Assembly: GCA_964516765.1 (NCBI GenBank) | Contig: CAZEWZ010000001.1 | Coordinates: 72,755-136,754, forward strand | Direction of reading: 5' to 3' | Source of the DNA: an uncultured Cryomorphaceae bacterium | GTDB taxonomy: Bacteria > Bacteroidota > Bacteroidia > Flavobacteriales > UBA7430 | DNA length: 64,000 bases | In this document: in pieces, positions 1 to 64,000 of the stretch | Layout of the letters: each line of letters opens with the position of its first letter | Numbering within the stretch: the first letter of the stretch is position 1 | Made by a program: the position numbers and the translations under genes | Notes under the pieces: generated by a model | The model's database searches: none | The model's input: the letters and a program-made list of their open reading frames with translations, nothing else | Told to the model about the DNA's origin: nothing

Positions 1-422
1 GCATTATCATATCCTAAATTTCGCTCCTCGTAAGCCCTTAAAATCATTCCGCTACCAAATTGAGCATAAAAATTACCCACAGTTATATCCATGCCATCTT
101 TGTCAAATTGAATAAAGCGATATGAGATGTCCTCTCCTTGATATCCAGAAGGATAACCTAGCAGGGCATTTTGATAAGCTTCGTATCTGATTCCCGCACT
201 GAAATTATCAGTACGATATAGGATGTTGGCAAATCCATTGGATAAACCTCGTTCGTTGGGGAACCCTGAACTTGCATTGTTTAAGTTAAAATCGAGAGCA
301 TCATCTTCCACATAAAGTTGAAAGTCACTTTGAAAATTACCACTTAATTGCCCGTTTTGAATTCCTTGGGCATAGAGATTCTCTGCTAAGAGAATAAAAA
401 GAACAAGAAGTGAATGCTTCAT
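1..422 (-). pseudogene. Secreted outer-membrane beta-barrel-like protein. The gene runs off the left edge and its 5' end appears frameshifted.
   Basis: Absent from the ORF track. The minus-strand ATG at 420-422 encodes a signal peptide (MKHSLLVLFILLAENLYAQGI) but hits TAA at 336-338 and TGA at 324-326. The same frame is open from 323 to position 1 (ALDFNLNNASSGFPNERGLSNGFANILYRTDNFSAGIRYEAYQN...). The gap of about 60 nt is open only in another frame (QNGQLSGNFQSDFQLYVED). The composition looks porin-like; the family (DUF6029-like) is assigned from memory only. Confidence 0.45.
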
Positions 423-431
423 CAGAATAAG

Positions 432-920
432 TTATAATTTTAAAATTTCTTCATATAACTCCTCTTCATCTCCATCAAAATAGGACGTATGTTGCCAAAT
501 AATTTCTTTTTCTCCATTTAAAAGAAAAGTATGTGGAATTGCATTTACGTTTAAAGCTCTTTTAAGGTCGCTATTTGCATCAATATAGATATCAAAAGGC
601 CAATCCTTCCCATTGGCATATGGTGCTACTTTTGCCGCATTACGTGAGTCGTCAATTGAAATAGCAATTACTTTTACTCCAGTTTCATCTTGCCAGTCAT
701 TGTATATTTCAGATATGGCATCAAGTTCCTTTGCACAAGGCTTGCACCAGGTAGCCCAAAAGCTAATAACAATTGGTTTCCCGTTGTTTTCAAAATCGAT
801 TGTATTTACTGTTTTCCCTTCCAGTGATTTGAGGCTTATATTGGGTAGAAGGCTCTTTTGTGTTTGTGCAATTGTCAGTGAAGAACACATGGTAAAAAAG
901 ACAATCCATAATTTTCTCAT
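432..920 (-). CDS. TlpA/ResA-like thiol-disulfide oxidoreductase (thioredoxin fold), secreted
   Basis: 162 aa with an N-terminal signal peptide. Carries the FWATWCKPC CxxC active-site motif typical of the TlpA/AhpC-TSA family. Confidence 0.85.
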   Translation of the reverse strand: MRKLWIVFFTMCSSLTIAQTQKSLLPNISLKSLEGKTVNTIDFENNGKPIVISFWATWCKPCAKELDAISEIYNDWQDETGVKVIAISIDDSRNAAKVAPYANGKDWPFDIYIDANSDLKRALNVNAIPHTFLLNGEKEIIWQHTSYFDGDEEELYEEILKL

Positions 921-1106
921 AATAATAATAATTTAACATGATAGACAAAGATAGTAATATACATCGTTATTATTTCTATCAATATAGAATCTATCAATGT
1001 CTTTTTATATTATCCAATTGGGGATTTATAATTGTGAATTAATTCTTCAAGTAATTTTAATATTGGAAGAGATGATTTTACTATTTTTGATAAAAATTAG
1101 AATAAA

Positions 1107-1487
1107 ATGAACATACCAGAAGATTTAAAGTATACAAAAGATCACGAGTGGATTCGTCAAGAGGGGAATTATGTAGTGGTCGGGATTACTGATTTTGCTC
1201 AAAAAGAACTTGGAGATATTGTTTTTGTGGATGTAGACTCAGAAGGTGAAACCCTAGATAAAGAGGAAATTTTTGGGTCTGTTGAAGCTGTAAAAACTGT
1301 ATCTGATCTTTTTATGCCAATTTCAGGTGAATTGTTTGAATTTAACGAGTCCTTAGAGGAGAATCCAGACCTAGTGAATTCAGACCCCTATGGAGATGGA
1401 TGGATGATTAAAATTACATTTTCTGATGCTTCTCAGATGTTAGAACTTCTATCATCTAAGCAATACCAAGATTTAGTGGGTGCTTAG
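1107..1487 (+). CDS. gcvH: Glycine cleavage system protein H
   Basis: 126 aa. Has the YTKDHEWIR start and the lipoyl-lysine context [11 protein letters not shown], both diagnostic of GcvH. Confidence 0.93.
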
Positions 1488-1866
1488 GCTATCGATATGG
1501 GCCACTATTTGGCCTTCTTTTTTTTGTATTATTCTACTTTCCTATGGTAGTTTGATGCAGAGTCCCTCTTCGCTGAATTTTTCTTTTCCCTATGTTGATA
1601 AAGTGATTCATTTTGTGTGTTATTTTATTTTTTCCATGGTACTTTATCTATATTCAATAGCTACTATTTTGGGAAAGGAAGAAAGTAAATTTCGATTTAT
1701 ATTTGTTTTAGGAATTGGTTCATTTATTGGACTTTCACTCGAAATAGCTCAAGCTGAATTTACTCTAGACCGATTGGGAGAATGGACAGATTTTTGTTTT
1801 AATTCCATCGGATTGATTTCAGCCTTTTTGATGATGGAAAGCTTAAAACACAAATCTGTTTTGTAA
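1480..1866 (+). CDS. VanZ-like membrane protein
   Basis: 128 aa with about 4 TM segments. Shows VanZ-type motifs DKVIHFVCY and E..Q.EF...R.....D...N..G. It has a GTG start that overlaps the gcvH stop by 8 nt. Confidence 0.6.
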
Positions 1867-1908
1867 TCCTTGACTAATTGTTTAATTTTATGCGAGAAAT
1901 AAATAATT

Positions 1909-2607
1909 ATGGAAATTAAAAAGAGTTCAAAAGCAAATTTAGAATCCAAAAGAGGACTGTTTACTCAAATTGGGTTAGTGTTTGCTCTTTCCGCTTCTCT
2001 TTTAGCTTTTGAGTGGAAAAGTTATGAAAAATCAGCTTCTGATTTAGGGACTATGGAGTTGTCCATTGATGACGAAGAGATGATTCCTATAACGCAGAGA
2101 GAAATCAAGCCCCCTCCCCCTCCCCCTCCACCCCCAGAAGTTATTCAGATTGTAGAGGACGATGTAGAAATCGAAGTAGAACTTGAAATTGAAGAGACTG
2201 ATTCTGACGAAGATGAAATCATAGAAATCGAAGAAGATGAAGAAGAAGATGAAATATTCAATTTTGCTGTTGTAGAGGATAAACCAGTTTTCCCTGGTTG
2301 TGAAGATGTTTCCAAAGAGGAACGGTATATGTGTTTTCAACAAGGAATTATGAAACACATTCGAAATAATTTCAAATATCCTGCAATACCTAAAGAAATG
2401 GGTGTGTCTGAAAAAATATTTGTTCAGTTTGTAATTGATAAGTCTGGGAAAATTACTAAATCAACCGTCGTTCGAGGAGAAGACAAGCACTTAAAGAAGG
2501 AAGCAATCCGTTTAGTTAATTCCATTCCAAAACTTAAAGCAGCAAAGCAACGGGGAAAACCAGTGCCCTGTAGTTTTACTGTTCCTATTAACTTTAAATT
2601 ACAATAA
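1909..2607 (+). CDS. tonB: Energy transducer TonB
   Basis: 232 aa. N-terminal TM anchor, a Pro9 run followed by an acidic E/D-rich spacer, and a C-terminal TonB domain (FPGC...FKYP...V.F.I...G.I....V). Confidence 0.85.
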   Translation: MEIKKSSKANLESKRGLFTQIGLVFALSASLLAFEWKSYEKSASDLGTMELSIDDEEMIPITQREIKPPPPPPPPPEVIQIVEDDVEIEVELEIEETDSDEDEIIEIEEDEEEDEIFNFAVVEDKPVFPGCEDVSKEERYMCFQQGIMKHIRNNFKYPAIPKEMGVSEKIFVQFVIDKSGKITKSTVVRGEDKHLKKEAIRLVNSIPKLKAAKQRGKPVPCSFTVPINFKLQ

Positions 2608-2632
2608 AAAAAACCGCGAAAGCGGTTTTTTT
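2606..2632 (+). terminator. Rho-independent terminator after tonB (an A-tract before and a T-tract after, so potentially bidirectional)
   Basis: The sequence is aaaaaaaCCGCgaaaGCGGttttttt, directly after the tonB stop codon. It forms a GC stem with a GAAA tetraloop and a T7 tail. Confidence 0.8.
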
Positions 2633-3590
2633 ATTCATTAATCTTTTCTCCAAATTCCATGGATCTTTCAAGGATAATTCTGCTTTCCAATTTTTTTTAC
2701 CTTTTCTGTTGCCATACATATTTAATCTCGGTCTTCATAGACTTTAGTCTCACCGAATAGTTTAACTCCAATTTGCATCTTCGAAAGATGTGCCTATTCT
2801 TGTCCACATATTTAATATTCGATAGCTTCCTTTTTGTTCTAAAGCAATCAATGACTTTAATTGAAAATGGTTATATTCATCACTATAATATAATCTTTAA
2901 TTCAAGCCCAGTCTGCGCTATTGTATTGATAACATGCACAGTAATGGATTCTCTTATTTATGCTGCTGTATGACTAAATGAAGGTGGTTAAATTAATTTG
3001 AATTCCAATAAGTACTGATGAGTTGGCGCCAATCGGATTGAAATAATATACGGTAATCGCTCGTTTAATTTGATTTGAGACAATCGGTTATCATATTTTA
3101 ACATATTTGCTTGGAGAAGCTTTTTGGCGATTGGTTTTTTTATCGGATGATTTCATTCCCAGTAAGATAATCAACCTTGTATAAACTTTAAATAAGAATG
3201 ATAAAATTTATCTTTCTACACCATATTTTTTCATTTGATCTTTTATAATTGTTAGGAATCCAATATTATTTTTGTAGTATAACAAATTATCAATCAACGC
3301 TTATCACACTACTTTTAAAGAAGCACAGTCAATCACTACAAAAATATCTTTTTTCTCAAATACAGTTTTTAAAGTTTCTTTGTTTGAGCAGTCAATTTGA
3401 TAATTAACTGGGTTTTTTAAATATTTTTTTAAGTTGGGTTAATAATCTAAGGTTCAGAATCACAAAAATTATAATGAAATAGAATCAGAATTTGATTTTG
3501 GAATACTACTGAGTAAAAGATTTTATATATCCTAAGACCCCTGTCAAAAGTATTTTTTTATTCAAGGTCTAATTAAATTATTTGCAACTA

Positions 3591-3650
3591 ATAGTTTGAT
3601 TAAACTTATTCAAAAATAATCTTATTTTTGAATAAGTTTAATCAAACTAT
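3591..3650. repeat. Perfect 29-bp inverted repeat with a 2-nt centre, 8 nt upstream of the UpxY-like start codon
   Basis: I checked every position by hand. 3591-3619 (atagtttgattaaacttattcaaaaataa) is exactly complementary to 3622-3650, giving 29/29 pairs. Only t3620/c3621 are unpaired. Confidence 0.95.
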
Positions 3651-3658
3651 AGGAAGAG

Positions 3659-4150
3659 ATGGATTGGATGGTTATTTATACCAAACCTAGAAATGAAAAA
3701 AAAGTTTATAAGCAACTTTCCTTAATGGGATATAAGGCTTACTGCCCTTGTCAAAAAATATTGAAACAATGGTCTGATCGAAAAAAATGGGTAGAGGAGC
3801 CAATTTTTAAATCTTATATCTTCATTCAAGCTCCCCAATCAGAAAAAGAAAAAATTGATATTCTTCAATCTCAAGGTGTTGTTCGTTTTCTCTACTGGTT
3901 GGGTAATCCCGCGATGGTAAAACAAATTGAAATTGACGCTATTAATTCATTTCTAATGGAGTATGATTCTATTCAGTCTCACACATTTGATTATGGAAGC
4001 ACTCTCAAGGTCAAAGAAGGGGCTTTGAAAGGCTCTGAAGGCATTGTTGTATACCAAACTAAAAATGAGGTAGTTATGAGGATAAATAGCTTAGGAATGG
4101 CACTTTCCGCACAGATATCAAAGTTAAAGGTAGAAGTTCTCAAATTATAG
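3659..4150 (+). CDS. UpxY-family (NusG-like) transcription antiterminator
   Basis: 163 aa. The N-terminus reads W.VIYTKPRNEKKV...L...G..AYCP......WSDRKK.VEEP.F.SY.F, an NGN-like domain. A C-terminal KOW-like segment (KVKEGALKGSEGIVV) follows. Confidence 0.8.
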   Translation: MDWMVIYTKPRNEKKVYKQLSLMGYKAYCPCQKILKQWSDRKKWVEEPIFKSYIFIQAPQSEKEKIDILQSQGVVRFLYWLGNPAMVKQIEIDAINSFLMEYDSIQSHTFDYGSTLKVKEGALKGSEGIVVYQTKNEVVMRINSLGMALSAQISKLKVEVLKL

Positions 4151-4480
4151 TACTTTTCTTAGGGCAACCAATTGATCTCTGATTTTCTTGAGTTCATTCA
4201 CAATTTCTATATTTCTAATTGTATCATTTTTATTTTCTCTTAGTTTTTTCTTTGCACCGGCTAGTGTATAGCCTCTTTCCTTTACTAGATGAAAAATTAT
4301 TTTGAAGTTTTCGATGTCTTTTTTAGTAAAAAAACGATTGCCTTTTTTATTTTTTTTCGGACGAATTATACTGAATTCTTTTTCCCAAAATCTAATTAAG
4401 GATTTATTAACATTAAACAAATCAGCAACTTCGCTAATGGAATAATAGACTTTTTTTATCGATTTACTGCTTAATACCAT
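4145..4480 (-). CDS. MerR-family transcriptional regulator
   Basis: 111 aa. Has the MerR-type HTH YSISEVADLFNVNKSLIRFWEKEF and a C-terminal coiled-coil-like tail. Confidence 0.8.
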   Translation of the reverse strand: MVLSSKSIKKVYYSISEVADLFNVNKSLIRFWEKEFSIIRPKKNKKGNRFFTKKDIENFKIIFHLVKERGYTLAGAKKKLRENKNDTIRNIEIVNELKKIRDQLVALRKVL

Positions 4481-4488
4481 GAAAGGTG

Positions 4489-5460
4489 TTAGTCAAAAGA
4501 TTGATTTTCTTGAGAGGATAATTCGAGCATTATATCAAATTCTTCAGCAGTAAGATCATTGAAGTAATAATTTACAGGATTGACTCTTTGCTTATCTTTT
4601 AAAACTTCGTAATGAAGATGAGGTGCTGTAGAGGTTCCAGAGTTTCCGATGTATCCAATTAGATCTCCACGGAATACTTTTTGGTTTTGTTTAACAGTAA
4701 ATTTATTTAAATGAGCATAGAATGTTTCATAGCCGTAACCATGATTAATTCGAAGCTGATTTCCGTAGCCTCGTTTGGATCGCTTAGCTTTGATGACATT
4801 TCCATTTCCTGTTGCATAGACAGGGGTGCCTTTTGGAGCTGAGAAATCCATGCCCCAGTGCATTTTCCGTGTCTTATAGATGGGGTGAATACGATAGCCA
4901 AATCCAGAAGCCATTCGTTTTAAATTCTTATTTGATACGGGCTGAATGGCCGGAATATGAGAAAGCATTTCGTCTTTGTGTACAACCATTTCAAGAACTT
5001 CATCAAAAGATTTCGACTGAACGTAAATGGCTTTTGATAGCTGATCTACTTTTTTATTCAGGTCTATGATTAAATTTGAATGGCTAAAACCTTCATATTT
5101 TTTATATCGATTGACTCCTCCATATCCAGCTTTTCTTATACTCGAATCAATTGGATCAGCTTCGAAAATAACTCTGTAAATATTGTCGTCTCGGTCTTGA
5201 ATTTCGTCTAAGATTACGAAAGAATTTTCAATTTGTTTATCCAGTAATTTATATTGTGCTTCTAGATGAAGAATTTCTCGAAGTAATTCTTTTTCTTTGG
5301 GAGAATCAAAAAATGTAAAAAATAAAGCGAGGATGGACATGGCAACGATATTACTACTTACCAAAAAAAGAAGAACATACTTAAAAATTTCAGTTTTTGA
5401 GCGTTCGATTTTTTTATAAGCCAATGCTTTTGTATCGTAATAATATTTGACCTTGCCCAT
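4489..5460 (-). CDS. M23 family metallopeptidase (membrane anchored)
   Basis: 323 aa with an N-terminal TM segment. Carries M23 signatures HWGMDFSAPKGTPVYA and GNSGTSTAPHLHYEV. Confidence 0.88.
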   Translation of the reverse strand: MGKVKYYYDTKALAYKKIERSKTEIFKYVLLFLVSSNIVAMSILALFFTFFDSPKEKELLREILHLEAQYKLLDKQIENSFVILDEIQDRDDNIYRVIFEADPIDSSIRKAGYGGVNRYKKYEGFSHSNLIIDLNKKVDQLSKAIYVQSKSFDEVLEMVVHKDEMLSHIPAIQPVSNKNLKRMASGFGYRIHPIYKTRKMHWGMDFSAPKGTPVYATGNGNVIKAKRSKRGYGNQLRINHGYGYETFYAHLNKFTVKQNQKVFRGDLIGYIGNSGTSTAPHLHYEVLKDKQRVNPVNYYFNDLTAEEFDIMLELSSQENQSFD

Positions 5461-5585
5461 GTGCTGAAATTTTGGCTAAATTTGTCTTAAATGTTTACAA
5501 ACTATCTTGCAATTTAAGAAAATCTTAATTAAGGCTGTAAATAGTTATTTGTGATTCACAATTAAAGTATTTTAAATAAACCCAC

Positions 5586-8198
5586 ATGAAGTCTCAGCAA
5601 ATCAGAAAAAAGTTTTTAGACTTTTTCGAGAACAAAGGTCATTCTTTTGTAAACTCGTCTCCTATTGTTATTAAAAATGACCCTACATTAATGTTTACAA
5701 ATGCAGGAATGAATCAGTTCAAAGATTTATTTCTAGGTGTCAACGAGGCTAAAAATAAGCGAATAGTTAATAGTCAGAAATGTCTCAGAGTCTCAGGAAA
5801 GCATAATGATTTGGAGGAAGTTGGTCACGACACTTATCATCACACTATGTTTGAGATGCTGGGTAATTGGTCTTTCGGAGATTATTTTAAAAAAGAAGCT
5901 ATTGATTGGGCATGGGAGTTATTGACCAAAGTATACGGTATCGATCCAAATCGACTTTATGTAACTGTATTTGAGGGTGCTAAAGAAGATCGATTAGAAA
6001 AAGATTTAGAATCTTTCAACTGTTGGAAATTTCATATTGATGAAGATCGCATTATTGATGGTTGTAAAAAAGATAATTTCTGGGAAATGGGCGAGATAGG
6101 GCCATGTGGTCCCTGCTCCGAAATTCATATCGATTTGCGACCGGACAATGAAAGATCTAAAATCGATGCCAGAACCTTAGTCAACCAAAATCACCCTCAA
6201 GTTGTTGAAGTTTGGAATTTGGTTTTTATTCAATACAATAGAATGTCTAATGGAGTATTAGAAGTCTTGCCCTTTAAGCATGTAGATACTGGGATGGGTT
6301 TGGAGCGACTAGCGATGGCTTTACAAGGAAAACAGTCCAACTATGATACAGATATTTTCACTCCTTTAATTGACCAATTATCTTCTATTACAGGCTTTAC
6401 TTACGGAGAAGATGAGGAGGTAGATATTGCACTTCGTGTAATATCAGATCATGTTCGGGCTATTGCTTTTGCTATTTCAGATGGGCAATTGCCCTCTAAT
6501 ACAGGGGCTGGATATGTGATTAGACGAATTCTTCGAAGAGCGGTGCGGTATGGCTTTACATTTTTGAATGTAAAACGTCCCTTTATGTACCGTTTAGTCA
6601 ATGTTTTAGTTAATCAAATGTCCGACTTTTTCCCAGGACTTACAAAACAACAGTCCTTGGTGGAAAGCGTCATACAAGAAGAAGAAAATTCTTTTATGCA
6701 CACCTTAGAAACTGGTTTAACTAGAATTGAGGAAGTATTAAAATCTTCTTCATCTGAAGTAATGGACGGGGCAAAGGCTTTTGAGTTGTATGATACTTTT
6801 GGTTTCCCCATAGATTTAACAGAATTAATTCTATCCGAAAGAGGCATGTCTATTGATATGTCTGGTTTTTCTATTGAAATGGCTAAGCAAAAAAATAGAT
6901 CTAGAACCTCTTCACATTTAGAAACTGACGATTGGGTAAAATTACTTTCTACCGAGACTAGCTTCATAGGTTTCGATTCGTTGAGTTCAGATATTAAAAT
7001 TAGTCAGTATAGAAAAGTGAAACAGAAGGGAGAATCTTTTTTTCAATTTGTATTCAATCAGACTCCATTTTATCCAGAGGGTGGAGGACAGATAGGAGAT
7101 CAAGGTTATATTAATTCTTCCTCTGAATCTATTTTTATTTTTGATACAAAAAAAGAAAATAATCTTATTATACACTTTGCAAAAAAACTTCCTAATAATC
7201 CTAAAGCAATTTTTTTTGCGCAGGTAGATTCTGGCAAAAGAAGACAAATTGAAAATAATCACTCTGCTACACATCTCTTGCATGAGGCGCTCAGGAATAC
7301 CCTAGGAACTCATGTTGAACAGAAAGGGTCCCTAGTCAATGATGAATATCTTCGCTTTGATTTTTCACATTTTTCAAAAATGTCCTTAGTGCAGATTCAG
7401 CAGGTAGAAGACGAGATTAATTTAAAAATCCAACAAAATATTTCCTTAGTAGAGAAACGATCTGTATCGATTAGCAATGCAAAAGAAATGGGTGCTATGA
7501 TGATATTTGGAGAGAAATACGGAGACAAAGTGCGTGTGATTAGCTTTGGGAGTTCGGTAGAACTTTGTGGGGGTTGTCATGTATCGACTACAGGTCAGAT
7601 TGGTTTTGTAAAAATAAGATTTGAAGCTGGAGTAGCTGCTGGAATAAGAAGAATTGAGGCTATTTCGTCTACTAAGGCCTTTGCTTATTACAGAAATGAA
7701 GAACAAATACTTCAACAAGTAAGAGTATTACTTAAGAATGCAAATGACCCTGTTAAAAACCTACGAGGTTTACTTCGTGAAAACGATGTTCTTAGTAAAA
7801 ATTTAGCTAAATTTTCTCTTGAAAAGGTGAAGCACTTAAAGCAGGAATTAATCCAATCATGCAGAAAAATAGGTGATATCAGTTTTATATCTGCTGAAGT
7901 TGACCTAGAACCCTCTGAAATGAAGGATATTTCTTTTGAATGTAAAAGCGAATTAGAAAATTTGGTCATTATTTTAGGTTCAATTAAAGCCGAAAAAGTA
8001 AACCTATCAATTGGGATTTCAAAAAATCTTGTCGTTCGAAAGTCATTAAATGCTGGTCAAATTATTAGAGAGATAGCCAAAGAAATTAATGGAGGTGGAG
8101 GTGGTCAAGCATTTTTTGCCACCGCGGGAGGGAGCAGACCAGAGGGACTTATTGCTGCTCTGAAAAAAATGGAAACTTTCTGTGAAGATTTAAGTTAA
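5586..8198 (+). CDS. alaS: Alanine--tRNA ligase
   Basis: 870 aa. Class II AlaRS motifs are present (FTNAGMNQFK, HHTMFEMLGNWSFGDYFK). The editing domain has HSATHLLH and the C-terminus has the GGGGG DHHA1 region. Confidence 0.97.
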   Translation: MKSQQIRKKFLDFFENKGHSFVNSSPIVIKNDPTLMFTNAGMNQFKDLFLGVNEAKNKRIVNSQKCLRVSGKHNDLEEVGHDTYHHTMFEMLGNWSFGDYFKKEAIDWAWELLTKVYGIDPNRLYVTVFEGAKEDRLEKDLESFNCWKFHIDEDRIIDGCKKDNFWEMGEIGPCGPCSEIHIDLRPDNERSKIDARTLVNQNHPQVVEVWNLVFIQYNRMSNGVLEVLPFKHVDTGMGLERLAMALQGKQSNYDTDIFTPLIDQLSSITGFTYGEDEEVDIALRVISDHVRAIAFAISDGQLPSNTGAGYVIRRILRRAVRYGFTFLNVKRPFMYRLVNVLVNQMSDFFPGLTKQQSLVESVIQEEENSFMHTLETGLTRIEEVLKSSSSEVMDGAKAFELYDTFGFPIDLTELILSERGMSIDMSGFSIEMAKQKNRSRTSSHLETDDWVKLLSTETSFIGFDSLSSDIKISQYRKVKQKGESFFQFVFNQTPFYPEGGGQIGDQGYINSSSESIFIFDTKKENNLIIHFAKKLPNNPKAIFFAQVDSGKRRQIENNHSATHLLHEALRNTLGTHVEQKGSLVNDEYLRFDFSHFSKMSLVQIQQVEDEINLKIQQNISLVEKRSVSISNAKEMGAMMIFGEKYGDKVRVISFGSSVELCGGCHVSTTGQIGFVKIRFEAGVAAGIRRIEAISSTKAFAYYRNEEQILQQVRVLLKNANDPVKNLRGLLRENDVLSKNLAKFSLEKVKHLKQELIQSCRKIGDISFISAEVDLEPSEMKDISFECKSELENLVIILGSIKAEKVNLSIGISKNLVVRKSLNAGQIIREIAKEINGGGGGQAFFATAGGSRPEGLIAALKKMETFCEDLS

Positions 8199-8377
8199 TT
8201 TTCGTCATTAAATATAGCTATTTATGGTTTGCTTGTCTGATTTTATTATTAGCGTATTTTTTGTGACACAAAAAAAGTTACCATTTTAGTTAAATTTTAC
8301 ACATAATAATGGTGATAACAACCACGCCAAATTTCTCTTTAAGCTTAGAATTAATTTTTGATTTTTAAAAATTAATA

Positions 8378-10387
8378 CTAAAAAATATCATCAATTATTT
8401 TAGGGGCGACAAAGTTAGGAAGAGTCACTTTTAATAGAGGTTCTACTTTCATTGCCCTTTTGATTGCGAAAACAGCCTCTTTGTTTCTGGCCCAGCTTCT
8501 TCTTGAAATACCATTGTTCACATCCCAAAAAAGCATAGAATGAAGTTTTTTATTGGCTTCTTCTGAGCCGTCAATTAACATTCCAAATCCACCATTAATT
8601 ACTTCACCCCATCCAACTCCACCTCCATTGTGAATAGATACCCAAGTGGCTCCTCTAAAACTGTCCCCAATGACATTTTGAATAGCCATATCAGCGGTAA
8701 ATTCTGATCCGTCATAAATATTCGAGGTTTCTCTATAAGGAGAATCTGTTCCTGAGACATCATGGTGATCTCTTCCCAAAATTATAGGCCCAATTTCGCC
8801 TTTGGAAATTGCTCGGTTAAATGCAGCTGCAATCTTCACTCTTCCTTCGGAATCCGCATAAAGAATTCTGGATTGTGAGCCCACCACTAATTTATTTTCT
8901 TTTGCCCCTTTTATCCATTGGATATTGTCTAACATTTGTCCTTGAATTTCTTTGGGAGACTTTGCTCTAATTTCTTCTAGTATATCACAAGCAATCTGGT
9001 CTGTTTTATCTAGGTCTTTTTCTTTTCCTGAAGCACATACCCATCTAAAAGGACCAAATCCATAATCAAAGCACATGGGTCCCATTATATCCTGAACATA
9101 AGACGGATATCGGAATTTAGTTCCATCATTTGACATAATTGATGCATTGGCTCGAGAAGCTTCCAACAAAAAAGCATTTCCATAATCGAAGAAATAAGTC
9201 CCTTGTGAAGTATGTTTATTTACAGAATTTACGTGCCTTCGAAGAGTTTCTTGTATTTTTATTTTAAATTTTTCGGAATCATTTACCATCATTTTATTTG
9301 CATTCTCATATGACATTCCTGATGGATAATATCCTCCAGCCCAGGGGTTATGAAGTGAGGTTTGGTCAGAACCTAAATCAATAAATATGTTTTCGTGATC
9401 AAACTTTTCCCATACATCTACAATATTTCCTTGATAAGCAATAGACACTACTTCTTTTGTCCTCTTTGCTTTTCTTATTCTCTGGCAAAGTAGATTAAGA
9501 TCAGAAATGACCTCATCAACCCAGCCTTGTGAATGTCGGGTGTTTATCACTTTTGGATTTATCTCAGCTGTGACCGAAATACATCTTGCAATATTTGCAG
9601 CTTTGGGCTGTGCTCCACTCATTCCGCCAAGTCCAGATGTCAAAAATAATTTTCCTTCTAGACCTTCTCCATTTTTAGATATTTTTCTACCGGCATTAAG
9701 AAGAGTTATGGTTGTTCCATGAACGATTCCTTGGGGTCCGATATACATATAAGAACCAGCAGTCATTTGTCCATATTGACTTACACCTAATGCGTTAAAC
9801 TTTTCTAAATCATTTGGTTTTGAATAATTAGGAATGACCATGCCGTTTGTCACAATGACTCTAGGTGCATTTTTATGAGAGGGGTAAAGACCCATAGGAT
9901 GACCAGAGTACATTGTTAGGGTTTGTTCATCGGTCATTTCAGATAAATATCTCATGCATAGCCTGTATTGAGCCCAATTTTGAAATACGGCTCCATTTCC
10001 ACCGTATGTAATCAATTCGTCAGGATGCTGAGCCACTGACGCATCTAAATTATTTTGAATCATCAACATAATCGCTTTTGCTTGCATAGATTTACCAGGA
10101 TATTGATTTATATTTCTGGCATAAATGCTATGTTTTGGTTTGAATCGTAACATATAAATACGACCAAATTGACGCAATTCTTCTGCAAACTCATGAGCAA
10201 GAACATGATGGAATTTGGCTGGAAAGTAACGTAAAGCATTTTTTAATGCCAACATTTTTTCTTGGGTATTGAGAATATCTTTACGCTTAGGCGCGTGATT
10301 TGATAATGAATTATACTCGGCCTTGTTAGGTAATATACATGGTATACCTTCGCGGATTTCATTTTGAAATTCTTCCAAATTTATCAT
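8378..10387 (-). CDS. hutU: Urocanate hydratase
   Basis: 669 aa, the long Bacteroidota-type urocanase. Motifs seen include GGMSGAQPKA, YGGNGAVFQNW and GLGGMSGAQ. Confidence 0.94.
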   Translation of the reverse strand: MINLEEFQNEIREGIPCILPNKAEYNSLSNHAPKRKDILNTQEKMLALKNALRYFPAKFHHVLAHEFAEELRQFGRIYMLRFKPKHSIYARNINQYPGKSMQAKAIMLMIQNNLDASVAQHPDELITYGGNGAVFQNWAQYRLCMRYLSEMTDEQTLTMYSGHPMGLYPSHKNAPRVIVTNGMVIPNYSKPNDLEKFNALGVSQYGQMTAGSYMYIGPQGIVHGTTITLLNAGRKISKNGEGLEGKLFLTSGLGGMSGAQPKAANIARCISVTAEINPKVINTRHSQGWVDEVISDLNLLCQRIRKAKRTKEVVSIAYQGNIVDVWEKFDHENIFIDLGSDQTSLHNPWAGGYYPSGMSYENANKMMVNDSEKFKIKIQETLRRHVNSVNKHTSQGTYFFDYGNAFLLEASRANASIMSNDGTKFRYPSYVQDIMGPMCFDYGFGPFRWVCASGKEKDLDKTDQIACDILEEIRAKSPKEIQGQMLDNIQWIKGAKENKLVVGSQSRILYADSEGRVKIAAAFNRAISKGEIGPIILGRDHHDVSGTDSPYRETSNIYDGSEFTADMAIQNVIGDSFRGATWVSIHNGGGVGWGEVINGGFGMLIDGSEEANKKLHSMLFWDVNNGISRRSWARNKEAVFAIKRAMKVEPLLKVTLPNFVAPKIIDDIF

Positions 10388-10575
10388 TATTCTTGTTCTT
10401 TTTTTGTTAGGATATTATTTTTGTTAAAACCGTAAGGGCAATGCTTGCAAATATTTTTACAGCAGTATCCTCGCTTTAAATGATACTTTTCCGTAAAGAT
10501 AATATACCCTTCTCCAGAGGTGTAATAGTCTTCTGGTGATAAATTGCTTTGATTAGAAAAAGAGTCAGATTTCAT
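10387..10575 (-). CDS. Small Cys-rich protein (DUF5522-like)
   Basis: 62 aa ending in RGYCCKNICKHCPYG. Its stop abuts the hutU start, so the two are probably co-transcribed. Confidence 0.6.
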   Translation of the reverse strand: MKSDSFSNQSNLSPEDYYTSGEGYIIFTEKYHLKRGYCCKNICKHCPYGFNKNNILTKKEQE

Positions 10576-10599
10576 AGATTGTAAATTTACAATTTTCCA

Positions 10600-11520
10600 A
10601 TGTATATTTGTCTAGTGAATAAACCTGTTAATTCTGCTGTTCAAGAAATATCTGACGCCATGCTTCAAAAGAAGCGACTTCGGGTTTTTGTGATGAGGGA
10701 AGATCTTCTTCATGACACAATTTCTGGGAATAAATGGCGAAAACTAAAGTATAATATTGCTCATGCCAAGACAAAATCCTATGATACTCTGGTTACCTTT
10801 GGAGGTGCCTATTCGAATCATATCGCTGCCACTGCGGCCGCAGGAAGCGAATTCGGCTTCTCTACTTTTGGTTTTATTCGAGGCGAGTCACACCAGCCAT
10901 TAAATCCTACGCTAGATTTCGCTTCAAGGTGTGGGATGGAACTTCGTTATGTCAGTAGGGTAGATTACAAAAATAAAAACACTCCCAAATTTCAAGAAGA
11001 ACATTTTAAGGAACTCAAGAATTTTTATCTCATACCAGAAGGAGGGACTAATTCACTAGCAGTCAAAGGCTGTTCAGAAATTCTAACGGATTGCACTATT
11101 GATTTTGATATCGTTTGTTGTGCTTGTGGAACAGGAGGAACTCTTTCCGGTCTAATTCATAGTCTTAAACTCCATCAACATGCCATTGGTTTTCCTGTGT
11201 TAAAAGGAGCTTCTTTTTTGAATAACTATATTGATTCTCAAGTTTCCCAGTCTAACTGGAGTTTAATTGAAGACTATCATTTTGGGGGATATGCCAAAGT
11301 TGACTCTGCCTTAGTTGATTTTGTGAATAATTTTAAAAGAAAACATCGTATTGCCTTAGATCCGATCTATACAGGAAAGATGATGTTTGGTCTCTGGGAC
11401 TTAATTAAAAAAGACTATTTTCGTGAAGACAGTAAAATTATTGCCATACATACTGGTGGGATACAAGGAATAAAAGGAATGAATGAGCGGCTAAAAAATA
11501 AAGACTTACAATTTTTATGA
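10600..11520 (+). CDS. PLP-dependent ACC deaminase / D-cysteine desulfhydrase family protein
   Basis: 306 aa. Has the GNKWRKL lysine motif, a GGAYSNH segment and a TGGT..G glycine loop, typical of this fold-type II PLP family. The start codon is uncertain. Confidence 0.72.
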   Translation: MYICLVNKPVNSAVQEISDAMLQKKRLRVFVMREDLLHDTISGNKWRKLKYNIAHAKTKSYDTLVTFGGAYSNHIAATAAAGSEFGFSTFGFIRGESHQPLNPTLDFASRCGMELRYVSRVDYKNKNTPKFQEEHFKELKNFYLIPEGGTNSLAVKGCSEILTDCTIDFDIVCCACGTGGTLSGLIHSLKLHQHAIGFPVLKGASFLNNYIDSQVSQSNWSLIEDYHFGGYAKVDSALVDFVNNFKRKHRIALDPIYTGKMMFGLWDLIKKDYFREDSKIIAIHTGGIQGIKGMNERLKNKDLQFL

Positions 11521-12413
11521 GAAACATAGTTTACCTGTATTTTATCATCACAAGTTGTAGATTGTTTGCACAAGATTTCACTTATGAAACCTATGTTCAG
11601 AAGTACTACAAATTAGCTCTTGAAGAAATGCATGTATTTGGAATTCCAGCAAGTATTACTCTAGCTCAAGGAATTTTAGAATCGGGTATTGGAGCCTCAG
11701 AATTAGCCCTGAAGTCCAATAATCACTTTGGGATAAAATGCCACAAGAATTGGAATGGAAAGAAAGTTTATCATGATGATGACGAAGCGCAAGAATGTTT
11801 TCGAAAGTATAGAAAAGTTTCAGATTCATACAGGGACCACTCAGAATTTTTAAAAAATAGAGAACGATATGCCTTTTTATTTGATTTGAAAACATCGGAT
11901 TATAAATCTTGGGCATTAGGTTTGAAAAAAGCAGGTTATGCTACTCTTCCAACTTATGCAGATAAGTTGATTAAATTGATTGAAAATCTCAACTTATCTG
12001 TCTATGATAATGCATCAAAGTCAGGCCAGAGAAAGCTGAAAAAGCCTCCTCGAAGTCGAAGGAAAAAAATTTATAAGAGCGATAATGGTTTAAAATATAT
12101 TTTAGCAAACCATAATGATACGTATGATCGAATTGCAAACAATCAAAATATGTGGATGTGGGAATTGCTCAATTTCAATGATAGGAATTTAGATGTAGAA
12201 TTGGTTTTTGGTGAGCGTGTTTATTTAGAGAAAAAAAAGCGCAAGGGCAATATTCAGATACATTTTGCTAAAAAAGGAGAAACATTTTATAGCATATCTC
12301 AATTATACGGTCTTCAACTTTCAGTACTCCGTAATAAAAATAGATGTATATTTCCTTGTGAAATACAAGAGGGAATGGAAGTTTTTCTTAGAAAAAGAAA
12401 GCCAAAATATTAG
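11517..12413 (+). CDS. Glucosaminidase (GH73-like) domain protein with a C-terminal LysM-like domain
   Basis: 298 aa with a signal peptide. The GH73 core reads ITLAQGILESG.G.SELA...NN.FGIK, followed by a basic linker and a LysM-like end (HFAKKGETFYSISQLYG). Confidence 0.8.
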   Translation: MRNIVYLYFIITSCRLFAQDFTYETYVQKYYKLALEEMHVFGIPASITLAQGILESGIGASELALKSNNHFGIKCHKNWNGKKVYHDDDEAQECFRKYRKVSDSYRDHSEFLKNRERYAFLFDLKTSDYKSWALGLKKAGYATLPTYADKLIKLIENLNLSVYDNASKSGQRKLKKPPRSRRKKIYKSDNGLKYILANHNDTYDRIANNQNMWMWELLNFNDRNLDVELVFGERVYLEKKKRKGNIQIHFAKKGETFYSISQLYGLQLSVLRNKNRCIFPCEIQEGMEVFLRKRKPKY

Positions 12414-15007
12414 TCGACGGCATAGTTAAATATAGTTCCGGTTTCTCCCGAAGTAATGAGATTGAGTTCACCGTCATTATTCAAGTCCTGTAAGACTCCA
12501 GTGGTTTTACCATAAAGCGGAAAGCCATCTATTATTTCATTTGTGTCTCTAAAAAGATAGGTTTTAGATCCTTTTTTATCTGTAACGCTTAGGTAAAAAC
12601 GATCAGAGAATTCAAATATTTTAGCTGGAAGGAGTTCTGCTTCATCAAATGAGTACATTAGGTTAATTTTGGGTCCGTTCACATTCAAGACATCTCCTTT
12701 GGTTCGAATATTATGCCCTTTAGAGAATTCGTATTGAGTATTTTTTTCAAATGAAAATTGTAGACTATTATCTATGCTTCCGTCAAAAAGAATATTTTTC
12801 TGAGCACCATTTTTATCAATTGTAACCATCATGGAAGTCTCTTTTGTTTTTCCTTGAATGACTTGGATTGTATTCTGAGAGAATTCAATTTTTTCTGATA
12901 TTTGAATACGAGATTCTCCCTTCCTATTAAGTATATGGAGAGTGCCGTTTTCTTCCGCCATAATTATGTAGTCTCTTCCACCAATGACATAGTGTTCTGC
13001 GGGATGAATTGCTGGACTCAATGTGCGAGATAATTTCCACCCTTTAATCTTTTCTCCGAATTTATTATACATAAAATACTTCTTTCCTGAAGAGACTAGT
13101 ATTCGGTAGTTTTTATTTTTTTCGTAGTCAAATAGAGAAATTGGAAGCTTGGTGGGTTCTTCCAACATAATTGGAAAGTTAAGGACATCGCGTCCATTTC
13201 GATCCACAAGAAAGACTTTATTAGTTGTATTAAAGATCATTTGGAACTTCTTGTTTTTATATAAATCAATTTGTTTTATTTCGCCCAGAATACCTTCTTC
13301 AAGTTTTCTTTTCCATATAATTTCTCCTTGAGAAGAAATCAGATAAAGATTCAGAAGTTCATCTTGCAAAGCAAGCTCCCATTTTTTTGTATAGTGATTT
13401 CTGACTAAGTTGATTTCAGAGCGAAGAGGCGCATCTAATTGAACTGTCCAAATATTTTTTGTTTCCTCTTTTTCTGCAGAATTAAAGTGAAGATAAGCAC
13501 TCGAATAGCAGTCTTTAGTACTTAAGTTGAATTGAAGTGCAAAGGCACTAATGGGTTTTAAGGCTTCTATGTTCTGATTAACGAACTCAGCAGCATGTCC
13601 ATTTAAATGTCTTGTGGCCCATTTTAATCCCTCAATATTCTGAATATAGTAGGTGAGGTTTGCCTTATTTTCTATCTCATTCATACAATTTTGAAAATCA
13701 ATAGAATAGCTTAATGAATTTTCTGACTTAAAGTCATTAATTAGATTTTTAAGCATTCCTTGGTCTGCACATAGAATCAGTTGTTCTTTAAGAACACAAG
13801 CGAATTTTAAGTCACTAGTGTTTGTGTAGTTACCTATGTATGCAAAATATTTTAAGGCTTCCCATTTAAAAATAGGTTCCGAACGGTATTCAAAAACAGA
13901 ATCGGCATAGGAAGCTAAGTATTCTTCTACCAAGCTACTCTGCTTAAGATCTAGAGTAATTCCAGGACTTGTTTTATTTCCATTTTCTGAGATGAAATAG
14001 CAGAATTCACTGTCTATCCAATTGATGAATTCTTTTTGTATACTTGAATCTAATCCCTTTAAATGTAACTCATATTTTTTCTTTTGGTGAAGTAATTCCA
14101 ATGCCCTTATTTTTTTTCTTTGGTATTGCTCGAAGTTTTCAAAAGACCAACTACAAAAAAAGGCTGTGTTTTTTGGGAGTACTTCTGGCGCTTTCAGATT
14201 TTGTCCCTCATTCCCCTTAAAAAATTGGAGTTCTTGAGCGAGCGAGTCATGGCTTATAGCCAATCCACTAAATAAAACCCCTTCATTTGTCGGTTCTATA
14301 TCCCATTGAATCCAACTTGCATGACCGCTTAGCAGAGATGGTTTTTGTAAAAATGTAGTGCTAATTTTATCGAAATTTTTACATTTTAAGTATAGGTTGA
14401 AATCTTCTTTTTTATTTGAGCTCTGATACAATTCTTGAAATGGTGCATCTCTGTTTAAATTATTTTTTGTCTTTAATTGTCGAATAGCATCTTCAATCAG
14501 AACTTTAGCAGGGCTTAGTATCAAAAGTCCATTATGAATGGTATAAAAAAATAGTTTCTTTTCTATCAGTACCTCTAAAACTATCGCTTTGCTGTATGGA
14601 TGAGATTTTATACTACCAAAGCTATTTAGCCCCATTTCAAGAATTTTTAATTTTTGTTCTTGATTTTTTGTATCAGTCATGGCCATCCAGTTAAAAGAAA
14701 GAGAGCCTGTAGAATGAATAGATATAAATACAGGATTAATACTTGAAAGATCAGACACAAATGGAGAGAGGGTAGAGTCAATACTTAAAATAATCTTCTG
14801 AGAATCACCCATGAATGATTCTTTGGCTAAAAGATTCCAGAGATTATTTTTTGAGATTTTTTTTAGGCTTTGAGCCAGATTTTTTGTTTCAATAATCATT
14901 GCTGCATCAATTGGGATGGCTTCCAAAGCAGTATTTTTTTTAGAGTTTTCTTTTTGACAAGCTGAAAAAGTGCTAAGAATTGTTACCAAGCAAAGGATTC
15001 GGTACAT
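12410..15007 (-). CDS. Large lipoprotein of unknown function
   Basis: 865 aa with a lipoprotein signal (LSTFSAC). The C-terminal third has repetitive beta-propeller or FG-GAP-like segments (DLNNDGELNLITSG). I do not recognise the family. Confidence 0.6.
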   Translation of the reverse strand: MYRILCLVTILSTFSACQKENSKKNTALEAIPIDAAMIIETKNLAQSLKKISKNNLWNLLAKESFMGDSQKIILSIDSTLSPFVSDLSSINPVFISIHSTGSLSFNWMAMTDTKNQEQKLKILEMGLNSFGSIKSHPYSKAIVLEVLIEKKLFFYTIHNGLLILSPAKVLIEDAIRQLKTKNNLNRDAPFQELYQSSNKKEDFNLYLKCKNFDKISTTFLQKPSLLSGHASWIQWDIEPTNEGVLFSGLAISHDSLAQELQFFKGNEGQNLKAPEVLPKNTAFFCSWSFENFEQYQRKKIRALELLHQKKKYELHLKGLDSSIQKEFINWIDSEFCYFISENGNKTSPGITLDLKQSSLVEEYLASYADSVFEYRSEPIFKWEALKYFAYIGNYTNTSDLKFACVLKEQLILCADQGMLKNLINDFKSENSLSYSIDFQNCMNEIENKANLTYYIQNIEGLKWATRHLNGHAAEFVNQNIEALKPISAFALQFNLSTKDCYSSAYLHFNSAEKEETKNIWTVQLDAPLRSEINLVRNHYTKKWELALQDELLNLYLISSQGEIIWKRKLEEGILGEIKQIDLYKNKKFQMIFNTTNKVFLVDRNGRDVLNFPIMLEEPTKLPISLFDYEKNKNYRILVSSGKKYFMYNKFGEKIKGWKLSRTLSPAIHPAEHYVIGGRDYIIMAEENGTLHILNRKGESRIQISEKIEFSQNTIQVIQGKTKETSMMVTIDKNGAQKNILFDGSIDNSLQFSFEKNTQYEFSKGHNIRTKGDVLNVNGPKINLMYSFDEAELLPAKIFEFSDRFYLSVTDKKGSKTYLFRDTNEIIDGFPLYGKTTGVLQDLNNDGELNLITSGETGTIFNYAVD

Positions 15008-15122
15008 AGAGTCATTTTAGTTTAATCACAAATAAATATTCTAGTTTTTTGTCTTTCTTCCAAAAAATTAGTTTCTAATTTAAATCATTCAAATTTAAAT
15101 AGTTAGATTTTTTGTCGGATAT

Positions 15123-15722
15123 TTAAATTTTTAATTTGAGTTGTTCTGGCAAGAGCCTGAAGCTAAGCCTATGGTGTAGGTTGTTTCCAAACTCTCGGAT
15201 TGCAGCTCGGTGAGCTTTTGTAGGATACCCTTTGTTTTTTCCCCAATAGTATTTAGGGAATTGTGAATCTAAATCTATCATTAGTCCATCGCGAAAAGTC
15301 TTTGCCAAGATTGATGCTGCAGCAATATTGAGGTATTTACTATCTCCTTTAATAATACAATGGTGCTCCTTATCTTTATATGTATGGAATCGGTTGCCAT
15401 CGACCAAAACACTATCAAATGAAATTTTAATCTGGTCTAAGGCTTTGTGCATTGCCAGAATAGATGCATTTAAAACATTGATTTTGTCAATTTCATGAGA
15501 AGATACAATACCTATAGAATAGGCCAAAGCTTTTTTTCGAATGAGTCTATTGAGAAACTCTCTATTTTTTTTGCTGACTTGTTTGGAGTCATTGAGCAAG
15601 ATATGAGAAAAGTTTCTTGGTAATATTACCGCTGCAGCTACCACTGGTCCTGCAATTGATCCCCGTCCCGCTTCATCACAGCCGACTTCAATATGCCTTT
15701 TATTTAAACCATGTAAAAGCAT
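15123..15722 (-). CDS. rnhB: Ribonuclease HII
   Basis: 199 aa. Has the VGCDEAGRGSIAGPVVAAAV catalytic motif and DSK...AASILAK. Confidence 0.93.
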   Translation of the reverse strand: MLLHGLNKRHIEVGCDEAGRGSIAGPVVAAAVILPRNFSHILLNDSKQVSKKNREFLNRLIRKKALAYSIGIVSSHEIDKINVLNASILAMHKALDQIKISFDSVLVDGNRFHTYKDKEHHCIIKGDSKYLNIAAASILAKTFRDGLMIDLDSQFPKYYWGKNKGYPTKAHRAAIREFGNNLHHRLSFRLLPEQLKLKI

Positions 15723-16846
15723 TATTTTTTTATTTTTTCAATGGACTTCCATAGTGCATTTGCTGTAGAATTCCAGCCAAACTTTTCTGCTCTAATTTGT
15801 CCCTTGGCAGAAAGTAGAGTCCTCAAATTGGTGTCCTGATCGAGTCGATACATTGCATTAGAAATTTCTTCTATTTTCAAAGGATTAACCAGTAGAGCTG
15901 CATCCCCCGAAACTTCAGGCATGGATGAACAATTGGATGTAATGACTGGACAAGCGCACTTCATGGCTTCAAGAATAGGGATTCCGAAGCCTTCAAAGTA
16001 AGGCACAAAACACAGTGCTAATGCAGAGGCATATAAGTTGTTAAGCTCCAACTGATTTTTTCGGCCCAAAAATATAATATCTTGTTTATGAAATGTGTTT
16101 TCAAAAGATTTTTGAAGAGCCTGGTTCCACCACATTTTGCTACCCACTATAAGTAGTTTATTGGATGATTTTGATTTTTTTTTGAAAGCATCAAATGCTT
16201 TCAATAGTCTAGTGATATTTTTTCTGGGATGAATCGCACCCACAAACAAGAAGTAATCTACTCCTTGGCTATACATTTTTTTGACTTTAATTTGTTCGCT
16301 TAATCCGATCGGATGAAATTTTGAACTGACTCCATTTAAGCAAACATCAATTTTTGAGGCGTCAATCTTGTATTTGCTACAAATGTCTTTTTTAGAATAC
16401 TCAGATACTGTTGCAATTTGATTCGCTCTTTGGGCATATTTTTTAAAGAAGAAGCGATAAAATAGCCGATGCGAAAATTTTAAATCTTTAGGGTAATGTT
16501 CAAAGTTCAAGTCGTGAATTACAGCTAAAGAGGGGATTAGACTTCTTAGAGAAAGGAAACCATCGGGAGAAAGAAAGACATCTGCATCAATTTCTTTGAG
16601 GATTTTTGGAATTCGTAGTTCGAACCAAATATACCACAAGAGTGGGTGTCGAGTGGGGGGAGATACGACTATGGGATGTACATTATCTTCGAAAATAAAA
16701 TCTGATGAAAATGGTCTGTCAAATAAGAAAAAAAAATCATGCTTAGGCTGTGCTTTTGTAATTCTCGAGAGGGTTTCAAATGAAAACCACCCAATACCTT
16801 CAAGTTTGTCTTTTAATAATAGTCTTGTATTCACTGCAATTCTCAT
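15722..16846 (-). CDS. Glycosyltransferase family 4 (GT-B fold)
   Basis: 374 aa. The C-terminal half has the E(x7)E-type region FVPYFEGFGIPILEAM and the typical GT4 layout. Its stop abuts the rnhB start. Confidence 0.85.
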   Translation of the reverse strand: MRIAVNTRLLLKDKLEGIGWFSFETLSRITKAQPKHDFFFLFDRPFSSDFIFEDNVHPIVVSPPTRHPLLWYIWFELRIPKILKEIDADVFLSPDGFLSLRSLIPSLAVIHDLNFEHYPKDLKFSHRLFYRFFFKKYAQRANQIATVSEYSKKDICSKYKIDASKIDVCLNGVSSKFHPIGLSEQIKVKKMYSQGVDYFLFVGAIHPRKNITRLLKAFDAFKKKSKSSNKLLIVGSKMWWNQALQKSFENTFHKQDIIFLGRKNQLELNNLYASALALCFVPYFEGFGIPILEAMKCACPVITSNCSSMPEVSGDAALLVNPLKIEEISNAMYRLDQDTNLRTLLSAKGQIRAEKFGWNSTANALWKSIEKIKK

Positions 16847-17020
16847 CTTAGCGAAGATAAGATTTTTGAAGTAAATTTTATTGAATGATAAAAACTTATT
16901 ATTTAGGAAAAAGAGAAATTTAATAACACATTTGTATTTGTATAATGGGGAGTTTTTTTCTGTCTTTTATGAATAAAATGATTCTTTTTTCGTTATAAAA
17001 TTGATTATTGCTTAGAAACT

Positions 17021-18379
17021 GTGAAAAAATATTTCAATCAAATTCTTTCTAATATTCGTTTGGATTTAAATCTAAATGAGTTGATACGTGGAACTGCTCT
17101 TGTATTTATATTCAGACTTCTAGGGGTATTCTCAGGTTATATGTTGAGCTATATTATTACCAAGTATTTTGGAGACGAAGTTTTGGGGATCTATTCTATT
17201 TGTTTTACTCTTCTTAGTTTGGCAGTAGTATTTTCAAGAATGGGCCTTGATGAGGCCCTTGTAAAAGTAGTTTCCCAACTAAATTTTCAAAACAAATCTG
17301 GCCAAGCCAGAGCTGCATATTTAAATAGTTCAGTTCTAGTCTTTTTTTTGAGTCTTCTTGTGGCTATTATCTTTTATGAGTCTTCTCACTTTTTTGCCCA
17401 ATGGTTTGGTAATATTTTGTTGGAAGAGCCTATAAAGATTGTCGCTTTTGCTATTGTTCCCTTTGCATTAATTAAACTAAATGCAGAAATGTTGCGAGGA
17501 ATGAAGAAATTGAAAGCATATTCTTATCTACAGACCGGTTCTTTGTTTTTAGTCATGTGTCTTTTTATTGTTGCGGGTATACCTTTTTTTAAGTTTAAAA
17601 TTGACATTCCATTTTATGCATTGCTATTTTCCTGTTTCATCATTTGTCTTTTATCATATTTTCTTGTCCAAAAGCATTCTAGAGTTGCTATAAAGAGCCA
17701 AGAGAGTTTAGGTCGCTTGCTAAAGATTTCCCTCCCGATGATGTTAACTAGTTCCATGTTTTTAGTTCTAAGTTGGACTGATAATATTCTTTTGGGTAGG
17801 TTTTTGAGCGAAGATCAGGTGGGGATATATTTTGTCGCATTCAAGTTGGCATTAATTATTTCTTTGAGCTTGTTTGCTGTAAATTCTGCGGTTGCACCAA
17901 AGTTCTCTGAACTGTCTTCCATAAATGAAGGAAGCAGCTTACGAAGGCTGGCTAGACAATCAGTAAAGTTAAATTTAGCGACCTCCTTACCCATATTCAT
18001 TGCACTTATTCTGTCTACAGAGTATTTGCTTTCTCTTTATGGAAATTCATTTCTTTTAGCAAAAAGGTGTGTTTACATTTTGGCTGTTGGGCAGTTATAT
18101 AATTCCCTATCGGGTTCGGTACTAAATTTTTTGAATATGACAGGTTTCGAAAAATTGGTTAGTAAAATTATTTTTTCTGCGGCTTTATTAAATATTGTTT
18201 TAAACTACTTTTTGATTCCCCAATTTGATCAAACAGAAGGATGGACAGGTATTGAGGGAGCCGCTATTGCGAGTACAATAAGTGTGATTTATTGGAATTC
18301 TTTGGGGCTTTATTTTGTGTATAAACACCATGGAATATTCATGTTTCCCCATCGATTATTATTTAAAAAAAGCAAATGA
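17021..18379 (+). CDS. wzx: Oligosaccharide flippase (Wzx / MOP superfamily)
   Basis: 452 aa with about 12 predicted TM helices and a polysaccharide-biosynthesis-protein layout. GTG start. Confidence 0.78.
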   Translation: MKKYFNQILSNIRLDLNLNELIRGTALVFIFRLLGVFSGYMLSYIITKYFGDEVLGIYSICFTLLSLAVVFSRMGLDEALVKVVSQLNFQNKSGQARAAYLNSSVLVFFLSLLVAIIFYESSHFFAQWFGNILLEEPIKIVAFAIVPFALIKLNAEMLRGMKKLKAYSYLQTGSLFLVMCLFIVAGIPFFKFKIDIPFYALLFSCFIICLLSYFLVQKHSRVAIKSQESLGRLLKISLPMMLTSSMFLVLSWTDNILLGRFLSEDQVGIYFVAFKLALIISLSLFAVNSAVAPKFSELSSINEGSSLRRLARQSVKLNLATSLPIFIALILSTEYLLSLYGNSFLLAKRCVYILAVGQLYNSLSGSVLNFLNMTGFEKLVSKIIFSAALLNIVLNYFLIPQFDQTEGWTGIEGAAIASTISVIYWNSLGLYFVYKHHGIFMFPHRLLFKKSK

Positions 18380-19272
18380 ACCTAGAAATTAGATTTATTG
18401 GTGTGGGTGCAGTAAAGAGCGGTTCTTCATGGATGGCTTCTCTTTTAGGTCAACATCCTGAGGTCTGTATGTCCTTTCGAAAAGAAGTCTCTTATTTCAA
18501 TCGGTTAAATCTGAATGGAACTAGTAATCCTTCGTCTTACTATGATTTTAGCTACTATGAAAAATTTTGGCCCAAAAATAATAAAATTAAGGGCGAAGTA
18601 TCTCCACAATATCTTTTCGATAAGCATGCTCCTTCATCTATAAAAAAGATTTTTCCAGATACTCATATTTTAATCATGTTGAGAAATCCCAAAGAAGTCG
18701 TTTATTCTCATTTTCTATACGAGAAATTATTTAATCGCTCTATTGAATCTAAGCTTTCCCTTGAGAAGGCTATTCAAACGAATTCTTATTTATTAGAAAC
18801 AGCATCTTTTTCGAGCCAAGTTGAACGATATTTGAAGGAGTTTGGAAGTGATAAAGTGCATGTTTACATATTAGAGGAAGCTCTTAAAGATCCATCTGTG
18901 TTTTCTAAAAAGCTATATTCAGACATTAGGTTAATCAATGTAGATTTCAAACCGAGTTATAATTCCGTGAATCAGAGTAAAAAAGTTCGATCGAATTTAA
19001 TTCATTCTCTTTTAGTTTTCCTTTCGCGGCTAAAAAAATATATTGAAGGTTCTAGATGGAATTCTTTGTTTGATAATATCAAACAAACCAGAATTTATAT
19101 CAGTTTGGTTCAGTCTAGAAATAGTGTGTTGGATAAAAATGTCACTTTAGTCAAAAAACCCAAAATGTCTCTAAAGGATAATAAGTATCTAGAATCTTAT
19201 TTTAAAAATGATATTGAGGTTCTCGAAGGACTGTTGGATAGAGATTTATCTGTATGGAAAGCAAGCGATTAA
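18376..19272 (+). CDS. Sulfotransferase family protein
   Basis: 298 aa. Has a 5'-PSB-like loop (GAVKSGSSW) near the N-terminus and a 3'-PB-like motif (LRNPKEVVYS). It overlaps the flippase stop by 4 nt. Confidence 0.78.
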   Translation: MNLEIRFIGVGAVKSGSSWMASLLGQHPEVCMSFRKEVSYFNRLNLNGTSNPSSYYDFSYYEKFWPKNNKIKGEVSPQYLFDKHAPSSIKKIFPDTHILIMLRNPKEVVYSHFLYEKLFNRSIESKLSLEKAIQTNSYLLETASFSSQVERYLKEFGSDKVHVYILEEALKDPSVFSKKLYSDIRLINVDFKPSYNSVNQSKKVRSNLIHSLLVFLSRLKKYIEGSRWNSLFDNIKQTRIYISLVQSRNSVLDKNVTLVKKPKMSLKDNKYLESYFKNDIEVLEGLLDRDLSVWKASD

Positions 19273-19302
19273 TTGTATATTTGAAAAATAAATCAACCAC
19301 CC

Positions 19303-20313
19303 ATGAATGAAAAATCTCTCTCTAGTTCTGATAATCTTATTCTAGATTTGTACAAATGGCGAAAACCCTTGGTTGTGGTAACTTTAATTGCTTGTCTGTT
19401 GGCTGCTGTTGTGTCTTCATCTATATTTGTTACTCCAAAGTTTAAATCTACCTCAATCATTTTTCCAACCACAACCAATTCAATTTCTCAAGCTCTTTTG
19501 GTTGAACATAATCCCTACCGGAAGGATGTTTTGGAATTTGGAGAGGAGTTAGAGGCCGAGCGTTTGCTACAGATTTTAACTTCCGATGAAATGCAAAATA
19601 GAATTGTGGAGGAGTTTTCCCTATTTGGACATTATGAAATTGATCCTAATTCAACCCATGCTCAAACCTGGATCGGCTTGGCATTTAAAGAACATTTTTC
19701 TTTTAAAAGAACTGAATTAATGTCAATTAAAATTGAGGTATTAGATAAGAATCCTCAGATGGCTGCCGATATGTCGAATCGAATCGTTGACCTGATTGAT
19801 ACAGTAATGGCAAGAGTAAAGAAAGAGCGAGCAGAGCAAGCTGTAGTGATTTTAGAGCAAAGAGACGCTAGCTTGTCTTCACGTTTATTTATGATATATG
19901 ATTCTTTAGAAGTCCTGCGTTCTTTTGGAGTTTTAGATGTATCTGTTCAAGCTGAACGTTTGACCGAGTATTATGCGAAAGCTATTTCGAGCGGAAACAG
20001 CATGGGCGCCAAGGCATTGAAGAAGGAGTTTAATACATTAGCCAAGCACGGTGGAGCCTATTTTAGACTCTTTGAGCAATTGGAATTGGTTCAAGAACAA
20101 TTGGAAATTATTCGATTGGAAAAAGAAAATATTCGAATGGAACTCGATGCGAATCTTACTCATAGATTTGTTATCAATAGGGCTTTCCCTGCAGACAAAA
20201 AGTCTTATCCGATACGCTGGCTCATCGTTTTGATGTCTGGAATTTCTTCCTTTTTTTTCACTTTGGTGCTTTTGTATCTTCAACAGTCCCTTTTATTAAA
20301 AGATCTTGACTAA
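19303..20313 (+). CDS. Wzz-like polysaccharide chain-length determinant protein
   Basis: 336 aa with one N-terminal and one C-terminal TM helix. Between them lies a long coiled-coil-like periplasmic region, the Wzz/PCP topology. Confidence 0.6.
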   Translation: MNEKSLSSSDNLILDLYKWRKPLVVVTLIACLLAAVVSSSIFVTPKFKSTSIIFPTTTNSISQALLVEHNPYRKDVLEFGEELEAERLLQILTSDEMQNRIVEEFSLFGHYEIDPNSTHAQTWIGLAFKEHFSFKRTELMSIKIEVLDKNPQMAADMSNRIVDLIDTVMARVKKERAEQAVVILEQRDASLSSRLFMIYDSLEVLRSFGVLDVSVQAERLTEYYAKAISSGNSMGAKALKKEFNTLAKHGGAYFRLFEQLELVQEQLEIIRLEKENIRMELDANLTHRFVINRAFPADKKSYPIRWLIVLMSGISSFFFTLVLLYLQQSLLLKDLD

Positions 20314-21739
20314 TAAGCAACTTGGATATATTATTTCGTGTCTGCTTGTCCTATTTGTTGCTGGCAACTCCTATATGATTGCCGTGGAAAAATATTGGAT
20401 TCTGCTTATTCCTTTTGCACTAGCTATAATTATTTTAGCGATTCTTCGAATAGATTATCTTTTGGCATTAGTTGCCTTTCTTACCCCATTATCAACCACC
20501 CTCGGAGAGTTGGGAATATATAGTCCCATCGGAGTTGAAATGTCTCTGCCTACCGAACCTCTACTTTTTGGTTTAATGATTATCGCTTGGATAAAGATGT
20601 TCAGTGATTCAAATCTTTTTAGAGGCTTATATTCACATCCAATTTCTTGGTGTATTGCTATCTATATTTTCTGGATGTTTTTCACATCAATAAGTAGTTC
20701 TATCCCTTTGGTATCTCTAAAGGTCTTAGTCACTCGATTGTGGTTTATAAGTAGTTTCTATGTGCTTGCCTATTCTTGGTTCCAACAAAGAGAGAAGATA
20801 CATGTCTTTGTGTCGTGCTATCTTTTTGGATTGTCTATTGTCGCTTTTTATACCTTAATTCAACATGCTTTGTTAGGTTTTGAACACGATGCTGCACATT
20901 GGGTCATGTCTCCTTTTTATAAGGATCATACATCTTATGGTATGTCTTTGGCTCTGCTTATACCATTTGCAATTTATTTATATCGTTTCGGAGAAACATT
21001 CAATAAAAAGTTAGTATATGGATTTTGTTTATTAGTGATTTTATCTGCTATTATTTTTTCCTATACGCGTGCGGCTTGGCTTAGTCTAATAGCTGCTGCA
21101 TGTGTTTATGTAGTGATGAAACTCAGAATTAGATTTTCAGTTTTATTTAGCTCTGGTATATTATTAGTATCATTTTTATTTGTTTTTCAGACAGAAATAT
21201 TAATCGCTTTGGAAAAGAATAGTCAAGATTCTTCAGATAGCTTTACAGAGCACATTGAATCGATGTCTAATGTGAGTACTGATGCTTCAAATTTAGAAAG
21301 GATTAATAGATGGAAGTCTGCTATTCGTCTTTTCAGAGAAAGACCCCATTTAGGTTGGGGGGCAGGTACATTTCAATTTAATTATGCTCCCTATCAAAAT
21401 TATTACGACAAAACCATTATCAGCACAAATTCGGGTAACAAGGGTAATGCACACTCTGAATATTTGAGCATTCTCGCTGAAACCGGTTGGCCCGGACTTT
21501 TTATATTTATTGTTTTTTTGGTGGTTATTTTTTCAAAATCTATTCTTCTTTATGGGAAGCTCAATGATAAGAAAGACAAAGCTTTGGTGATGGCTTGCAT
21601 TTTATCTTTAGTCACATATTTTACACATGCAGTTCTAAATAATTTTTTGGATATGGATAAGGCTTCCGTCCCATTGTGGGCCTTTATTTCGATTATCGTT
21701 ATGATGGATGTTAATGAAAGTTCAATTGTGGAAAGTTGA
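20306..21739 (+). CDS. O-antigen ligase / polymerase family membrane protein (Wzy_C domain)
   Basis: 477 aa and polytopic. Has YTRAAWLSL and NAHSEYLSILAETGWPG motifs typical of the O-antigen ligase family. A TTG start overlaps the upstream gene by 8 nt, so the start is uncertain. Confidence 0.75.
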   Translation: MTNKQLGYIISCLLVLFVAGNSYMIAVEKYWILLIPFALAIIILAILRIDYLLALVAFLTPLSTTLGELGIYSPIGVEMSLPTEPLLFGLMIIAWIKMFSDSNLFRGLYSHPISWCIAIYIFWMFFTSISSSIPLVSLKVLVTRLWFISSFYVLAYSWFQQREKIHVFVSCYLFGLSIVAFYTLIQHALLGFEHDAAHWVMSPFYKDHTSYGMSLALLIPFAIYLYRFGETFNKKLVYGFCLLVILSAIIFSYTRAAWLSLIAAACVYVVMKLRIRFSVLFSSGILLVSFLFVFQTEILIALEKNSQDSSDSFTEHIESMSNVSTDASNLERINRWKSAIRLFRERPHLGWGAGTFQFNYAPYQNYYDKTIISTNSGNKGNAHSEYLSILAETGWPGLFIFIVFLVVIFSKSILLYGKLNDKKDKALVMACILSLVTYFTHAVLNNFLDMDKASVPLWAFISIIVMMDVNESSIVES

Positions 21740-21783
21740 AAAAGAGATCTGTAGACTTCTTTTTTGGAAAAAGTTATAAAGTT

Positions 21784-22350
21784 TTATTCTTTAACTCTTT
21801 CTTGATAAGCGCCCTTCACTGTATCAATTTTAATTTTATCTCCTTCATTGATGAATAAGGGAACATTTACACTAGCTCCCGTCTCAACCGTAGCAGGTTT
21901 TGTCGCATTAGTGGCAGTATTTCCTTTCTCTCCTGGTTCAGTGTAAGTAATTTCTAAGACTACTGAGGATGGAACATCACAGGTAAGAGGGTTTTCTTCG
22001 TCAGCATCAAAAACGACCTCAACAATTTGTCCTTCTTTCATGAAAGTGTGTCCGCCAACCATTATTTTTTCTAAATAAATTTGTTCGAAGGTTTCTGTAT
22101 TCATAAAATGAAAGCCTTGGTCTTCAGGATACAAATATTGATATTTTCTAGTCTCAACTCTTACAACTTCAATTTTTGATCCTGAAGGAAATGTGTTGTC
22201 TAAGACTTTTCCACTGGTTAAACTTTTTAGTTTAGTTCGAACAAATGCAGGTCCTTTTCCAGGTTTAACATGAAGAAATTCGATGATTTTAAATAGGTCA
22301 TGATTATGCTTAATGCACAATCCATTTTTGATCTCAGAAGTACTTGCCAT
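21784..22350 (-). CDS. efp: Elongation factor P
   Basis: 188 aa with VKPGKGPAFVRTKLKSL and full-length EF-P architecture. Confidence 0.96.
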   Translation of the reverse strand: MASTSEIKNGLCIKHNHDLFKIIEFLHVKPGKGPAFVRTKLKSLTSGKVLDNTFPSGSKIEVVRVETRKYQYLYPEDQGFHFMNTETFEQIYLEKIMVGGHTFMKEGQIVEVVFDADEENPLTCDVPSSVVLEITYTEPGEKGNTATNATKPATVETGASVNVPLFINEGDKIKIDTVKGAYQERVKE

Positions 22351-22371
22351 AATTCAAATATTTGTCCAAAG

Positions 22372-23016
22372 TTATTGTTTTTTTGTGATTTTATTTGAAG
22401 AGATATTTTCCATTTTTAACTTATTTTTACAAAAGAAGAATTCTGCTTCTATATTATTAGAACAAACAATGATTAACTTGCCATGTAAATACTTTAAAGC
22501 CAATTTTTTGTACCATTGAATACCTTTTTCATCTAGGTTAGAACATGGTTCATCAAGCAGTACAACAGAAGCCTCTGTGAGTAAGGCAAGTGCAAGTTTC
22601 AATCTCTGCTTCATGCCAGATGAAAAGTTTTTTATTTGTTTGTTTCTAGAATCTTCTAAATATGCGATTTTGATTAAATCATCTTTTGTTAAAGATTCTT
22701 GCAACTGTTTGAATTTAATATAAAAATCTACAAATTCGTCAAGAAACATTTCCTCTATAAGCTCAAAGTAAGGCGCAGCATATACTATGTGTTCATGCCA
22801 GTTCTCTGCAATAATATTTTTGTTTTTTATTTTAAGGGTTGTCTTTCCAACGCTCGCACTAAGATGTCCTGAAATAATCTGAAGTAGAGTTGATTTTCCA
22901 GATCCGTTTGCTCCAATAATAACATAAGATCCAGGTAGGCGGAAGTCTAAATGAATGTTTTTAAAGAGCCAGTTTTTTTGAAACTTCTTTCCTATGTTTG
23001 AAATGCACAATGACAC
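22372..23016 (-). CDS. ABC transporter ATP-binding protein
   Basis: 214 aa. Walker A is GANGSGKST, the signature is FSSGMKQR and Walker B is VLLDEP. Confidence 0.85.
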   Translation of the reverse strand: MSLCISNIGKKFQKNWLFKNIHLDFRLPGSYVIIGANGSGKSTLLQIISGHLSASVGKTTLKIKNKNIIAENWHEHIVYAAPYFELIEEMFLDEFVDFYIKFKQLQESLTKDDLIKIAYLEDSRNKQIKNFSSGMKQRLKLALALLTEASVVLLDEPCSNLDEKGIQWYKKLALKYLHGKLIIVCSNNIEAEFFFCKNKLKMENISSNKITKKQ

Positions 23017-23799
23017 TTATTTCGATATTTGTTTTTTGACAATCCCACGGTCTGACTGTTCAATGAAATCGATAATTAGATCTCTTTCATCACTAGTGTT
23101 GAATTCTGATTTTATAATTTTCAAAGCCTGTGTGATATTATTATTATTTTGAAATACTTGACGATAAATTTCTTGTATTTCAGTGATTTTTTTAGGACTA
23201 AATTTACGTCTACGAAGACCCAAAGCATTAATTCCAACAAATCTAAGAGGTTCTTTTGCCACTTTCACATACGGAGGTACATCTTTTCTGACTAATGATC
23301 CTCCAGAAATCATTGCATGTTCACCTATGGAAACAAATTGATGAATAGCAGATAACCCCCCTAAAATTGCGTAATTTCCAATTAAAACGTGTCCTCCAAG
23401 AGCTACATTATTGACTATAATACAATTGTTTCCAACACGGCAATCGTGAGCAATGTGAGCATAAGCCATAATGAGACAATCGTTTCCTATCATTGTTTTT
23501 CCGGAAGCTTTAGTACCCCGATTTATAGTCACACACTCTCTGATGGTTGTGTTATCTCCAATTATGACTAAACTGTCTTCTCCTTCGAATTTCAAGTCTT
23601 GAGGAATGGCAGAAATAACTGCTCCGGGAAATATTCTACAATTTTCACCAATGCGAGCTCCTTCCATAATGGTGACATTAGAACCGATCCATGTTCCAAG
23701 TCCGATTTCAACATTTTTATGTATACTAGTAAAGGGATCAATATTGACATTTTCTGCAATTTTTGCTGAAGCATCAATATGAGTCAGAGGATGTATCAT
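23017..23799 (-). CDS. lpxA: Acyl-ACP--UDP-N-acetylglucosamine O-acyltransferase
   Basis: 260 aa with hexapeptide repeats plus the LpxA C-terminal helical domain. It sits in lpxD-lpxC/fabZ-lpxA order. Confidence 0.93.
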   Translation of the reverse strand: MIHPLTHIDASAKIAENVNIDPFTSIHKNVEIGLGTWIGSNVTIMEGARIGENCRIFPGAVISAIPQDLKFEGEDSLVIIGDNTTIRECVTINRGTKASGKTMIGNDCLIMAYAHIAHDCRVGNNCIIVNNVALGGHVLIGNYAILGGLSAIHQFVSIGEHAMISGGSLVRKDVPPYVKVAKEPLRFVGINALGLRRRKFSPKKITEIQEIYRQVFQNNNNITQALKIIKSEFNTSDERDLIIDFIEQSDRGIVKKQISK

Positions 23800-23802
23800 T
23801 TT

Positions 23803-25200
23803 TTAGTTTTTGATAGTAGTTTTTTTCACAATTTTCGCCATCATTTCGCCCTCCATAACTAAGATTTCTCCCACGTATGTTCTGCCATACATATGACAAA
23901 TACCCCTTCTTATGGGTGAAATCAGATTAAGTTCAAATATTAGCGTATCGCCTGGTACTACCTTGTGTTTGAATTTAACCTTATCAATTTTCATAAAATA
24001 AGTGAGGTAATTCTCTGGATCTGGTACAGAGCTTAAAACCAATATTCCTCCAGCCTGTGCCATGGCTTCAATTTGAAGAACACCAGGCATCACTGGTGAC
24101 CCAGGGAAATGACCATTGAAGAATGACTCATTCATAGTAGTATTTTTTAAGCCTACTACTCGATTTTCAGACAGCTCTAGTATTTTATCAATAAGAAGAA
24201 ATGGAGGTCTGTGAGGAAGTAGAGTCATAATTTGTTCGATATTCATCACAGGAACATCATTAGGTTTTTGTTTTGGGGCCATTTGTATTTGATTTTGTAT
24301 TTGATCTTTTATCATCTTTGCAAATTCAGTGTTAGGCCTATGCCCTGGTTTATGTGCGATCACTCTCCCTTTAATTGGTCTTCCAATTAGAGTCAAATCA
24401 CCCAAGACATCTAATAGTTTGTGTCGAGCGGCTTCATTTGGGTATCTCAGTGCTATGTTATTCAAGTGTCCTTTCTTGGACTTTGCTATTGATTTTTTGT
24501 TAAATATTTTCGAAAGTCTAATTAACTCATTCGAGCTTATGTCTGCATTCACATAAACAATAGCATTACCTAAATCTCCTCCTTTGATGTGTCCATTTTT
24601 TAATAGTACTTCTAGTTCATTAAGAAAACAAAAAGTTCGAGCATCTGCAAATTCTGTTTCAAAAAGTTCAATGCGAGAAAGTTCAGCTTTCTGTTTCCCT
24701 AGAACAGTTAATCCATAATCTACAGTTACCGATATGCTATAGTTCTCAGCTGGAATAATTTTTAGTGAAGCTCCTGTTTTTTGATCTACATAACTAATTT
24801 CTTCTTTTACCACAAAATAATTTTTTATTGCATTTTGTTTATGTAGTATGGCTGACTTCAAACAATGAATAAATTGAATGGCGCTGCCGTCCATGATAGG
24901 AGGTTCTTCGGCGTCTATTTCAATGAGAATATTATCAATTTCAAGCCCTGTAATAGCTGCAAGTACATGCTCTATGGTTTGGAGTTTAACCTCTCCTTTT
25001 TCTATTGTTGTACTCCTGTCTGTGAATGTGACATAATCGATATTTGCCTCTAATATTGGCTCTCCTAGGAGATCAATTCGTTTGAATGAAATACCATGAT
25101 TAATTGGAGCAGGTTTAAATGTCATAGAGACTTCTGTGCCCGTGTGTAGTCCAAAACCTTTAATTTTGGCTTCATTTTTTATTGTGAATTGATGACTCAT
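23803..25200 (-). CDS. lpxC/fabZ: Bifunctional UDP-3-O-acyl-GlcNAc deacetylase / 3-hydroxyacyl-ACP dehydratase
   Basis: 465 aa. The N-terminal LpxC part has GLHTG and HKPGH. The C-terminal FabZ hotdog part has LPHRPPFLLIDK and FPG.PVMPGVL. This fusion is typical of Bacteroidota. Confidence 0.95.
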   Translation of the reverse strand: MSHQFTIKNEAKIKGFGLHTGTEVSMTFKPAPINHGISFKRIDLLGEPILEANIDYVTFTDRSTTIEKGEVKLQTIEHVLAAITGLEIDNILIEIDAEEPPIMDGSAIQFIHCLKSAILHKQNAIKNYFVVKEEISYVDQKTGASLKIIPAENYSISVTVDYGLTVLGKQKAELSRIELFETEFADARTFCFLNELEVLLKNGHIKGGDLGNAIVYVNADISSNELIRLSKIFNKKSIAKSKKGHLNNIALRYPNEAARHKLLDVLGDLTLIGRPIKGRVIAHKPGHRPNTEFAKMIKDQIQNQIQMAPKQKPNDVPVMNIEQIMTLLPHRPPFLLIDKILELSENRVVGLKNTTMNESFFNGHFPGSPVMPGVLQIEAMAQAGGILVLSSVPDPENYLTYFMKIDKVKFKHKVVPGDTLIFELNLISPIRRGICHMYGRTYVGEILVMEGEMMAKIVKKTTIKN

Positions 25201-25205
25201 TTGAA

Positions 25206-26228
25206 CTAGCTAAGTTTTTTTTCTAAATCAATTATTCTCTTATTTAAATCAGGGAGTTGTCGAAAATAAACATAAGACCGCTGAAATTTTTTAATATCAA
25301 AAGCTAAATTACCTTGAAGAATTCTACCTTTTTGTGTTATGCTTTTTGAAATTCCTGATTTCCCAGCAATTTTAACATTGTCAGCGATGCTAAGATGACC
25401 TGCAATAGCAACATGGCCACCAATCATACAATTTCTCCCAACTTTACTAGAACCTGCAATAGCAGTTTGAGAGGCTATGACAGTATTTTCACCTATTTCA
25501 ACATTGTGTGCAATTTGAATCAAATTATCTAATTTGACTCCCGCGTGAATTATAGTAGACCCCATAGTTGCTCTATCAATACATGTGTTCGCTCCGATTT
25601 CAACTTCTGGATGAATGACAACATTACCAATTTGAGGTATCTTATCGAATGTTTTTTCATTATTGGGTGCAAAACCAAAACCATCTGAGCCGATAACAAC
25701 TCCAGCATGGATGATGCAGTTTTTTTCTATTTGGCAGTCATAGTATATTTTTACTCCAGAATACAGGGTGCAGCCGTCGTTAATTTTCACATTATCACCA
25801 ATGTAACAGTGAGGATATATCCTAACGTTATTGCCCAAGGAGACGTTTTTTCCAATGTAAGCAAAGGCCCCTATGAAGACATTTTTAGGTATTATTGCGG
25901 TTTTATCGATATGAGAAAGAGATTCAATTCTAAAGTCTTGTTCACGTAAACCTTCAATAATTTGGAGCAATTTAGCAAAAGAATTGTAGGGATTGTCAAC
26001 CCGAATGAGGGTAGCTTGAACTTCTTTTTCTAGAACAAAATGTTTGTTTATTATGATCGCCGAAGCATCAGTTGTGTATATGTGTTCTTTATATCTAGAA
26101 TTAGATAAAAAACATAATCCATTTTTAGACCCTTCTTCGATTTTAGTTACTTTATTAAGTATTACATCGGGATTGCCTTCGACAACACCATTAAGCATTT
26201 GAGATATTTTTTTAGCAGTAAATTTCAT
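25206..26228 (-). CDS. lpxD: UDP-3-O-(3-hydroxyacyl)glucosamine N-acyltransferase
   Basis: 340 aa with an N-terminal LpxD domain followed by a long left-handed beta-helix of hexapeptide repeats. Confidence 0.93.
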   Translation of the reverse strand: MKFTAKKISQMLNGVVEGNPDVILNKVTKIEEGSKNGLCFLSNSRYKEHIYTTDASAIIINKHFVLEKEVQATLIRVDNPYNSFAKLLQIIEGLREQDFRIESLSHIDKTAIIPKNVFIGAFAYIGKNVSLGNNVRIYPHCYIGDNVKINDGCTLYSGVKIYYDCQIEKNCIIHAGVVIGSDGFGFAPNNEKTFDKIPQIGNVVIHPEVEIGANTCIDRATMGSTIIHAGVKLDNLIQIAHNVEIGENTVIASQTAIAGSSKVGRNCMIGGHVAIAGHLSIADNVKIAGKSGISKSITQKGRILQGNLAFDIKKFQRSYVYFRQLPDLNKRIIDLEKKLS

Positions 26229-26250
26229 ACGGGCTAAAATACAATTTTTT

Positions 26251-27495
26251 CTATACGGAACAATCCTTTGGGTAGCATAGAGAATGTTTAGTAATAGTTC
26301 GAGCTAAGACGGAAATATTGAGTTGGTCGGCCGCTTTTGCAATGTCAGTTATCGTCCCATCTTTATATAACAGGTTAATTTTATCTTTCTTTGGGTCATA
26401 AGCTTTATTATCAATTTTGTTTGTAAAGACCAAATGATGGCAGTCTTCTTTTTTTATCCCATACTTAGCAACGACTCTTTTTTTAATATTTTCAATATAT
26501 TTTGCAGAAAAAGATTTTTCTTGAAGTTCAATCTTAAGTAATTTTCGTTCAATCAACATTCTACTTAATAATGACAATAATTTGTCTGGGTGAGAGCACC
26601 ACTCCTTGATAGAACACATTATGTCATTATCATCTAATTTACAGAAAATCTCAAGGAGTCTTTTATGGGTGTAAAAGTTTTCTAAACTATGGTTGTTATC
26701 TAAAAACTCTTTAAGTGCAGAGGTACTAAAAAGTGTAATTCCACTTTTAGAAAGCCATTTCGCTCGTTTTAAGATTTCAGCTAGAGTGAATTCTGCAGAT
26801 AAAACTGTTTTGTGAAGATAGACTTGCCAATACATGAGCCTTCGTGCAATGATAAATTTCTCGACAGAATAAATAGCTTTTGCATCTATGACTAATTCAC
26901 CCTTACTCACATTGAGCATGTTGATTAATCTGTCAGAGTTGATAATTCCTTCTGAAACTCCAGAAAAAAAGCTATCTCTCTTGAGATAATCAAGTCGATC
27001 CACATCCAATTGGCTTGAGATGAGTTGATGTAAAAATAGTTTATGATATTTGTTTTGGAAAATTTTAAGTGCTAAAGACAATTTTCCATCAAAATCTTCG
27101 TTTAATTCCTGCATCACTAATATAGATAGATCTTCGTGATTTACTCCGTCGACAATACTATGTTCTAATGCATGAGAAAAGGGACCGTGGCCAATATCGT
27201 GTAGTAAAATAGCAATTAATACGGCTTGTTCTTCTTCTTCGCTAATCGGATGGCCTTTAGATTGAAGAGATTTTACTGCATTTTGCATAAGATGCATTGC
27301 GCCAAGTGCGTGATGAAAGCGTGTGTGATAAGCTCCAGGATAAACCAAGTATGTTAATCCAAGTTGACTAATACGTCTCAAACGCTGAAAATACCGATGC
27401 TCTACTAGCCTAGAAAGTAACTCATTGGGAATACTTGTAAATCCATATACGGGATCATTAAGAATTTTTGTTTTATTCACTGAATAAGCCATCAA
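26251..27495 (-). CDS. HD domain protein (dNTP triphosphohydrolase-like)
   Basis: 414 aa. Has RF.HALG and LLHDIGHGPFSH HD motifs and DVDRLDYL.RD. Confidence 0.85.
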   Translation of the reverse strand: MMAYSVNKTKILNDPVYGFTSIPNELLSRLVEHRYFQRLRRISQLGLTYLVYPGAYHTRFHHALGAMHLMQNAVKSLQSKGHPISEEEEQAVLIAILLHDIGHGPFSHALEHSIVDGVNHEDLSILVMQELNEDFDGKLSLALKIFQNKYHKLFLHQLISSQLDVDRLDYLKRDSFFSGVSEGIINSDRLINMLNVSKGELVIDAKAIYSVEKFIIARRLMYWQVYLHKTVLSAEFTLAEILKRAKWLSKSGITLFSTSALKEFLDNNHSLENFYTHKRLLEIFCKLDDNDIMCSIKEWCSHPDKLLSLLSRMLIERKLLKIELQEKSFSAKYIENIKKRVVAKYGIKKEDCHHLVFTNKIDNKAYDPKKDKINLLYKDGTITDIAKAADQLNISVLARTITKHSLCYPKDCSV

Positions 27496-27545
27496 TTTTA
27501 TTAATTTTAAACTATTAGTTCATATTACGAAATTACTAAATATCT

Positions 27546-29096
27546 ATGGAAAAAGTTAGGATACTTTGGGTGGATGATGAGATAGAATTATTAAAACCAC
27601 ATATTATATTTCTTGAAGCCAAAGGTTATGAGGTAAGTACGGCTAATAATGGAGAGGATGCACTTGAGTCTCTGGATAACCATACTTTTGAAATCATTTT
27701 TTTAGATGAAAATATGCCTGGTCTTTCTGGTATAGAAACTCTAGAACGAATATATGAGCGGCATAATATTCCTGTGGTAATGATTACAAAAAGTGAAGAA
27801 GAGTTCATTATGGAAGAAGCTTTAGGGTCTAAGATTTCAGATTACCTTATTAAGCCCGTAAATCCAAATCAAATTTTACTTTCCTTAAAAAAAAATCTCG
27901 ATTCCAAGCGACTTGTTAATGACAAAGTAACAACTAGTTATCAAAAAGAGTTTAGACAAATTAGTCAATCCATTATGGAGGCTAGGAGTCTACAGGATTG
28001 GTTTTTAATTTATCATAATTTAGTTCATTGGGAATTAGAGATTGATGAGATTGATTCCTCTGGTATGGTTGAGATTATTGAGATGCAAAAAGCAGATGCT
28101 AATGCACAGTTTTTTAAATATGTGAAGAATAATTATGAATCTTGGTTGAAAGATGGACCAGAGAAGCCTGTTCTTTCTCATAATCTACTTAGAGATAAGC
28201 TTGTCCCTTTTCTCTCAAATGAACGTCCTGATTTTTTTATATTGATTGATAATCTACGCCATGATCAGTGGAAAATATTACAACCCATTGTTGAGGAGTG
28301 GTTTATTATTGATGAGGAATCAAGTTTTTGTAGTATTCTACCTACGGCAACTCAATATTCTAGAAATTCAATATTCTCTGGATTAACCCCTCTAGATCTA
28401 TCTAAGCGCTTCCCGCACTTGTGGAAAAATGACCATGAAGAAGGAGGCAAAAATCTTCACGAAAAAGAGTTTTTGCAAGATCAAATGGAAAGATTGGGTC
28501 TTTCGAAAAAAAAAATAAGCTACAATAAGGTCGTTCAGCAGCAATTTGGAACTAGACTAGTAGATCAGTTTAATCATTTACTTCAAAATGACTTAAATTT
28601 TATTGTGTATAATTTCGTTGATATGCTATCTCATGCAAAAACAGAAATGGAAATGATTAGAGAGTTAGCAGGTAATGATAAATCATATCGTGCCCTAACA
28701 AGAACCTGGTTTAAAAACTCATCTTTGCTGGAGATGCTAAAAAAAATTACTGAAAGTGGCTCTCAGTTATTTATTACTACTGATCATGGAACTATCAATG
28801 TAGGGGTGCCCTCCAAAGTTATTGGGGATAAAGAAACATCGTCTAATTTGAGATATAAAACAGGGAAAAGACTGCAGTATCAGCCCAAGGATGTTATGGT
28901 GATGGATAATCCAGAACAATTTTTCTTACCTGCTTCAAATTTAAGTTCAAAATTTATTTTCGCAAAAGAAAATATTTATTTAACCTATCCGAATAATTAC
29001 AATCATTTTGTGAAATACTTTAAAGATACATATCAGCACGGGGGAATTTCATTGCAAGAAATGGTTTGTCCCTTTATTCGTTTGTCACCTAAATAA
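27546..29096 (+). CDS. porX: Response regulator with a C-terminal PglZ / alkaline-phosphatase-superfamily domain (PorX-like)
   Basis: 516 aa. The N-terminal receiver reads ILWVDDE...FLDENMPGLSG...K. The C-terminal PglZ-type domain includes DHG. Size and architecture match the T9SS regulator PorX. Confidence 0.8.
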   Translation: MEKVRILWVDDEIELLKPHIIFLEAKGYEVSTANNGEDALESLDNHTFEIIFLDENMPGLSGIETLERIYERHNIPVVMITKSEEEFIMEEALGSKISDYLIKPVNPNQILLSLKKNLDSKRLVNDKVTTSYQKEFRQISQSIMEARSLQDWFLIYHNLVHWELEIDEIDSSGMVEIIEMQKADANAQFFKYVKNNYESWLKDGPEKPVLSHNLLRDKLVPFLSNERPDFFILIDNLRHDQWKILQPIVEEWFIIDEESSFCSILPTATQYSRNSIFSGLTPLDLSKRFPHLWKNDHEEGGKNLHEKEFLQDQMERLGLSKKKISYNKVVQQQFGTRLVDQFNHLLQNDLNFIVYNFVDMLSHAKTEMEMIRELAGNDKSYRALTRTWFKNSSLLEMLKKITESGSQLFITTDHGTINVGVPSKVIGDKETSSNLRYKTGKRLQYQPKDVMVMDNPEQFFLPASNLSSKFIFAKENIYLTYPNNYNHFVKYFKDTYQHGGISLQEMVCPFIRLSPK

Positions 29097-29519
29097 ATGA
29101 AAGTTACTATTAACTCTTTAATTGAATTGCCAGATTTGGCATCACAGATTCTTAAAAATCACTCATTTAAGGTAATCCTTTTTTATGGAGAGATGGGTGT
29201 AGGTAAAACTACTTTTATTAAGAGTCTATGTGCTAAACTAGGTGTGAAAAAAACAGATGTATGTAGTCCAACTTATTCCTTAATTAATGAGTATGAGACA
29301 GCTATGGGTGATTTGGTTTATCATTTTGATTTTTATAGATTAGATTCTGAGGAAGAGGCATATGATATAGGTTATGAAGATTATTTCTATTCCGATCATT
29401 ATTGTTTTATCGAATGGCCAGAAAAGATATTTAACTTACTGCCTGAGCAGCATTTAAGTATTCATATCGAGTCTTTTACCAATAAGCGTATATTTACCAT
29501 CAAAGAGATACAGCTTTAG
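29097..29519 (+). CDS. tsaE: tRNA t6A biosynthesis protein TsaE
   Basis: 140 aa. Has the P-loop GEMGVGKTT, the SPTY.L motif and the HFDFYRL motif. Confidence 0.9.
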   Translation: MKVTINSLIELPDLASQILKNHSFKVILFYGEMGVGKTTFIKSLCAKLGVKKTDVCSPTYSLINEYETAMGDLVYHFDFYRLDSEEEAYDIGYEDYFYSDHYCFIEWPEKIFNLLPEQHLSIHIESFTNKRIFTIKEIQL

Positions 29520-29521
29520 TA

Positions 29522-30733
29522 ATGAGTAAACCTGAAATTTTAAGTTTTTTGAATGAGGAGTTTCCAATGACCCAACCCGAAGTTCTAGAGCTATCTAACA
29601 ATAGTCAGTCTTTGTTTATCGGAATCCCTAAAGAAAGAGCTTTTCAAGAAAAGAGAGTTCCTCTTGTTCCAGAGGCTGTCGGACTTTTAGTTAGTAATGG
29701 ACATCGAGTTCATGTTGAGGAAGGAGCTGGAATAGCAAGTTTTTTTACAGACAAAGAATATAGCGATGCTGGAGCCAAAATTTGCATAAATGTCAAAGAG
29801 GTTTTCGAAGCAGATATTATTCTTAAGGTAGTTCCTCCCTCAAAGAAAGAATTAGAATATTTGAAATATAATCAGTGTCTTATTTCTGCTCTGCAATTAA
29901 AAACACAGACAAGTGATTATTTCAAAAAGCTTATGGAGAAAAAAGTAACTGCTGTTGCTTTTGATTATATTCAAGATGAATCAAATTCTTTTCCTATTGT
30001 CCAGTCAATGAGTGAAATTGCTGGAAGTTCTTCTATTTTAATCGCCTCTGAATTACTCAATACAACTGTAGGAGGGAAGGGAGTATTAATGGGGGGGATT
30101 CCAGGTGTAAGTCCTACTCAGGTTGTTATTATTGGTGCAGGAACAGTGGCTGAATATGCATCTAGAACTGCCATGGCATTGGGTGCTTCTGTTAAAGTAT
30201 TCGATAATTCAATCGCCAGATTACGGCGTTTACAAAATGATTTACACCTACCTGTTGCTACTTCAATTTTACAACCAAAGGTTTTAGAAAAAGCCCTGAG
30301 AAGAGCAGATGTTGCTATTGGTGCGCTTAGAGCTAAAGAAGGGCGCACTCCATGTGTTATTTCTGATGAAATGGTTCAGATGATGAAGCCTAAGTCTGTC
30401 ATTGTTGATGTAAGTATTGACCAGGGAGGTTGTTTTGAGACTTCGGAGGTGACAACTCATGAAACTCCTATTTTTACAAAACACGAAGTGATTCATTATT
30501 GTGTGCCAAACATTGCCTCTAGAGTATCCAAAACTGCTTCTTTTTCATTAAGCAATATTCTAGCTCCTCTGCTACTTAAAGTAGGGAATAGAGGCGGTGT
30601 AAAGGGAATGTTGCTCCGATCTCCCCATATAAGAGGTGGGGTATATGTATATAATGGGATTCTAACAAAAAAAGGAATCGGTAATTGGTTTGATTTACCT
30701 TCAAAAGAAATTAGACTACTTTTGGGTAATTAA
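29522..30733 (+). CDS. Alanine dehydrogenase / PNT family NAD-binding protein
   Basis: 403 aa. Has the IPKE....E.RV start, the Rossmann loop VIIGAGTVAEYA and the DVSIDQGG motif. Confidence 0.78.
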   Translation: MSKPEILSFLNEEFPMTQPEVLELSNNSQSLFIGIPKERAFQEKRVPLVPEAVGLLVSNGHRVHVEEGAGIASFFTDKEYSDAGAKICINVKEVFEADIILKVVPPSKKELEYLKYNQCLISALQLKTQTSDYFKKLMEKKVTAVAFDYIQDESNSFPIVQSMSEIAGSSSILIASELLNTTVGGKGVLMGGIPGVSPTQVVIIGAGTVAEYASRTAMALGASVKVFDNSIARLRRLQNDLHLPVATSILQPKVLEKALRRADVAIGALRAKEGRTPCVISDEMVQMMKPKSVIVDVSIDQGGCFETSEVTTHETPIFTKHEVIHYCVPNIASRVSKTASFSLSNILAPLLLKVGNRGGVKGMLLRSPHIRGGVYVYNGILTKKGIGNWFDLPSKEIRLLLGN

Positions 30734-30753
30734 CAATTTAATTTTTTTCAAGC

Positions 30754-31134
30754 TTGCTTAGACGTTTTTTTATTTATTTCATAGGAGTAGGTCTAGGAGT
30801 AATGATTTCCTTATTTTTTTTTGGAAATAGAGAAATAGATTTTTCATATTTCCCCAACGCCCGAACTTTAAAACATTTACGAAATCAAAATTTTGTCATA
30901 TCCCCTACTGCCAAATGTCATTTGGATTCTATGGGAATGAATGCAGATCGTTTTATAGAGTTATTTCAAAAAGAACCTTTGGATGTAGATTTTAGAGCAA
31001 GTGACATTCGGCGTCTTTGTCCAAAATATTTAATAGAGGTAGAAAATCAGATTTTTAGTTCTTTTATTATTTCAGATTGCGATAGTCTTACTACTTTAAG
31101 TTCTTTAGATGACCTAGATTTTTTTTGTCCTTAA
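30754..31134 (+). CDS. Hypothetical membrane-anchored protein
   Basis: 126 aa with a single N-terminal TM helix. I do not recognise the family. The start is non-ATG. Confidence 0.4.
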   Translation: MLRRFFIYFIGVGLGVMISLFFFGNREIDFSYFPNARTLKHLRNQNFVISPTAKCHLDSMGMNADRFIELFQKEPLDVDFRASDIRRLCPKYLIEVENQIFSSFIISDCDSLTTLSSLDDLDFFCP

Positions 31135-31141
31135 TTTGGAT

Positions 31142-32323
31142 TTAGTCTCTTCTTTTTATTTCTTCTATTATCAATCCAAGTTCTCTTCCAGTTTGACCAG
31201 CTATAGAGGTGTTTTCTTCAGCTCTTCTTACCAAATATGGAAGCACTTCTTTCACAGGACCATATGGAACATATTTAACGGTATTGAATCCCTTATTTGC
31301 TAGATTAAAGCTAATATGATCACTCATACCCAAAAGTTGTGCAAAATATACCTTGGGACTATTCTTTTTAATATTGTATTTCTTCATCAGATGAACAAGA
31401 AGTAAAGAGCTTACTTCATTGTGAGATCCTGCACAAATAGAAATACCATGAATATGTTCACAGGCATATTCTAATGCAAGATTAAAATCTTTATCTGTAG
31501 TCTCTTTACTTTGATGGATAGGACTTTTATATCCTCTATTTTTTGCTCTCTCTCTCTCTTTTTCCATATAAGCACCTCGAACAAATTTGATACCTAAAAA
31601 ATATCCATTCTTAATAGAGTTCCTATGTAGTTCTTTGAGGTAATTTAGTCGATCATGTCGGTAAAATTGACATGTAGTATATACTATAGCTTGTTCTTTG
31701 TTATACAACTTCATTAGGTCAAGAGTCATTTGATCGATGGTGTCTTGTATCCAACTTTCTTCAGCATCAATCATCACAGGAATTTTATGAAGATGGGCTT
31801 TTTTGCAGATTTTATCCATGCGATGAAGTATGCGAGTAAATTCTTCCTGTTCTATATTACAAAGTTCTTTACCTGAATTACTTTTTTCAAGTAGTTGAGC
31901 TCGTCCAATCCCAGTACATTTGAAAACTACAAAAGGAATATGATTATTATTCTTTGCAAGATCTAAAGTGATTAGAACCTCATTCATCGTCCGTTTAAAA
32001 TCTACTTCAGTAGCCTTTCCTTCCACAGAATAATCTAGAATAGATTTAACATTATAATTAGACAATGACAGTATCGTTTGAGAACATTCGTTTAAATTTT
32101 CTCCTCCACAAAACTGTTGAAAGACCGTTTTTTTTATAATGCCTGAAATAGGGAGATGTAATTTTAATGCAATTTCAGATATCTGAGCTCCTAATTTAGC
32201 AAGACTACTATTACCCATGATCTTAAAGAGATAATATGCTTTGCGAAGTTGAAATTTTGACTTCGATTGAAAAGCAATTTCTGTATTGTTAAAGGAGAGC
32301 ATAGGATTATATTTGTTGACCAA
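31142..32323 (-). CDS. Proline dehydrogenase family protein
   Basis: 393 aa. The TIM-barrel PutA-like PRODH core (DAEES, AQLLGMSD, VPYGP..E..PYL.RRA.EN) is recognisable. Confidence 0.8.
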   Translation of the reverse strand: MVNKYNPMLSFNNTEIAFQSKSKFQLRKAYYLFKIMGNSSLAKLGAQISEIALKLHLPISGIIKKTVFQQFCGGENLNECSQTILSLSNYNVKSILDYSVEGKATEVDFKRTMNEVLITLDLAKNNNHIPFVVFKCTGIGRAQLLEKSNSGKELCNIEQEEFTRILHRMDKICKKAHLHKIPVMIDAEESWIQDTIDQMTLDLMKLYNKEQAIVYTTCQFYRHDRLNYLKELHRNSIKNGYFLGIKFVRGAYMEKERERAKNRGYKSPIHQSKETTDKDFNLALEYACEHIHGISICAGSHNEVSSLLLVHLMKKYNIKKNSPKVYFAQLLGMSDHISFNLANKGFNTVKYVPYGPVKEVLPYLVRRAEENTSIAGQTGRELGLIIEEIKRRD

Positions 32324-32502
32324 ATATATGAAATAATGATCTATTTTGGTAAGATGATTTGATTCTAATTAGAGCTTAAATTTTTAGTATTTGTTTACTT
32401 TAATTTCAATTGTAGATAAATTTTTATTGAAAGAAATACCATTAATACAGGTATATTTCCACGAATATTTATCTTTGCTTTATCTTTTATTAAAAGAATA
32501 TT

Positions 32503-33579
32503 TTGAAGGAAATTCAATCTGATACATACTCTATTTATATTGGAGACAAAGTTTTGTACGAGTTTAATTCCATTTTGGAGAACTTTCAAGATGAGTATTC
32601 AAAAATTTTCATATTCTGTGATGAAAATTCCTCAAAATATTGCCTTCCCCACCTTATTGGATTAGTTCCTATGCTGATTGGTGCAGAAATTATCGAGATT
32701 GAATCTGGAGAGCAAAGCAAAACACTATCCATTTGCAATGATGTTTGGAAAACTATAAGTGAATCTCAAGCAGATCGAAAATCTATTGTGGTTAATCTTG
32801 GTGGAGGTGTAGTCTGCGATATGGGGGGATTTATTGCTTCTCTTTATAAAAGAGGCCTTCGTTTTTTTCATATTCCAACCACTTTTTTGTCTCAAGTTGA
32901 TGCCTCAGTGGGAGGTAAGCTAGGGGTAGACTTAGATGGAAATAAAAATCAGATTGGATTGTATAGAAATCCAGACCTCGTAATCATTGATCCTATATTT
33001 TTAGAAACTTTACCCGCAAGACATTTTATAAGTGGATGGGCAGAGGTTTTTAAACATGCATTGATTGCAGATGATGAATATTGGAGATTTTTGACTCAAT
33101 TAAACCTCGATAATATCTCTGATATAGAGGCTGTTTTATACCAATCTATCTTTATTAAGAATAAGATTGTTATGGAAGATTGGGAGGAAAAAGGACCTCG
33201 TAAAATGTTGAACTTTGGCCACACTGTTGGTCATGCTCTAGAAAGTCAATCTTTGAAGAAAAATCGTGATTTATTGCATGGAGAAGCCATTGCAATGGGG
33301 ATGGTTGTAGAAACAATTCTTTCTGAATCTAGTGGTTTACTTTTTATTGATGAATGTCATGAAATACTTGAAAAATTGGCAGAAGTTTTTCCCTTAGAAA
33401 AAATTGATATGCTTGAATTCTCTGATTTGTTAAAATGGATGCAGCAAGACAAGAAAAATATCGATAGCCAGATAAATTTTACTTTATTGTCATCTATAGG
33501 AAAAGCCAAAATAAACGCAAGCACTTCTTTAAATGAAATTGAAGATGCCTTGAACAAATATAATTTGTTTTTGTCTTGA
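32503..33579 (+). CDS. aroB: 3-dehydroquinate synthase
   Basis: 358 aa. Has GGGVVCDMGGFIAS, VDASVGGK and the HTVGHALE metal site. TTG start. Confidence 0.9.
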   Translation: MKEIQSDTYSIYIGDKVLYEFNSILENFQDEYSKIFIFCDENSSKYCLPHLIGLVPMLIGAEIIEIESGEQSKTLSICNDVWKTISESQADRKSIVVNLGGGVVCDMGGFIASLYKRGLRFFHIPTTFLSQVDASVGGKLGVDLDGNKNQIGLYRNPDLVIIDPIFLETLPARHFISGWAEVFKHALIADDEYWRFLTQLNLDNISDIEAVLYQSIFIKNKIVMEDWEEKGPRKMLNFGHTVGHALESQSLKKNRDLLHGEAIAMGMVVETILSESSGLLFIDECHEILEKLAEVFPLEKIDMLEFSDLLKWMQQDKKNIDSQINFTLLSSIGKAKINASTSLNEIEDALNKYNLFLS

Positions 33580-34817
33580 AAGCTCATTTGAAAATCAATC
33601 AAAATAACTTTAATACTTCATTGAATATTTCTGGTTCAAAAAGTATTTCTAATCGACTTTTAATTTTTCAAGCATTATCGGACTCTCATGAACTAATAGA
33701 AAATATATCTACTTCTAATGATACGATAGTCCTTCAAGATGCAATCAAATCTAATGCTGTAAACATTGATGTTGGAGATGCGGGAACCGCCTTTCGTTTT
33801 TTGACCTCGTATTTTTCTGTTCAAACAAAAACAATTATTCTGACCGGTTCTTCCCGAATGAAGAAAAGACCCATCAAAGATTTGGTCGATGCCTTGCGAC
33901 TTTTGGGTGCCGACATTAATTATCTTGAGCAAGACGGATATCCCCCTCTTAAAATTATTGGTAGTAAGATTAAAGGAGGAAAGGTGTCCATTGATACAAG
34001 AGTTTCAAGTCAGTTTGTTTCTTCGCTACTAATGATTGCTCCAATTCTTAAGAATGGAATATATTTGCAATTAGTTGGTCCGGTCCTTTCCGCTCCATAT
34101 ATTCAGATGACCTTAGATTTGATGCGTGATTATGGCATAGAAAGTTCTTGGAAGGGAAACCTTATTCGTGTGCCTTCAGGAGAATATATCTCTAAATCTT
34201 ATCATGTGGAGCCTGATTGGTCATCGATTTCTTATCTATTTGAATTGGTAGCTCTTAGTGATGGCGGAAGAATATGCGTAGAAAATGTAGACCCAGAATC
34301 AATTCAAGGTGATCAGATAATTTGTGAGTTATTTGGTTACTTTGGTGTGGGTCATTCTATTAAAAATAGACAGCTTTGTATTTTTAAAGAAGAATTTTTT
34401 AAAATGCCATCATTTCTAGAATTTGACTGTTCTTATTATCCCGATTTAGCTCAAACAATTGCCGTGACTGCTGCTGGTATGGGAGTTCATGTCAAAATTA
34501 AAGGCTTATATAATCTTCCCTTCAAAGAAACAAATCGCCTAAATGCTATTAAGAAAGAGTTAGAGAAGATAGGTGTACAAGTGAATATTGAAGATGAAAA
34601 TAGCCTGGAGATAATTCCTAGCGATTCACCTTTCCCTTTCGAATTATTTTTCGATTCTCATGGAGACCATCGTATGGCTATGGCTCTTGCACCATTAGCT
34701 TTGAAAATAAAAGACATCTGGATTGAAGATGTTGAGGTCATAAAAAAGTCCTACAAAAATTTCTTAGAAGATTTGAAACGATTGTCATATGAAGTAAATT
34801 TGTTCCCAAATAAATAG
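33576..34817 (+). CDS. aroA: 3-phosphoshikimate 1-carboxyvinyltransferase (EPSP synthase)
   Basis: 413 aa. Has GSKSISNR, GDAGTAFRF and DHRMAMA motifs. It overlaps the aroB stop by 4 nt. Confidence 0.9.
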   Translation: MKAHLKINQNNFNTSLNISGSKSISNRLLIFQALSDSHELIENISTSNDTIVLQDAIKSNAVNIDVGDAGTAFRFLTSYFSVQTKTIILTGSSRMKKRPIKDLVDALRLLGADINYLEQDGYPPLKIIGSKIKGGKVSIDTRVSSQFVSSLLMIAPILKNGIYLQLVGPVLSAPYIQMTLDLMRDYGIESSWKGNLIRVPSGEYISKSYHVEPDWSSISYLFELVALSDGGRICVENVDPESIQGDQIICELFGYFGVGHSIKNRQLCIFKEEFFKMPSFLEFDCSYYPDLAQTIAVTAAGMGVHVKIKGLYNLPFKETNRLNAIKKELEKIGVQVNIEDENSLEIIPSDSPFPFELFFDSHGDHRMAMALAPLALKIKDIWIEDVEVIKKSYKNFLEDLKRLSYEVNLFPNK

Positions 34818-34822
34818 CTCTT

Positions 34823-35386
34823 ATGAATTTTAACGACACACTTACAATTACATTAACTCTTTTTGCCGTAATAGATATTCTTGGCTCTATTCCAATTATT
34901 TTGTCTCTGAAAGCTAAAATGGGTCATTTAGAATCTGGAAAGGCAACTATCGTTGCCGGTATTTTAATGATTGTCTTCCTTTTTGTTGGAGAGCAGTTAT
35001 TAGCTCTCATCGGAATAGATGTAGCATCCTTTGCCCTAGCTGGGGCATTTGTAATTTTTCTTCTAGCATTAGAAATGATTCTAAATATAGAGTTATTTAA
35101 AAGTGATAATAATGACACCTCAGGTAGTATCGTTCCAATTGCTTTTCCTTTAATTGCTGGATCAGGAACATTAACTACTTTGATATCTTTACGTTCTTCA
35201 TATTCTTTCAATGAAATTGTAGTAGGTGTCATCTTAAACCTAATTTTTGTATATCTGATTTTAAAGTCCACGGGAAAAATAGAGCGTTTGCTTGGGAAAG
35301 GTGGAATCAATGTGTTAAGGAGAGTTTTTGGAATTATTCTTTTAGCCATTGCCATTAAGTTGACTAAACATCATATTGACTTTTAG
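34823..35386 (+). CDS. MarC family (UPF0056) membrane protein
   Basis: 187 aa with 6 TM helices. The N-terminal FAVIDILGSIPI motif is typical of MarC. Confidence 0.82.
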   Translation: MNFNDTLTITLTLFAVIDILGSIPIILSLKAKMGHLESGKATIVAGILMIVFLFVGEQLLALIGIDVASFALAGAFVIFLLALEMILNIELFKSDNNDTSGSIVPIAFPLIAGSGTLTTLISLRSSYSFNEIVVGVILNLIFVYLILKSTGKIERLLGKGGINVLRRVFGIILLAIAIKLTKHHIDF

Positions 35387-35480
35387 TCACTCTACTTTAA
35401 GTAAATATTTATTTAGGAAGAAAAATGCTAAAATATGGAGACATCTATAACGCATATTGTGTCCAAGTAAGTGATTTAGT

Positions 35481-36221
35481 TTAAAACGCTCGAATAGGCC
35501 GAACTCTATTTTCACTGTTTTTGTAGTCTGGAACTATTTCGCCATCATTAAAATAGACAGCAAAAGCAGAAGAAGCTTCACTTTGAGAGGAAGACCAATA
35601 AAAGTTGTTGGCGAAATCTCCAATATTTTCCTCACTTCCTTGAGCGATATTTGTATACATCAGTAATAATTCTAGTTGGGAGGGTAGATACCAATCTGAG
35701 TTTTGTTGGTACTCGTAGTCCAAGCATTTTTGAGCGGCTGTGGGATTATCATTAAAAAAAGAGCTACAGCTATCATTCACCACATATAAACTGTTCTGAA
35801 ATCCAGAGCCTAGAGCAGTGCCATCAGCACCAACAACATATTGCTCATAGCATCCCCACTCGAAACTACCTAAATCTACTTTGCTCGATAGGAGTCCATG
35901 TATATTTGATTCATTCACATAAAAAACAATACCTCCTTGGATTGTGTCTCCGACTTGAATGAATACATTTCCTTCACAATCATATCCTTGGATAGGATAT
36001 TCACAAGATAAATCATCTATTTCAGCCACTTCATTAAAATTGCAGGCTTCAGAATCAATACAACCCTCTATTGTGAATATGCATGACTCATCATTTAGAG
36101 TTGCGGTCGGGTTATAATTTTCTGCTGAAGAATCCATGCAACCTTCGATAGGGTCGTCTTTGCAAGAGGATATCAAAAATATAAAGGCAATGAAAAAATA
36201 TAAAGTACTTCGCATGTTCAT
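35481..36221 (-). CDS. Lipoprotein with two short Cys-bracketed modules and a DUF1566-like C-terminal domain
   Basis: 246 aa with the lipobox LISSC. Two copies of GC.D..A.N(Y/F)N..A..(N/D)D.SC.(F/Y) are present. These are followed by WYLPS..EL and WSSS motifs characteristic of DUF1566. Confidence 0.68.
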   Translation of the reverse strand: MNMRSTLYFFIAFIFLISSCKDDPIEGCMDSSAENYNPTATLNDESCIFTIEGCIDSEACNFNEVAEIDDLSCEYPIQGYDCEGNVFIQVGDTIQGGIVFYVNESNIHGLLSSKVDLGSFEWGCYEQYVVGADGTALGSGFQNSLYVVNDSCSSFFNDNPTAAQKCLDYEYQQNSDWYLPSQLELLLMYTNIAQGSEENIGDFANNFYWSSSQSEASSAFAVYFNDGEIVPDYKNSENRVRPIRAF

Positions 36222-36291
36222 GATAAATTTATTTTAGTATTGAAATTTAAAATTATTTTTCTTCTTATAAGAATAATACTTTTAAAATTTA

Positions 36292-37053
36292 TTATTGAAT
36301 CGAAAGTAGAATACTTTCTTTTTGATTCCTAGAATAAAAACGAATGAAGTAAGTACCCTTTTCTAGATCAGATAAATCTAGAGGGGTTTCATTAAGGTTT
36401 TCTCCTTTAGAATAATTTAGAAATCCACTTTTTATGACCTTTCCTAAAATGCTCAATACCTCATAATTAGTTTCTCCATAAGCGTGTCGAACTCTTAATT
36501 TTCCAGATGTTGGATTTGGGAAGGCTGTAATTTTCATCTTTTCCTCTATAGGTTCGATTGTCATTTCATTGAGTTGATTTTCAATTGCTATACGTATTGG
36601 ATCAAAAGTGATATTTACATCGTTTTCATTGAATAAAATACGATGATTTAGTCCTCCTACGACTGTTACTTTTGGCATTCCATCTTCTCCATAATCACTC
36701 ATGCTAATGTCCTCAGAAGAAAAAGAAACATGGTTTTGCATATTATAGTCTTGCGCCCAATCACTAATATATGTACATGATGAATTAGCATAATCATCAA
36801 TCAGATAGAAATGTACTTTATTAGGATGACTTTCAGAAAATGAATGAGCTGCTAAATATGCGGGTTGGGTATAAATAGCGCACGGATTACAGGGCATTAC
36901 CCAGGCCATTACAATGATTGATCCCCCGTCTAATTCTGAAAATAAATGGTGTTCAATACCATCACAATCGCTGACAGTAAAATCTGTGGCTATATTTTGC
37001 CCAAAAGCAAGTATAGGAAAGATTAATAATAGGTAAAAGTAGATTTGTTTCAT
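36292..37053 (-). CDS. T9SS-sorted secreted protein with a thioredoxin-like CxxC N-terminal domain
   Basis: 253 aa with a signal peptide. Has a WVMPCNPC motif in a TlpA-like context. The C-terminal approximately 80 aa match the Por secretion tail pattern (AFPNPTSGKL...LDLSDLEKGTYFIRF). Confidence 0.72.
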   Translation of the reverse strand: MKQIYFYLLLIFPILAFGQNIATDFTVSDCDGIEHHLFSELDGGSIIVMAWVMPCNPCAIYTQPAYLAAHSFSESHPNKVHFYLIDDYANSSCTYISDWAQDYNMQNHVSFSSEDISMSDYGEDGMPKVTVVGGLNHRILFNENDVNITFDPIRIAIENQLNEMTIEPIEEKMKITAFPNPTSGKLRVRHAYGETNYEVLSILGKVIKSGFLNYSKGENLNETPLDLSDLEKGTYFIRFYSRNQKESILLSIQ

Positions 37054-37694
37054 GATTCAAAGGCATTAAAAAATTCAACTTTTCCGGATTCAACATCATA
37101 GATACTCCCAATCATTTCTATTTGCTTAGATGCGAGTAATTCTCGGATATCTTCGCTCTGTTTTGGGATTTCTTGAAGAACATGCTTTACATTTTGAATA
37201 GTTACAGAATAAATAAAGGACTCTTCCGTTTCATTTTTTTTGTTTTTTACTTTTTGGATAGCTGGATGTATTTTTTCTAATAATTGTGTAATATGTCCTG
37301 ATTCAATACCAGCACAGGCGCTATTGATTGCTCCACAAGCAGTATGGCCCATCACTACAATCAGCTTGGAACCTGCAAACTTAGTTGCATATTCAATGCT
37401 TCCAAGCACATCATCACTAACGCAGTTTCCAGCTACTCGAGCGTTAAATATATCACCAATTCCCTGATCAAAAACAATCTCTGATGGAACTCGAGAGTCT
37501 ATACAGCTGAGGACAACTGCGAATGGATATTGTCCCGACTTAGTCATTTCAATTTGCATTGCATAGTCTCTTTCAATTGGAGATGCATCAATAAAGCGCT
37601 GGTTGCCTTCTTTTAATATGTTTAGTGCTTTTTTGGCAGTCATAGTTGACAGAGAACCAGCGGTTTGAGTTTTAAATTTCATAGCGTATTTCAT
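37050..37694 (-). CDS. Beta-class carbonic anhydrase
   Basis: 214 aa. Has SCIDSRV and GHTACGA zinc-ligand motifs. Its stop overlaps the next gene's ATG (ATGA). Confidence 0.9.
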   Translation of the reverse strand: MKYAMKFKTQTAGSLSTMTAKKALNILKEGNQRFIDASPIERDYAMQIEMTKSGQYPFAVVLSCIDSRVPSEIVFDQGIGDIFNARVAGNCVSDDVLGSIEYATKFAGSKLIVVMGHTACGAINSACAGIESGHITQLLEKIHPAIQKVKNKKNETEESFIYSVTIQNVKHVLQEIPKQSEDIRELLASKQIEMIGSIYDVESGKVEFFNAFES

Positions 37695-37781
37695 TTAATA
37701 ATTATCTAAACCAAAGTGATACCTAGGTTCAGTAAATTGAGCTAAATCAACATTTATGCTGATATAATTAGAAAAGTATAG

Positions 37782-38066
37782 CTATGATAGCTCTGGAGGT
37801 GGTAAAGGTTGTCTCAGACAAATTCCGTAATTTATTGTGGTTTCTGATTGATGAATTTGGTTGTTTAAAAACAGATTATCAAGAAGCGAAATGAAAAAAG
37901 AACTTAATTGTTCAGATTCTACTTCATTAGGTTCTTCATTTTCTATTTCTACGAATTCGACTAAAGAATCATAGAATAGATAACTAATATTACCAGAATT
38001 CGATATTATTCCACTAAAAATAGTGCAAATGATTAAAAACAGAGAAAAAAAACATTTAAATTTCAT
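37782..38066 (-). CDS. Hypothetical small secreted or membrane protein
   Basis: 94 aa with a hydrophobic N-terminus and an acidic middle. I do not recognise the family. Confidence 0.35.
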   Translation of the reverse strand: MKFKCFFSLFLIICTIFSGIISNSGNISYLFYDSLVEFVEIENEEPNEVESEQLSSFFISLLDNLFLNNQIHQSETTINYGICLRQPLPPPELS

Positions 38067-38343
38067 ACTAAATTTTATGTCTATAAAATTAATTAAATCT
38101 TTTTATAAATTTATTTATTTAGACTTAAATCTATTAATCTTATTTAAAATGTTTTGATTCACAAATTTCTTTAATGACTCCATCAGATGAAACTCAACAC
38201 TAGGCATTATCCTAAATAGTCAAGTTAAAGAAAACTAATGCAGAGTGATGGAGCATATTTTTTTATTCTGTATCCATTACTTTATTGATGGTAGGAATAT
38301 TTATTTAAGCAAATTAGTGGAATAAAACAGTGATTTAAATACC

Positions 38344-39822
38344 TCACAAATTTTTCAAGTATTTATCCGCATTGAGTAGGTGCTGAGATTTTTTTTCGGG
38401 ACTCATTTTTTCGAAAGTATTAATCAGCATAGATAGTCTTGGATTTTTTCTCATCAAATTTCTATGTTTGTCCATAAATCTCCAGAAAAGACCGTCCCAA
38501 ATTTCAGCCCACTCTCCTTTTTTATAATCACTCATTTTAACTATGTAATTAGACCCACTAATATATGGCTTGGAGGCAAAATAGCCTCCATCAGCGAATT
38601 GACTCATGCCATAAACATTGGGAACCATTACCCAATCATAAGCATCTATAAAGAGCTCCATAAACCAACGATATACCTCGTCTGGGTCAAATTCACAAAG
38701 GAGCATGAAATTCCCAATAATCATTAATCTTTCTATGTGATGGCAATAGGCATGCTTTATTACTTTTTTTATCGAATCGTCAAGCGGGACAATACCTGTG
38801 GTTCCATCATAAAAGCTCGAAGGTATTTTTTTCTTGAATTCAAAGCTGTTTTTGGTTCGCGAAGCAATTCCCTTGACTTCATACATTCCACGTATAAATT
38901 CTCTCCAACCAACAATTTGTCTGAGAAATCCTTCTATTGAATTGAGGGGTACCTTATTCTTTCGACCAAAAGATAACGCTTCAGTTATGAGTTCTTTTGG
39001 TTGGATTAATCCCACATTTAATAGTGGAGAAAGAATACTGTGGTTTAGCCAAACTTCATCGCTAACAATTGCATCTTCATAAGGACCAAATTCATTAAAT
39101 CGCTTTAGAAGAAATTCTTCAATCCAATGATGAACTTGATTTCTTTCAAAGGGATAAGAAGGCTTTTCGGGAAGCTTTCCAGGGTTCTTTGGGAAATGAG
39201 TTTGGACATAGTCTATTGCTGATATCCAAATCTCATTACTCTGAAGCTGTGGTGTTGGGGGGGGGGTTTTTGTTTTGGGATACTTTCTTCTATTATCTGC
39301 ATCATAGGTCCATTTTCCTCCTTCGGGTTGGTCATTTTCATCGATAAGTAACCGATGTTTTATTCTTTGGAGTTTGTAGAATGAAGTTTGAAAAAATTTC
39401 TTTTTTTGGATTTTGAAAAAAGATTTTAGATCTTCTCTATCATTAATAAATAAGGGGTTTTCATATTCCTTAACGGGTATCTTGTATTTTTCTATGGCCT
39501 TATTTATCCTTCTTTCTAGCCAGCAATCTGTGGGATTGATATAATGTAAGGTGAAAGGCCTCTCTTTTTGACTTTCACAGAGAAAGACACGAATATCAGA
39601 ACGTTTTTCGGTACTAGAGATATACTCCAAATCAATCTTTCTAGATTGAAGATCTAGAAAATAAGCCTTCATACTCGCTCGATGAAATGCTAGCTTTTGT
39701 TTATGAAAATTAAATTCTTTAAAGAAAAGGAATTCTTCGATTAAGAACAGTTGGTCACATTTTTCATGTATTTCATGATTTAAAAATAATTGATGTGGAA
39801 ATAATATTCCTATATGTTTCAT
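38344..39822 (-). CDS. Cryptochrome/photolyase family protein, 'photolyase-related' (COG3046, PhrB/CryB-like) subclass
   Basis: 492 aa. The N-terminus [13 protein letters not shown] is typical of this subclass. Also present are LSP.LN.G, GWREF.RG, HHIERLM..GNF and FADGG..ASKPY.SGSNY...MSDY. The start ATG overlaps the DUF2256 stop (ATGA). Confidence 0.85.
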
Positions 39823-40031
39823 AAGTCATTTATGCTTAGTTTGTTTCTCCGACACCGTTCACTGCAATAACGAACATCTTTCCAATTTTTTTCCCATTTT
39901 TTTCTCCAATTAAAGGGTCTTAAGCAAATTTTACAAATTTTTTGTGGCAAATTTGATTTTGAATATTTCTTGTCTTTAATCAAACTGTAATTGTTTTTTT
40001 CCGTGTTTCCAAAACTTAAAAAAAGACCCAA
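39819..40031 (-). CDS. DUF2256 zinc-ribbon protein
   Basis: The C-terminal part reads [32 protein letters not shown]. The ATG at 40031 would overlap the upstream ORF by 56 nt. An in-frame TTG at 39981-39983 gives a 54-aa product and overlaps it by only 8 nt, so it may be the real start. Confidence 0.7.
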
Positions 40032-41073
40032 TTTCTTCTGGGGCTTCGAAAAGCCATTCTCGTGCTTCTTCTGTGCCGCTGTATTTGTGATTGAACGGAT
40101 GTTCTTTGTAGATAATTTCCGAAGAGTTACAATGTGCTTTTAGTTCAGAAAATTCTCCCACAAATACCTTTATGTTTGGGATATTATTTTTTAGTAACAT
40201 CATAAAGTCGATGCAGTTTTTGTTGATCGGATACTCAGAGAATATACTCGGTTCCAAGAGTAAGATTCGATTTGTATCTTCCTTTTTATGCCAATAGGGG
40301 TCTAGATTATAATAATTGTATATGAGAGTTTTTTTCTCGGGGTCTATTTCTGGGAGTTCTGACTTTGGTAATGGAGATTTTAAAATAAATGCCTGACTTT
40401 CTAAGAGTATTTTGGGGATAGTCAAATTTGGAAATTCTTCGTAAGGTATATCAATAAAAGTGTCCTGTTGTTGGGTGAAAAAGAAGGTGTTTATATTGTC
40501 TTGGTTAGCATAGTATTTTTTGCTAGAATTTGAGCCTGCAACCCATTGCCAGCTCAAAGCGTTCGAACCCCAGTCTCCATCTAAAAGTTGGCTATACATC
40601 CATTTTGCAGGAATGAGCCAATGAGAATGTGCTACATTACAAGCTATCGAGCTGACATACATACGCATATGGTTGTGTAGGTATCCATGATCTTTAAGAG
40701 CTACTATTTCTTGGTCTACTGCAATAATCCCTGTTTTTCCATCTACGATACTCTTTGGGATTAAATAGTTCGCGATCGGAGCTTGCGTTTGTTTAATGAA
40801 ATGGTTAATAGCTTCTTTTTTACTGCACCAAATACGTTGCCAGAAATCTCTCCAAGTGAGTTCTTGCACTAATTTCTCGATTTGACTAAAAGGTAATCCT
40901 GAGCTAGATATTTCTTTAAATACTCCTTGTGTAGAAAGAACACCTCTTGATATATATGGCCCCAGATAGGTGAGCTGTCCATCTTTATAATTTCGGGTTG
41001 AGGCATATTTTCTGGGATCAATTTCTTTAACTTTACGTTCAATTTCATAAAGAGAGGTGGGGAATACAGTCAT
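39976..41073 (-). CDS. Photolyase-like flavoprotein with inverted domain order (FAD-binding domain N-terminal)
   Basis: 365 aa. Residues 1-215 carry photolyase FAD-domain motifs (Y...RN......[47 protein letters not shown]). No preceding alpha/beta domain is present. A roughly 150-aa alpha/beta-like extension follows instead. Confidence 0.75.
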
Positions 41074-41116
41074 AATTTTTTATGATTCAATTGCAAAGCT
41101 AAGGAGAATTAAGCTA

Positions 41117-42613
41117 TTATTTATGTTTTTTATTTCTAGGTTTTTTGGGACGAACATGAACCCCCAAGAGTCTAAGAGACTCTTTCTTTACTTCGGGATC
41201 TTTTTTTAATGCCCATAATTTATCTCTGTTTGGAAGCTTTCTTTTTTCAGGGTTAACTATGGGGGCAGGATAGTTAAGTTTAATTTGTCCTCCCAGTAAA
41301 TCGATTGGAGTAAGCATCCATGGTTGGTGGATAAAAGCCAGGGGCAAATCTCTTAGTTCGGGAACCCAACTGAGAACAAAGATACCATCGGAATCTTTTT
41401 CTAGAGATTGCTTGACCGGGTTGTATATCCTGATTGCATTTATTCCAGTGACACCTGCCTGCATTTGAAATTGTGTATAGTGGATGCCTGGTTCGTAGTC
41501 CAAAAATAATTTTGCCATGTGATAAACTCCTCTTCTCCAGTCTTGGTCGAGATAATGACATAAAAAAGAAACCAGCATAGCCCGCATCCGAAAGTTTAGC
41601 CAACCTTTGTGATGCAAACATCGCATACTCGCATCAACCAATGGAAATCCCGTTTCTCCAGCCTTCCATTTTTCAAGGAATACATTATTATTTTCATAAG
41701 ACATTTTTTCATATCCTTTGTTGATACAATAGGATTCATAAGTACAGTCTACTTCAAACTTTTGGATAAAGTGAGATCTCCATTTTAGTCGGGATAAAAA
41801 AGAATCATAGGCTCGTTTTTGACTCTGATAATTTGGGGCGGAACGAACAGATTGATAAGCCATTCTGACGCTGAGATTTCCCCAAGCAAAATATGGGGAA
41901 AGTCTTCCGCATGATATACTACTTTTTTGAGGGCTAGAAATTTGTCTGGAATAGTTTTTGGCTCTTTTATTAATAAAAGATTTGAGATATCTCATAGCAT
42001 AACTTTCACCAGCAGGTTGAAATTGAGGGGGATATTTAAGTAGGAAAGGGAAGTTTTTGAGATTAAAATCAAAAGGAGATTTTATAGATTTATGGGTGCT
42101 TATACTGAATTTATTTTTGAATATTTCTTGATTTGTATAAAGGTACCATCTCTTGTCCCAACCCACTCTATTATTGATTCCTCGAATAATTCCTTCGGTT
42201 TGGAACTCCTTCCATTTCACACCTTTTTTTTTGAATAATGAAGAAATATTTTTATCCCGATTCCAAGTGATTTTAGTTCCACTTTCTTGATGTGAAAATA
42301 CATTTTTTAGTTTGTATTGTGAGATTAAAAATTCAAAGACTTCTTTTGCCTCTCCGTGAAATATTTGAATATCTCTATTCATCGGCTCCAGAAACTTATT
42401 CATGTCTAGGAGCGAATGATAAACAAACTGAAGATGTCTTTTACTTACATCTTTATGGATGATAAGTGAGGGTTCAAACAGGTAAACAATCAGATAGTCC
42501 TCTTCCTGACTTTCTGCCTGAAATAAGGCTTCATGGTCTGAAGTTCTTAGGTCCCTTTTTAGCCAAACAAGATTCATTTGATTCAATAGAATTTTTTTTA
42601 CAAAAATACGCAA
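41117..42613 (-). CDS. Cryptochrome/deoxyribodipyrimidine photolyase family protein (canonical topology)
   Basis: 498 aa. The N-terminal alpha/beta domain reads LVWLKRDLRTSDHEAL. The FAD domain has LSPYFAWGNLS, GW.NFRMRAM..SF and LDYEPGIHY.QFQMQAG. The real start is probably the internal Met at 42577 (MNLVWLKRDLR). Confidence 0.88.
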   Translation of the reverse strand: MRIFVKKILLNQMNLVWLKRDLRTSDHEALFQAESQEEDYLIVYLFEPSLIIHKDVSKRHLQFVYHSLLDMNKFLEPMNRDIQIFHGEAKEVFEFLISQYKLKNVFSHQESGTKITWNRDKNISSLFKKKGVKWKEFQTEGIIRGINNRVGWDKRWYLYTNQEIFKNKFSISTHKSIKSPFDFNLKNFPFLLKYPPQFQPAGESYAMRYLKSFINKRAKNYSRQISSPQKSSISCGRLSPYFAWGNLSVRMAYQSVRSAPNYQSQKRAYDSFLSRLKWRSHFIQKFEVDCTYESYCINKGYEKMSYENNNVFLEKWKAGETGFPLVDASMRCLHHKGWLNFRMRAMLVSFLCHYLDQDWRRGVYHMAKLFLDYEPGIHYTQFQMQAGVTGINAIRIYNPVKQSLEKDSDGIFVLSWVPELRDLPLAFIHQPWMLTPIDLLGGQIKLNYPAPIVNPEKRKLPNRDKLWALKKDPEVKKESLRLLGVHVRPKKPRNKKHK

Positions 42614-42645
42614 GGCTATGCAAAGTAAGTTAAGTAATGTAAATA

Positions 42646-43026
42646 TTAATTACAACAAAGTTGACATGTTCCCTGAATCAAGACATGTGAGTGGCTTATT
42701 TTTCGATGAGGTATTTTAGGGATATGTATTTCAAAGGGTAGGCAGTCCATTTTCCCACAAATCAAACATTGAAAGTGTGGATGAACATCTATGTGTTCTG
42801 TATCAGAGCAACCAATGCATTTTGCATACCATCTGATTCCATTTTTACTCAGAAAAGAGTGTAAAACCCCATCGTCTTCTAGTTTTTCTAAAACACGGTA
42901 AATGGTAGTCTTGTTTAATTTGTTGCTTAAACGTTTGACCAATTCAATAGCGGATATCCCACCATCTTCTTTAATAAACTCACTCAACAATATTTCGACC
43001 GATTTGGTCATTCTGATAATCCCCAT
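42646..43026 (-). CDS. Fur-family transcriptional repressor
   Basis: 126 aa. Has a winged-helix N-terminus (TTIYRVLEKLEDDGVLH) and C-terminal metal-site CxxC pairs (CIGC, CLIC, CQLCC). Confidence 0.85.
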   Translation of the reverse strand: MGIIRMTKSVEILLSEFIKEDGGISAIELVKRLSNKLNKTTIYRVLEKLEDDGVLHSFLSKNGIRWYAKCIGCSDTEHIDVHPHFQCLICGKMDCLPFEIHIPKIPHRKISHSHVLIQGTCQLCCN

Positions 43027-43037
43027 TTATTTTTTAT

Positions 43038-43090
43038 TACAACTTTGTTGCATCTAATTTAATACATATATTTGCAACTGAGTTGCGTTA
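43038..43090 (+). promoter_or_regulatory. Bipartite promoter/operator module, copy 1 (upstream of the MerC-domain gene, inside the divergent fur-like intergenic region)
   Basis: The sequence is TACAACTTTGTTGCAT-N13-TATATTTG-CAACTGAGTTGCGTTA. It holds two CAAC-N3-GTTG palindromes. The second overlaps a perfect Bacteroidota -7 box TAnnTTTG at 43067-43074. Confidence 0.55.
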
Positions 43091-43104
43091 ATAAATGATA
43101 ACTA

Positions 43105-43509
43105 TTGATGAAATTAACATTACTTAAATCTGATGCCCTAGGTATTTTTGCAAGTACATTGTGTATGATACACTGTTTGGCTACGCCATTTTTGTTTATT
43201 GTGCAATCTTGTAGTTCTAGTTGCTGTGAATCAGCCCCATACTGGTGGAAGGCATTTGATTTTGGATTCTTAGTGTTTTCATTTTTTGCGGTTATTAGAT
43301 CTGTAAAAACCTCTTCCAATAAATTAGTCAAAAACCTATTATGGATTTTGATGATTACACTTTTTTTGATCATATTAAATGAAAAAAATACAATTATTGT
43401 TTTACCAGAATTTATGAAATATATAGTCGCCTCTAGTTTAATTTTTGTGCACTTATACAATTCTAATTATTGTCAATGTAAAAATAAAGGCTTTTGTTTA
43501 AATAATTAA
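43105..43509 (+). CDS. MerC domain-containing membrane protein
   Basis: 134 aa with 4 TM helices. The first helix carries ASTLCMIHCLATP (C..HC). The likely true start is the ATG at 43108. Confidence 0.72.
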   Translation: MMKLTLLKSDALGIFASTLCMIHCLATPFLFIVQSCSSSCCESAPYWWKAFDFGFLVFSFFAVIRSVKTSSNKLVKNLLWILMITLFLIILNEKNTIIVLPEFMKYIVASSLIFVHLYNSNYCQCKNKGFCLNN

Positions 43510-43670
43510 AGTAATTGATTCTAACACCTCTATTAAGTAAAATTCATACCCTCATATTTTTGAAGTTTTCTTCCAAAATATCATTCTACTTATTAATTAT
43601 ACCATCAGCTATTAATCTATATTTTTTCACTTAATAAATTATGAAAAGTATTGTTTTATATATTTTTTAG

Positions 43671-43725
43671 TACAACTTAGTTGCATTAGTGATTTAATGT
43701 ATATATTTGCTACAAAGTTGCGTTA
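43671..43725 (+). promoter_or_regulatory. Bipartite promoter/operator module, copy 2 (upstream of the TonB-dependent receptor)
   Basis: The sequence is TACAACTTAGTTGCAT-N15-TATATTTG-CTACAAAGTTGCGTTA. It has the same architecture and near-identical sequence to 43038-43090. The -7 box lies at 43702-43709. Confidence 0.55.
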
Positions 43726-43795
43726 GTTGATTCTTGATTTATTCTAGGAGACTATTTCAAGAATTCACTATGATGTTTTTTACACTCAATAAATT

Positions 43796-45991
43796 ATGAA
43801 AAAACTCATTTTCATTTTTTTTATACCTCTATTCATTAATGCTCAATCTTTCAGAGTAATTGATAAAGAGTCCAAAGAGGTTATTCCTTATGCATCTGTT
43901 GAAGTTCATGAGATGCAGATTCAATCTATGTGTGACGAAAATGGAGCTTGTGATATCAAGATTATTTCTAGGAACAGTCCAATACTTGTTTCTGCAGAAG
44001 GATATGAATCAAAGAGTTTTATTTACAAACCCAAAGAGTCAAACATTCATTTAATTGAGCTCGAAAAGGCTCATATTATATTGAATGAAGTAATCATTTC
44101 TCCGACCACAGGAATCATTCAACAGCATAACTTATCCAATGTGTTTTTGAAGTCTATTTCTTCGCCTAATCAATTAATAACCTCTAATCTAATGGGAATT
44201 ATTTCAAGTGTTCCTGGAGTGTATTCGATTCAAACAGGAGCGGGAATTAGCAAACCTGTCATTCGGGGAATGTCGGGGTTAAAAGTAGTGACTTTTTTAA
44301 ATGGTCTTCGTATCGAAAATCAGCAATGGGCAAATGATCATGGAATTAATTTTAGTGGTTTGGGAATAAAGGCTGTTGAGGTTGTAAAAGGTCCTTCTTC
44401 ATTGCTATACGGTGCTGATGCATTGGGTGGTGTTTTGTATTTTGTCGACGAAGATTACGTGAGTCCCAACACTGTCCAAAGTTCTTTTGAAACTCAGTTT
44501 GAGAGTAATTCGCTTTCTACCAGAAATATAGCCAATCTAAAAATAGCTTCAGAAAAGTTTAGGTTGAATGTCCATGCGGGATTTCAAAACGCTGCAGATT
44601 ATCAAATTCCTAACGGGACTTTCGTCGTAAATTCTAGGTTTAAGGGTAAAAGTATTAAGACTTCTTTGGGTTACAATAAAGACAGTTGGATGGTTAATCT
44701 TAGATACAATCACAATTCTAATCAAATAGGTCTACCTGGTCATACACATTCAGCCAACCCTAACCCTTATGACTTTCAGTCAAGCGTTCAAAATAGATAT
44801 AGAGTGGTTCCTTTTCAGCTCATTTCAGACCACTATTTGTCTCTAGAAAATAAGATATTTTTTGGTAATTCGGTATTAAAATTACTTACAGGATTTACTT
44901 CAAACAGTCTCACAGAACACGAAGAAAAGGTGACTATTCCGGGCATCAAAATGCTTCTAACAAATTTCCCGTATCATCTTTCATATACCACTCATTTTAA
45001 TGAGGATATAACGTGGATTTCAGGAGCACAGGGGATGTGGACCAAAAATATTAATGATGATTCAGCTCTAAACATCTTGATTCCTAATTCTACTTCTAAT
45101 GATTATGGTGCCTATTCTCTTCTTCAGTATTCTAAAAGTCAATTTGAAACCCAAATAGGATTCAGATATGATTACCGAGAAATCAATTCAAATCAATTTA
45201 TTTCGAAAATTTTTTCTAAACTAAATGGATCTTTTGGTCTTGTGTATCAAAAGAATTCTTTCACCTTAAGATCTAATTTTAGTTCTGGATTTCGTCCTCC
45301 CCACTTGAGCGAAATGCTTGCCGATGGTGTCCATCACGGAACCAACAGATATGAAATTGGTTCCCAAGATTTGGTCAGCGAATTTGCTAATCAATATGAT
45401 GTGTCATTAGATTATAAATCTGAACATGTTAACTTTAATATGAATCCTTTTTATAATAGTTTTAAAAACTATATTTTCGTTGAGCCCACAGCCGATTTCA
45501 TTGATGGCTATCCAGTCTATGTCTATTCTCAGGCACCTTCAGCTAAGACATACGGGGGGGAAGTATATTTTCATTACCATCCTCATTTTGTTCATAGAAT
45601 TCACATAGAAAGTGATTTTTCATATGTAATTGGACAAGACAATAACAATAACCCTTTACCTCTAATTCCTCAAACCAGAATGAATACGAATATAAAATAT
45701 GAATTTGGTGAACAAAAAAATAAGCTTAAAATCCAGACACTAATTTTTCAAAGAACTGAGTATTTAGACAAAGATGATGTGTCTTCTTTCGAATCAAGAT
45801 CTTCCCATTACCAGATTTACAATGTGGAAGCAAACTTTTTGTATCAAGCGAAACAATTGACGCGCATTAAGTTAGGTGTGAGGAATTTGTTTAATACTAG
45901 ATATATCAATCATTTATCAAATTTAAAAGGGATTGGCTTGCCAAGCCCTGGGATTAATTTTTATTTTTCAATCAATTATTTAATTAACTAA
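43796..45991 (+). CDS. TonB-dependent receptor
   Basis: 731 aa. Signal peptide, a CarboxypepD_reg-like N-terminal domain, a plug (GMSGLKV...NG.R...Q...DHG) and a C-terminal barrel ending in an aromatic residue region. Confidence 0.9.
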   Translation: MKKLIFIFFIPLFINAQSFRVIDKESKEVIPYASVEVHEMQIQSMCDENGACDIKIISRNSPILVSAEGYESKSFIYKPKESNIHLIELEKAHIILNEVIISPTTGIIQQHNLSNVFLKSISSPNQLITSNLMGIISSVPGVYSIQTGAGISKPVIRGMSGLKVVTFLNGLRIENQQWANDHGINFSGLGIKAVEVVKGPSSLLYGADALGGVLYFVDEDYVSPNTVQSSFETQFESNSLSTRNIANLKIASEKFRLNVHAGFQNAADYQIPNGTFVVNSRFKGKSIKTSLGYNKDSWMVNLRYNHNSNQIGLPGHTHSANPNPYDFQSSVQNRYRVVPFQLISDHYLSLENKIFFGNSVLKLLTGFTSNSLTEHEEKVTIPGIKMLLTNFPYHLSYTTHFNEDITWISGAQGMWTKNINDDSALNILIPNSTSNDYGAYSLLQYSKSQFETQIGFRYDYREINSNQFISKIFSKLNGSFGLVYQKNSFTLRSNFSSGFRPPHLSEMLADGVHHGTNRYEIGSQDLVSEFANQYDVSLDYKSEHVNFNMNPFYNSFKNYIFVEPTADFIDGYPVYVYSQAPSAKTYGGEVYFHYHPHFVHRIHIESDFSYVIGQDNNNNPLPLIPQTRMNTNIKYEFGEQKNKLKIQTLIFQRTEYLDKDDVSSFESRSSHYQIYNVEANFLYQAKQLTRIKLGVRNLFNTRYINHLSNLKGIGLPSPGINFYFSINYLIN

Positions 45992-46004
45992 ACCTTTCTT
46001 TAAA

Positions 46005-46301
46005 ATGTTAAAAAACTCATTTTCTTTTAAAAAACTTGGATTGTCCATTGGACTTGTCCTTTTGGCTTCATGTAGCAGTGAAGAATGTGCCGACTGCCAT
46101 GTTGTTGTTGACATTGATGGTATGGAATATGAATTAATGGAATTAGGAGAGTACTGTGACGATGCTTTACATTCTGTCGAGGAAGACGGTTACGCTGTTG
46201 CCGATACTATTCTGGTGGATGCTGATGGAGGATTACTTCCAAGCCCAGTTTATCCTGGAGATCCTGTAGAGGTTCATTGTGGAGAAGAGCATGACCATTA
46301 G
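46005..46301 (+). CDS. Small acidic Cys/His-containing lipoprotein
   Basis: 98 aa with the lipobox LLASC. Has a CADCH motif near the N-terminus and HCGEEHDH at the C-terminus. It starts 13 nt after the receptor gene. Confidence 0.5.
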   Translation: MLKNSFSFKKLGLSIGLVLLASCSSEECADCHVVVDIDGMEYELMELGEYCDDALHSVEEDGYAVADTILVDADGGLLPSPVYPGDPVEVHCGEEHDH

Positions 46302-46340
46302 AATTCTTACACTATTTTATCTGTTAGGATAAAAATTGTT

Positions 46341-46370
46341 AAAAATGCCACTCATTTGAGTGGCATTTTC
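46341..46370 (+). terminator. Rho-independent terminator after the receptor/lipoprotein pair
   Basis: The sequence is aaaaATGCCACTCatttGAGTGGCATtttc, a 9-bp perfect stem with a 4-nt loop and a T-rich tail. Confidence 0.8.
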
Positions 46371-46450
46371 TATTTATGAGAATTGTTTGAGGAAGAGTCA
46401 AATTTGGTTTAAATTGCTTTTTTTTAGGCTACCCCAGAATTCCTTTTTGT

Positions 46451-46484
46451 TTGACACAATGTTAAAAAGGAGTGGGGTTATATA
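46451..46484. repeat. Direct repeat, copy A (flanks the lipoprotein gene 46539-47186)
   Basis: TTGACACAATGTTAAAAAGGAGTGGGGTTATATA matches 47273-47309 (TTGACACAATGTTAAAAAAGGTAGGCGGCGGTTTATA). The first 20-21 nt are identical apart from one extra A. Confidence 0.8.
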
Positions 46485-46538
46485 ATATATATGGGCTACT
46501 ATTACTCCCTCCGAAACCGATTATTTTTAGGGGGTGGT

Positions 46539-47186
46539 TTATTGAACTCTTACTGTTTTAAAATCAATTTCTAAATCAATTGGTATACTCCAAGTATAGA
46601 AATCAGGTGAAGTGGGGTCCATATTTCTTAGATAAACAGTACCATTAAAATACCCCTTTAGTGTTGAATTATGAAAATATGTTGAAGTTACATTTGGAGC
46701 AGCTCCTAAATCAGTTATTGTAAGTGGTATATCGTATTGATTCAACTCGCCCCCCATAGTTGTTTGTATAGAGTTAAAATTTGCTTGTAATGAATCAGTA
46801 AGATTCATCCAATAACCATCTGTTGAACCATCTGTAAAGGAAATATCAACATTATTTATTCCAAGACTCATATTTGGAAAAAGTATTACTAATCTTATTA
46901 CTTCTCCACTAACAAAATTAGATTCAGATTTATCATTAATTTCTAAAATTACACCACTATTATTAGATTGACATCCATTATTTAACGACCAAAACCCGCC
47001 TGATCCAAATGGGTCTCCATCAACTGTATTTCCTTTAATTTTAAAGATATCTTCATTAATTTTAACTGTGAACTCATAATCAACATCTCCAGAAACTAAT
47101 TGGATGTTTTGATCTTCTTGTTCTTCTTCTTCACAAGAATTAAAAAGTAAAGGCAAGCAAAGTAAAATAAGTAGTAGTTTTTTCAC
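46539..47186 (-). CDS. Hypothetical lipoprotein
   Basis: 215 aa with the lipobox LFNSC followed by an acidic EEEEQED stretch. I do not recognise the family. It is bracketed by direct and inverted repeats. Confidence 0.55.
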   Translation of the reverse strand: MKKLLLILLCLPLLFNSCEEEEQEDQNIQLVSGDVDYEFTVKINEDIFKIKGNTVDGDPFGSGGFWSLNNGCQSNNSGVILEINDKSESNFVSGEVIRLVILFPNMSLGINNVDISFTDGSTDGYWMNLTDSLQANFNSIQTTMGGELNQYDIPLTITDLGAAPNVTSTYFHNSTLKGYFNGTVYLRNMDPTSPDFYTWSIPIDLEIDFKTVRVQ

Positions 47187-47272
47187 AATTCGGATTATAA
47201 ATTCAAATCAAATATAACTAAATACAATTTACTTAGGTATAGAAGATTAACCCCCCTTCAACTGGTTTCGTA

Positions 47273-47309
47273 TTGACACAATGTTAAAAAAGGTAGGCGG
47301 CGGTTTATA
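47273..47309. repeat. Direct repeat, copy B
   Basis: See 46451-46484. It is preceded at 47249-47270 by aaccccccttcaactggtttcg, an imperfect inverted copy of ccgaaaccgattatttttagggggtggtt (46510-46538). Confidence 0.8.
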
Positions 47310-47447
47310 GAAGTGATTTGTAGACCCCTATCTACTGATTATGATATTTGTAAGATAAATATTTACTGCCAATTTACTGCCAGTAAATTAGCTTAAATCT
47401 ATCTATTTCGTATAATTTGATATATTTGACTAGATTTAATTACCTAC

Positions 47448-47477
47448 AAAAAAAGCACCTACATCTCTGTAAGTGCT
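47448..47477 (-). terminator. Probable terminator of the tRNA gene
   Basis: On the minus strand the sequence is AGCACTTACagagatGTAGGTGCT followed by a T7 run. The stem pairs at 8 of 9 positions. It lies 11 nt after the tRNA 3' end. Confidence 0.55.
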
Positions 47478-47488
47478 TCATTTTTAAG

Positions 47489-47562
47489 TGGGCCCACCTG
47501 GGCTCGAACCAGGGACCCCTTGATTATGAGTCAAGTGCTCTAACCAACTGAGCTATAGGCCC
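47489..47562 (-). tRNA. tRNA with anticodon CAT (elongator Met or lysidine-type Ile2)
   Basis: The 74-nt sequence is GGGCCTATAGCTCAGTTGGTTAGAGCACTTGACTCATAATCAAGGGGTCCCTGGTTCGAGCCCAGGTGGGCCCA. I folded it by hand into a full cloverleaf with a 7-bp acceptor stem, a GCTC/GAGC D stem, a CTTGA/TCAAG anticodon stem and a CCTGG/CCAGG T stem. It is not initiator-like. The C4:G69 and C5:G68 pairs resemble tRNA-Ile2. No CCA is encoded. Confidence 0.9.
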
Positions 47563-47641
47563 AATTTTAGATTTGTCTTGTGAAAAACTTATTCAACTAA
47601 AATTTAGTCTGCAATAATACGCATAATCTGTTTATCTTGCA

Positions 47642-48277
47642 ATGAAATTAATAGATATGCATAGGGGAATAAAAAACATTATTTTTGATCTAGGTGGGGT
47701 TATTTATGCTATTGACTACCATAAAACCATTATAGCCTTCAAAAATCTTGGTATCAAAAATTTTGACCAACTTTTTGCCAAGGCAGGGCAACAAAATCTT
47801 TTTGATGATCTAGAAACTGGTGTAATTTCAAAATCAGAATTCTTCGCAGAGATTAATCTGCTCGTTCAGGATTCTTTAACTGATCAGCAAATAACGGAGG
47901 CCTGGAATGCTATGCTTTTGCAATTCATACCTGAGGCTTTGGCATGTTTAGACGAAATTTCTTCTGACTATCGCTTATTTTTATTGAGCAATACCAACGA
48001 AATACATATTGAGTTCATTTTACATCAGGTTGGGCCTAAAAACTTCAAATCCTTCTGCGCAAGATTTGAAAAAGTATACCTATCTCATGAGATAGGGAAA
48101 AGAAAACCTAACACTGAAGTGTTTGACTATATTATTAAAGAAAAAGACTTGAAAAAGTCTGAGACTCTTTTTATAGACGACTCAATACAGCATGTTCAAG
48201 GAGGTATAAAGGCTGGTTTAGAATCATATCATCTTGACCAAGGCGCAAGTATTTCTAGCTTTTTCCGTGAGGACTAG
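47642..48277 (+). CDS. HAD family hydrolase (subfamily IA)
   Basis: 211 aa. Motif I is IIFDLGGVI, motif II is LLSNTN and motifs III/IV are K.....F / FIDDS. Confidence 0.85.
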   Translation: MKLIDMHRGIKNIIFDLGGVIYAIDYHKTIIAFKNLGIKNFDQLFAKAGQQNLFDDLETGVISKSEFFAEINLLVQDSLTDQQITEAWNAMLLQFIPEALACLDEISSDYRLFLLSNTNEIHIEFILHQVGPKNFKSFCARFEKVYLSHEIGKRKPNTEVFDYIIKEKDLKKSETLFIDDSIQHVQGGIKAGLESYHLDQGASISSFFRED

Positions 48278-48611
48278 GCATTTGATTTTCATCTAAATGA
48301 ACAAACACAATATTATCTATCGTAATGATGATCTTCTGACTCTGCTTTACTCGAGCTTCACATTTTACAGTTATAGAACTTTTTCCATATTTAATAGTCT
48401 CCAACCCTATTTCAACCACATCTCCTGTGCGAGCTGGATTTACAAAGTTAATCTCAGACATAAATTTGGTAACCACATGTCTGTTGTCTAATTGACACAT
48501 TACATAAATTGCGGCTTCTTCATCGATCCATCTAAGAAGAGTTCCTCCAAAAAGGGAACCACCAGCATTGAGATCTTCAGGTTTTACTAATTTTCTTGTA
48601 TGGTATATCAT
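48255..48611 (-). CDS. Acyl-CoA thioesterase (hotdog fold, YciA-like)
   Basis: 118 aa. Has the N..G.LFGG.LL.WIDE motif typical of 4HBT/YciA thioesterases. Confidence 0.85.
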   Translation of the reverse strand: MIYHTRKLVKPEDLNAGGSLFGGTLLRWIDEEAAIYVMCQLDNRHVVTKFMSEINFVNPARTGDVVEIGLETIKYGKSSITVKCEARVKQSQKIIITIDNIVFVHLDENQMPSPHGKS

Positions 48612-48620
48612 TTTTTTAAT

Positions 48621-49028
48621 TTATTCGATTATTTCTTGGCAAAGTTCTACCAAGACACCATGAGAATCCTTTGGATGTATAAAGCAAATGAGTTTATTGT
48701 CAGCTCCATTTATAGGTTCCTCATTAATAAGGGATAGTCCATTATCTTTTAGTCTCTGCATCTCCAAATAAATGTCTGCTACTCCAAAAGCAATATGGTG
48801 AATTCCTTCGCCTTTTTTTTCAATAAATTTTGCAAGTGGACTATCTTCTCTGGTAGCCTCCAGTAGCTCAATTTTGCAATCTCCAGTTTGAAAGAATGAG
48901 GTGTTTACTCCTTCGCTATCAACGATTTCCGTCTTATAAGGTGGGATTCCCAATAATTGTTCATAAACTCGATTTGCGTCATCGATATTTTTTACAGCAA
49001 TTCCGATATGTTCAATTTTTTCTATCAT
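48621..49028 (-). CDS. mce: Methylmalonyl-CoA epimerase (VOC family)
   Basis: 135 aa. Has IEHIGIAVKNID, GEGIHHIAF and HGVLVEL motifs. Confidence 0.85.
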   Translation of the reverse strand: MIEKIEHIGIAVKNIDDANRVYEQLLGIPPYKTEIVDSEGVNTSFFQTGDCKIELLEATREDSPLAKFIEKKGEGIHHIAFGVADIYLEMQRLKDNGLSLINEEPINGADNKLICFIHPKDSHGVLVELCQEIIE

Positions 49029-50864
49029 TTAGGTACGGTTTTGCATTTGATGAAGCTTGAAGTAATTGCCTTTGATTGCAAGCAAAGCTTCGTGGCTTCC
49101 TTGTTCTACAATTTGACCTTGATTTAAGACCACAATTTCATCAGCTTTTTGAATTGTAGATAAGCGATGGGCAATGACAATAGATGTACGGTTGGCCATT
49201 AATTTCCCCAATGCTTCTTGAACCAAGCCTTCTGATTCACTATCCAGGGCAGAAGTGGCTTCGTCTAGAATTAGAATAGAAGGATTTTTCATAACAGCCC
49301 GTGCAATACTGATTCGTTGTTTTTGTCCGCCAGATAGTTTGTGACCACCGTCCCCGATATTGTGCTCGTAGCCATTCTCAAATTGACTTATAAATTCGTG
49401 TGCATTTGCAATTTTAGCAGCCTCTTGAACTTTTTTAGGGTCCGGGTTTTCAATGCCCAAGGCAATATTATTAAATATACTATCATGAAAAAGGATAGGA
49501 TCTTGGGTAACAATGGCCATTTGCTTTCTCAAATCTCTTAATACATAGTCGCGTATATCTATGTCGTCGATTAGAATTTGACCTTCCTTAAGATCATAAA
49601 AACGTGCAATCAAATTGGCTAAAGATGTTTTCCCTCCTCCAGATTGACCTACTAATGCTAAAGTTTTACCTTTTTTTATCTGCAAATTGATATGTTGCAG
49701 TATGGGTTTTTCTTCATAAGAGAAACCTCCATTTTTAATTTGTATTTTATTTTTAAATTGATCCAAGGGTAGAGCATTTTCATTGTCTTTAACTTCAATC
49801 TCAGTATTTAAAACTGCTAAAACTCTTTCTGCCGAAGCGGAGCCTCTTTGTATGCTGTAATATCCCTGAGAAAGCGATTTTACAGGCGGTAAAATTTGTG
49901 AGAAAATGATGATAAAGCCAATAAAAGTTTGGGGACTTAGCTCTGATCCGTTTGGATTTCCTTGTGTTTCAAAAATCAGATTTCCCCCAAACCAGATAAC
50001 AACCACCATAACAAGTGTGCTAAGAAATTCACTCATGGGTGAGGCTAAATCTCGACGTTTCATAATGCTCGACATAATTTTTTGATGGGTTTGAAGTTCT
50101 TCTTCAAACTTCTGTATGATTTGTTTTTCTGCTTGAAAAGCTTTGATTACTCGAAGGCCAGAAATAGTCTCTTCTATGAAGGATAAAATTCGTGCAATTT
50201 GAACTTGTCCTCTGAGTGATTTCTTTTTTAGACTTTTTCCAATAATCCCGATCACAAAACCTGCAAAAGGAAATAGTAGTAAGACAATAAACGTCAGTTG
50301 GATATTCATACTCAGAAGCAGGACAATAGAAGCAATAATATTTATAGGATTATGAACTACTACACCCAATGTTTTCATAATTGAGATTTCAACTTCAGCG
50401 ACATCGGATGTCATTCGTGACATTAGGTCTCCTTTTCTTTTTTCAGAAAAGTAAGAGATAGACAAGGAAGATAATTTGGTGTGTAAGGCTCTTCGAATAT
50501 CTCTAGTAACTCCTGTTCGCATGGGCACAAGAACAAATTGTGCCAAATACCTAAAAAGGTTTTTCAGAAAGAAAGCAATCACAATGGCAAAGCAAATCCA
50601 TCCCAATGCTACTGAGGGACCAGCAGATTCTATAAGGCTTGTTAGTTTATACGAAAGTAAATCTTTAAGCCAGTCAATAGATAATTCTCCTTTTGGTGGT
50701 TGCAAGACTTTTTCTTGCGTGCCAAATAAGATTCCTAAAATCGGAATAACTAATGTGATTGAAAATAATCCAAAAAGAACAGATAAGATGTTTAGTAAAA
50801 TATTTAGTAGAGCTAAATGTTTGTAGTTATAGGCGAATGTTAAAATTTTAAAAAAAGCTTTCAT
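49029..50864 (-). CDS. ABC transporter permease/ATP-binding fusion protein (MsbA-like exporter)
   Basis: 611 aa. A six-helix TMD is followed by an NBD with Walker A GQSGGGKTS, signature LSGGQKQR and Walker B ILILDEATS. Confidence 0.88.
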   Translation of the reverse strand: MKAFFKILTFAYNYKHLALLNILLNILSVLFGLFSITLVIPILGILFGTQEKVLQPPKGELSIDWLKDLLSYKLTSLIESAGPSVALGWICFAIVIAFFLKNLFRYLAQFVLVPMRTGVTRDIRRALHTKLSSLSISYFSEKRKGDLMSRMTSDVAEVEISIMKTLGVVVHNPINIIASIVLLLSMNIQLTFIVLLLFPFAGFVIGIIGKSLKKKSLRGQVQIARILSFIEETISGLRVIKAFQAEKQIIQKFEEELQTHQKIMSSIMKRRDLASPMSEFLSTLVMVVVIWFGGNLIFETQGNPNGSELSPQTFIGFIIIFSQILPPVKSLSQGYYSIQRGSASAERVLAVLNTEIEVKDNENALPLDQFKNKIQIKNGGFSYEEKPILQHINLQIKKGKTLALVGQSGGGKTSLANLIARFYDLKEGQILIDDIDIRDYVLRDLRKQMAIVTQDPILFHDSIFNNIALGIENPDPKKVQEAAKIANAHEFISQFENGYEHNIGDGGHKLSGGQKQRISIARAVMKNPSILILDEATSALDSESEGLVQEALGKLMANRTSIVIAHRLSTIQKADEIVVLNQGQIVEQGSHEALLAIKGNYFKLHQMQNRT

Positions 50865-51019
50865 CTTGGGTTTGAAGTATTCAATAAATATTCTTCCATT
50901 ACAAAGATAAAATTCAATTCCATATAGTTTTCATTGGCAGGAACAATTCTAATAATTTCTTTTGACTTCTATGTAAATAATATATTCAATCCCTAGGCCG
51001 AAATGTTTACCTTTGGTAA

Positions 51020-51379
51020 ATGGAAACTACTAGACAAAAAAAGGTTGCACGTCAAATACAGAAGGATATAGCAGAAATTCTCCAATTGAAGACCCCTTCC
51101 ATTTCCCCCGGGGCACTGATTTCTGTTTCAAAAGTAAGACTAAGCCCAGACCTTTCTTATGCCAAAGTTTTTTTGAGTGTTTTCCCTTTAAAAGATGACC
51201 AAGAGTTTTTAAATTCATTGAATTTATATGCTTCAGAAATCAGGAATGAACTAGGTAAACGCGTGCGACACCAACTACGAATTGTTCCTGAATTATCCTT
51301 TTATATAGATGATTCTATCGATTATGCCGAGAATATCGATCGCTTGCTTCGCGCAGAAGATCAGCCATTATCTGATTAG
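51020..51379 (+). CDS. rbfA: Ribosome-binding factor A
   Basis: 119 aa. Has RQKKVARQIQKDIAEIL and the VRLSPDLSYAKVF motif. Confidence 0.92.
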   Translation: METTRQKKVARQIQKDIAEILQLKTPSISPGALISVSKVRLSPDLSYAKVFLSVFPLKDDQEFLNSLNLYASEIRNELGKRVRHQLRIVPELSFYIDDSIDYAENIDRLLRAEDQPLSD

Positions 51380-51381
51380 TT

Positions 51382-52605
51382 TTGAATGTAGCTCTTTACA
51401 TAGCACGCAGGTATTTGTTTTCCCCAAGTAGCAAGAATGCCATCAATGCACTCACTGCCATTTCTATTTTTGGTGTTGCAATAGGAACTCTAGCCTTGGT
51501 CATTATTTTATCAGTTTTTAATGGTTTTGAGGTACTCATTAAATCCATGTATCATAAAATAAGTTCTGATTTTGTTGTTCGATCAACTAGTTCAAAGACT
51601 TTTCTAAGTACCTCAATTGATAAAGAAGTCCTTAGAGCGATTGCTCCTTGGGAATCAATCCAGGAAATTTTTGAAGAAAAAGTATTATTACGTCAGGAAA
51701 CACAAGAACAGATTGCTAAAATTAGAGGGATTTCTCAATGGCCTAGTAAGGATTCGTTACCTATAGAAAAGCACATCATTAAAGGGACTGGATTTAGAGA
51801 GCAAGACAACGGTTCATGGGCACTGATCGGACAATCTCTCTCATATACACTTTCTTCTTCTATTGGGTCTCTAGAAAAGCCTTTAAAGGTCTTCGTACCT
51901 AACCTAAAGGCTAGTCCTGGTAACTTGACAGAGCGTCCGTTTAATGAAACTTTTTTTTATATCTCTGGAATTTACACTGTGCAAGCTGAATACGACGCTT
52001 CTTATGTTTTGACTTCATTATCTCGAGTTCAAGATTTTTTAGATAAGCCAGACCAAATCTCAAGTATGGAATTCCATATAGGAGAGGGTAACCAAGGACA
52101 TGTACAAGAAAAATTACAAGAATTTTTTGGAAATGATTTTGAGGTTTTAAACAGATTTCAGCAAAACGCATTTTTATATAAAGTACTTCAGACCGAAAAA
52201 TGGGCTATCTTTTTTATTCTTGCATTTATTTTGCTGATAGCTTGTTTTAATATTGTAGGCTCGGTAGTGATGATACTTTTAGAAAAGAGGAAAGACTTAA
52301 AAAGTCTCTGGGCAATTGGAGCATCCGATCGAATACTGCAGAAAATATTTTTTTATGAAGGAATGCTAGTTTCTTTTTTCGGCGGGGGATTAGGTTTAAT
52401 AATTGGTGTTTCAGTATGTCTTATTCAGCAGAATTATGGTTTGATTAAATTGGGTGAAAAGGGAGATTTTATAGTGAATGCATATCCTGTTGATGTTCAA
52501 GCTATAGATATTGTTTTGATTGGTGCCACTTTAATGGGGATTTCTTTATTAATAACATATTTACCAGTTCGCATCCTAAAAAGAAAATTTCTACTGAACA
52601 ACTAA
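51382..52605 (+). CDS. FtsX-like ABC transporter permease (LolC/E family)
   Basis: 407 aa. N-terminal TM, a large periplasmic MacB-like domain and a C-terminal FtsX 3-TM bundle. TTG start. Confidence 0.83.
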   Translation: MNVALYIARRYLFSPSSKNAINALTAISIFGVAIGTLALVIILSVFNGFEVLIKSMYHKISSDFVVRSTSSKTFLSTSIDKEVLRAIAPWESIQEIFEEKVLLRQETQEQIAKIRGISQWPSKDSLPIEKHIIKGTGFREQDNGSWALIGQSLSYTLSSSIGSLEKPLKVFVPNLKASPGNLTERPFNETFFYISGIYTVQAEYDASYVLTSLSRVQDFLDKPDQISSMEFHIGEGNQGHVQEKLQEFFGNDFEVLNRFQQNAFLYKVLQTEKWAIFFILAFILLIACFNIVGSVVMILLEKRKDLKSLWAIGASDRILQKIFFYEGMLVSFFGGGLGLIIGVSVCLIQQNYGLIKLGEKGDFIVNAYPVDVQAIDIVLIGATLMGISLLITYLPVRILKRKFLLNN

Positions 52606-53618
52606 ATAAATTCGTGGGCAGCGAAGACTTCAGAAATTTCTTCTAAAAGAGCGTACAGGATAGCAGGATCATCAGCTGTTACCAGCTTGCCTCTATATTC
52701 TTTAATACCCCGCATTCCCTTGAAATAATTACTGTAATGCCTTCGAGTTTCAACAACGCCTAGAATCGGTCCTTTCCATTCAATAGATCTTTCTAGATGT
52801 TGTTTGCAGGCAGAAACTCGTTCATCTAGACTCGGTCCTTTTAATTTTTCTCCAGTTTTTAAGAAATGTTTTATTTCATTAAATATCCAAGGGTTTCCAA
52901 TTGCAGCTCGCCCAATCATCATGCCATCAACATTATAGCGTTCCTTCATAATCTTTGCTTTCTCTGGAGAATCTATATCCCCATTTCCAAAAACAGGAAT
53001 GTGTATACGGGGATTGTTTTTTACTTCAGAAATAAGTGTCCAGTCTGCATCTCCCTTATACATTTGCTTGCGAGTTCTTCCATGAATAGAGATGGCTTGA
53101 ATTCCAATATCTTGAAGTCTTTCTGCAACTTCTACAATGTGTTTGTTGTCCTCGTTCCATCCCAAACGCGTTTTTACTGTCACTGGAAGATCAGTCGATT
53201 TGACAATTTCAGATGTCATACTCACCATTTTAGGTATATCCTGAAGAATTCCAGCTCCAGCTCCTTTACAGGTGACTTTTTTGACAGGGCAACCATAATT
53301 AATATCTATGATGTCTGGCTTGGCTTGAGTGGTAATCTCTGTGGCCTGTCGCATGGAGTCAATATCATAACCAAATATTTGAATGCCTACAGGCCTTTCA
53401 TATTCAAATATATCTAACTTTTGAATACTTTTTGCAGCATCTCGAATAAGCCCTTCAGAGGAAATAAATTCAGTATACATTAAGTCTGCACCATGTTTTT
53501 TACAGAGCTCCCGAAATGGTGGGTCACTTACATCTTCCATTGGGGCCAGCAAAAGAGGGTATTCACCAAGTTCTATATTTCCTATCTTTACCAATATAAT
53601 TTTTTTATAAAAATACAA
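52602..53618 (-). CDS. dusB: tRNA dihydrouridine synthase B
   Basis: 338 aa. Has LLLAPMEDVSDPPFR, NYGCP and HGRTR motifs. The true start may lie a few codons downstream of 53618. Confidence 0.92.
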   Translation of the reverse strand: MYFYKKIILVKIGNIELGEYPLLLAPMEDVSDPPFRELCKKHGADLMYTEFISSEGLIRDAAKSIQKLDIFEYERPVGIQIFGYDIDSMRQATEITTQAKPDIIDINYGCPVKKVTCKGAGAGILQDIPKMVSMTSEIVKSTDLPVTVKTRLGWNEDNKHIVEVAERLQDIGIQAISIHGRTRKQMYKGDADWTLISEVKNNPRIHIPVFGNGDIDSPEKAKIMKERYNVDGMMIGRAAIGNPWIFNEIKHFLKTGEKLKGPSLDERVSACKQHLERSIEWKGPILGVVETRRHYSNYFKGMRGIKEYRGKLVTADDPAILYALLEEISEVFAAHEFI

Positions 53619-53626
53619 AAAAACAT

Positions 53627-54538
53627 ATGGGATTTCGCTTGTGGGAGAAAAGTAGAGGGATTTGGTCAGAAAGAAGTTTTTCTAGTTTATTGTATGGCCT
53701 TACTATGCTAATTGTTGTAGGACTTTTGTGTTCTCAACTTTTAGGTGCTCTTGTATGTTATTTATTTTTTGATGTTGCCTTTTTTTCCCCTGATTCAGCC
53801 CTCAATATTCAAGATCTCTCTGTGTTGAATTCTCTAAAATGCATGCAATTCTTCAATGCTATTGGTGTTTTTATATTTCCAAGCTGTTTGTTTTTTCATT
53901 TTAGAGGTTTGACCCTTATGAACCAATTGAATTTAAATCAATCTCTTTCTTTGGGTCGTATTTTTTTTCTTTTTCTTTTGGCCCTTGCTATGATTCCCGC
54001 CGCGAATTTTTTGGGAAGTCTAAATGAGGGTATTTATCTGCCTGACTTTTTCTATTTCTTGAAGCAAATCGAAGCTGAGACAATTCTTCTAACAGAGCAA
54101 TTAATGAAAATGGACAGTTATACAGATCTTTTTCAAATGATTATTCTTGTTGGGATATTAGCCGCTATTGGCGAAGAACTTCTTTTTCGGGGATTGTTGC
54201 AGAACTTGTTTCACGAATGGTGGGCTAAAAAACATTTGGCGATATGGCTAACGGCCTTTTTGTTTTCTGTTGTACATCTTCAATATCAAGCCGTTCTTCC
54301 TCGTTTTTTGCTAGGTGCACTGATTGGTTATGTTTATCTGAATTCGGGGAATTTGCGTACCGCAATTTTGTTACATTTCTTTTATAATACTAGCCTAGTA
54401 TTTATCACTTTTATGATTCAGCACCAAATTTTGGATCGCTCTTGGGGAGTTGTGGGGGCTGAAAATATATTATTAGGAGTGTTTGCATTACTTTTTTCCT
54501 TTTGGATTGCCTTTCGATCACCCCCAAATATTATATAA
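53627..54538 (+). CDS. CPBP family intramembrane glutamic endopeptidase
   Basis: 303 aa and polytopic. Motif 1 is EELLFRG, motif 2 is FSVVHL and the late motif is HFFYN. Confidence 0.8.
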   Translation: MGFRLWEKSRGIWSERSFSSLLYGLTMLIVVGLLCSQLLGALVCYLFFDVAFFSPDSALNIQDLSVLNSLKCMQFFNAIGVFIFPSCLFFHFRGLTLMNQLNLNQSLSLGRIFFLFLLALAMIPAANFLGSLNEGIYLPDFFYFLKQIEAETILLTEQLMKMDSYTDLFQMIILVGILAAIGEELLFRGLLQNLFHEWWAKKHLAIWLTAFLFSVVHLQYQAVLPRFLLGALIGYVYLNSGNLRTAILLHFFYNTSLVFITFMIQHQILDRSWGVVGAENILLGVFALLFSFWIAFRSPPNII

Positions 54539-54556
54539 TTTCATTCAGATATGCGT

Positions 54557-54588
54557 AAAAAAAAAAGGAAGCTCAGCTTCCTTTTTTT
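54557..54588. terminator. Bidirectional rho-independent terminator between convergent genes
   Basis: The sequence is aaaaaaaaaaGGAAGCtcaGCTTCCttttttt, a 6-bp GC-rich stem flanked by A10 and T7 tracts. It lies between the CPBP stop (54538) and the exbD stop (54605). Confidence 0.8.
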
Positions 54589-54604
54589 AAGTATGTGTTC
54601 AAAT

Positions 54605-55072
54605 TTAATCCAAACTTGTATAGGTGGCATAGTTAATTTTATATGCCTGGGCTTTTCTAAGTTCTTGTTTGATGTCAGTTATAAGTCCCATTTTAGCATC
54701 AACATCTGCTTTTATACAGGTGACAAGTTGAGGCTTTTTTTCTTCTGCAGTTGCTTCTCTTTTTGTCGCGACAAATTCTTGAATTTCGGAGGATAATTTA
54801 AAAGAGTCATTTAATTGAATTCTAGGTTCAGATCCAAATTTTGCTTTCATTCCAGCTACTGGTGCTCCAACATAAATGTAACTGCACAAAGATTTATCTT
54901 CAATTTTCTTCACCTCAGATGCTTTTGGAAGAACATTTTCAACCAGTAGAGTAGTTTCTCTCATAACTGTAGTTACCATAAAGAAAAACAAAAGCATAAA
55001 AACTATGTCTGGAAGAGATGCAGTAGATATTGCCGGTGTTCCTTCACCTTTTTTCTTTTTAAAGCGACTCAT
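54605..55072 (-). CDS. exbD: Biopolymer transporter ExbD/TolR
   Basis: 155 aa. The N-terminal LPDIVFMLLFFFMV TM motif is typical of ExbD. Confidence 0.85.
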   Translation of the reverse strand: MSRFKKKKGEGTPAISTASLPDIVFMLLFFFMVTTVMRETTLLVENVLPKASEVKKIEDKSLCSYIYVGAPVAGMKAKFGSEPRIQLNDSFKLSSEIQEFVATKREATAEEKKPQLVTCIKADVDAKMGLITDIKQELRKAQAYKINYATYTSLD

Positions 55073-55614
55073 TAGTTTTCTCCTACATTTTTAGGTTCCG
55101 CTTCAGAAATTTTTTCTGGGAACATTTTACGAATTTCTTTTTTATTTTCTCCCTTGAGTTCTCCGTAATTGAGTCCAAACTTTTTTTGAGCTTCTCTGTC
55201 GCGAAGTTCGCGATAGGCTGCTGAAAGTTCGTTTTGTACTTTGATGTACATCTCATATGATGTCCCCCGGTCATTCTGAAGTGATACAATAGCTTTTTGG
55301 GGATTATCGGATAAGTTTGGGTTTTTACCCCAATTGTCAAGAAACTTTTTAGCACCATCTCGTAGTTCAGAAACTTGCATTAATTCTTCTTCTACTAATA
55401 ACTGGTCTTTGGCGTTTACAAGAACTACATAGATGTTTTTTGCTTTAATTTGAGAATCATCTATGATTTCTTCTTCTTCTGGCATTGCTGGCAATTTACG
55501 AACCAAACCAGTATCTACATCCATGGTGGTTGTTACTAGGAAAAAGATAAGCAGAAGAAAGGCAATATCTGCCATTGATCCTGCATTGATTTCGGGTAGA
55601 GATCTTCTAGACAT
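55072..55614 (-). CDS. exbD: Biopolymer transporter ExbD/TolR (second paralog)
   Basis: 180 aa. Has the PEINAGSMADIAFLLLIFFLVTT motif. Confidence 0.85.
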   Translation of the reverse strand: MSRRSLPEINAGSMADIAFLLLIFFLVTTTMDVDTGLVRKLPAMPEEEEIIDDSQIKAKNIYVVLVNAKDQLLVEEELMQVSELRDGAKKFLDNWGKNPNLSDNPQKAIVSLQNDRGTSYEMYIKVQNELSAAYRELRDREAQKKFGLNYGELKGENKKEIRKMFPEKISEAEPKNVGEN

Positions 55615-55622
55615 ATGCTAGG

Positions 55623-55952
55623 TTATTTACGCAATTTTGAAACTTCGGTATACACCACAGAAAGTATTGCACAAGCCGCAAGAATATAAAACACAAAGAG
55701 TCCAGTTCCAACTTGTTTTGACTCTGTTGGGCTGACATTAAATTTAGAAAAGTGATCAGTAACTTCATTTGATGCCAAAAAGTATGCAATCAAATAAACC
55801 ATTAAGAGGGCGCCTGCTCCCTTAGCTACATCTTTTGACTTTTTTGGATTTTCAATCAAATATTTGATTGGAAATCCAAGAGCTGTAAATGTTGCTACAG
55901 CTAATAGAATATAAGTTAGCAGGATGCCGTAATTTGTCATGAAATCTCCCAT
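55623..55952 (-). CDS. Hypothetical small membrane protein within the exbB-exbD cluster
   Basis: 109 aa with 3 predicted TM helices. It sits between exbB and exbD on the same strand. Confidence 0.5.
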   Translation of the reverse strand: MGDFMTNYGILLTYILLAVATFTALGFPIKYLIENPKKSKDVAKGAGALLMVYLIAYFLASNEVTDHFSKFNVSPTESKQVGTGLFVFYILAACAILSVVYTEVSKLRK

Positions 55953-55980
55953 GTCAATATGTTTAACGGTTTATAATTAA

Positions 55981-56841
55981 TTATTTTTTTGATGATTCTT
56001 GGTTTGCCAAAATATCAATCAATGTAATAGATGCATCTTCCATGGTATTGACCAGGCTGTCGATTTTTGAAATGATATAGTTATAAAAGACTTGAAGTAT
56101 CATCGCAACAATCAAACCGAATACAGTAGTAAGAAGGGCTACTTTAATTCCACCCGCAACTAATGCAGGAGAAATATTATTGTTTGCTTCAATTGCGTCA
56201 AAAGCTCCAATCATTCCAATTACTGTTCCCATAAAACCAAGCATAGGAGCTAAGGCGATAAACAGGGATATCCAAGAAGTATTACGCTCAAGTCTACCCA
56301 TTTGAACTGAACCGTAAGAAACTATAGATTTTTCAACCATTTCAAGCCCTTCAGAAGATCTTTCGAGACCTTGATAAAATATTGAGGCTACCGGACCAGG
56401 TGTATTTCTACAAACCTCCTTGGCACTATCTACACCGCCACTTTTTAAAGATTCATCAATATCAGCTAAAAGTTTCTCTGTATTAGTTGTAGCTAGGTTA
56501 AGGTATATTATACGTTCTATACAAAGTGCTAAACCTAAAATAAGAGCAATTAGAACTACTCCCATAAATCCAGCGCCACCTTCGATAAATTTTTCTTTCA
56601 AAACTTGATGAAAGCTAGCTTCTTTTACTTCTTCAATTAATTCTGGAGCAATCTGTTCTACCAATATAGCAGAATCTGAGGTTATAGAATCTAACGACAT
56701 TGAATCTATTACAGTCGAATCTGTAGTCATTTCCATAGTTACAGAAGTGTCATTGACATCTTGAGCTACTAAATTAGTAGTATTCAAATTAAGCAAACTA
56801 AATATTGCAAGAATAGAAACTGTCTTTTTCATTTTTTTCAT
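55981..56841 (-). CDS. exbB: MotA/TolQ/ExbB proton-channel family protein
   Basis: 286 aa. Signal or N-terminal extension followed by the ExbB core (APMLGFMGTVIGMI.AF, ALLTT.FGL). Confidence 0.9.
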   Translation of the reverse strand: MKKMKKTVSILAIFSLLNLNTTNLVAQDVNDTSVTMEMTTDSTVIDSMSLDSITSDSAILVEQIAPELIEEVKEASFHQVLKEKFIEGGAGFMGVVLIALILGLALCIERIIYLNLATTNTEKLLADIDESLKSGGVDSAKEVCRNTPGPVASIFYQGLERSSEGLEMVEKSIVSYGSVQMGRLERNTSWISLFIALAPMLGFMGTVIGMIGAFDAIEANNNISPALVAGGIKVALLTTVFGLIVAMILQVFYNYIISKIDSLVNTMEDASITLIDILANQESSKK

Positions 56842-56996
56842 TTTTTTGAGTAAAAAAAGCTTTTGTTACGCAAATTTAAATAATTATTGGAATTGGCAAG
56901 GGAATTCGTTTCTCTTTATTGAATTTGAATTAATAATATTGGTCAATCGTATAATTTTTTAGAAAAACAGCGCCCATTTATTGAATATGCAGTAAT

Positions 56997-57401
56997 TTAT
57001 TTTTTTTTACCATTGACAAATTTTTTGTAATGAATGAAAAAATTAATCCATATCAACCTAGATAGATGATAATTTAATGGGGCAAATAAAAGAATTGCCC
57101 CTGATATTATTGCAATTTCATGTTCTATTTCAATTTCTGGAAACAGAACTAGCACCATAATCCAAGAAACAACTAATATGAAAACGCCAAGTGCATAGCT
57201 CACATACATTGCTCCATACCAGAAACCTACTTCTAAATCAAATTTCAACTTACATTTATTGCAGTATTTTGAAGTTCCGTCGTCTTTGAGGAGTACATTT
57301 TTAAAAGGATTATTTGTCGCCCAAAACCTTCCTTCATGGCACTGAGGGCAATAATTATATAAAATACTATAAATTTTATATCCTTTTGGGATTAGGGCCA
57401 T
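56997..57401 (-). CDS. DUF983 domain-containing membrane protein
   Basis: 134 aa. Has a CPQC...CNKC zinc-ribbon-like pair followed by FWYGAMYVSY and 2 TM helices. Confidence 0.7.
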   Translation of the reverse strand: MALIPKGYKIYSILYNYCPQCHEGRFWATNNPFKNVLLKDDGTSKYCNKCKLKFDLEVGFWYGAMYVSYALGVFILVVSWIMVLVLFPEIEIEHEIAIISGAILLFAPLNYHLSRLIWINFFIHYKKFVNGKKK

Positions 57402-57413
57402 TGGTTTTTTAGC

Positions 57414-58406
57414 TTAGAATAGAATTTTCTTTTTTACTCGGCCATTCCCATATAAGTAGAACAAGATTTGCCCCTTTTCATGAGTTTGAGCATCACGACC
57501 TAGTACATCAATCATTTTGATTAATCCTACCAATGAATTCATATGGCTCTCAATACCAATGTTTTCATCACAAAGATCGCCAAAACCGTCTTCATCTGAG
57601 TCTATCTGGTTAGGATTGTATAATAACATACAATTATCGAAGGGATCACAAATAAAGTCTTGGTCTTGATCTTCCAAACAATTGTGGTAGCAATCGTAAT
57701 TTATTTCTGAATAAACACAAGAGCCATCCTCTTCATTTGCTGATGAGTCAAAGTTACATGCAATTGGGTCTGTACATCCTATCGACCATTCTGTTTTGCA
57801 TTCTCCATCACTGAAGTCAGTAATACTGTTACAGGCTGCCTCAGCATAATTTGAGTAGGTTACATTATTGCATCCACATACGGGGTCCCAAATTTCAGAC
57901 CAGAAACAATCATCAATTAAGTTAGCCTCACAGGAAGTCGAATTAGAATTACATTCTGCTCCCTCACAATCTTCGAGTGTTGTGAAAGGAACCACTCCAT
58001 TACAGCCCCCCCATGTAAAACTGACACACTGCTGTGTTTCTTGGTCAAAATAAAAGGCTTCAATGGCTGCGAAGCACGGTCCTGGATTCGGTATGAGTGA
58101 ACAGGATTCGATAGATTCCGAACAATTTGGCGTTACTAACCAACTTGCGATCGATGTGCCAGGAATCTCTGTTCCATTTTCATCTACACACCAACAATAG
58201 CCAGAGCTTAACCAACATTGCATTCGACTATAGCTACCATTCTGTTCACATTGTGGAGTAAAAGCTCCAACTATATCTTGCATGTTAGACGCTTCTTCTT
58301 GGCAGGAAGTAGATTGCCCATTACATAGCAAATGCAAGAATATTCCAATTAATAATGGCGTTTTTACATTCATATATTTAACTAGTACAAGTAATTTAAT
58401 TAACAA
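57414..58406 (-). CDS. T9SS-sorted secreted multi-domain protease-inhibitor-like protein (thyroglobulin type-1 + Kunitz/BPTI + Kazal-like + TSP type-3 repeats)
   Basis: 330 aa in the ORF track. The likely start is Met12 (ATG at 58371-58373), which gives a signal peptide MNVKTPLLIGIFLHLLCNG.
- Tg-1 motif: FTPQCEQNGSYSRMQCWLSSGYCWCVDENG
- Kunitz Cys spacing 8/15/7/11/4 with GPCF and FTWGGC
- Kazal-like DPVCGCNNVTYSN
- TSP3: DQDQDFICDPFDNC...NQIDSDEDGFGDLCD
- C-terminal tail: IKMIDVLGR......GQILFYLYGNGRVKKKIL. Confidence 0.8.
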   Translation of the reverse strand: MLIKLLVLVKYMNVKTPLLIGIFLHLLCNGQSTSCQEEASNMQDIVGAFTPQCEQNGSYSRMQCWLSSGYCWCVDENGTEIPGTSIASWLVTPNCSESIESCSLIPNPGPCFAAIEAFYFDQETQQCVSFTWGGCNGVVPFTTLEDCEGAECNSNSTSCEANLIDDCFWSEIWDPVCGCNNVTYSNYAEAACNSITDFSDGECKTEWSIGCTDPIACNFDSSANEEDGSCVYSEINYDCYHNCLEDQDQDFICDPFDNCMLLYNPNQIDSDEDGFGDLCDENIGIESHMNSLVGLIKMIDVLGRDAQTHEKGQILFYLYGNGRVKKKILF

Positions 58407-59544
58407 GACCTAGGATTCTTTTGAACAATGCAAGTGTGAACTTGCTCCTGGGAACCGAAAATATAATTTTCATATCTTGGATTATACTTGAATTGTTGTC
58501 TAGAAATTCGAGAATAGTTTGAATTTCTACTTTTTCGAACAGACTAGAAAAGATTTCTTCACCTAGTTCATTATTTTTATATAATACATCTAAAAACAAC
58601 ATGTCGTAAAGTTGATATTTAGATTTTTTTTCAAAGGTTGTTAAGTCTTCTGATTTTTTTAAAAAAGCCAATAATTCTTTTGTTTTTCTTGAACAATTTG
58701 AAAATGTATATCCTGTACTAGCTTTTGTCCAACCACCAGCAATTCCAATGTTTAGAAGATTTTTTGTATTCTCAGAGGCGAATGGATATACTGTCATTGG
58801 AATACTTCCTTGTTCTGTTTCTGTAATCATATAATCAGTGATATTTTTTTCTTTCAGGTATTTCTCAATTGCTTTTTCATAGGCTTTTTTGTCTAGAAGG
58901 TCTTCTGAAAATAAGGTGTATTCGAACAAGGCCTCTTTTTTGCTTGTGGGCAATATATACATGAATCTTGTATTGCCTTTTTGATCAATGTTGAAATCCA
59001 TAAAAGTAGCTGTATCGGCATCAAAGTGATCTTCTTTTGTTTCGATGAACCACCCTATGAAATGTTGCTTTAGTACTGGGAATTTACTCTGTTTTAAGTA
59101 GCTATTATTGATTGAAAGACTGTTAAACACTTTTGAAGCCTGAAAAGTCGATTTTTTTCCATGTACCACTACATTGTTAAGGTTGGTGTTAATATTCGTC
59201 ACTTCTTCTTGGCAAAAAACAAAGTTTTCCTTTGAAAGGATATAATCCCAAAGTTTTTCAAAAAATGCACCACTTCGAATCATTTTATATGAATAAGGAT
59301 AAAGAGGTATTTTTCTCATTTTTCCTTTCGCGCCAAAAAAAATATCATTCCATTTTTTAGTGATGATAGAATCCCATTCATTGGATTCTTTTTCCCAAAA
59401 ACACCAAGTTCGCTTGTCCCCTTTATTTTTTTCTCTATCAATAATAACGATAGATTTATTATCAAAAAAGGAATCTTGTGCCATTCTATATGCAAGCATC
59501 AGTCCCGAAGCGCCTGCTCCTAATATGAGGTAGTCTGATTTCAT
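58396..59544 (-). CDS. crtY: Lycopene cyclase family protein
   Basis: 382 aa. Has the N-terminal FAD fold DYLILGAGASGLMLA and CrtY-type length, and lies in a carotenoid gene context. Confidence 0.82.
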   Translation of the reverse strand: MKSDYLILGAGASGLMLAYRMAQDSFFDNKSIVIIDREKNKGDKRTWCFWEKESNEWDSIITKKWNDIFFGAKGKMRKIPLYPYSYKMIRSGAFFEKLWDYILSKENFVFCQEEVTNINTNLNNVVVHGKKSTFQASKVFNSLSINNSYLKQSKFPVLKQHFIGWFIETKEDHFDADTATFMDFNIDQKGNTRFMYILPTSKKEALFEYTLFSEDLLDKKAYEKAIEKYLKEKNITDYMITETEQGSIPMTVYPFASENTKNLLNIGIAGGWTKASTGYTFSNCSRKTKELLAFLKKSEDLTTFEKKSKYQLYDMLFLDVLYKNNELGEEIFSSLFEKVEIQTILEFLDNNSSIIQDMKIIFSVPRSKFTLALFKRILGLVN

Positions 59545-60168
59545 TTAAACGAAAATAAAGATAGCGAAAAATAGGAAAAAGCTCGCCAAGATATTCATCG
59601 AGATGATTCTGTTGGTTTTTATTTCAAGAGATTGATATCCCCAATGAGCCAGAGAAGCAATACAAAACCATGCAATGTAGTTTTGAATCGGTACAATATC
59701 TCCCTCGAACTGCCAGAAATCAAATCGGGGAGCGGAGACCTCCATTAAGGCATCAAGAATAGTCATAAAAACTGCTCCTAGCAAAACTCTTTTCCACCGA
59801 TGATTTGTTATTTTTTTAGTAAAGTCTGCAGTCACTACAGTGAGGGTAACCCAATTTATACCAATCATAAAAGGAACACCTACAATTTTAAATCCTAAAT
59901 TTTCGCCATAGTCGTAACTTCCAAAAAAAAAGCCAAAATTTACTCCTAATACTTCGCTAATAAAACCTAAAAAGAATGGAATAGATAGTGCAATCAAAGA
60001 TTTTTTGTTGATAACTTCTAAGTGGATTAACACTAAAATGAAACTGATGGAGAGATTTAAGGGAGTGAGAGGAAGAAACCAATCTTTCGCAGGAGATGTA
60101 ATACCTATAATTCCAGAGACAATGAAGAGCCAAAGGATGACGATAGAAATTTTTGTTTTTTGACTCAT
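59545..60168 (-). CDS. Carotenoid biosynthesis membrane protein (DUF422 / CruF-like)
   Basis: 207 aa with about 7 TM helices. It lies between a desaturase and a cyclase with no intergenic gaps. I recall the family as the carotenoid 1',2'-hydratase-like 'carotenoid biosynthesis protein'. Confidence 0.68.
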   Translation of the reverse strand: MSQKTKISIVILWLFIVSGIIGITSPAKDWFLPLTPLNLSISFILVLIHLEVINKKSLIALSIPFFLGFISEVLGVNFGFFFGSYDYGENLGFKIVGVPFMIGINWVTLTVVTADFTKKITNHRWKRVLLGAVFMTILDALMEVSAPRFDFWQFEGDIVPIQNYIAWFCIASLAHWGYQSLEIKTNRIISMNILASFFLFFAIFIFV

Positions 60169-60169
60169 C

Positions 60170-61645
60170 TTAGCTATTTTTTTTAATTAATTCAGCTACA
60201 ATTTTGCCCGATAATAAACAAAGAGGGATTCCTCCACCAGGATGAACGCTTCCTCCACAAAAGTATAGATTTTTGATGCTATTTTTAAAGTTAGGATGTC
60301 TAAGGAAAGCCGAAAACTTATTGTTGCTAGCGGCTCCATATAATGCTCCTTGAAAGCTTTGGGTTTTAGATTCGATATCTCTTGGGTCTAAAATTGCTTC
60401 ATATTTAATAAGTTTAACAATGTCATGATGTAATAGTCTACTGAGTTTTTTGAGAATATTTTCTCTGGCTTTATTAATCATAGAATCCCAGTCTTGTCCT
60501 GAATTATTTGGGACATTAATCATAGTGAACCAGTTTTCACATCCTTCTGGCGAATCTCCAGGTTCTTCTTTTGAGCTAATATTGATGTAAATTGTTGGGT
60601 CCTCATGAATCATTTTTTTGTTGAAAATATAGTCAAATTCCTCTTGATAGTCTTTGGAGAAAAAGATGTTGTGCAGGTCCAGTTTTGGGAATTCTTTTTG
60701 GATACCCCAATAAAAAATAAGTGCAGAACTACTTCTTTCTTGGGAAAGCACTTTTTCTGGAGCGGGATAGTGACTAAGTAAACGGCGGTAGGTAGATACT
60801 ACATCGGCATTACTGACCACAATGTCTGCATCTATTAGTTTCTTATTCACACGGATTCCAGTGATTTCTCCCCGTTGTGTTTCAATTTTATTTACTGGAC
60901 TATTAAAATTGAATTCGACTCCTATATCTTTTGCTAAGGAAAACAAACTAAGGGTAATTTGATGCATTCCCCCTTTTGGAAAATAAGTACCATAATGTTG
61001 CTCTAAGTGAGGAATCATTGACATAATTCCAGGAGTTCTGTATGGAGAAGAACCATTATATGTGGCAAATCGATTATAAAATTGAACCAATCTTTGGTCC
61101 TTAAATGTTTTCTCATTCAGAGAAGAAAGACTGTCTTGGATGTCTAACTTGTTGAAATTAAAAAGTGCTTTGATGGCATCTGATGATAAGTAGGTTTCTT
61201 TTTTGTGCAGAGATTTCTCTAAAAATAACGAAGCGGTTAAATCATATTTTTTTTTGTTTCGAGCAAGGTAATACCTAAGTTTATTTTCAGAAACATCGAA
61301 TGTTTTAGTAGCTTTTTCAATAAATTCTTCTTTATCCCCAGGAGCTAAAAAGAAAGTTCCATCTTCAAAAAAATAGCTACATATGTTTTCTTTTTTTATA
61401 TAACTAAAGTATTTTTCAATGGGTTTTTTTGTCAGTTCAAAAAGCTCTTCGATCATGTGGGGCATTGTAAAGAGAGAGGGGCCCATGTCAAAACGATAGC
61501 CATTTTCTTCAAAGGCTGTTAACTTGCCTCCTGGATATTTATTCGATTCAAAGACCCGAACATGATGCCCGAGCATGCGCAGTCGAATTGAACTCGCAAT
61601 TCCAGCAATACCTGCTCCTATAATGGCAACTTCTTTCTTTTTCAT
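60170..61645 (-). CDS. Phytoene desaturase family protein (CrtI/CrtD-type carotenoid desaturase)
   Basis: 491 aa. Has the N-terminal dinucleotide fold VAIIGAGIAGIASSIRL....V.VFE and the C-terminal GGSVHPGGGIP motif. Confidence 0.85.
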   Translation of the reverse strand: MKKKEVAIIGAGIAGIASSIRLRMLGHHVRVFESNKYPGGKLTAFEENGYRFDMGPSLFTMPHMIEELFELTKKPIEKYFSYIKKENICSYFFEDGTFFLAPGDKEEFIEKATKTFDVSENKLRYYLARNKKKYDLTASLFLEKSLHKKETYLSSDAIKALFNFNKLDIQDSLSSLNEKTFKDQRLVQFYNRFATYNGSSPYRTPGIMSMIPHLEQHYGTYFPKGGMHQITLSLFSLAKDIGVEFNFNSPVNKIETQRGEITGIRVNKKLIDADIVVSNADVVSTYRRLLSHYPAPEKVLSQERSSSALIFYWGIQKEFPKLDLHNIFFSKDYQEEFDYIFNKKMIHEDPTIYINISSKEEPGDSPEGCENWFTMINVPNNSGQDWDSMINKARENILKKLSRLLHHDIVKLIKYEAILDPRDIESKTQSFQGALYGAASNNKFSAFLRHPNFKNSIKNLYFCGGSVHPGGGIPLCLLSGKIVAELIKKNS

Positions 61646-61862
61646 AAATAGAATGTAAAGATACTTTGAAAAAACTATTTACGTCAATAGTACTGCCATA
61701 AAGTGATTATATATATAAAACTTAATTAAATAATGGTATGCTATTGCTTCTGCAATTTTTATTTTTTACAATAAATTAACCTAAGTTTAAATCTTCATTA
61801 ACATTTATAAAGTCCTATCTATATAGATTTGCATATGTTAAATCAAACCAAAAAATAAAAAA

Positions 61863-63074
61863 ATGAAAAATAGATATGCTTTTTTTATAATAATGTTTTA
61901 CTCAGGAATAGTATATTCTCAAGAGGTTATAAATAATAGCTTTGGTAACGGGTTTTATAATGTAGTTGCTAGTGATAGTTCGTATAGTATGAAGTTAGAT
62001 GCCCGGATACAATCACTTTATGTGGGCGAGTGGGATGTTAATGATTCTAAGGGTGTTCATAATTCAAGATCGCAGTTTTTAATTAGAAGAGCTAGATTGA
62101 AGTTCGGAGGCTTTGTTATGAATCCGAAATTAAAGTACAAGATAGAGCTAGGTTTAACCAATAAAGATCAAGGGCAAGTCCAGGCAGACAATAATATGGC
62201 ACCAAAAATGATATTAGATGCTGTTATTAAATGGAATTTCTACAAAAACTTCACTTTATGGGCGGGTCAAACAAAATTGCCTGGTAACCGTGAGCGAGTT
62301 GTTTCATCTGCAAATCTTCAGTTGGTAGATAGGTCATTGGTGAATAAACGATTTAATATTGATCGCGATATGGGTGTTCAGTTAAGACATCATTTCAAAA
62401 TTGGTAAACAATTTATCATTCAAGAATCACTGGCTATGTCTCAAGGAGAGGGTAGAAATATTGTTCAAGATAATTTAGGAGGATATCAATGGACCGGGAG
62501 ACTTGAGTTTTTACCTTTTGGTAAGTTTAAAAGTAAAGGGGATTATAAGGGTGGTGCTTTGAGTAGAGAAGTTGATCCTAAATTAGCTATTGGTGCAACT
62601 TATGACTTTAATCATAATTCTGTGAAAGATAGAAGTAATATGGGAAGTTATATGTTAATTGATGATGGACAAGATTACTATCAAACAAATATAAATACTG
62701 TTTTTATTGATGCGATGTTTAAATATCAAGGTTTTTCTTTGATGGCAGAATATGCCTATCGAGATGCTGATAATCCGATTGTTACTAATTCTGATAGTTC
62801 AGAATCAGGTGATGTAGTCTCTGTTGGAGATGGTTTTAATTTGATGACGGGGTATTTGTTAGAGAATAATGTTGAAATTACTGGGCGCTACACAATTATT
62901 TCATTAGACAAGGAAATTACAGGGAAAGATATTGAAAATCAATATACTCTTGGGATTTCTAAATATTTTAAAGGCCACAAATTAAAAGTTCAATCTGATG
63001 TCAGCTATTTAGATATAGATAATTTCGATAGCTCTGGATTAATGTACAGGTTGCAGTTTGAGCTTCACTTCTAA
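61863..63074 (+). CDS. Outer-membrane porin (phosphate-selective porin O/P-like)
   Basis: 403 aa with a signal peptide. Has the F.IRRARLKF.G motif and ends on an aromatic residue (FELHF). Confidence 0.72.
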   Translation: MKNRYAFFIIMFYSGIVYSQEVINNSFGNGFYNVVASDSSYSMKLDARIQSLYVGEWDVNDSKGVHNSRSQFLIRRARLKFGGFVMNPKLKYKIELGLTNKDQGQVQADNNMAPKMILDAVIKWNFYKNFTLWAGQTKLPGNRERVVSSANLQLVDRSLVNKRFNIDRDMGVQLRHHFKIGKQFIIQESLAMSQGEGRNIVQDNLGGYQWTGRLEFLPFGKFKSKGDYKGGALSREVDPKLAIGATYDFNHNSVKDRSNMGSYMLIDDGQDYYQTNINTVFIDAMFKYQGFSLMAEYAYRDADNPIVTNSDSSESGDVVSVGDGFNLMTGYLLENNVEITGRYTIISLDKEITGKDIENQYTLGISKYFKGHKLKVQSDVSYLDIDNFDSSGLMYRLQFELHF

Positions 63075-63872
63075 AAAGTTAAACTTTTCTAATTTTACTT
63101 TAGCTATTCCTTCCAAAAATAGATTTATAGTTTAGGTTGATGGGTGATTGGTGAAAAAAGTTTTCCTTCTTGGTTTGTCTTATTCATTCAAGAGAATATT
63201 AATATTTTTTAATTTATTTTGTTGCTCTTTTTAAATACGGGTGATCATCAAGGTGATTCTTCCAACATAAAATAATCTTAGTAAGATTATTGTGAAGATT
63301 TTTTGATAAAGTCAAGATTTTCTTTTTCCAAAGAAATGTTTCTTTTTTTGGAGGTCTTGCTAATTATGGTATTCTTATTTTAGAAATAATGATTAGCTAC
63401 TAGCCTTCATAATTATTTTAAGGTAATCGATTGTATATTTCTGGAGGCCATATCTAGGTTATTTTATTTTCGGTACTCGGGTTTAGAACAAAAGCTAGCA
63501 TCAAGTTATTTTAGTATTTTACCTAATATAAAGCATTTATTATTGTCTTTTTTTGGCGGATAAATAAAGTGTGACTTGTCCTTTAAAGTTTATTTTAAAT
63601 ATGAAGTCTTTCAAAGGTATGTCTTTATGTATTTAATAGTCTTCAAGGGGCTACTTAACCTAAATTTAACATTAGATTTATTATAGTTTAACTTGATCCT
63701 TAATTTTATAAACTTTATTTGTGATGTCAAATCATAAAACCTAAAAAGATGAATACAAATACAGTTAAAAAAATTGAAATTAGTAAGTTTTTATACGCAG
63801 TCATTCTGGTTTTAGTTTATACTATTGCGGTTATTTCATAATTATTTTTAAAATTCTTACGGCCTTTTTATC

Positions 63873-64000
63873 ATGAAGAAAATCATAAAAAGATTCAGCT
63901 TCCCAGTATCGCTTTGGTTGCAAAAAGATGAACAATCCTTTTTAACTTTTGTAATCATTGCATTTTTACTTGCCATGTTTGTTACACCTTATCCTCAGAT
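63873..64000 (+). CDS. Hypothetical membrane protein, N-terminal fragment (runs off the right edge)
   Basis: ATG at 63873 followed by 42 stop-free codons (MKKIIKRFSFPVSLWLQKDEQSFLTFVIIAFLLAMFVTPYPQ) with a TM-like segment. I do not recognise the family. Confidence 0.3.
   Translation, partial: MKKIIKRFSFPVSLWLQKDEQSFLTFVIIAFLLAMFVTPYPQ

Follow-up and report, generated by a model that had tools for sequence, protein, structure and literature searches.

A Zur-like regulator divergon beside a photolyase/cryptochrome module in an uncultured Cryomorphaceae bacterium

The stretch of 64,000 nucleotides analysed here (the window) carries a gene for a Fur-family regulator directly ahead of photolyase/cryptochrome (CPF) genes on the same strand, an arrangement best explained, with a probability of about 0.8, as two independent and individually ordinary units lying side by side: a zinc-responsive, Zur-type divergon and a photolyase/cryptochrome module of marine Bacteroidota. 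Since the adjacency of the regulator gene (fur) and the CPF genes is restricted to one lineage, the link between metals and photorepair that had been proposed for this locus most likely reflects nothing more than chance gene order.

The gene run and its junctions

The original prediction described five minus-strand ORFs in series, and both their positions and their identities were correct according to ORF calling and Pfam. Together with the divergent genes and the putative control elements, the locus contains the following features.

38344..39822, minus strand: CryPro/FeS-BCP-type (COG3046, DPRP) protein (Pfam DPRP, 175 bits)
39819..40031, minus strand: DUF2256 zinc-ribbon protein (Pfam DUF2256, 72.8 bits), starting at TTG 40031 or TTG 39983
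39976..41073, minus strand: NewPHL/SPL-class photolyase of Bacteroidetes type with inverted topology (Pfam FAD_binding_7, 365 aa)
41094..41101, minus strand: second -7-like box, TAGCTTTG, which precedes the inverted CPF start by 21 nt (consensus match only)
41117..42577, minus strand: canonical-topology, NewCRY-like CPF protein (Pfam DNA_photolyase and FAD_binding_7)
42578..42608, minus strand: putative CPF promoter and leader, with -7 box TATTTTTG (42608-42601), a leader ending in ATTGAATCA, and ATG 42577
42646..43026, minus strand: Zur-like repressor of the Fur family, 126 aa (Pfam FUR at 27.2 bits, cutoff 23.1)
42653..42663, no strand assigned: operator-like CAACAAAGTTG / ATTACAACAAAGTTG inside fur, at its 3' end, in codons for C-Q-L-C-C
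43036..43095, plus strand: predicted promoter/operator module 1, between fur and merC (palindromes and -7 box in the sequence)
43105..43509, plus strand: MerC-family membrane protein (Pfam MerC, 65.6 bits)
43668..43730, plus strand: predicted promoter/operator module 2, upstream of the TonB-dependent receptor gene, a duplicate of module 1
43796..45991, plus strand: TonB-dependent outer-membrane receptor, ZnuD/haem-receptor-like (Pfam Plug and TonB_dep_Rec_b-barrel)
46005..46301, plus strand: ORF after the receptor gene, encoding 98 aa with a C-terminus rich in His and Cys (HCGEEHDH)

The genes are indeed packed closely on one strand, and reading the junctions from the sequence reproduced the predicted lengths and overlaps exactly. 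The gap between fur and the canonical CPF gene is 32 nt counted to TTG 42613 and 68 nt counted to ATG 42577; 43 nt separate the canonical from the inverted CPF gene; the DUF2256 gene overlaps the 3' end of the latter by 56 nt if it starts at TTG 40031, and by 8 nt if it starts at TTG 39983; and the DUF2256 and DPRP genes meet in an ATGA overlap (39819-39822). The start of the canonical CPF gene had been left as a choice between 42613 and 42577. Because the related locus L081 has the upstream TTG in another reading frame, and relatives begin at the homologous ATG or GTG, ATG 42577 is, judged from these alignments, the true start. For the DUF2256 gene TTG 39983 is the more likely start; in L084 and L086 the homologous matches begin past the stop codon of NewPHL.

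A hairpin scan found no terminator-like hairpin in any junction of the five-gene run, which bears out the earlier observation. The only two hairpin matches on the minus strand (43010-42996 and 40042-40027) both lie within coding sequence, the total of four matches compares with 3.6 expected from shuffles, and the predicted folding of the fur-CPF gap is no stronger than that of shuffled sequences (-7 kcal/mol, z = +0.86). Read-through from fur into the CPF genes is therefore possible, and since the adjacency is kept among lineage members that have diverged to ~75-87% protein identity, co-transcription is physically possible.

Within the lineage the fur-CPF gap is 68-116 nt long. When the window was compared with L081, L084 and L086, the only conserved block was CTTGnnTATTTTTG...ATTGAATCA, directly before the CPF start codon, and the rest of the gap carried indels of ~46 nt or could not be aligned. 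The TAnnTTTG -7 box is thus conserved across these sequences, and because this box and the leader are the only conserved part of the gap, they point to a promoter belonging to the CPF genes themselves, with a predicted start-site position. The -7 boxes are consensus matches against a background of 107 TAnnTTTG matches per window (128 kb of strand; 93.5 expected), with no clear -33 TTG at the canonical spacing seen by eye. A TAnnTTTG box at the junction of the canonical and inverted CPF genes is also present in L084 and L086 (TAATTTTG), and TAGCTTTG in the window may be an internal promoter before the inverted CPF gene.

The operator-like palindrome at 42653..42663, placed 76-86 nt ahead of the codon that starts the CPF gene, was considered as a CPF operator and rejected as a coding by-product (C-Q-L-C-C) that is broken in L081 (TCATCTTTGCTG), L084 (CAACTTTGTTA) and L086 (TAATCTTTGCTA).

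A promoter of their own would not prevent the CPF genes from also receiving read-through from an (auto)regulated fur promoter, which would add a weak, lineage-specific, zinc-dependent component to their expression without any selected function. We regard this as possible but doubtful: the fur-CPF gap holds no hairpin, gaps are short all along the run and the arrangement is stable in the lineage, but the fur-proximal operator has been lost in L081, L084 and L086, so that read-through there would not even depend on metal, and the free drift of the gap sequence argues against a selected function.

The photolyase/cryptochrome module

The NewCRY-like, NewPHL/SPL, DUF2256 and Fe-S-less CryPro genes make up a module already known from flavobacteria. 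The canonical-topology protein, resembling the NewCRY class defined in PMC7736829, scores under every NCBIfam photolyase/cryptochrome cutoff and, in an alignment to 1dnp, has R, F, H and F in place of the E. coli photolyase residues E274, N341, N378 and W382, respectively. The inverted-topology protein has 5390 homologues; its FAD_binding_7 domain covers residues 69-189 only, and there is no N-terminal antenna domain. It matches the NewPHL/SPL class (PMC7736829, Emmerich 2020; PMC8476157, Xu 2021) in its size of about 365 aa, in its lack of Fe-S cysteines, a trait reported for Bacteroidetes subgroup 'Ba', and in its co-occurrence with a bacterial (6-4)-type photolyase. The characterised NewPHL/SPL proteins are alphaproteobacterial, whereas this one is of the Bacteroidetes type and its activity is predicted.

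The DPRP protein is homologous over its full length, including the DPRP N-terminal domain, to the FeS-BCP/CryPro (6-4) photolyases PhrB and CryB (E values of 1e-72 to 1e-78 against PhrB, CryB and 9hnk), but unlike them it lacks all four cysteines of the [4Fe-4S] cluster, the first being replaced by Pro and the segment CxxC...C deleted. These cysteines are likewise missing in 32 of 32 Bacteroidota homologues.

That CPF gene clusters are known in marine flavobacteria, as had been remarked, agrees with the presence of the module at 77 other metagenome loci and with a report on Dokdonia MED134, in which three CPF genes (MED134_10201-10211) are predicted to form an operon and are up-regulated in the light (bioRxiv 10.1101/2023.12.25.573297). 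The Dokdonia operon shares with the window the tandem, one-strand arrangement of CPF genes from several classes, one of them for a DPRP-type protein, and on the strength of that report the module here would also be induced by light. The gene order in the 77 loci is DUF2805, NewPHL, canonical CPF, DPRP. In the window, by contrast, the canonical CPF gene precedes NewPHL, the usual head genes DUF2805 (and DUF2452) are absent, and the cluster lies directly behind the Zur-like gene.

The regulator and its divergon

The Fur-family protein belongs to a conserved, Flavobacteriaceae-wide subfamily of more than 600 homologues, and its candidate metal ligands (C70, C73, H78, D80, H82, H84, C87, C90, C95, C121 and C124) are invariant in the alignment. 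Pfam and NCBIfam cannot discriminate between Fur, Zur and PerR (the NCBIfam models of all three score 16-21 bits, far below equivalog cutoffs), but regulon content and structure-profile matches favour Zur, the best solved-structure matches to the family profile being S. coelicolor Zur (3mwm/7vo0). Like that protein and M. tuberculosis FurB, it is a small winged-helix repressor of the Fur family that has CxxC pairs and a sensing motif rich in His, although it is very divergent from known Zur proteins (27-29 bits to Fur/Zur models, under all NCBIfam equivalog cutoffs) and has an extra CxxC (C70/C73).

Gene neighbourhoods on the regulator side were surveyed in the best 80 of 208 genome matches, counted as 80 species loci, and a divergent MerC-like gene adjoins the regulator in 63 of these. 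The spacer between the two divergent genes is ~78 nt long and typically contains two GCAACnnnGTTGC palindromes, each by a Bacteroidetes -7 box (TAnnTTTG). In the window the MerC-family gene likelier starts at ATG 43108, and module 1 comprises ACAACTTTGTTGC (43039-51), the -7 box TATATTTG (43067-74) and GCAACTGAGTTGC (43074-86). The operator-like palindromes of the original prediction are therefore present, and they are also conserved: at least one CAACnnnGTTG is found in 60 of the 63 orthologous spacers among the best 80 matches, typically as two sites 38 nt apart. The operator motif lies upstream of the fur orthologue in 72 of the 80 loci (again the best 80 of 208), its 121 matches within 200 nt ahead of these genes amounting to 7.6/kb against 0.02/kb elsewhere (~375-fold). 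The window holds four matches to the motif CAACNNNGTTG (0.51 expected), all of them in the regulator locus.

Module 2, with CAACTTAGTTG (43673-83), the -7 box TATATTTG (43702-09) and GCTACAAAGTTGC (43709-21), is 81% identical to module 1 and is absent in L081, L084 and L086, where the merC-receptor spacers are shorter. The receptor gene is syntenic in L081, L083, L084 and L086, as is a following gene encoding 98-102 aa; the 98-aa protein of the window has no Pfam match. By their conservation and placement, the conserved operators of the regulator face the divergent MerC/TonB-receptor genes.

In the window lineage the promoter of fur itself is poorly marked: both the fur-proximal palindrome and the TTTG box known from other genera have decayed.

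Among relatives, the genes that run on from MerC or lie behind the operator encode GTP cyclohydrolase I (37 loci), COG0523/CobW (21) and PhoX (16), as well as TonB receptors, a His-rich DUF4625 protein and His-rich lipoproteins; genes for COG0523, GTP cyclohydrolase I, PhoX, TonB receptors and His-rich proteins are hallmark members of Zur regulons (reviewed in PMC11672702). Because GTP cyclohydrolase I, COG0523, PhoX and TonB receptor genes share the same operator or strand run, we infer that the regulator controls a Zur-type zinc regulon, with zinc as effector deduced from regulon content. The palindromic operators overlapping promoters of metal-uptake genes and, in relatives, the COG0523, GTP cyclohydrolase I paralogue and TonB receptor genes are features of known Zur divergons, from which the locus differs in its constant partner, a MerC-family membrane protein. 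Classical Zur and Fur boxes are AT-rich, and GCAACnnnGTTGC is a different sequence.

A PerR- or Fur-type sensor of peroxide or iron, with light-derived oxidative stress as its natural signal, would also be compatible with the indiscriminate family scores and with a receptor that scores slightly better against haem-receptor models (TonB-hemin, 147 bits) than against ZnuD (134 bits), both values lying under cutoff, as for all curated models. It is nevertheless improbable, given that the best structural matches are Zur proteins and that genes for COG0523, GTP cyclohydrolase I, PhoX and His-rich lipoproteins make up the operator-linked set in relatives, with no catalase, AhpC, Dps, siderophore or haem-utilisation gene found in it. 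In the favoured Zur-type mechanism, the 126-aa repressor would bind the palindromes overlapping the Bacteroidetes-type promoter of the merC-like gene and, in this genome, would also act at the duplicated copy before the receptor gene; in its metal-bound form it would switch off both genes, and probably fur as well.

Gene neighbourhoods within and beyond the lineage

The adjacency of fur and the CPF genes is found only in the uncultured lineage of the window, where it is kept on seven contigs (Fur 86-100% and NewPHL 75-99% identical). Outside it, the linkage is missing in 80 of 80 regulator loci (best 80 of 208 matches) and in 77 of 77 CPF loci. No regulator-side locus has CPF genes directly downstream; the single case within 8 kb is L070, where the CPF genes are convergent. 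In L083, a relative with a similar receptor identity (74%), fur is followed by a convergent Lcl_C gene, with no CPF genes there. At the 77 CPF-side loci no Fur homologue was found within 8 kb of the NewPHL cluster, and the operator motif occurs at background density (0.015/kb), never upstream of the cluster head.

It is thus very improbable that fur is the first gene and regulator of a five-gene operon and thereby makes photorepair or photoreception depend on the status of metals or peroxide, as originally proposed: the shared strand, the 68-nt gap without terminator, the adjacency on seven contigs and the palindrome ATTACAACAAAGTTG of the window are outweighed by the missing linkage elsewhere, the origin of that palindrome in codons that relatives have changed, the -7 box conserved in the gap, the lack of any conserved operator upstream of the CPF genes in the gap comparison and motif density scan, a zinc-type regulon in relatives in which no light or ROS genes were found, and a DNA-recognition helix (NKTTIYRVL) and candidate metal ligands identical to those of orthologues, which give no sign of a new function.

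Under the preferred reading of two independent units, the CPF module would have a promoter of its own in the 68-nt gap, and perhaps a second one before NewPHL. A rearrangement in the window lineage would have placed the module directly downstream of the regulator, so that any transcriptional coupling would be passive read-through with no conserved regulatory design, and the same or a related rearrangement may have swapped the order of NewPHL and NewCRY and removed the DUF2805 head gene.

Gene calls and junctions of the five-gene run

Five minus-strand open reading frames lie in series, and ORF calling together with Pfam searches found all of them with the positions and identities of the original prediction:

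42646-43026, minus strand: Fur-family regulator gene (fur); FUR (Pfam), 27.2 bits against a cutoff of 23.1
41117-42613, minus strand: canonical photolyase/cryptochrome family (CPF) protein; DNA_photolyase plus FAD_binding_7 (Pfam)
39976-41073, minus strand: inverted CPF protein (NewPHL); FAD_binding_7 alone, N-terminal (Pfam)
39819-40031, minus strand: DUF2256 (Pfam)
38344-39822, minus strand: DPRP (Pfam)

The junctions proposed for this run (a gap of 32 or 68 nt, a gap of 43 nt, an overlap and an ATGA overlap) could be read off the sequence, and a terminator scan with folding of the fur-CPF gap agreed that no terminator-like hairpin is present at any junction. Four terminator-like sites were found in total against a shuffle mean of 3.6, both minus-strand matches being inside ORFs, and shuffled versions of the fur-CPF gap fold at least as well as the gap itself (z = +0.86). 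The canonical CPF gene had been given two possible starts, of which ATG 42577 was retained and TTG 42613 rejected, because the TTG is put out of frame by a 1-nt indel in L081, a contig of the same lineage, and relatives begin at the homologous ATG or GTG.

A Zur-like regulator and its divergent genes

The fur product belongs to the Fur family (PF01475), whose members join an N-terminal winged helix to a C-terminal domain for metal binding and dimerisation; it matches the family over residues 4-94 above the Pfam gathering threshold, and its homologues carry the same precomputed annotation. More than 600 homologues make up its large and tightly conserved subfamily in Flavobacteriaceae. Invariant in the homologue alignment are the recognition helix NKTTIYRVL and eleven candidate Cys/His/Asp ligands, among them the CxxC pairs C87/C90 and C121/C124 and the motif H78-D80-H82-H84. 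Curated models do not place it in the Zur subfamily: NCBIfam PRK11639 (Zur) gave 16.5 bits against a cutoff of 167, and the protein falls just as far under the cutoffs of the Fur and PerR equivalogs. The solved structures best matched by the family profile are those of S. coelicolor Zur (3mwm, 7vo0), weakly (E 5e-6).

The neighbourhoods of regulator homologues were compared in one genome per species, with genes called by a simple longest-ORF routine, for the best 80 of 208 loci (59-72% identity). A MerC homologue is divergent from the regulator and adjoins it in 63 of these 80 loci; the spacer between the two genes is typically 78 nt, and 60 of the 63 spacers contain the palindrome, usually as two copies 38 nt apart with a TAnnTTTG box beside each. 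Operator motif density is 7.6/kb within 200 nt upstream of the regulator versus 0.02/kb elsewhere (1.15 Mb). Genes that follow MerC on the same strand or lie behind an operator, among the same best 80 of 208 loci, encode GTP cyclohydrolase I (37 loci), COG0523/CobW GTPases (21 loci) and PhoX, a zinc-independent alkaline phosphatase (16 loci), and further operator-linked genes encode TonB-dependent receptors, His-rich DUF4625 lipoproteins and two unknown families (about 158 and about 165 aa, in the run after MerC). Genes for catalase, AhpC, Dps or siderophores were not found among the operator-linked genes of relatives. A review that does not mention PhoX (PMC11672702) counts COG0523 proteins, ZnuD-type receptors and paralogues of GTP cyclohydrolase I (FolE) among the standard members of Zur regulons.

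Because of this operator-linked gene content, free of catalase, AhpC, Dps and siderophore genes, we infer that the regulator is a Zur-like repressor with zinc as its effector; the comparative evidence supplies both the zinc-acquisition and the zinc-sparing genes that characterize a Zur regulon. Identity as a PerR or Fur type, whose curated models are no more distant than that of Zur, is less likely, since the regulon content of relatives speaks against it. The GTP cyclohydrolase I in the run after MerC in the species loci is of the FolE-IA type, with a CEHH motif, and is not FolE2. A paralogue of this type is unusual in a Zur-like regulon, since the role of zinc-independent paralogue normally falls to FolE-IB.

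Two plus-strand genes are divergent from fur in the window:

43105-43509, plus strand: MerC-family membrane protein (merC)
43796-45991, plus strand: TonB-dependent receptor

A module of about 65 nt occurs twice, once in the 78-nt spacer between fur and merC and once upstream of the receptor gene, and its two copies are 81% identical. Each has, in order, a CAACnnnGTTG palindrome, some 16-18 nt of spacing, the Bacteroidetes -7 box TATATTTG and a second palindrome (GCAACTGAGTTGC or GCTACAAAGTTGC) that overlaps the final G of the box. CAACNNNGTTG is present four times in the 64-kb window versus 0.51 expected, with all four sites in the fur/merC/receptor locus. The regulator would thus be an autoregulated Zur-like repressor of the divergent MerC and receptor genes. 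The operator GCAACnnnGTTGC, with two sites 38 nt apart, and the regulon of this Flavobacteriaceae Zur-like repressor are by-products of modest value; nothing relevant was found in the literature on Zur together with MerC in Flavobacter-type bacteria.

The merC-receptor spacer (43510-43795) is expanded to 286 nt and holds the second module copy at 43668-43730, and the corresponding spacers of the lineage contigs L081, L084 and L086 are 60-105 nt without a second module. The 43668-43730 module is best read as a recent duplication that puts a predicted repressible promoter before the receptor gene itself. Both palindromes are kept in the fur-merC spacer of the window, unlike those of its relatives (L081:2990-3095, L084:4724-4828, L086:5908-6014), in which the merC-proximal palindrome is kept and the fur-proximal one lost. 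Just before the fur ATG, L084 keeps the usual TAnnTTTG box as TATATTTG; the window, L081 and L086 have it in degraded form.

Two more genes lie on the same strand after the CPF run:

37782-38066, minus strand: conserved 94-aa ORF without a Pfam match
37050-37694, minus strand: beta-carbonic anhydrase

Both also follow the CPF run in L084-L087, the lineage contigs that are long enough. Some Zur regulons include carbonic anhydrase paralogues; no operator was seen near these two genes (37050-38066).

Linkage of the regulator to the photolyase genes

In the original prediction, photorepair would come under the control of metal or peroxide sensing by the lead gene, which would be a new kind of regulation. 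Same-strand CPF genes directly downstream of the regulator are found in none of the 80 species loci (best 80 of 208). CPF genes within 8 kb of the regulator are found in only one of the 80 (L070, Urechidicola), 2.8 kb off and convergent, and neither of the two Dokdonia loci in this set (L014, L027) has CPF genes nearby.

From the other side, a metagenome scan with the NewPHL alignment covered the best 80 of at least 493 loci, with neighbouring genes again called by the longest-ORF routine. Three of these (L088-L090) belong to the lineage of the window, as do L081, L082 and L084-L087 from exact-protein look-ups; L088 is from the same organism (99-100% identity). The seven lineage contigs that include the regulator (L081, L082, L084, L086-L089) share one arrangement, with the receptor and MerC genes divergent from fur and the canonical CPF gene following fur, and those of sufficient length continue from canonical CPF to NewPHL, DUF2256 and DPRP; L085 and L090 contain the CPF part alone. 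The other 77 loci (50-57% identity) typically have the order DUF2452, DUF2805, NewPHL, canonical CPF and DPRP, with an occasional flavin-reductase-like or amine-oxidase-like gene. No Fur homologue was found within 8 kb in any of these 77 loci outside the lineage, among the best 80 of at least 493, and operator motifs are at background level there, with none upstream of a cluster head. No DUF2805 homologue is present in the window. In L083, a comparably distant contig (receptor 74% and Fur 73% identical), fur is followed by a convergent Lcl_C gene and by no CPF genes. Together, the 80 regulator loci, the 77 CPF loci and L083 argue that the adjacency is a single lineage-specific rearrangement, which probably also exchanged the positions of the first two CPF genes. 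A conserved Fur-CPF linkage was thus not found beyond the window's own lineage.

The length of the fur-CPF gap varies within the lineage: the window has 68 nt, L086 about 110 nt, and L081 and L084 have 114-116 nt. The gap is alignable only at CTTG(C/A)(G/C)TATTTTTG...ATTC(T/A)ATTGAATCA, directly before the start codon. TAnnTTTG is the -7 consensus of Bacteroides and Flavobacterium promoters, and TATTTTTG (42601-42608), a putative -7 box, is a consensus match to it. With about 0.4 TAnnTTTG matches per kb per strand, the probability of a chance match within the 68-nt gap is about 0.03, and the box is kept in three diverged relatives (L081, L084, L086). Another TAnnTTTG box lies before NewPHL, at 41094-41101 in the window, and L084 and L086 also have one there. 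No convincing canonical -33 TTG was seen by eye about 19 nt upstream of the 42601-42608 box, and a sigma-70 promoter scan, which does not cover Bacteroidetes promoters, gave 21 matches against 26 expected. The leader 9-mer ATTGAATCA before both CPF starts was discarded as a motif, its count in the window being at chance (3 versus 2.7); it is retained solely as part of the conserved block at the fur-CPF junction.

No operator of the regulator was found upstream of the CPF genes: the only candidate, an operator-like palindrome at 42653-42663, arises from the coding of C-Q-L-C-C and is not intact in L081, L084 or L086. Because this palindrome is coding and broken and the -7 boxes are conserved, an independent putative promoter is favoured for the CPF genes. 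The boxes at 42601-42608 and 41094-41101 argue against a single transcript, with which the absence of a terminator is compatible.

Regulation of photorepair headed by a Fur-family protein therefore finds no support, the linkage being unconserved and no conserved operator preceding the CPF genes. The comparisons show what appear to be two ordinary units, juxtaposed by chance in one uncultured lineage; the CPF run would be the photolyase module that is standard in marine Bacteroidota, under a promoter of its own. No evidence of a selected regulatory link between fur and the CPF genes was found in the 80 regulator loci and 77 CPF loci, and since the juxtaposition of repressor and module appears to be one of chance, there is no new biology to claim from gene order. 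Passive read-through from fur may nevertheless co-transcribe the CPF genes. It is improbable that terminator loss and relocation of the CPF genes behind the Zur-like gene have newly given rise to a real Zur-dependent transcript; if they had, photolyase/cryptochrome and DUF2256 genes would respond both to light and to zinc status, a coupling caught early. The literature on photolyases and Zur regulons yielded only a Rhodopseudomonas draft-genome report, which appears to be unrelated.

The multiplicity of CPF genes in marine flavobacteria, also noted in the original prediction, has long been known (PMC3595038), and in Dokdonia MED134 three tandem CPF genes are reported to form a predicted operon with raised expression in light (bioRxiv 10.1101/2023.12.25.573297). 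Upstream of the CPF cluster heads at 41 other loci there is no shared 8-mer and no common motif, only scattered locus-specific AT-rich palindromes. In front of several DUF2805 cluster heads (L149, at about 10-40 of its upstream region, L140, L142, L163, L154, L131 and L095), a -7-like box is flanked by long AT-rich inverted repeats, e.g. TGTTTAACTATATTTACATATTGTTAAACA. These repeats could be candidate operators of some regulator, possibly a light-responsive one; they differ from locus to locus, and no common motif was extracted from them.

The photolyase/cryptochrome and DUF2256 proteins

Alignment of the canonical CPF protein with E. coli photolyase (1dnp) gives R for E274, F for N341, H for N378 and F for W382, and the protein is under the cutoff of every NCBIfam photolyase, DASH and plant-cryptochrome model. 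The usual contacts to the substrate are thus missing, as are the N5-proximal Asn and, from the electron-transfer triad, the proximal Trp, so that a role in photoreception or in some other enzyme chemistry is more likely than CPD photolyase activity. NewCRY proteins, including VcCry2, are canonical two-domain CPF proteins without E274 and N341 of E. coli photolyase (PMC7736829), a description that the window protein appears to fit, as judged by these residues.

The inverted protein has FAD_binding_7 at residues 69-189 of 365 and no PF00875 match, and in its PDB matches residues 21-190 align to about 195-420 of canonical photolyases. By this domain layout it is assignable to the NewPHL/SPL class (about 300-370 aa, N-terminal catalytic FAD domain, no alpha/beta antenna domain), whose members are described as ssDNA-specific CPD photolyases, with a Bacteroidetes subgroup reported to be without the Fe-S cysteines (PMC7736829, PMC8476157). 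The DUF2256 protein (PF10013, 72.8 bits against a cutoff of 25) has the ribbon CKIC...CSERC; no paper joining a photolyase with DUF2256 was found.

The DPRP protein (PF04244, 175 bits) has full-length homology to PhrB/CryB, matching 4dja, 3zxs and 9hnk with E values of 1e-72 to 1e-78. Although it shares the DPRP domain and homology with the FeS-BCP/CryPro family, it lacks all four of the [4Fe-4S] cysteines of that family, with Pro at the first position and the CxxC...C segment deleted relative to 9hnk_A. The same four cysteines are missing from all 32 marine Bacteroidota DPRP homologues (L095-L163). No mention of an Fe-S-less CryPro clade was found in PMC7736829 or PMC8476157. A whole clade of FeS-BCP relatives thus seems to do without the cluster to which the family owes its name, and the absence of the defining cysteines from every sampled Bacteroidota CryPro-type protein is a further by-product of modest value.

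Follow-up and report, generated by a model that had tools for sequence, protein, structure and literature searches.

A probable NewPHL/SPL-class short photolyase of the Bacteroidetes subgroup "Ba" in an uncultured Cryomorphaceae bacterium

An intact gene of a known class

We identified, on the minus strand of a 64,000-nucleotide stretch of DNA from an uncultured Cryomorphaceae bacterium (hereafter the window), a gene whose 365-aa product very probably belongs to the NewPHL/SPL class of short photolyases, more precisely to its Bacteroidetes subgroup "Ba". The assignment relies on sequence comparison and passes through published residue numbers and betaproteobacterial relatives. From the observed architecture, residues, class membership, and gene linkage, we infer that the protein is most likely an antenna-less, FAD-dependent photolyase of cyclobutane pyrimidine dimers (CPD) acting on single-stranded DNA (ssDNA).

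39976..41073, minus strand: NewPHL/SPL-type short photolyase gene, complete (365 aa plus stop codon, ATG start; from the ORF listing)

NewPHL proteins have an N-terminal catalytic domain followed by a C-terminal domain of ~150 aa, bind FAD only, and repair CPD in ssDNA only (Emmerich 2020, PMC7736829). SPL are the same class and include a Bacteroidetes subgroup "Ba" that lacks the four Fe-S cysteines (Xu 2021, PMC8476157). The initial annotation had delimited the ORF exactly, and its reference to a class reported in 2020 under the name NewPHL, with repair of ssDNA, was accurate; the ORF has the defining features of this class in the catalytic domain. Its description of the class as poorly sampled holds for biochemistry but not for sequences, since we found 5408 homologous proteins in the database (E<=1e-3) and the class is common in Bacteroidota. 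The best 120 of these 5408 cover 93-100% of the query with 53-88% identity and are 352-403 aa long, nearly all of them 360-375 aa, a match that lies far beyond chance. Among the matches listed, the nearest relatives are from Flavobacteriales, Cyclobacteriaceae, and other Bacteroidota.

The Pfam family FAD_binding_7 matches residues 69-189 of the protein (E 1.4e-19, 70.8 bits for a cut-off of 27), but only over the first ~127 of the 203 model positions, the last ~75 being unmatched, and the same scan revealed neither PF00875 (DNA_photolyase, the alpha/beta domain of the N-terminus) nor PF04244. Such a partial match and the absence of the N-terminal domain are what one would expect of a classical photolyase degraded by truncation, frameshift, or gene fission and left with a meaningless C-terminal sequence. 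The probability of this scenario is practically nil, and the alignments already refute it. Thousands of sequences have the 360-375-aa architecture, as do at least 590 stretches from the genomes of GTDB species, and the start codon is in register with those of the homologues in a 47-sequence family alignment (A1). This alignment has 80 invariant positions distributed across both domains; the conservation of the C-terminal domain is as strong as that of the catalytic one, with about 22 invariant positions in the last 120 residues, for which a confident fold is predicted. Moreover, the upstream gene of the cryptochrome/photolyase family (CPF) is itself complete, ends 43 nt away, and encodes a protein with only 25% identity. 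The truncated or frameshifted photolyase that the initial annotation had set against its own reading can thus be discarded, and these comparisons point to an intact gene under constraint. We also discarded a recent duplication of a neighboring CPF gene, as the identity is just 23-25%.

A complete CPD photolyase active site

The domain organization of the protein is as follows:

40414..41073, minus strand: catalytic FAD-binding and lesion-binding domain, all-alpha, residues 1-220 (alignments to 1dnp and 4u63, Foldseek, conservation)
40342..40413, minus strand: linker in extended form, wrapped between both domains, residues 221-244 (DSSP of the model)
39979..40341, minus strand: C-terminal alpha/beta "Z-domain", residues ~245-365 (AlphaFold2, conservation, hhalign)

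The inverted order, with the FAD domain first and the alpha/beta domain last, had been proposed from the ORF alone and is found concordantly by Pfam, AlphaFold2, and Foldseek. The full-length AlphaFold2 model (pLDDT 94.9, pTM 0.92) is all-alpha over residues 1-220 and alpha/beta over residues 245-365. With Foldseek, ~200-220 residues align to the FAD domains of photolyases and cryptochromes, the top matches being class I/III CPD photolyases. The FAD-domain motifs, initially placed in the first approximately 215 residues, are all present within residues 1-220 (at 27-47, 74-79 with the motif WRDFWQ, 130-142, and 165-181).

The key residues of this domain (E71, W74, N134, R137, M138, W152, D165, S170, N171, S174, W175, and W177) are invariant or nearly so across the 47-sequence alignment. 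In the phmmer alignment to the photolyase of E. coli (1dnp), the CPD-binding set is complete (E274=E71, W277=W74, N341=N134, M345=M138, W384=W177), and these five positions are invariant in 47/47 family members. The initial annotation had called for a check of the residues that contact FAD and of the Trp electron-transfer chain. Among the former, R344, D372, and N378 have identical equivalents (R137, D165, and N171), while A377 and G381 are replaced by S170 and S174, two small, polar, and family-conserved serines. FADH- gains stability from a polar residue at site 377, and serine at this site is frequent in CPD and DASH enzymes and typical of DASH proteins (PMC9356274). The Trp chain keeps W382 (W175) and W359 (W152), and the distal Trp (W306) corresponds to an alignment gap. 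Within the FAD-phosphate motif TYLSPYISRG, the protein has a glycine in place of Ser38, which over 90% of the family carry.

The link with the published proteins is made by spacing. From the asparagine to the first tryptophan (+18), from there to the next (+23), and within the final W-x-W, the distances are those of DsNewPHL (N151, W169, W192, W194; PMC7736829) and RfSPL (N171, W189, W212, W214; PMC8476157). A search of the retrieved homologues with residue-number fingerprints of DsNewPHL, MmNewPHL, RfSPL, and CmSPL gave no match. Counting from N134 and W177, the positions equivalent to C155, C239, C242, and C248 of RfSPL are V118, Q202, T205, and Y211. We could therefore reject the Fe-S-containing SPL (subgroups C/Ac), as none of the four is a cysteine; the sole invariant cysteine of the family alignment is C145.

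The C-terminal Z-domain

The linker (221-244) has no regular helices or strands according to DSSP, still has a pLDDT of 95-98, and includes conserved positions (L223, L235, and P236). It is followed in the model by five strands (249-253, 268-273, 301-305, 320-323, and 334-336) and four helices (275-280, 285-297, 308-315, and 351-361). The hydrophobic stretches TLIYNYY (249-255), ILLLEP (270-275), IKVFVGEF (301-308), and EIIYKEHP (320-327) correspond to predicted strands, with helices between them. The domain was also modeled alone, with a pLDDT of 88.7, and both models argue against the unordered C-terminal extension that would have spoken against the initial annotation. Its "Rossmann-type alpha/beta domain" is thus retained as regards the ordered alpha/beta fold and the coincidence of the strands; the Foldseek and hhalign searches do not establish that it is of Rossmann type or a displaced antenna domain.

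The Z-domain of the class is described as having about 150 aa, a conserved Trp, and a GFF motif (PMC7736829, PMC8476157). We found a conserved SFFxFW motif at residues 350-355 (F351, F352, and W355), preceded in the family by glycine or proline, i.e., (G/P)SFF. A comparison by hhalign of the Bacteroidota family with proteobacterial-type proteins with an N-terminal FAD domain (from Burkholderiales) gave a full-length match with E 1.4e-75. When the Z-domain was compared alone with the C-terminal region of the same proteins, the two were collinear, with E 2.7e-5 and a moderate probability of 74%, and SFFxFW lined up with their SFSxyW. The names in the proteobacterial-type set are those of Piscinibacter and Burkholderiaceae, and a second homology search likewise yielded betaproteobacterial names alone.

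HMM searches of the Z-domain sequence against Pfam and the PDB gave no match. Foldseek found no PDB structure at E<0.1 and no photolyase among its top 50 matches, the best TM-scores (0.40-0.47) being weak HUP-type Rossmann-like matches to PPAT, cytidylyltransferase, and USP folds. The hhalign comparison with the antenna domain of the neighboring CPF protein has a collinear strand-helix-strand register and a score of 21.3 (P 0.012), which was reached by 6 of 150 column shuffles and is not significant after this control; the companion comparisons, with the N-terminal domain of DPRP and with the C-terminal FAD domain of the neighbor, have P values of 0.036-0.044. Homology of the Z-domain to the classical antenna domain is thus not demonstrated by these profile comparisons.

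A recurrent gene neighborhood

The gene stands in a compact cluster on the minus strand, with the following neighbors:

38344..39822, minus strand: gene for a bacterial (6-4) photolyase of the FeS-BCP/CryPro type, 492 aa, the last in the cluster (Pfam DPRP, E 1.9e-51)
39819..39983, minus strand: DUF2256 mini-gene, 54 codons, TTG start, four-Cys zinc-ribbon-like (Pfam DUF2256, E 1.2e-20)
41117..42613, minus strand: classical two-domain CPF gene, DASH-like/NewCRY-like, 498 aa (Pfam DNA_photolyase and FAD_binding_7)
42646..43026, minus strand: gene for a regulator of the Fur family, 126 aa, located 32 nt upstream of the CPF cluster (Pfam FUR, E 4.5e-6)

The DUF2256 gene overlaps both its neighbors: the NewPHL gene at the stop codon, with its own start, and the FeS-BCP gene at the ATG, with its own TGA. 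The 492-aa protein matches PhrB (4dja), CryB (3zxs), and the (6-4) photolyase of V. cholerae (7ykn) with E values of ~1e-72 to 1e-78. The 498-aa protein, whose gene precedes the NewPHL gene with 43 nt between them, scores under every NCBIfam class cut-off. Relative to 1dnp and 1np7 it has E274->R, N341->F, M345->A, N378->H, W382->F, and W384->M, and by these alignments it lacks the residues for CPD repair. The Fur-family gene is possibly the first of the transcription unit. A scan for sigma-70 promoters and terminators gave counts at or below the shuffle expectation, with a sigma-70 model that does not cover Bacteroidota promoters. The scan of the window for Rfam families and tRNA identified one tRNA-Met only, and nothing near the locus.

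As the initial annotation pointed out, two other CPF classes co-occur with the gene; the arrangement is real and also common. We examined 80 Bacteroidota-type loci among the at least 590 GTDB stretches: in 52, a further CPF gene lies no more than 6 kb from the orthologue, 53 have DUF2256 downstream of the orthologue, and 44 show linkage to FeS-BCP. The NewPHL-DUF2256-FeS-BCP module is seen in most of the 80. The order in the window is Fur, DASH-like, SPL, DUF2256, and FeS-BCP, and the commoner order elsewhere is SPL, DASH-like, DUF2256, and FeS-BCP. The layout with Fur upstream is also found in two loci with 75% identity (L001 and L002) and in almost no other of the compared loci.

Two further readings, to which we jointly attribute a low probability, involve the Z-domain and this module. 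In the first, the Bacteroidota Z-domain would have arisen from the classical antenna domain as a degenerate domain of HUP/Rossmann type, and NewPHL/SPL would descend from two-domain photolyases by circular permutation rather than be relics of a one-domain ancestor. In the second, this subgroup would form a working unit with the DUF2256 zinc-ribbon and FeS-BCP proteins, with a substrate range different from the ssDNA-only CPD repair of alphaproteobacterial NewPHL.

Predicted function

We propose that the Z-domain stands in for the N-terminal antenna domain of classical photolyases and packs on the catalytic domain, over the flavin. FAD would be held by a salt bridge between R137 and D165, with N171 at the flavin N5 and S170 and S174 over the si face, and a flipped CPD would be accommodated in a pocket formed by E71, W74, N134, M138, and W177. 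In the light, FAD would be photoreduced to FADH- by way of a chain of two Trp, W175 and then W152. The excited FADH- would give an electron to the CPD, the dimer would split, and the electron would return to the flavin, with no antenna chromophore involved. By analogy with characterized members, the substrate would be CPD in ssDNA. The gene appears translationally coupled to those of DUF2256 and the (6-4) FeS-BCP, and together with the repair-site-deficient DASH-like gene they may constitute a light-dependent DNA-repair gene cluster.

The characterized reference members are from subgroup A (D. shibae and M. mesophilicum) and subgroup Ac (R. fascians), and we found no biochemically characterized Bacteroidota ("Ba") member in the literature searched. 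For substrate and strand specificity we thus extrapolate from subgroups A and Ac, and it is in this sense that we infer FAD binding and specificity for CPD and ssDNA. RfSPL repairs CPD on oligo(dT) and makes a small contribution to photoreactivation in vivo (PMC8476157), which makes the physiological role of the class less certain.

The authors of the SPL study raised the possibility of a photoreceptor, pointing to the C-terminal extensions and to RfSPL's weak repair phenotype in vivo (PMC8476157). Here, the protein would be a photoreceptor or regulator of the bacterial cryptochrome type instead of a repair enzyme, with the Z-domain as a signaling extension. Such a role would fit the location of the gene, which has a repair-site-deficient CPF gene next to it and a gene for a Fur-family regulator upstream. 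We consider it quite improbable. The residues that bind and split CPD are complete and family-invariant, whereas they are lost in the neighboring 498-aa protein, and the presence of N171 at the flavin N5 and of a polar residue at site 377 favors a stable FADH-, the repair-competent state (PMC9356274). Furthermore, three members of the class repair CPD in vitro, and the C-terminal domain is modeled as a compact, conserved fold rather than a disordered tail.

If the protein is a CPD photolyase, it could also repair duplex DNA and be the main such enzyme of the organism. We found, within the 64-kb window, no CPD photolyase of class I/III or of class II, which leaves room for a broader repair role, and the other CPF genes of the cluster encode a (6-4) enzyme and a repair-site-deficient protein. 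The Z-domain of subgroup "Ba" is also considerably different from that of subgroup A. However, the two NewPHL that were assayed leave CPD in duplex DNA unrepaired, and the phosphate-binding loop in the inter-domain linker, which supports lesion flipping, is absent from the class (PMC7736829); the visible stretch is also just 64 kb of the genome. This broader activity is unlikely, and repair restricted to ssDNA remains our preferred reading.

Implications

The value of these results is mostly one of annotation, in that "FAD-binding domain-containing protein" and "deoxyribodipyrimidine photolyase" should be replaced by NewPHL/SPL (subgroup Ba) short CPD photolyase. Since the class is known and widespread in Bacteroidota, the finding is correct but ordinary, and the pairing of SPL with FeS-BCP is already published, as an operon in Cyclobacterium marinum (PMC8476157). 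The recurrent, coupled NewPHL-DUF2256-FeS-BCP module provides a testable handle on the function of DUF2256. We found no solved NewPHL/SPL structure in the PDB (to April 2026). Given the very confident structure predictions for the family, an orthologue from marine Flavobacteriales could be a good structural target, and its structure could settle the fold of the Z-domain and whether NewPHL are ancestral or permuted.

Comparison with known systems

The protein resembles DsNewPHL (Dinoroseobacter shibae, A8LJA9) and MmNewPHL (Methylobacterium mesophilicum, M7YZC8) in its bacterial origin, its N-terminal all-alpha FAD domain without antenna domain, its ordered C-terminal domain of ~120-150 aa, its Trp dyad instead of a triad, and its partnership with a (6-4) FeS-BCP photolyase rather than with a canonical DASH protein. 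It shares with DsNewPHL a full CPD active site, with equivalents of E81, W84, N151, and W194. It differs in being about 40 aa shorter (365 vs 405), and its Z-domain is only distantly similar to the proteobacterial type, with SFFxFW where GFF was reported. The catalytic domain is only ~35-40% identical to those of the proteobacterial-type relatives, a set that comprises neither the D. shibae nor the M. mesophilicum protein. At the published SSN edge threshold (E<1e-70), the Bacteroidota group might not link directly to their cluster.

The similarities with SPL of subgroup "Ba", such as CmSPL of C. marinum, include the origin in Bacteroidota, the lack of the four-Cys Fe-S motif, the conservation of the substrate and FAD sites of the E. 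coli photolyase, the presence of the equivalents of W359 and W382, and the loss of W306. As for CmSPL, the gene is predicted to share an operon with FeS-BCP. The protein is 55-56% identical to orthologues from Algoriphagus, which represent here the family of C. marinum (Cyclobacteriaceae) in place of CmSPL itself. In contrast with the commoner order in the compared loci, the DASH-like gene precedes SPL in the window and a Fur gene lies upstream.

The class I/III CPD photolyases (1dnp, 1tez/1owl of S. elongatus, and 4u63 of A. tumefaciens) have the same CPD-binding and FAD-contact residues and are the best matches of the catalytic domain (E 5.6e-11 to 1e-8, 22-24% identity over ~205-220 residues). 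Unlike them, the protein has no N-terminal alpha/beta antenna domain, no long inter-domain linker, and no distal Trp, and has instead an unrelated-looking alpha/beta domain after the FAD domain. Finally, it shares with Cry-DASH (1np7 of Synechocystis and Cry3 of A. thaliana, 2ijg) the presumed niche of CPD repair in ssDNA and the serine at site 377, but in DASH proteins the domains stand in the classical order and an MTHF antenna is present, and the window protein is not a member of that class.

Gene integrity and genomic context

The short photolyase-like ORF is found at the position proposed in the initial annotation, with an ATG start and a product of 365 aa. It is one of five genes on the same strand, which also encode two other members of the cryptochrome/photolyase family (CPF).

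Genes of the cluster
42646..43026, minus strand, Fur-family gene; first in order, 32-nt gap to the CPF gene
41117..42613, minus strand, two-domain CPF gene (498 aa); 43-nt gap to the NewPHL gene
39976..41073, minus strand, NewPHL gene (ATG start, 365 aa)
39819..39983, minus strand, DUF2256 gene (54 codons)
38344..39822, minus strand, FeS-BCP (6-4) photolyase gene (492 aa); last in order

The motifs of the FAD domain picked out in the initial annotation lie at residues 27-47, 74-79, 130-142 and 165-181. The sole Pfam match in the protein is FAD_binding_7 (residues 69-189, profile positions 2-127 of 203, E 1.4e-19), and Pfam detected no N-terminal photolyase domain. The NCBIfam models for class I, 8-HDF, DASH and plant cryptochromes match it through their C-terminal halves only, far under their cut-offs.

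A truncated or frameshifted classical photolyase, or the product of a gene fission, would be an alternative reading of this ORF. Among 5.8 billion proteins searched, 5408 matched; the best 120 of these share the architecture, cover 93-100% of the query at 53-88% identity and are nearly all 360-375 aa long. The 80 invariant positions in an alignment of 47 family sequences are spread over both halves of the protein; those in the C-terminal half include Y252, Y255, N256, D258, P259, R269, E274, P282, F290, E324, H325, P326, G333, R338, S350, F351 and W355. The N-terminus lines up with those of the homologues, and the upstream gene, which ends 43 nt away, encodes a complete two-domain CPF protein with an identity of only 25%. 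Together, these results exclude truncation, frameshift and fission. They also show a class that is abundant in sequence space, so that its description as poorly sampled does not hold for sequences.

What looks like a 153-nt gap between the genes for NewPHL and FeS-BCP holds the previously unlisted DUF2256 gene (Pfam E 1.2e-20). This gene overlaps its neighbours at both ends, at its start with the NewPHL stop codon and at its TGA with the FeS-BCP ATG (ATGA), and its product has four cysteines (CxxC...CxxxC). The 498-aa CPF protein carries E274R, N341F, M345A, N378H, W382F and W384M (E. coli numbering). It has thus lost the proximal Trp, the flavin-N5 Asn and the residues that bind the CPD, and it reaches no NCBIfam class cut-off. 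Given the residues at these sites, it is neither class I nor true DASH; its sequence fits the description of the "NewCRY" group of Emmerich et al., or "DASH-like" group of Xu et al. The window has no CPF genes beyond those of the cluster. The Fur-family gene is divergent from genes for a MerC-family protein (43105..43509, plus strand) and a TonB-dependent receptor (43796..45991, plus strand).

The same five-gene arrangement occurs in two 75%-identical marine metagenome contigs (L001, L002). Across the 80 GTDB species loci among the matches listed, a FeS-BCP gene lies within 6 kb in 44, a DASH-like gene is present in 26, and both are in 18. DUF2256 follows the orthologue in 53 of the 80, and is immediately upstream of FeS-BCP in 40 of the 44 loci with the latter. 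More often than the order seen here, the genes run NewPHL, DASH-like, DUF2256, FeS-BCP. Co-occurrence with two other CPF classes is thus real, yet typical, with one or more further CPF genes in 52 of the 80 loci. The linkage to Fur is restricted to the closest relatives, L001 and L002, and is missing in 79/80 loci.

Orthologues 49-54% identical were also found in six MAGs labelled Verrucomicrobiales, Latescibacterota, Rhodobacteraceae, Pseudobdellovibrionaceae, Gammaproteobacteria and Marinicellaceae (L014, L022, L047, L058, L061 and L070). Except at L014, the genes alongside are also of Bacteroidota type (DASH-like and/or FeS-BCP). The explanation is either mis-binning of these contigs or horizontal transfer of the cluster. 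In Algoriphagus (L003/L007, A. winogradskyi, and related loci), the orthologue is not beside other CPF genes; its neighbours are DUF2805, a flavin reductase-like gene and DUF2256, a setting that points to another conserved neighbourhood.

Predicted structure and the C-terminal domain

An AlphaFold2 model built on the family alignment (pLDDT 94.9, pTM 0.92) has an all-alpha region (residues 1-220), an ordered linker (221-244) and an alpha/beta domain (245-365), the Z-domain. The latter has strands at residues 249-253, 268-273, 301-305, 320-323 and 334-336, and helices at 275-280, 285-297, 308-315 and 351-361. The alternating hydrophobic stretches initially read as an alpha/beta domain coincide with the predicted strands. 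In Foldseek searches of the PDB, around 200-220 residues align to photolyase/cryptochrome FAD domains, with class I/III CPD photolyases as best matches. No PDB entry matched over the full length; hence, we found no solved structure of the NewPHL/SPL class in the PDB copy searched.

Modelled separately, residues 222-365 (pLDDT 88.7) gave no PDB match at E<0.1, and photolyases were absent from the top 50. The nearest structures (TM 0.40-0.47), of HUP-type Rossmann-like fold, are phosphopantetheine adenylyltransferases, a cytidylyltransferase and universal stress proteins. An hhalign comparison of the Z-domain with the antenna domain of the neighbouring CPF protein is collinear (strand-helix-strand-helix-strand), with a score of only 21.3 (P 0.012) that was reached by 6 of 150 column shuffles; comparisons with the N-terminal domain of DPRP and the C-terminal FAD domain of the same neighbour gave P 0.036-0.044. 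Searched by sequence against Pfam and the PDB, the Z-domain gave no matches. Given this score and these empty searches, the proposed inverted domain order describes the protein correctly, in that the catalytic domain precedes the alpha/beta domain, and is unproven as an evolutionary statement.

Within the family, searching 1.84 billion cluster representatives exhaustively with HMMER revealed a continuum from full-length proteins of ~365 aa to proteins of 400-445 aa matching only over their N-terminal ~200 residues, the few named ones being from Burkholderiales. A profile of 22 of the longer proteins aligned over its full length with the Bacteroidota profile (E 1.4e-75). The Z-domain profile alone gave a collinear match to the correct C-terminal region (probability 74%, E 2.7e-5), pairing YPvS..CiDF with PWS..RWxFV and SFFxFW with SFSxyW. 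Judging from these 400-445-aa relatives, homology of the Z-domain across subgroups is likely but not proven.

Active site and proposed mechanism

We used phmmer to align the protein with E. coli photolyase (1dnp) and read the residue equivalences from the result. All the active-site equivalents listed are invariant or nearly so in the 47-sequence alignment.

Equivalent residues (E. coli photolyase, 365-aa protein)
E274, E71
W277, W74
N341, N134
R344, R137
M345, M138
W359, W152
D372, D165
A377, S170
N378, N171
G381, S174
W382, W175
W384, W177
W306 (distal Trp), gap

DASH proteins typically carry a Ser at site 377, which stabilises FADH- (PMC9356274). In the FAD-phosphate motif (TYLSPYISRG), more than 90% of the family have a Ser where this protein and its 75%-identical homologue P0002 have Gly38. 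W82 and W158 are invariant in the family alignment and aligned to Trp in the proteobacterial-type group; the counterpart of W158 is invariant in that group, and E. coli photolyase has a Tyr at this position. Speculatively, they could be alternative third electron-transfer residues.

We observe directly the architecture, the conserved residues, the relationships within the family and the coupling of the genes; the proposed mechanism follows class I photolyase chemistry and the NewPHL/SPL papers. FAD would sit in the catalytic domain with the Z-domain as a shield, and be photoreduced through W175 and W152. An electron would then pass from FADH-* to a CPD held by E71, W74, N134, M138 and W177. 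The substrate would be single-stranded or locally unwound DNA, and an antenna chromophore is expected to be absent.

Comparison with known short photolyases

Emmerich et al. 2020 (PMC7736829) described NewPHL as bacterial proteins, down to ~300 aa, lacking the N-terminal antenna domain, with a complete CPD active site, a Trp dyad and FAD as the only chromophore. Their ordered C-terminal Z-domain (~150 aa) packs on the flavin pyrimidine edge, according to covariation; they repair CPD in ssDNA, not in duplex DNA, and their distribution and that of DASH are near-exclusive. Xu et al. 2021 (PMC8476157) independently named the class SPL and defined five subgroups, including the Bacteroidetes subgroup "Ba", which lacks the four cysteines and is represented by Cyclobacterium marinum.

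Set against the published descriptions and residue numbers of characterised members, our protein has the NewPHL/SPL features recognisable in sequence, namely the N-terminal FAD domain, CPD residues and Trp dyad, and an ordered C-terminal domain that is likely the Z-domain of the class. The initial identification was essentially right. We consider it very probably a member of the class and, by analogy, fairly likely to function as an ssDNA-CPD photolyase. Its N-to-W (+18), W-to-W (+23) and W-x-W spacings equal those of DsNewPHL of Dinoroseobacter shibae (N151, W169, W192, W194) and RfSPL of Rhodococcus fascians (N171, W189, W212, W214). Unlike RfSPL, it has V118, Q202, T205 and Y211 in place of the four Fe-S cysteines, so no Fe-S cluster is expected. 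It is 55-56% identical to orthologues of Algoriphagus and other Cyclobacteriaceae, and the SPL and FeS-BCP genes of C. marinum were predicted to form one operon (PMC8476157). Both the class and this type of gene cluster have already been described.

Follow-up and report, generated by a model that had tools for sequence, protein, structure and literature searches.

The Zur repressors of E. coli, B. subtilis, S. coelicolor and cyanobacteria are Fur-family dimers with a structural Cys4 zinc site, and bind symmetric operators of about 15–23 bp that overlap the promoters of zinc-uptake and zinc-sparing genes, often with autoregulation. Blocking of a promoter by a metal-loaded Fur-family repressor is textbook logic. 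The classical Zur boxes are AT-rich 7-1-7, 9-1-9 or 23-bp palindromes (for example TAAATCGTAATnATTACGATTTA), and in E. coli a single promoter can bind two Zur dimers (PMC6103462). Genes for COG0523 proteins, ZnuABC, ZIP, FolE and ThrRS or HisI paralogues are among the hallmarks of Zur regulons (PMC2770081, PMC6103462). Another box, the 17-bp palindrome ATGCAACnnnGTTGCAT, was predicted as the Zur_D box of Desulfovibrio upstream of znuABC-zur in two genomes (Rodionov et al. 2004, Genome Biol 5:R90; PMC545781). In the searchable literature (RegPrecise may hold a Bacteroidota Zur entry), neither a Bacteroidota Zur or Zur box nor a paired, promoter-embedded operator layout was described.

We analyzed a stretch of 64,000 nucleotides from an uncultured Cryomorphaceae bacterium, hereafter the window, in which a sequence-only reading had placed two modules of about 55 bp. 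Both were re-read letter for letter and are present as described: copy 1 (43038–43090) is TACAACTTTGTTGCAT-N13-TATATTTG-CAACTGAGTTGCGTTA and copy 2 (43671–43725) is TACAACTTAGTTGCAT-N15-TATATTTG-CTACAAAGTTGCGTTA. We conclude, with a probability of roughly 0.8, that each module is a sigma-A promoter combined with two 15-bp operators (TGCAAC-N3-GTTGCA) for a divergent Fur-family, Zur-type zinc-sensing repressor.

The palindromes are strongly overrepresented. The exact core CAACNNNGTTG (CAAC-N3-GTTG) occurs four times in the window, at 42653, 43040, 43075 and 43673, all clustered in 1.03 kb, as compared to a mean of 0.51 in dinucleotide shuffles and four or more matches in 0 of 100 shuffles. Allowing up to two mismatches to TGCAACNNNGTTGCA, the only matches in the window start at 43038, 43073, 43671 and 43708 (shuffle mean 1.48). 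The same four are the only weight-matrix matches above 8 bits, with scores of 24.1, 15.3, 14.7 and 14.6 and a best score of 11.3 over 20 shuffles; the matrix was built from 226 related sites whose core positions were set by the search pattern, so that the score is to some extent circular. Three of the four palindromes originally proposed as CAAC-N3-GTTG are exact, and the fourth is CTAC-AAA-GTTG, with one mismatch. That core proved narrower than the conserved 15–17 bp, (A)TGCAAC-N3-GTTGCA(T), whereas the accompanying consensus YRCAAC-N3-GTTGYR does cover the TGCAAC half-sites.

The operator had also been suggested as possibly undescribed, which does not hold, because the palindrome is identical to the Zur_D box. 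The two systems are likened by box and gene context, the Zur_D box having been assigned to a divergent Fur-family regulator beside the zinc-uptake genes (znuABC-zur_D). The 11-bp core at positions 43075–43085 of the window recurs in the D. desulfuricans site ATGCAACtgaGTTGCAT. By hand count over the 14 specified positions of the Zur_D consensus, the window sites at 43037–43053, 43072–43088 and 43670–43686 each match at 12/14 and the site at 43707–43723 at 11/14, and many sites in related loci match the published 17-bp palindrome at 14/14. In contrast to the Zur_D prediction, which concerns a single site in each of two Deltaproteobacteria, the sites in this flavobacterium come in pairs about 38 bp apart that are fused to the -33 and -7 boxes, and the candidate targets are a MerC-like protein and a TonB receptor rather than znuABC-zur_D. 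From the classical Zur boxes, the operator here differs as a 6-3-6 palindrome with a G/C-containing core.

Start-site maps of F. psychrophilum place the TAnnTTTG -7 box at -12 to -5 (PMC9723704), and Bacteroidota sigma-A promoters combine this box with a -33 TTG about 17–21 nt upstream. Both modules contain such a promoter on the plus strand. Upstream of the MerC gene, the -7 box TATATTTG (43067–43074) is preceded by TTTG at 43044–43047 with a 19-nt spacer; upstream of the TonB-dependent receptor gene, the -7 box TATATTTG (43702–43709) is preceded by TTG at 43681–43683 with an 18-nt spacer. Starts are predicted at about 43079 and 43714, the latter giving the receptor mRNA a 5' UTR of about 82 nt; both positions follow the F. 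psychrophilum rule that transcription begins about 5 nt after the -7 box. A scan for sigma-70 promoters found 2 sites against 8.7 expected and none at the modules, as expected for the Bacteroidota promoter grammar.

What distinguishes the modules from ordinary sigma-A promoters is that the TG of the -7 box is also the TG of TGCAAC and that the -33 TTG lies inside GTTGCA. The proximal palindrome of module 1 (TGCAACTGAGTTGCG, 43073–43087) is the top site of the window with 24.1 bits, and that of module 2 (TGCTACAAAGTTGCG, 43708–43722) scores 15.3 bits with 2 mismatches to the consensus. From the -7 position mapped in Flavobacterium, a proximal palindrome would cover about -6 to +9, and a distal palindrome, lying on the -33 TTG, about -43 to -27. 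The distal palindromes deviate from the consensus (TACAAC). In module 1, TACAACTTTGTTGCA (43038–43052) has one mismatch to TGCAACNNNGTTGCA and overlaps the -33 element of the MerC promoter, its TACAAC variant being found also in the Polaribacter loci L005 and L006; in module 2, TACAACTTAGTTGCA (43671–43685) overlaps the -33 TTG. The perfect TATATTTG ends at the identical offset in both copies, -6 from the centre of the proximal palindrome, and among the matches listed TAnnTTTG ends at this offset in 54 of 109 target promoters of other organisms, as compared to a background in the window of only 1.5% of TG dinucleotides preceded by TAnnTT. The arrangement first proposed, with one palindrome at -33 and the other fused to the -7 box over the predicted start, is thereby supported by comparison. 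Across seven aligned promoter regions, including those of relatives with regulators 63–89% identical, TATATTTGC.AC..AGTTG does not vary, whereas the flanking sequences have diverged. The distal site is missing from the relative L133 (regulator 89% identical), and it may therefore be unnecessary, or serve in part simply as the -33 element.

The spacing within pairs peaks at 38 bp (25 cases of 37 bp, 54 of 38 bp and 27 of 39 bp, among the DNA-first matches listed) and is 38–39 bp in 8/9 exact pairs of protein-first loci. The same paired layout is found in Methylophilaceae, but with -35/-10 promoters, and the geometry of the promoter explains the 38-bp spacing in both promoter types. Cooperative contact between two dimers was considered as its cause and rejected: 38 bp corresponds to about 3.6 turns at 10.5 bp per turn, so that the paired sites lie on nearly opposite faces of the DNA. 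The layout also differs from that of E. coli Zur, where two dimers bind one box, in that there are two separate boxes, 38 bp from each other and about 0.6 helical turn out of phase (10.5 bp per turn).

The gene divergent from module 1 (42646–43026, minus strand) encodes a 126-aa Fur-family regulator, probably Zur-like, with its start codon 11 nt from the distal palindrome. It matches Pfam FUR (PF01475) at residues 4–94 with 27.2 bits against a cut-off of 23.1 (E=4.5e-6). All NCBIfam Fur, Zur and PerR models scored far under their cut-offs (Zur PRK11639, 16.5 bits vs 167), and neither a curated Zur model nor a close characterised Zur was matched; among solved Zur structures the similarity is marginal, the closest being S. 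coelicolor Zur (3mwm, E=0.002). Judged from its sequence, the regulator is a distinct branch, and Zur is here a functional label rather than a statement of orthology. The conserved residues are H56, H82, H84, C87-x2-C90, C95 and C121-x2-C124. Across 24 diverse site-adjacent regulators, both H82-x-H84-F-x-C87-x2-C90 and C121-x2-C124 show little or no variation, and in the alignment the former motif is matched by HHHLVCRAC in S. coelicolor Zur. The protein thus carries the features of the Fur-family C-terminal dimerisation domain, the two CxxC motifs of the structural Cys4 zinc site and a His-rich motif ahead of the first of them. At the offsets seen in other loci (-12 or +16 from the proximal centre), the window holds no canonical -7 box for the regulator gene itself, and the nearest match is TAAATTAG (5/6 specified positions, offset -9). 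Autoregulation is for this reason weakly supported in the window.

A near-consensus palindrome adjoins the regulator gene or a neighbouring operon in 14 of 15 protein-first loci, where the regulators are 22–89% identical to that of the window, and it is paired in 10 of the 15. A DNA-only metagenome scan for paired palindromes yielded at least 120 loci (DNA-first loci); a few matches, L011, L016, L028, L029, L075 and L090, were set aside as unrelated GC-rich tandem repeats. A regulator homologue is encoded in 58 of the 120 loci, among the matches listed, and its start codon is usually 21–28 nt from a palindrome centre. The named homologues come from Bacteroidota and Methylophilaceae. The proposal that the palindromes are the operator of the Fur-like protein thus gains comparative support from both searches.

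Co-occurrence alone cannot separate a regulator from a regulated gene, and an unlinked transcription factor might instead bind the palindromes, the Fur-like gene being just another target. In about half of the DNA-first loci, among the matches listed, the fetched stretch contains no regulator homologue, as such a factor would allow; however, many of these loci are only 1–3 kb long and its absence there is uninformative. The association with the regulator extends across three lineages and down to 22% identity while the target genes vary freely, the two-fold symmetry over 15 bp fits a Fur-family dimer, and no other recurrent DNA-binding protein was found near the sites, among the matches listed. 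We therefore regard binding by an unlinked factor as very improbable, and binding by the adjacent Fur-family protein as the preferred reading.

Module 1 precedes the gene for a MerC-domain membrane protein, a candidate zinc permease (43105–43509, plus strand; Pfam MerC, E=7.4e-18), for which the ATG at 43108 is probably the true start codon. Of the 129 sequence sets searched (120 metagenome loci, L001–L008 and the window), 29 contain a MerC homologue, among the matches listed, and its gene is often the first after a paired operator. Module 2 precedes the gene for a TonB-dependent outer-membrane receptor, a candidate zinc receptor (43796–45991, plus strand; Pfam Plug, TonB_dep_Rec_b-barrel and CarbopepD_reg_2). 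TonB receptors are found again after the paired operators of L066, L079, L104, L130 and L036, and orthologues 70% and 74% identical adjoin the regulator in L133 and L134, respectively. The ZnuD-type receptors of Neisseria, Acinetobacter and Caulobacter are similarly placed, under Zur control and directly behind a Zur-type operator (PMC4176598). The window receptor is distant from the ZnuD and heme receptor models, under their cut-offs (ZnuD, 133.9 bits vs 950), and unlike ZnuD it carries a carboxypeptidase-regulatory-like domain at its N-terminus and is accompanied by a 98-aa Cys/His lipoprotein of its own. This lipoprotein (46005–46301, plus strand), predicted to be co-transcribed with the receptor, matched no Pfam or NCBIfam family. 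It lies directly downstream of the receptor also in L133 and L134, with the Cys/His motifs, CxDCH and a C-terminal HCGEEHDH, invariant, which suggests a metal-binding partner.

The metal is assigned from gene content elsewhere, as no classic zinc marker is present in the window: tblastn searches of the 64 kb for COG0523, FolE, PhoX and similar proteins gave no match, and ZnuABC is absent as well. The genes behind the sites in other genomes point to zinc. COG0523 proteins are encoded in 43 of 129 sequence sets, among the matches listed; a zur-znuA-znuC-znuB operon follows the site in Marinilabilia, and in Methylobacillus the sites precede genes for ZIP, a HisI paralogue, COG0523 and an amidohydrolase. 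Further genes behind sites encode FolE, PhoX, a ThrRS paralogue, DUF1826 and ZnuC-like ATPases. Across loci, operators thus stand ahead of zinc-uptake and zinc-sparing genes, as expected for Zur.

These genes also bear on whether the adjacent Fur-family protein binds the sites but responds to a metal other than zinc or to a different signal (Fe, Mn, Co, Ni, Cu or peroxide), with the receptor and the MerC-like protein importing that metal. The top NCBIfam matches of the receptor are heme/hemoglobin receptor models, MerC is named for mercury transport, the window lacks COG0523 and ZnuABC, and the COG0523 family has cobalt- and iron-linked members too (PMC2770081). However, ZnuABC, ZIP, COG0523, FolE, ThrRS/HisI paralogues, DUF1826 and PhoX together make up the usual zinc-sparing repertoire, genes for siderophores, heme oxygenase, Mn transporters or catalase did not turn up behind sites, among the matches listed, and the Desulfovibrio znuABC-zur genes are preceded by the same box. 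A signal other than zinc is therefore unlikely, and we retain a zinc-sensing repressor as the explanation. P1B-type ATPases follow 16 paired sites, among the matches listed; they could be exporters, which would point to activation or other logic at some promoters.

Under the proposed mechanism, one zinc-loaded dimer would occupy each palindrome when zinc is sufficient. The distal dimer would sit over the -33 element, where the right half-site GTTGCA itself provides the TTG, and the proximal dimer, on a site that has its first TG in common with the -7 box, would cover the start and shut out RNA polymerase, so that repression rather than activation would result. When zinc is scarce, the repressor would come off, and the MerC-like protein (module 1) and the receptor with its Cys/His lipoprotein (module 2) would be transcribed. 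The regulator, encoded 11 nt from module 1, would probably control its own expression. The layout of a repressor-controlled regulon, recognized already in the sequence-only reading, is supported comparatively by the fixed promoter geometry and the recurring gene content.

Two further explanations would dispense with a repressor at these sites. The palindromes might act as RNA, in the form of a hairpin, attenuator, terminator or uncharacterised small RNA, and copy 1 indeed forms a more stable fold than its shuffles on either strand (z about -3.4), a surplus that arises because its two similar palindromes are mutually complementary. Copy 2 folds no better than shuffles (z = +0.29), the region 42000–46500 has no meaningful Rfam match, and no terminator-like site was found at either module. 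In addition, transcription is predicted to start only downstream of the distal palindrome, the N3 spacer varies, the half-sites are symmetric on both strands and sites precede genes in either orientation. With Rfam empty and only copy 1 folding above shuffles, we rejected a role at the RNA level as exceedingly unlikely. Alternatively, a strong promoter may have been duplicated locally, the palindromes having no regulatory role; module 2 resembles a recent copy of module 1, with flanks in common, and it is missing in L133 despite the 89%-identical regulator. This explanation appears equally implausible, since the palindrome and its fixed geometry are kept at orthologous and non-orthologous promoters on unrelated contigs (at least 120 loci). 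Conservation of the motif upstream of orthologous genes, a check named when the operator was first proposed, is among these observations, which are consistent with operators for a Zur-type repressor.

The novelty is limited, the regulation being of an ordinary kind in a branch that has received little study. The analysis does provide a usable operator model for Bacteroidota zinc regulons, TGCAAC-N3-GTTGCA, often paired at 37–39 bp, and nominates MerC-domain proteins and the small Cys/His lipoprotein as components of zinc acquisition. Much organic matter is broken down by flavobacteria of marine and fresh waters, which under zinc starvation appear to draw on PhoX, COG0523 chaperones, alternative FolE and ThrRS, TonB receptors and MerC-like proteins; this bears on zinc-phosphorus co-limitation. 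Since the promoter-embedded operator pair is common to Betaproteobacteria with -35/-10 promoters, it is a tidy case of repressor sites co-evolving with the core promoter. A broader proposal is put forward tentatively, as possible but short of probable: that a widespread, experimentally untouched branch of Zur exists in Bacteroidota and Methylophilaceae, and probably Desulfovibrio, with a G/C-containing 6-3-6 operator, typically paired about 38 bp apart and built from the promoter under two sigma-factor grammars (one half-site being the -33/-35 element, the second site abutting the -7/-10 box), that MerC-like proteins are new Zur-controlled zinc importers, and that PhoX and other zinc-free substitutes are tied to zinc status in marine flavobacteria.

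One exact CAAC-N3-GTTG match, at 42653–42663 within the 3' end of the regulator gene, had been overlooked in the original list of sites. The surrounding palindrome (42651–42665, CAAC-AAA-GTTG) lies inside the last codons of the regulator (C-Q-L-C-C). It was rejected as an operator, having no counterpart in L001–L008 and scoring under the weight-matrix threshold, and is probably a coding by-product. On the minus strand, TATTTTTG at 42601–42608 could serve the next gene; the palindrome at 42653 lies about 45 bp upstream of TATTTTTG and not over it.

As judged from sequence, the two promoter/operator modules in the window and the 126-aa Fur-family regulator form a predicted repressor-operator system of the Zur type, from a branch that has received little study. 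Module 1 (43038-43090) reads TACAACTTTGTTGCAT-N13-TATATTTG-CAACTGAGTTGCGTTA and module 2 (43671-43725) reads TACAACTTAGTTGCAT-N15-TATATTTG-CTACAAAGTTGCGTTA by direct sequence reading, identical in sequence and coordinates to those of the sequence-only reading. The four CAAC-N3-GTTG palindromes reported there are all present, but the fourth is imperfect (CTAC) and one exact core, at 42653, had been overlooked. The pattern CAACNNNGTTG occurs four times in the 64-kb window (42653, 43040, 43075 and 43673), as compared to 0.51 expected, and none of 100 shuffles reached four. The 15-mer TGCAACNNNGTTGCA, with at most two mismatches, recovered exactly the four reported sites (shuffle mean 1.48). A weight matrix trained on 226 related palindromes gave these sites 14.6-24.1 bits, with no other site above 8 bits and a top shuffle of 11.3, although the score is partly circular since the core was fixed by the search pattern. 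The extra exact palindrome, CAAC-AAA-GTTG at 42651-42665, overlaps the regulator's final codons, those for C-Q-L-C-C with the C-terminal CxxC. Orthologues do not conserve it and its matrix score is under the threshold; it is probably a coding by-product.

The regulator gene (42646-43026, minus strand) matched Pfam FUR at 27.2 bits against a cut-off of 23.1, fell far under every one of the NCBIfam Fur, Zur and PerR models, and has S. coelicolor Zur as its closest solved relative (3mwm, E=0.002). In an alignment of 24 diverse proteins encoded beside the sites, R44 and L46 of the recognition helix (NKTTIYRVL or DRVTIYRVL) never varied, and the alignment also showed H56, H82, H84, a nearly invariant C95, and two CxxC motifs (C87/C90 and C121/C124). 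These residues suit a dimeric protein of the Fur family that has a structural Cys4 site and senses through a second site with putative His/Cys ligands. Divergent from the regulator gene is that of a MerC-domain membrane protein (43105-43509), followed by module 2 and a TonB-dependent receptor gene (43796-45991). Immediately 3' of the regulator gene, three photolyase/cryptochrome-family genes occupy the minus strand at 38344-42613, with the domains DNA_photolyase plus FAD_binding_7, FAD_binding_7 alone, and DPRP; these genes showed no link to the operator.

Conservation of the motif was examined at loci found through regulator homology and at loci found through paired palindromes alone. TGCAAC-N3-GTTGCA was present upstream of the regulator in seven of eight genomes with a 45-68% identical protein, and four of these seven carried a pair exactly 38 bp apart. 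One locus (L008) has an additional 38-bp pair elsewhere; its contig is labelled Balneolaceae, and its regulator shares 62% identity with the flavobacterial one in the window, unusually high across phyla, which could reflect horizontal transfer or a mis-binned contig. In three close relatives (70-89% identity) the block TATATTTGC.AC..AGTTG is invariant and the flanks have diverged. Palindromes were likewise present at regulator loci of distant relatives (22-30% identity). In Marinilabilia salmonicolor a zur-znuA-znuC-znuB operon is preceded by a pair of perfect palindromes spaced 39 bp apart, and a Saprospiraceae contig has two before a receptor-188aa-zur operon. Overall, 14 of 15 protein-first loci had a near-consensus site, and 10 of 15 a pair. 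A metagenome scan using zero protein information (TGCAAC-N3-GTTGCA, a gap of 19-25 nt, then GCAAC-N3-GTTGC) returned at least 120 loci, and a regulator homologue was encoded in 58 of the 120 listed, many just 1-3 kb long. The sequence-only reading of a repressor-controlled regulon, with the Fur-like protein as predicted binder, is essentially right on this comparative evidence, and we consider it very improbable that another protein binds the palindromes.

Among the matches listed, pair spacing peaked sharply at 38 bp (25 cases at 37, 54 at 38 and 27 at 39; allowed range 33-39). A perfect TAnnTTTG ending at -6 from the proximal palindrome centre was found in 54 of 109 listed promoters facing a non-regulator gene (background approximately 1.5%), its last TG being the TG of TGCAAC, as in both window modules. 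The 38-bp spacing puts the TTG of the distal GTTGCA 19 nt 5' of the -7 box, and this TTG is therefore the -33 element. In F. psychrophilum, start-site mapping placed TAnnTTTG at -12 to -5 (PMC9723704). By this rule, transcription would start near 43079 (module 1) and 43714 (module 2). Both proximal palindromes would then lie at about -6 to +9, and the distal palindrome at about -41 to -27 in module 1 and about -43 to -29 in module 2. A role of the palindromes at the RNA level is extremely improbable, with no Rfam match, no fold signal in copy 2 and a distal site 5' of the predicted start; equally so is a promoter duplication devoid of any regulatory role.

Promoters facing the regulator showed other offsets, the -7 box ending at -12 in 13/37 and at +16 in 10/37, with very short leaders and the start codon 21-28 nt from the closest palindrome centre. 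At some loci (L003, L014, L035, L057 and others) the -7 box is a mere 4-5 nt from the ATG, so that regulator transcripts there would have no leader or almost none. The regulator's own -7 box was sought in the window and none was identified.

Some regulators beside paired sites belong to Methylophilaceae (Betaproteobacteria), where the pairs are 38-39 bp apart in protein-first loci from two genomes and 37-39 bp apart over all the loci noted (L131, 4477-4529; L132, 4435-4488; L087, L111, L040, L095, L123 and L079). Behind the protein-first pairs are COG0523 genes, or an operon of the order ZIP-HisI paralogue-COG0523-amidohydrolase. Here the distal GTTGCAT gives a -35 hexamer, TTGCAT, and after a spacer of 16-18 nt the -10 hexamer TAAAAT adjoins GCAAC. 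Promoter geometry therefore accounts for a spacing near 38 bp under both promoter grammars. At 10.5 bp per turn, 38 bp separates the sites by about 3.6 helical turns, which makes direct dimer-dimer contact across the pair unlikely.

Gene content was searched in 129 sequence sets (the 120 listed DNA-first loci, L001-L008 and the window); a GTPase of the COG0523 family was encoded in 43 of them and a MerC-domain protein in 29. Directly behind the sites, among the matches listed, were ZnuC-like ABC ATPases (10 loci), P1B-type ATPases (16) and ThrRS paralogues (4), along with DUF1826, DsrE-like proteins, TonB receptors, FolE, PhoX and a thioredoxin-reductase-like protein. Zinc was assigned because recognised Zur-regulon content is found among the genes at these loci, namely COG0523, ZnuABC and paralogues of ThrRS, FolE and HisI (PMC2770081; PMC6103462). 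The case for zinc comes from the other loci, the window alone being insufficient to reveal it; a response to another metal is possible but unlikely, and poorly supported. The MerC-domain protein, among the commonest first genes after a paired operator (window, L014, L024, L035, L042, L053, L057, L082), conserves LC(M/I/L)xHC in its first membrane helix and is a candidate Zur-controlled inner-membrane zinc permease. Zur regulons are expected to contain the zinc-independent FolE2, whereas the FolE encoded by the operon that diverges from the regulator gene is of the ordinary PF01227 type (L003, 2868-3521; also L005, L006, L008 and L135), and the L003 copy retains the zinc-ligand motifs CEHH and HLC. 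In marine flavobacteria the operon behind the operator includes the alkaline phosphatase PhoX (L002, 1330-2997; L005, 1136-2818; L082), a calcium/iron-dependent enzyme with no requirement for zinc, and this placement suggests that which phosphatase is used depends on zinc status. P1B-type heavy-metal ATPases of 660-698 aa lie behind at least 16 paired operators (L039, L044, L055, L074, L086, L109, L110, L119, L121, L125 and others); if they are exporters, the regulator might activate at those promoters, or another logic might apply.

The operator had been thought possibly undescribed, which does not hold, because Rodionov et al. (2004; PMC545781) had predicted the 17-bp palindrome ATGCAACnnnGTTGCAT in two Desulfovibrio genomes, where it precedes znuABC-zur_D and was assigned as the binding site of Zur_D, a divergent member of the Fur family. 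The likeness to the window's modules is one of operator sequence. In the searchable literature, of incomplete coverage and with RegPrecise outside it, no account came to light of Zur or its box in Bacteroidota, of paired operators embedded in promoters, or of Zur regulons that contain MerC-like proteins. The box itself was thus predicted in silico before; modestly new are the arrangement of the sites as promoter-embedded pairs and the gene content of the regulon.

A close relative (L133, regulator 89% identical) has the same gene order, regulator-MerC-receptor-lipoprotein, and its sole palindrome is the proximal one with its -7 box; of the two sites, the distal one is conserved less well. The MerC-receptor gap is 286 bp in the window (43510-43795), with module 2, as compared to 61 bp in L133 (2527-2587), without a module. 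Similarity between the flanks of modules 1 and 2 extends past the operator consensus. Because of the shared flanks and the absence of a module from the L133 gap, module 2 probably arose by recent duplication in place, which provided the receptor with a regulated promoter of its own. A small lipoprotein of 98-102 aa follows the receptor every time (window, 46005-46301, 98 aa; L133, 9-317; L134, 1376-1672). It matched no Pfam or NCBIfam family. Its invariant residues comprise CxDCH, a Cys in the middle and HCGEEHDH at the C-terminus, and it is a possible metal-binding partner for the receptor.
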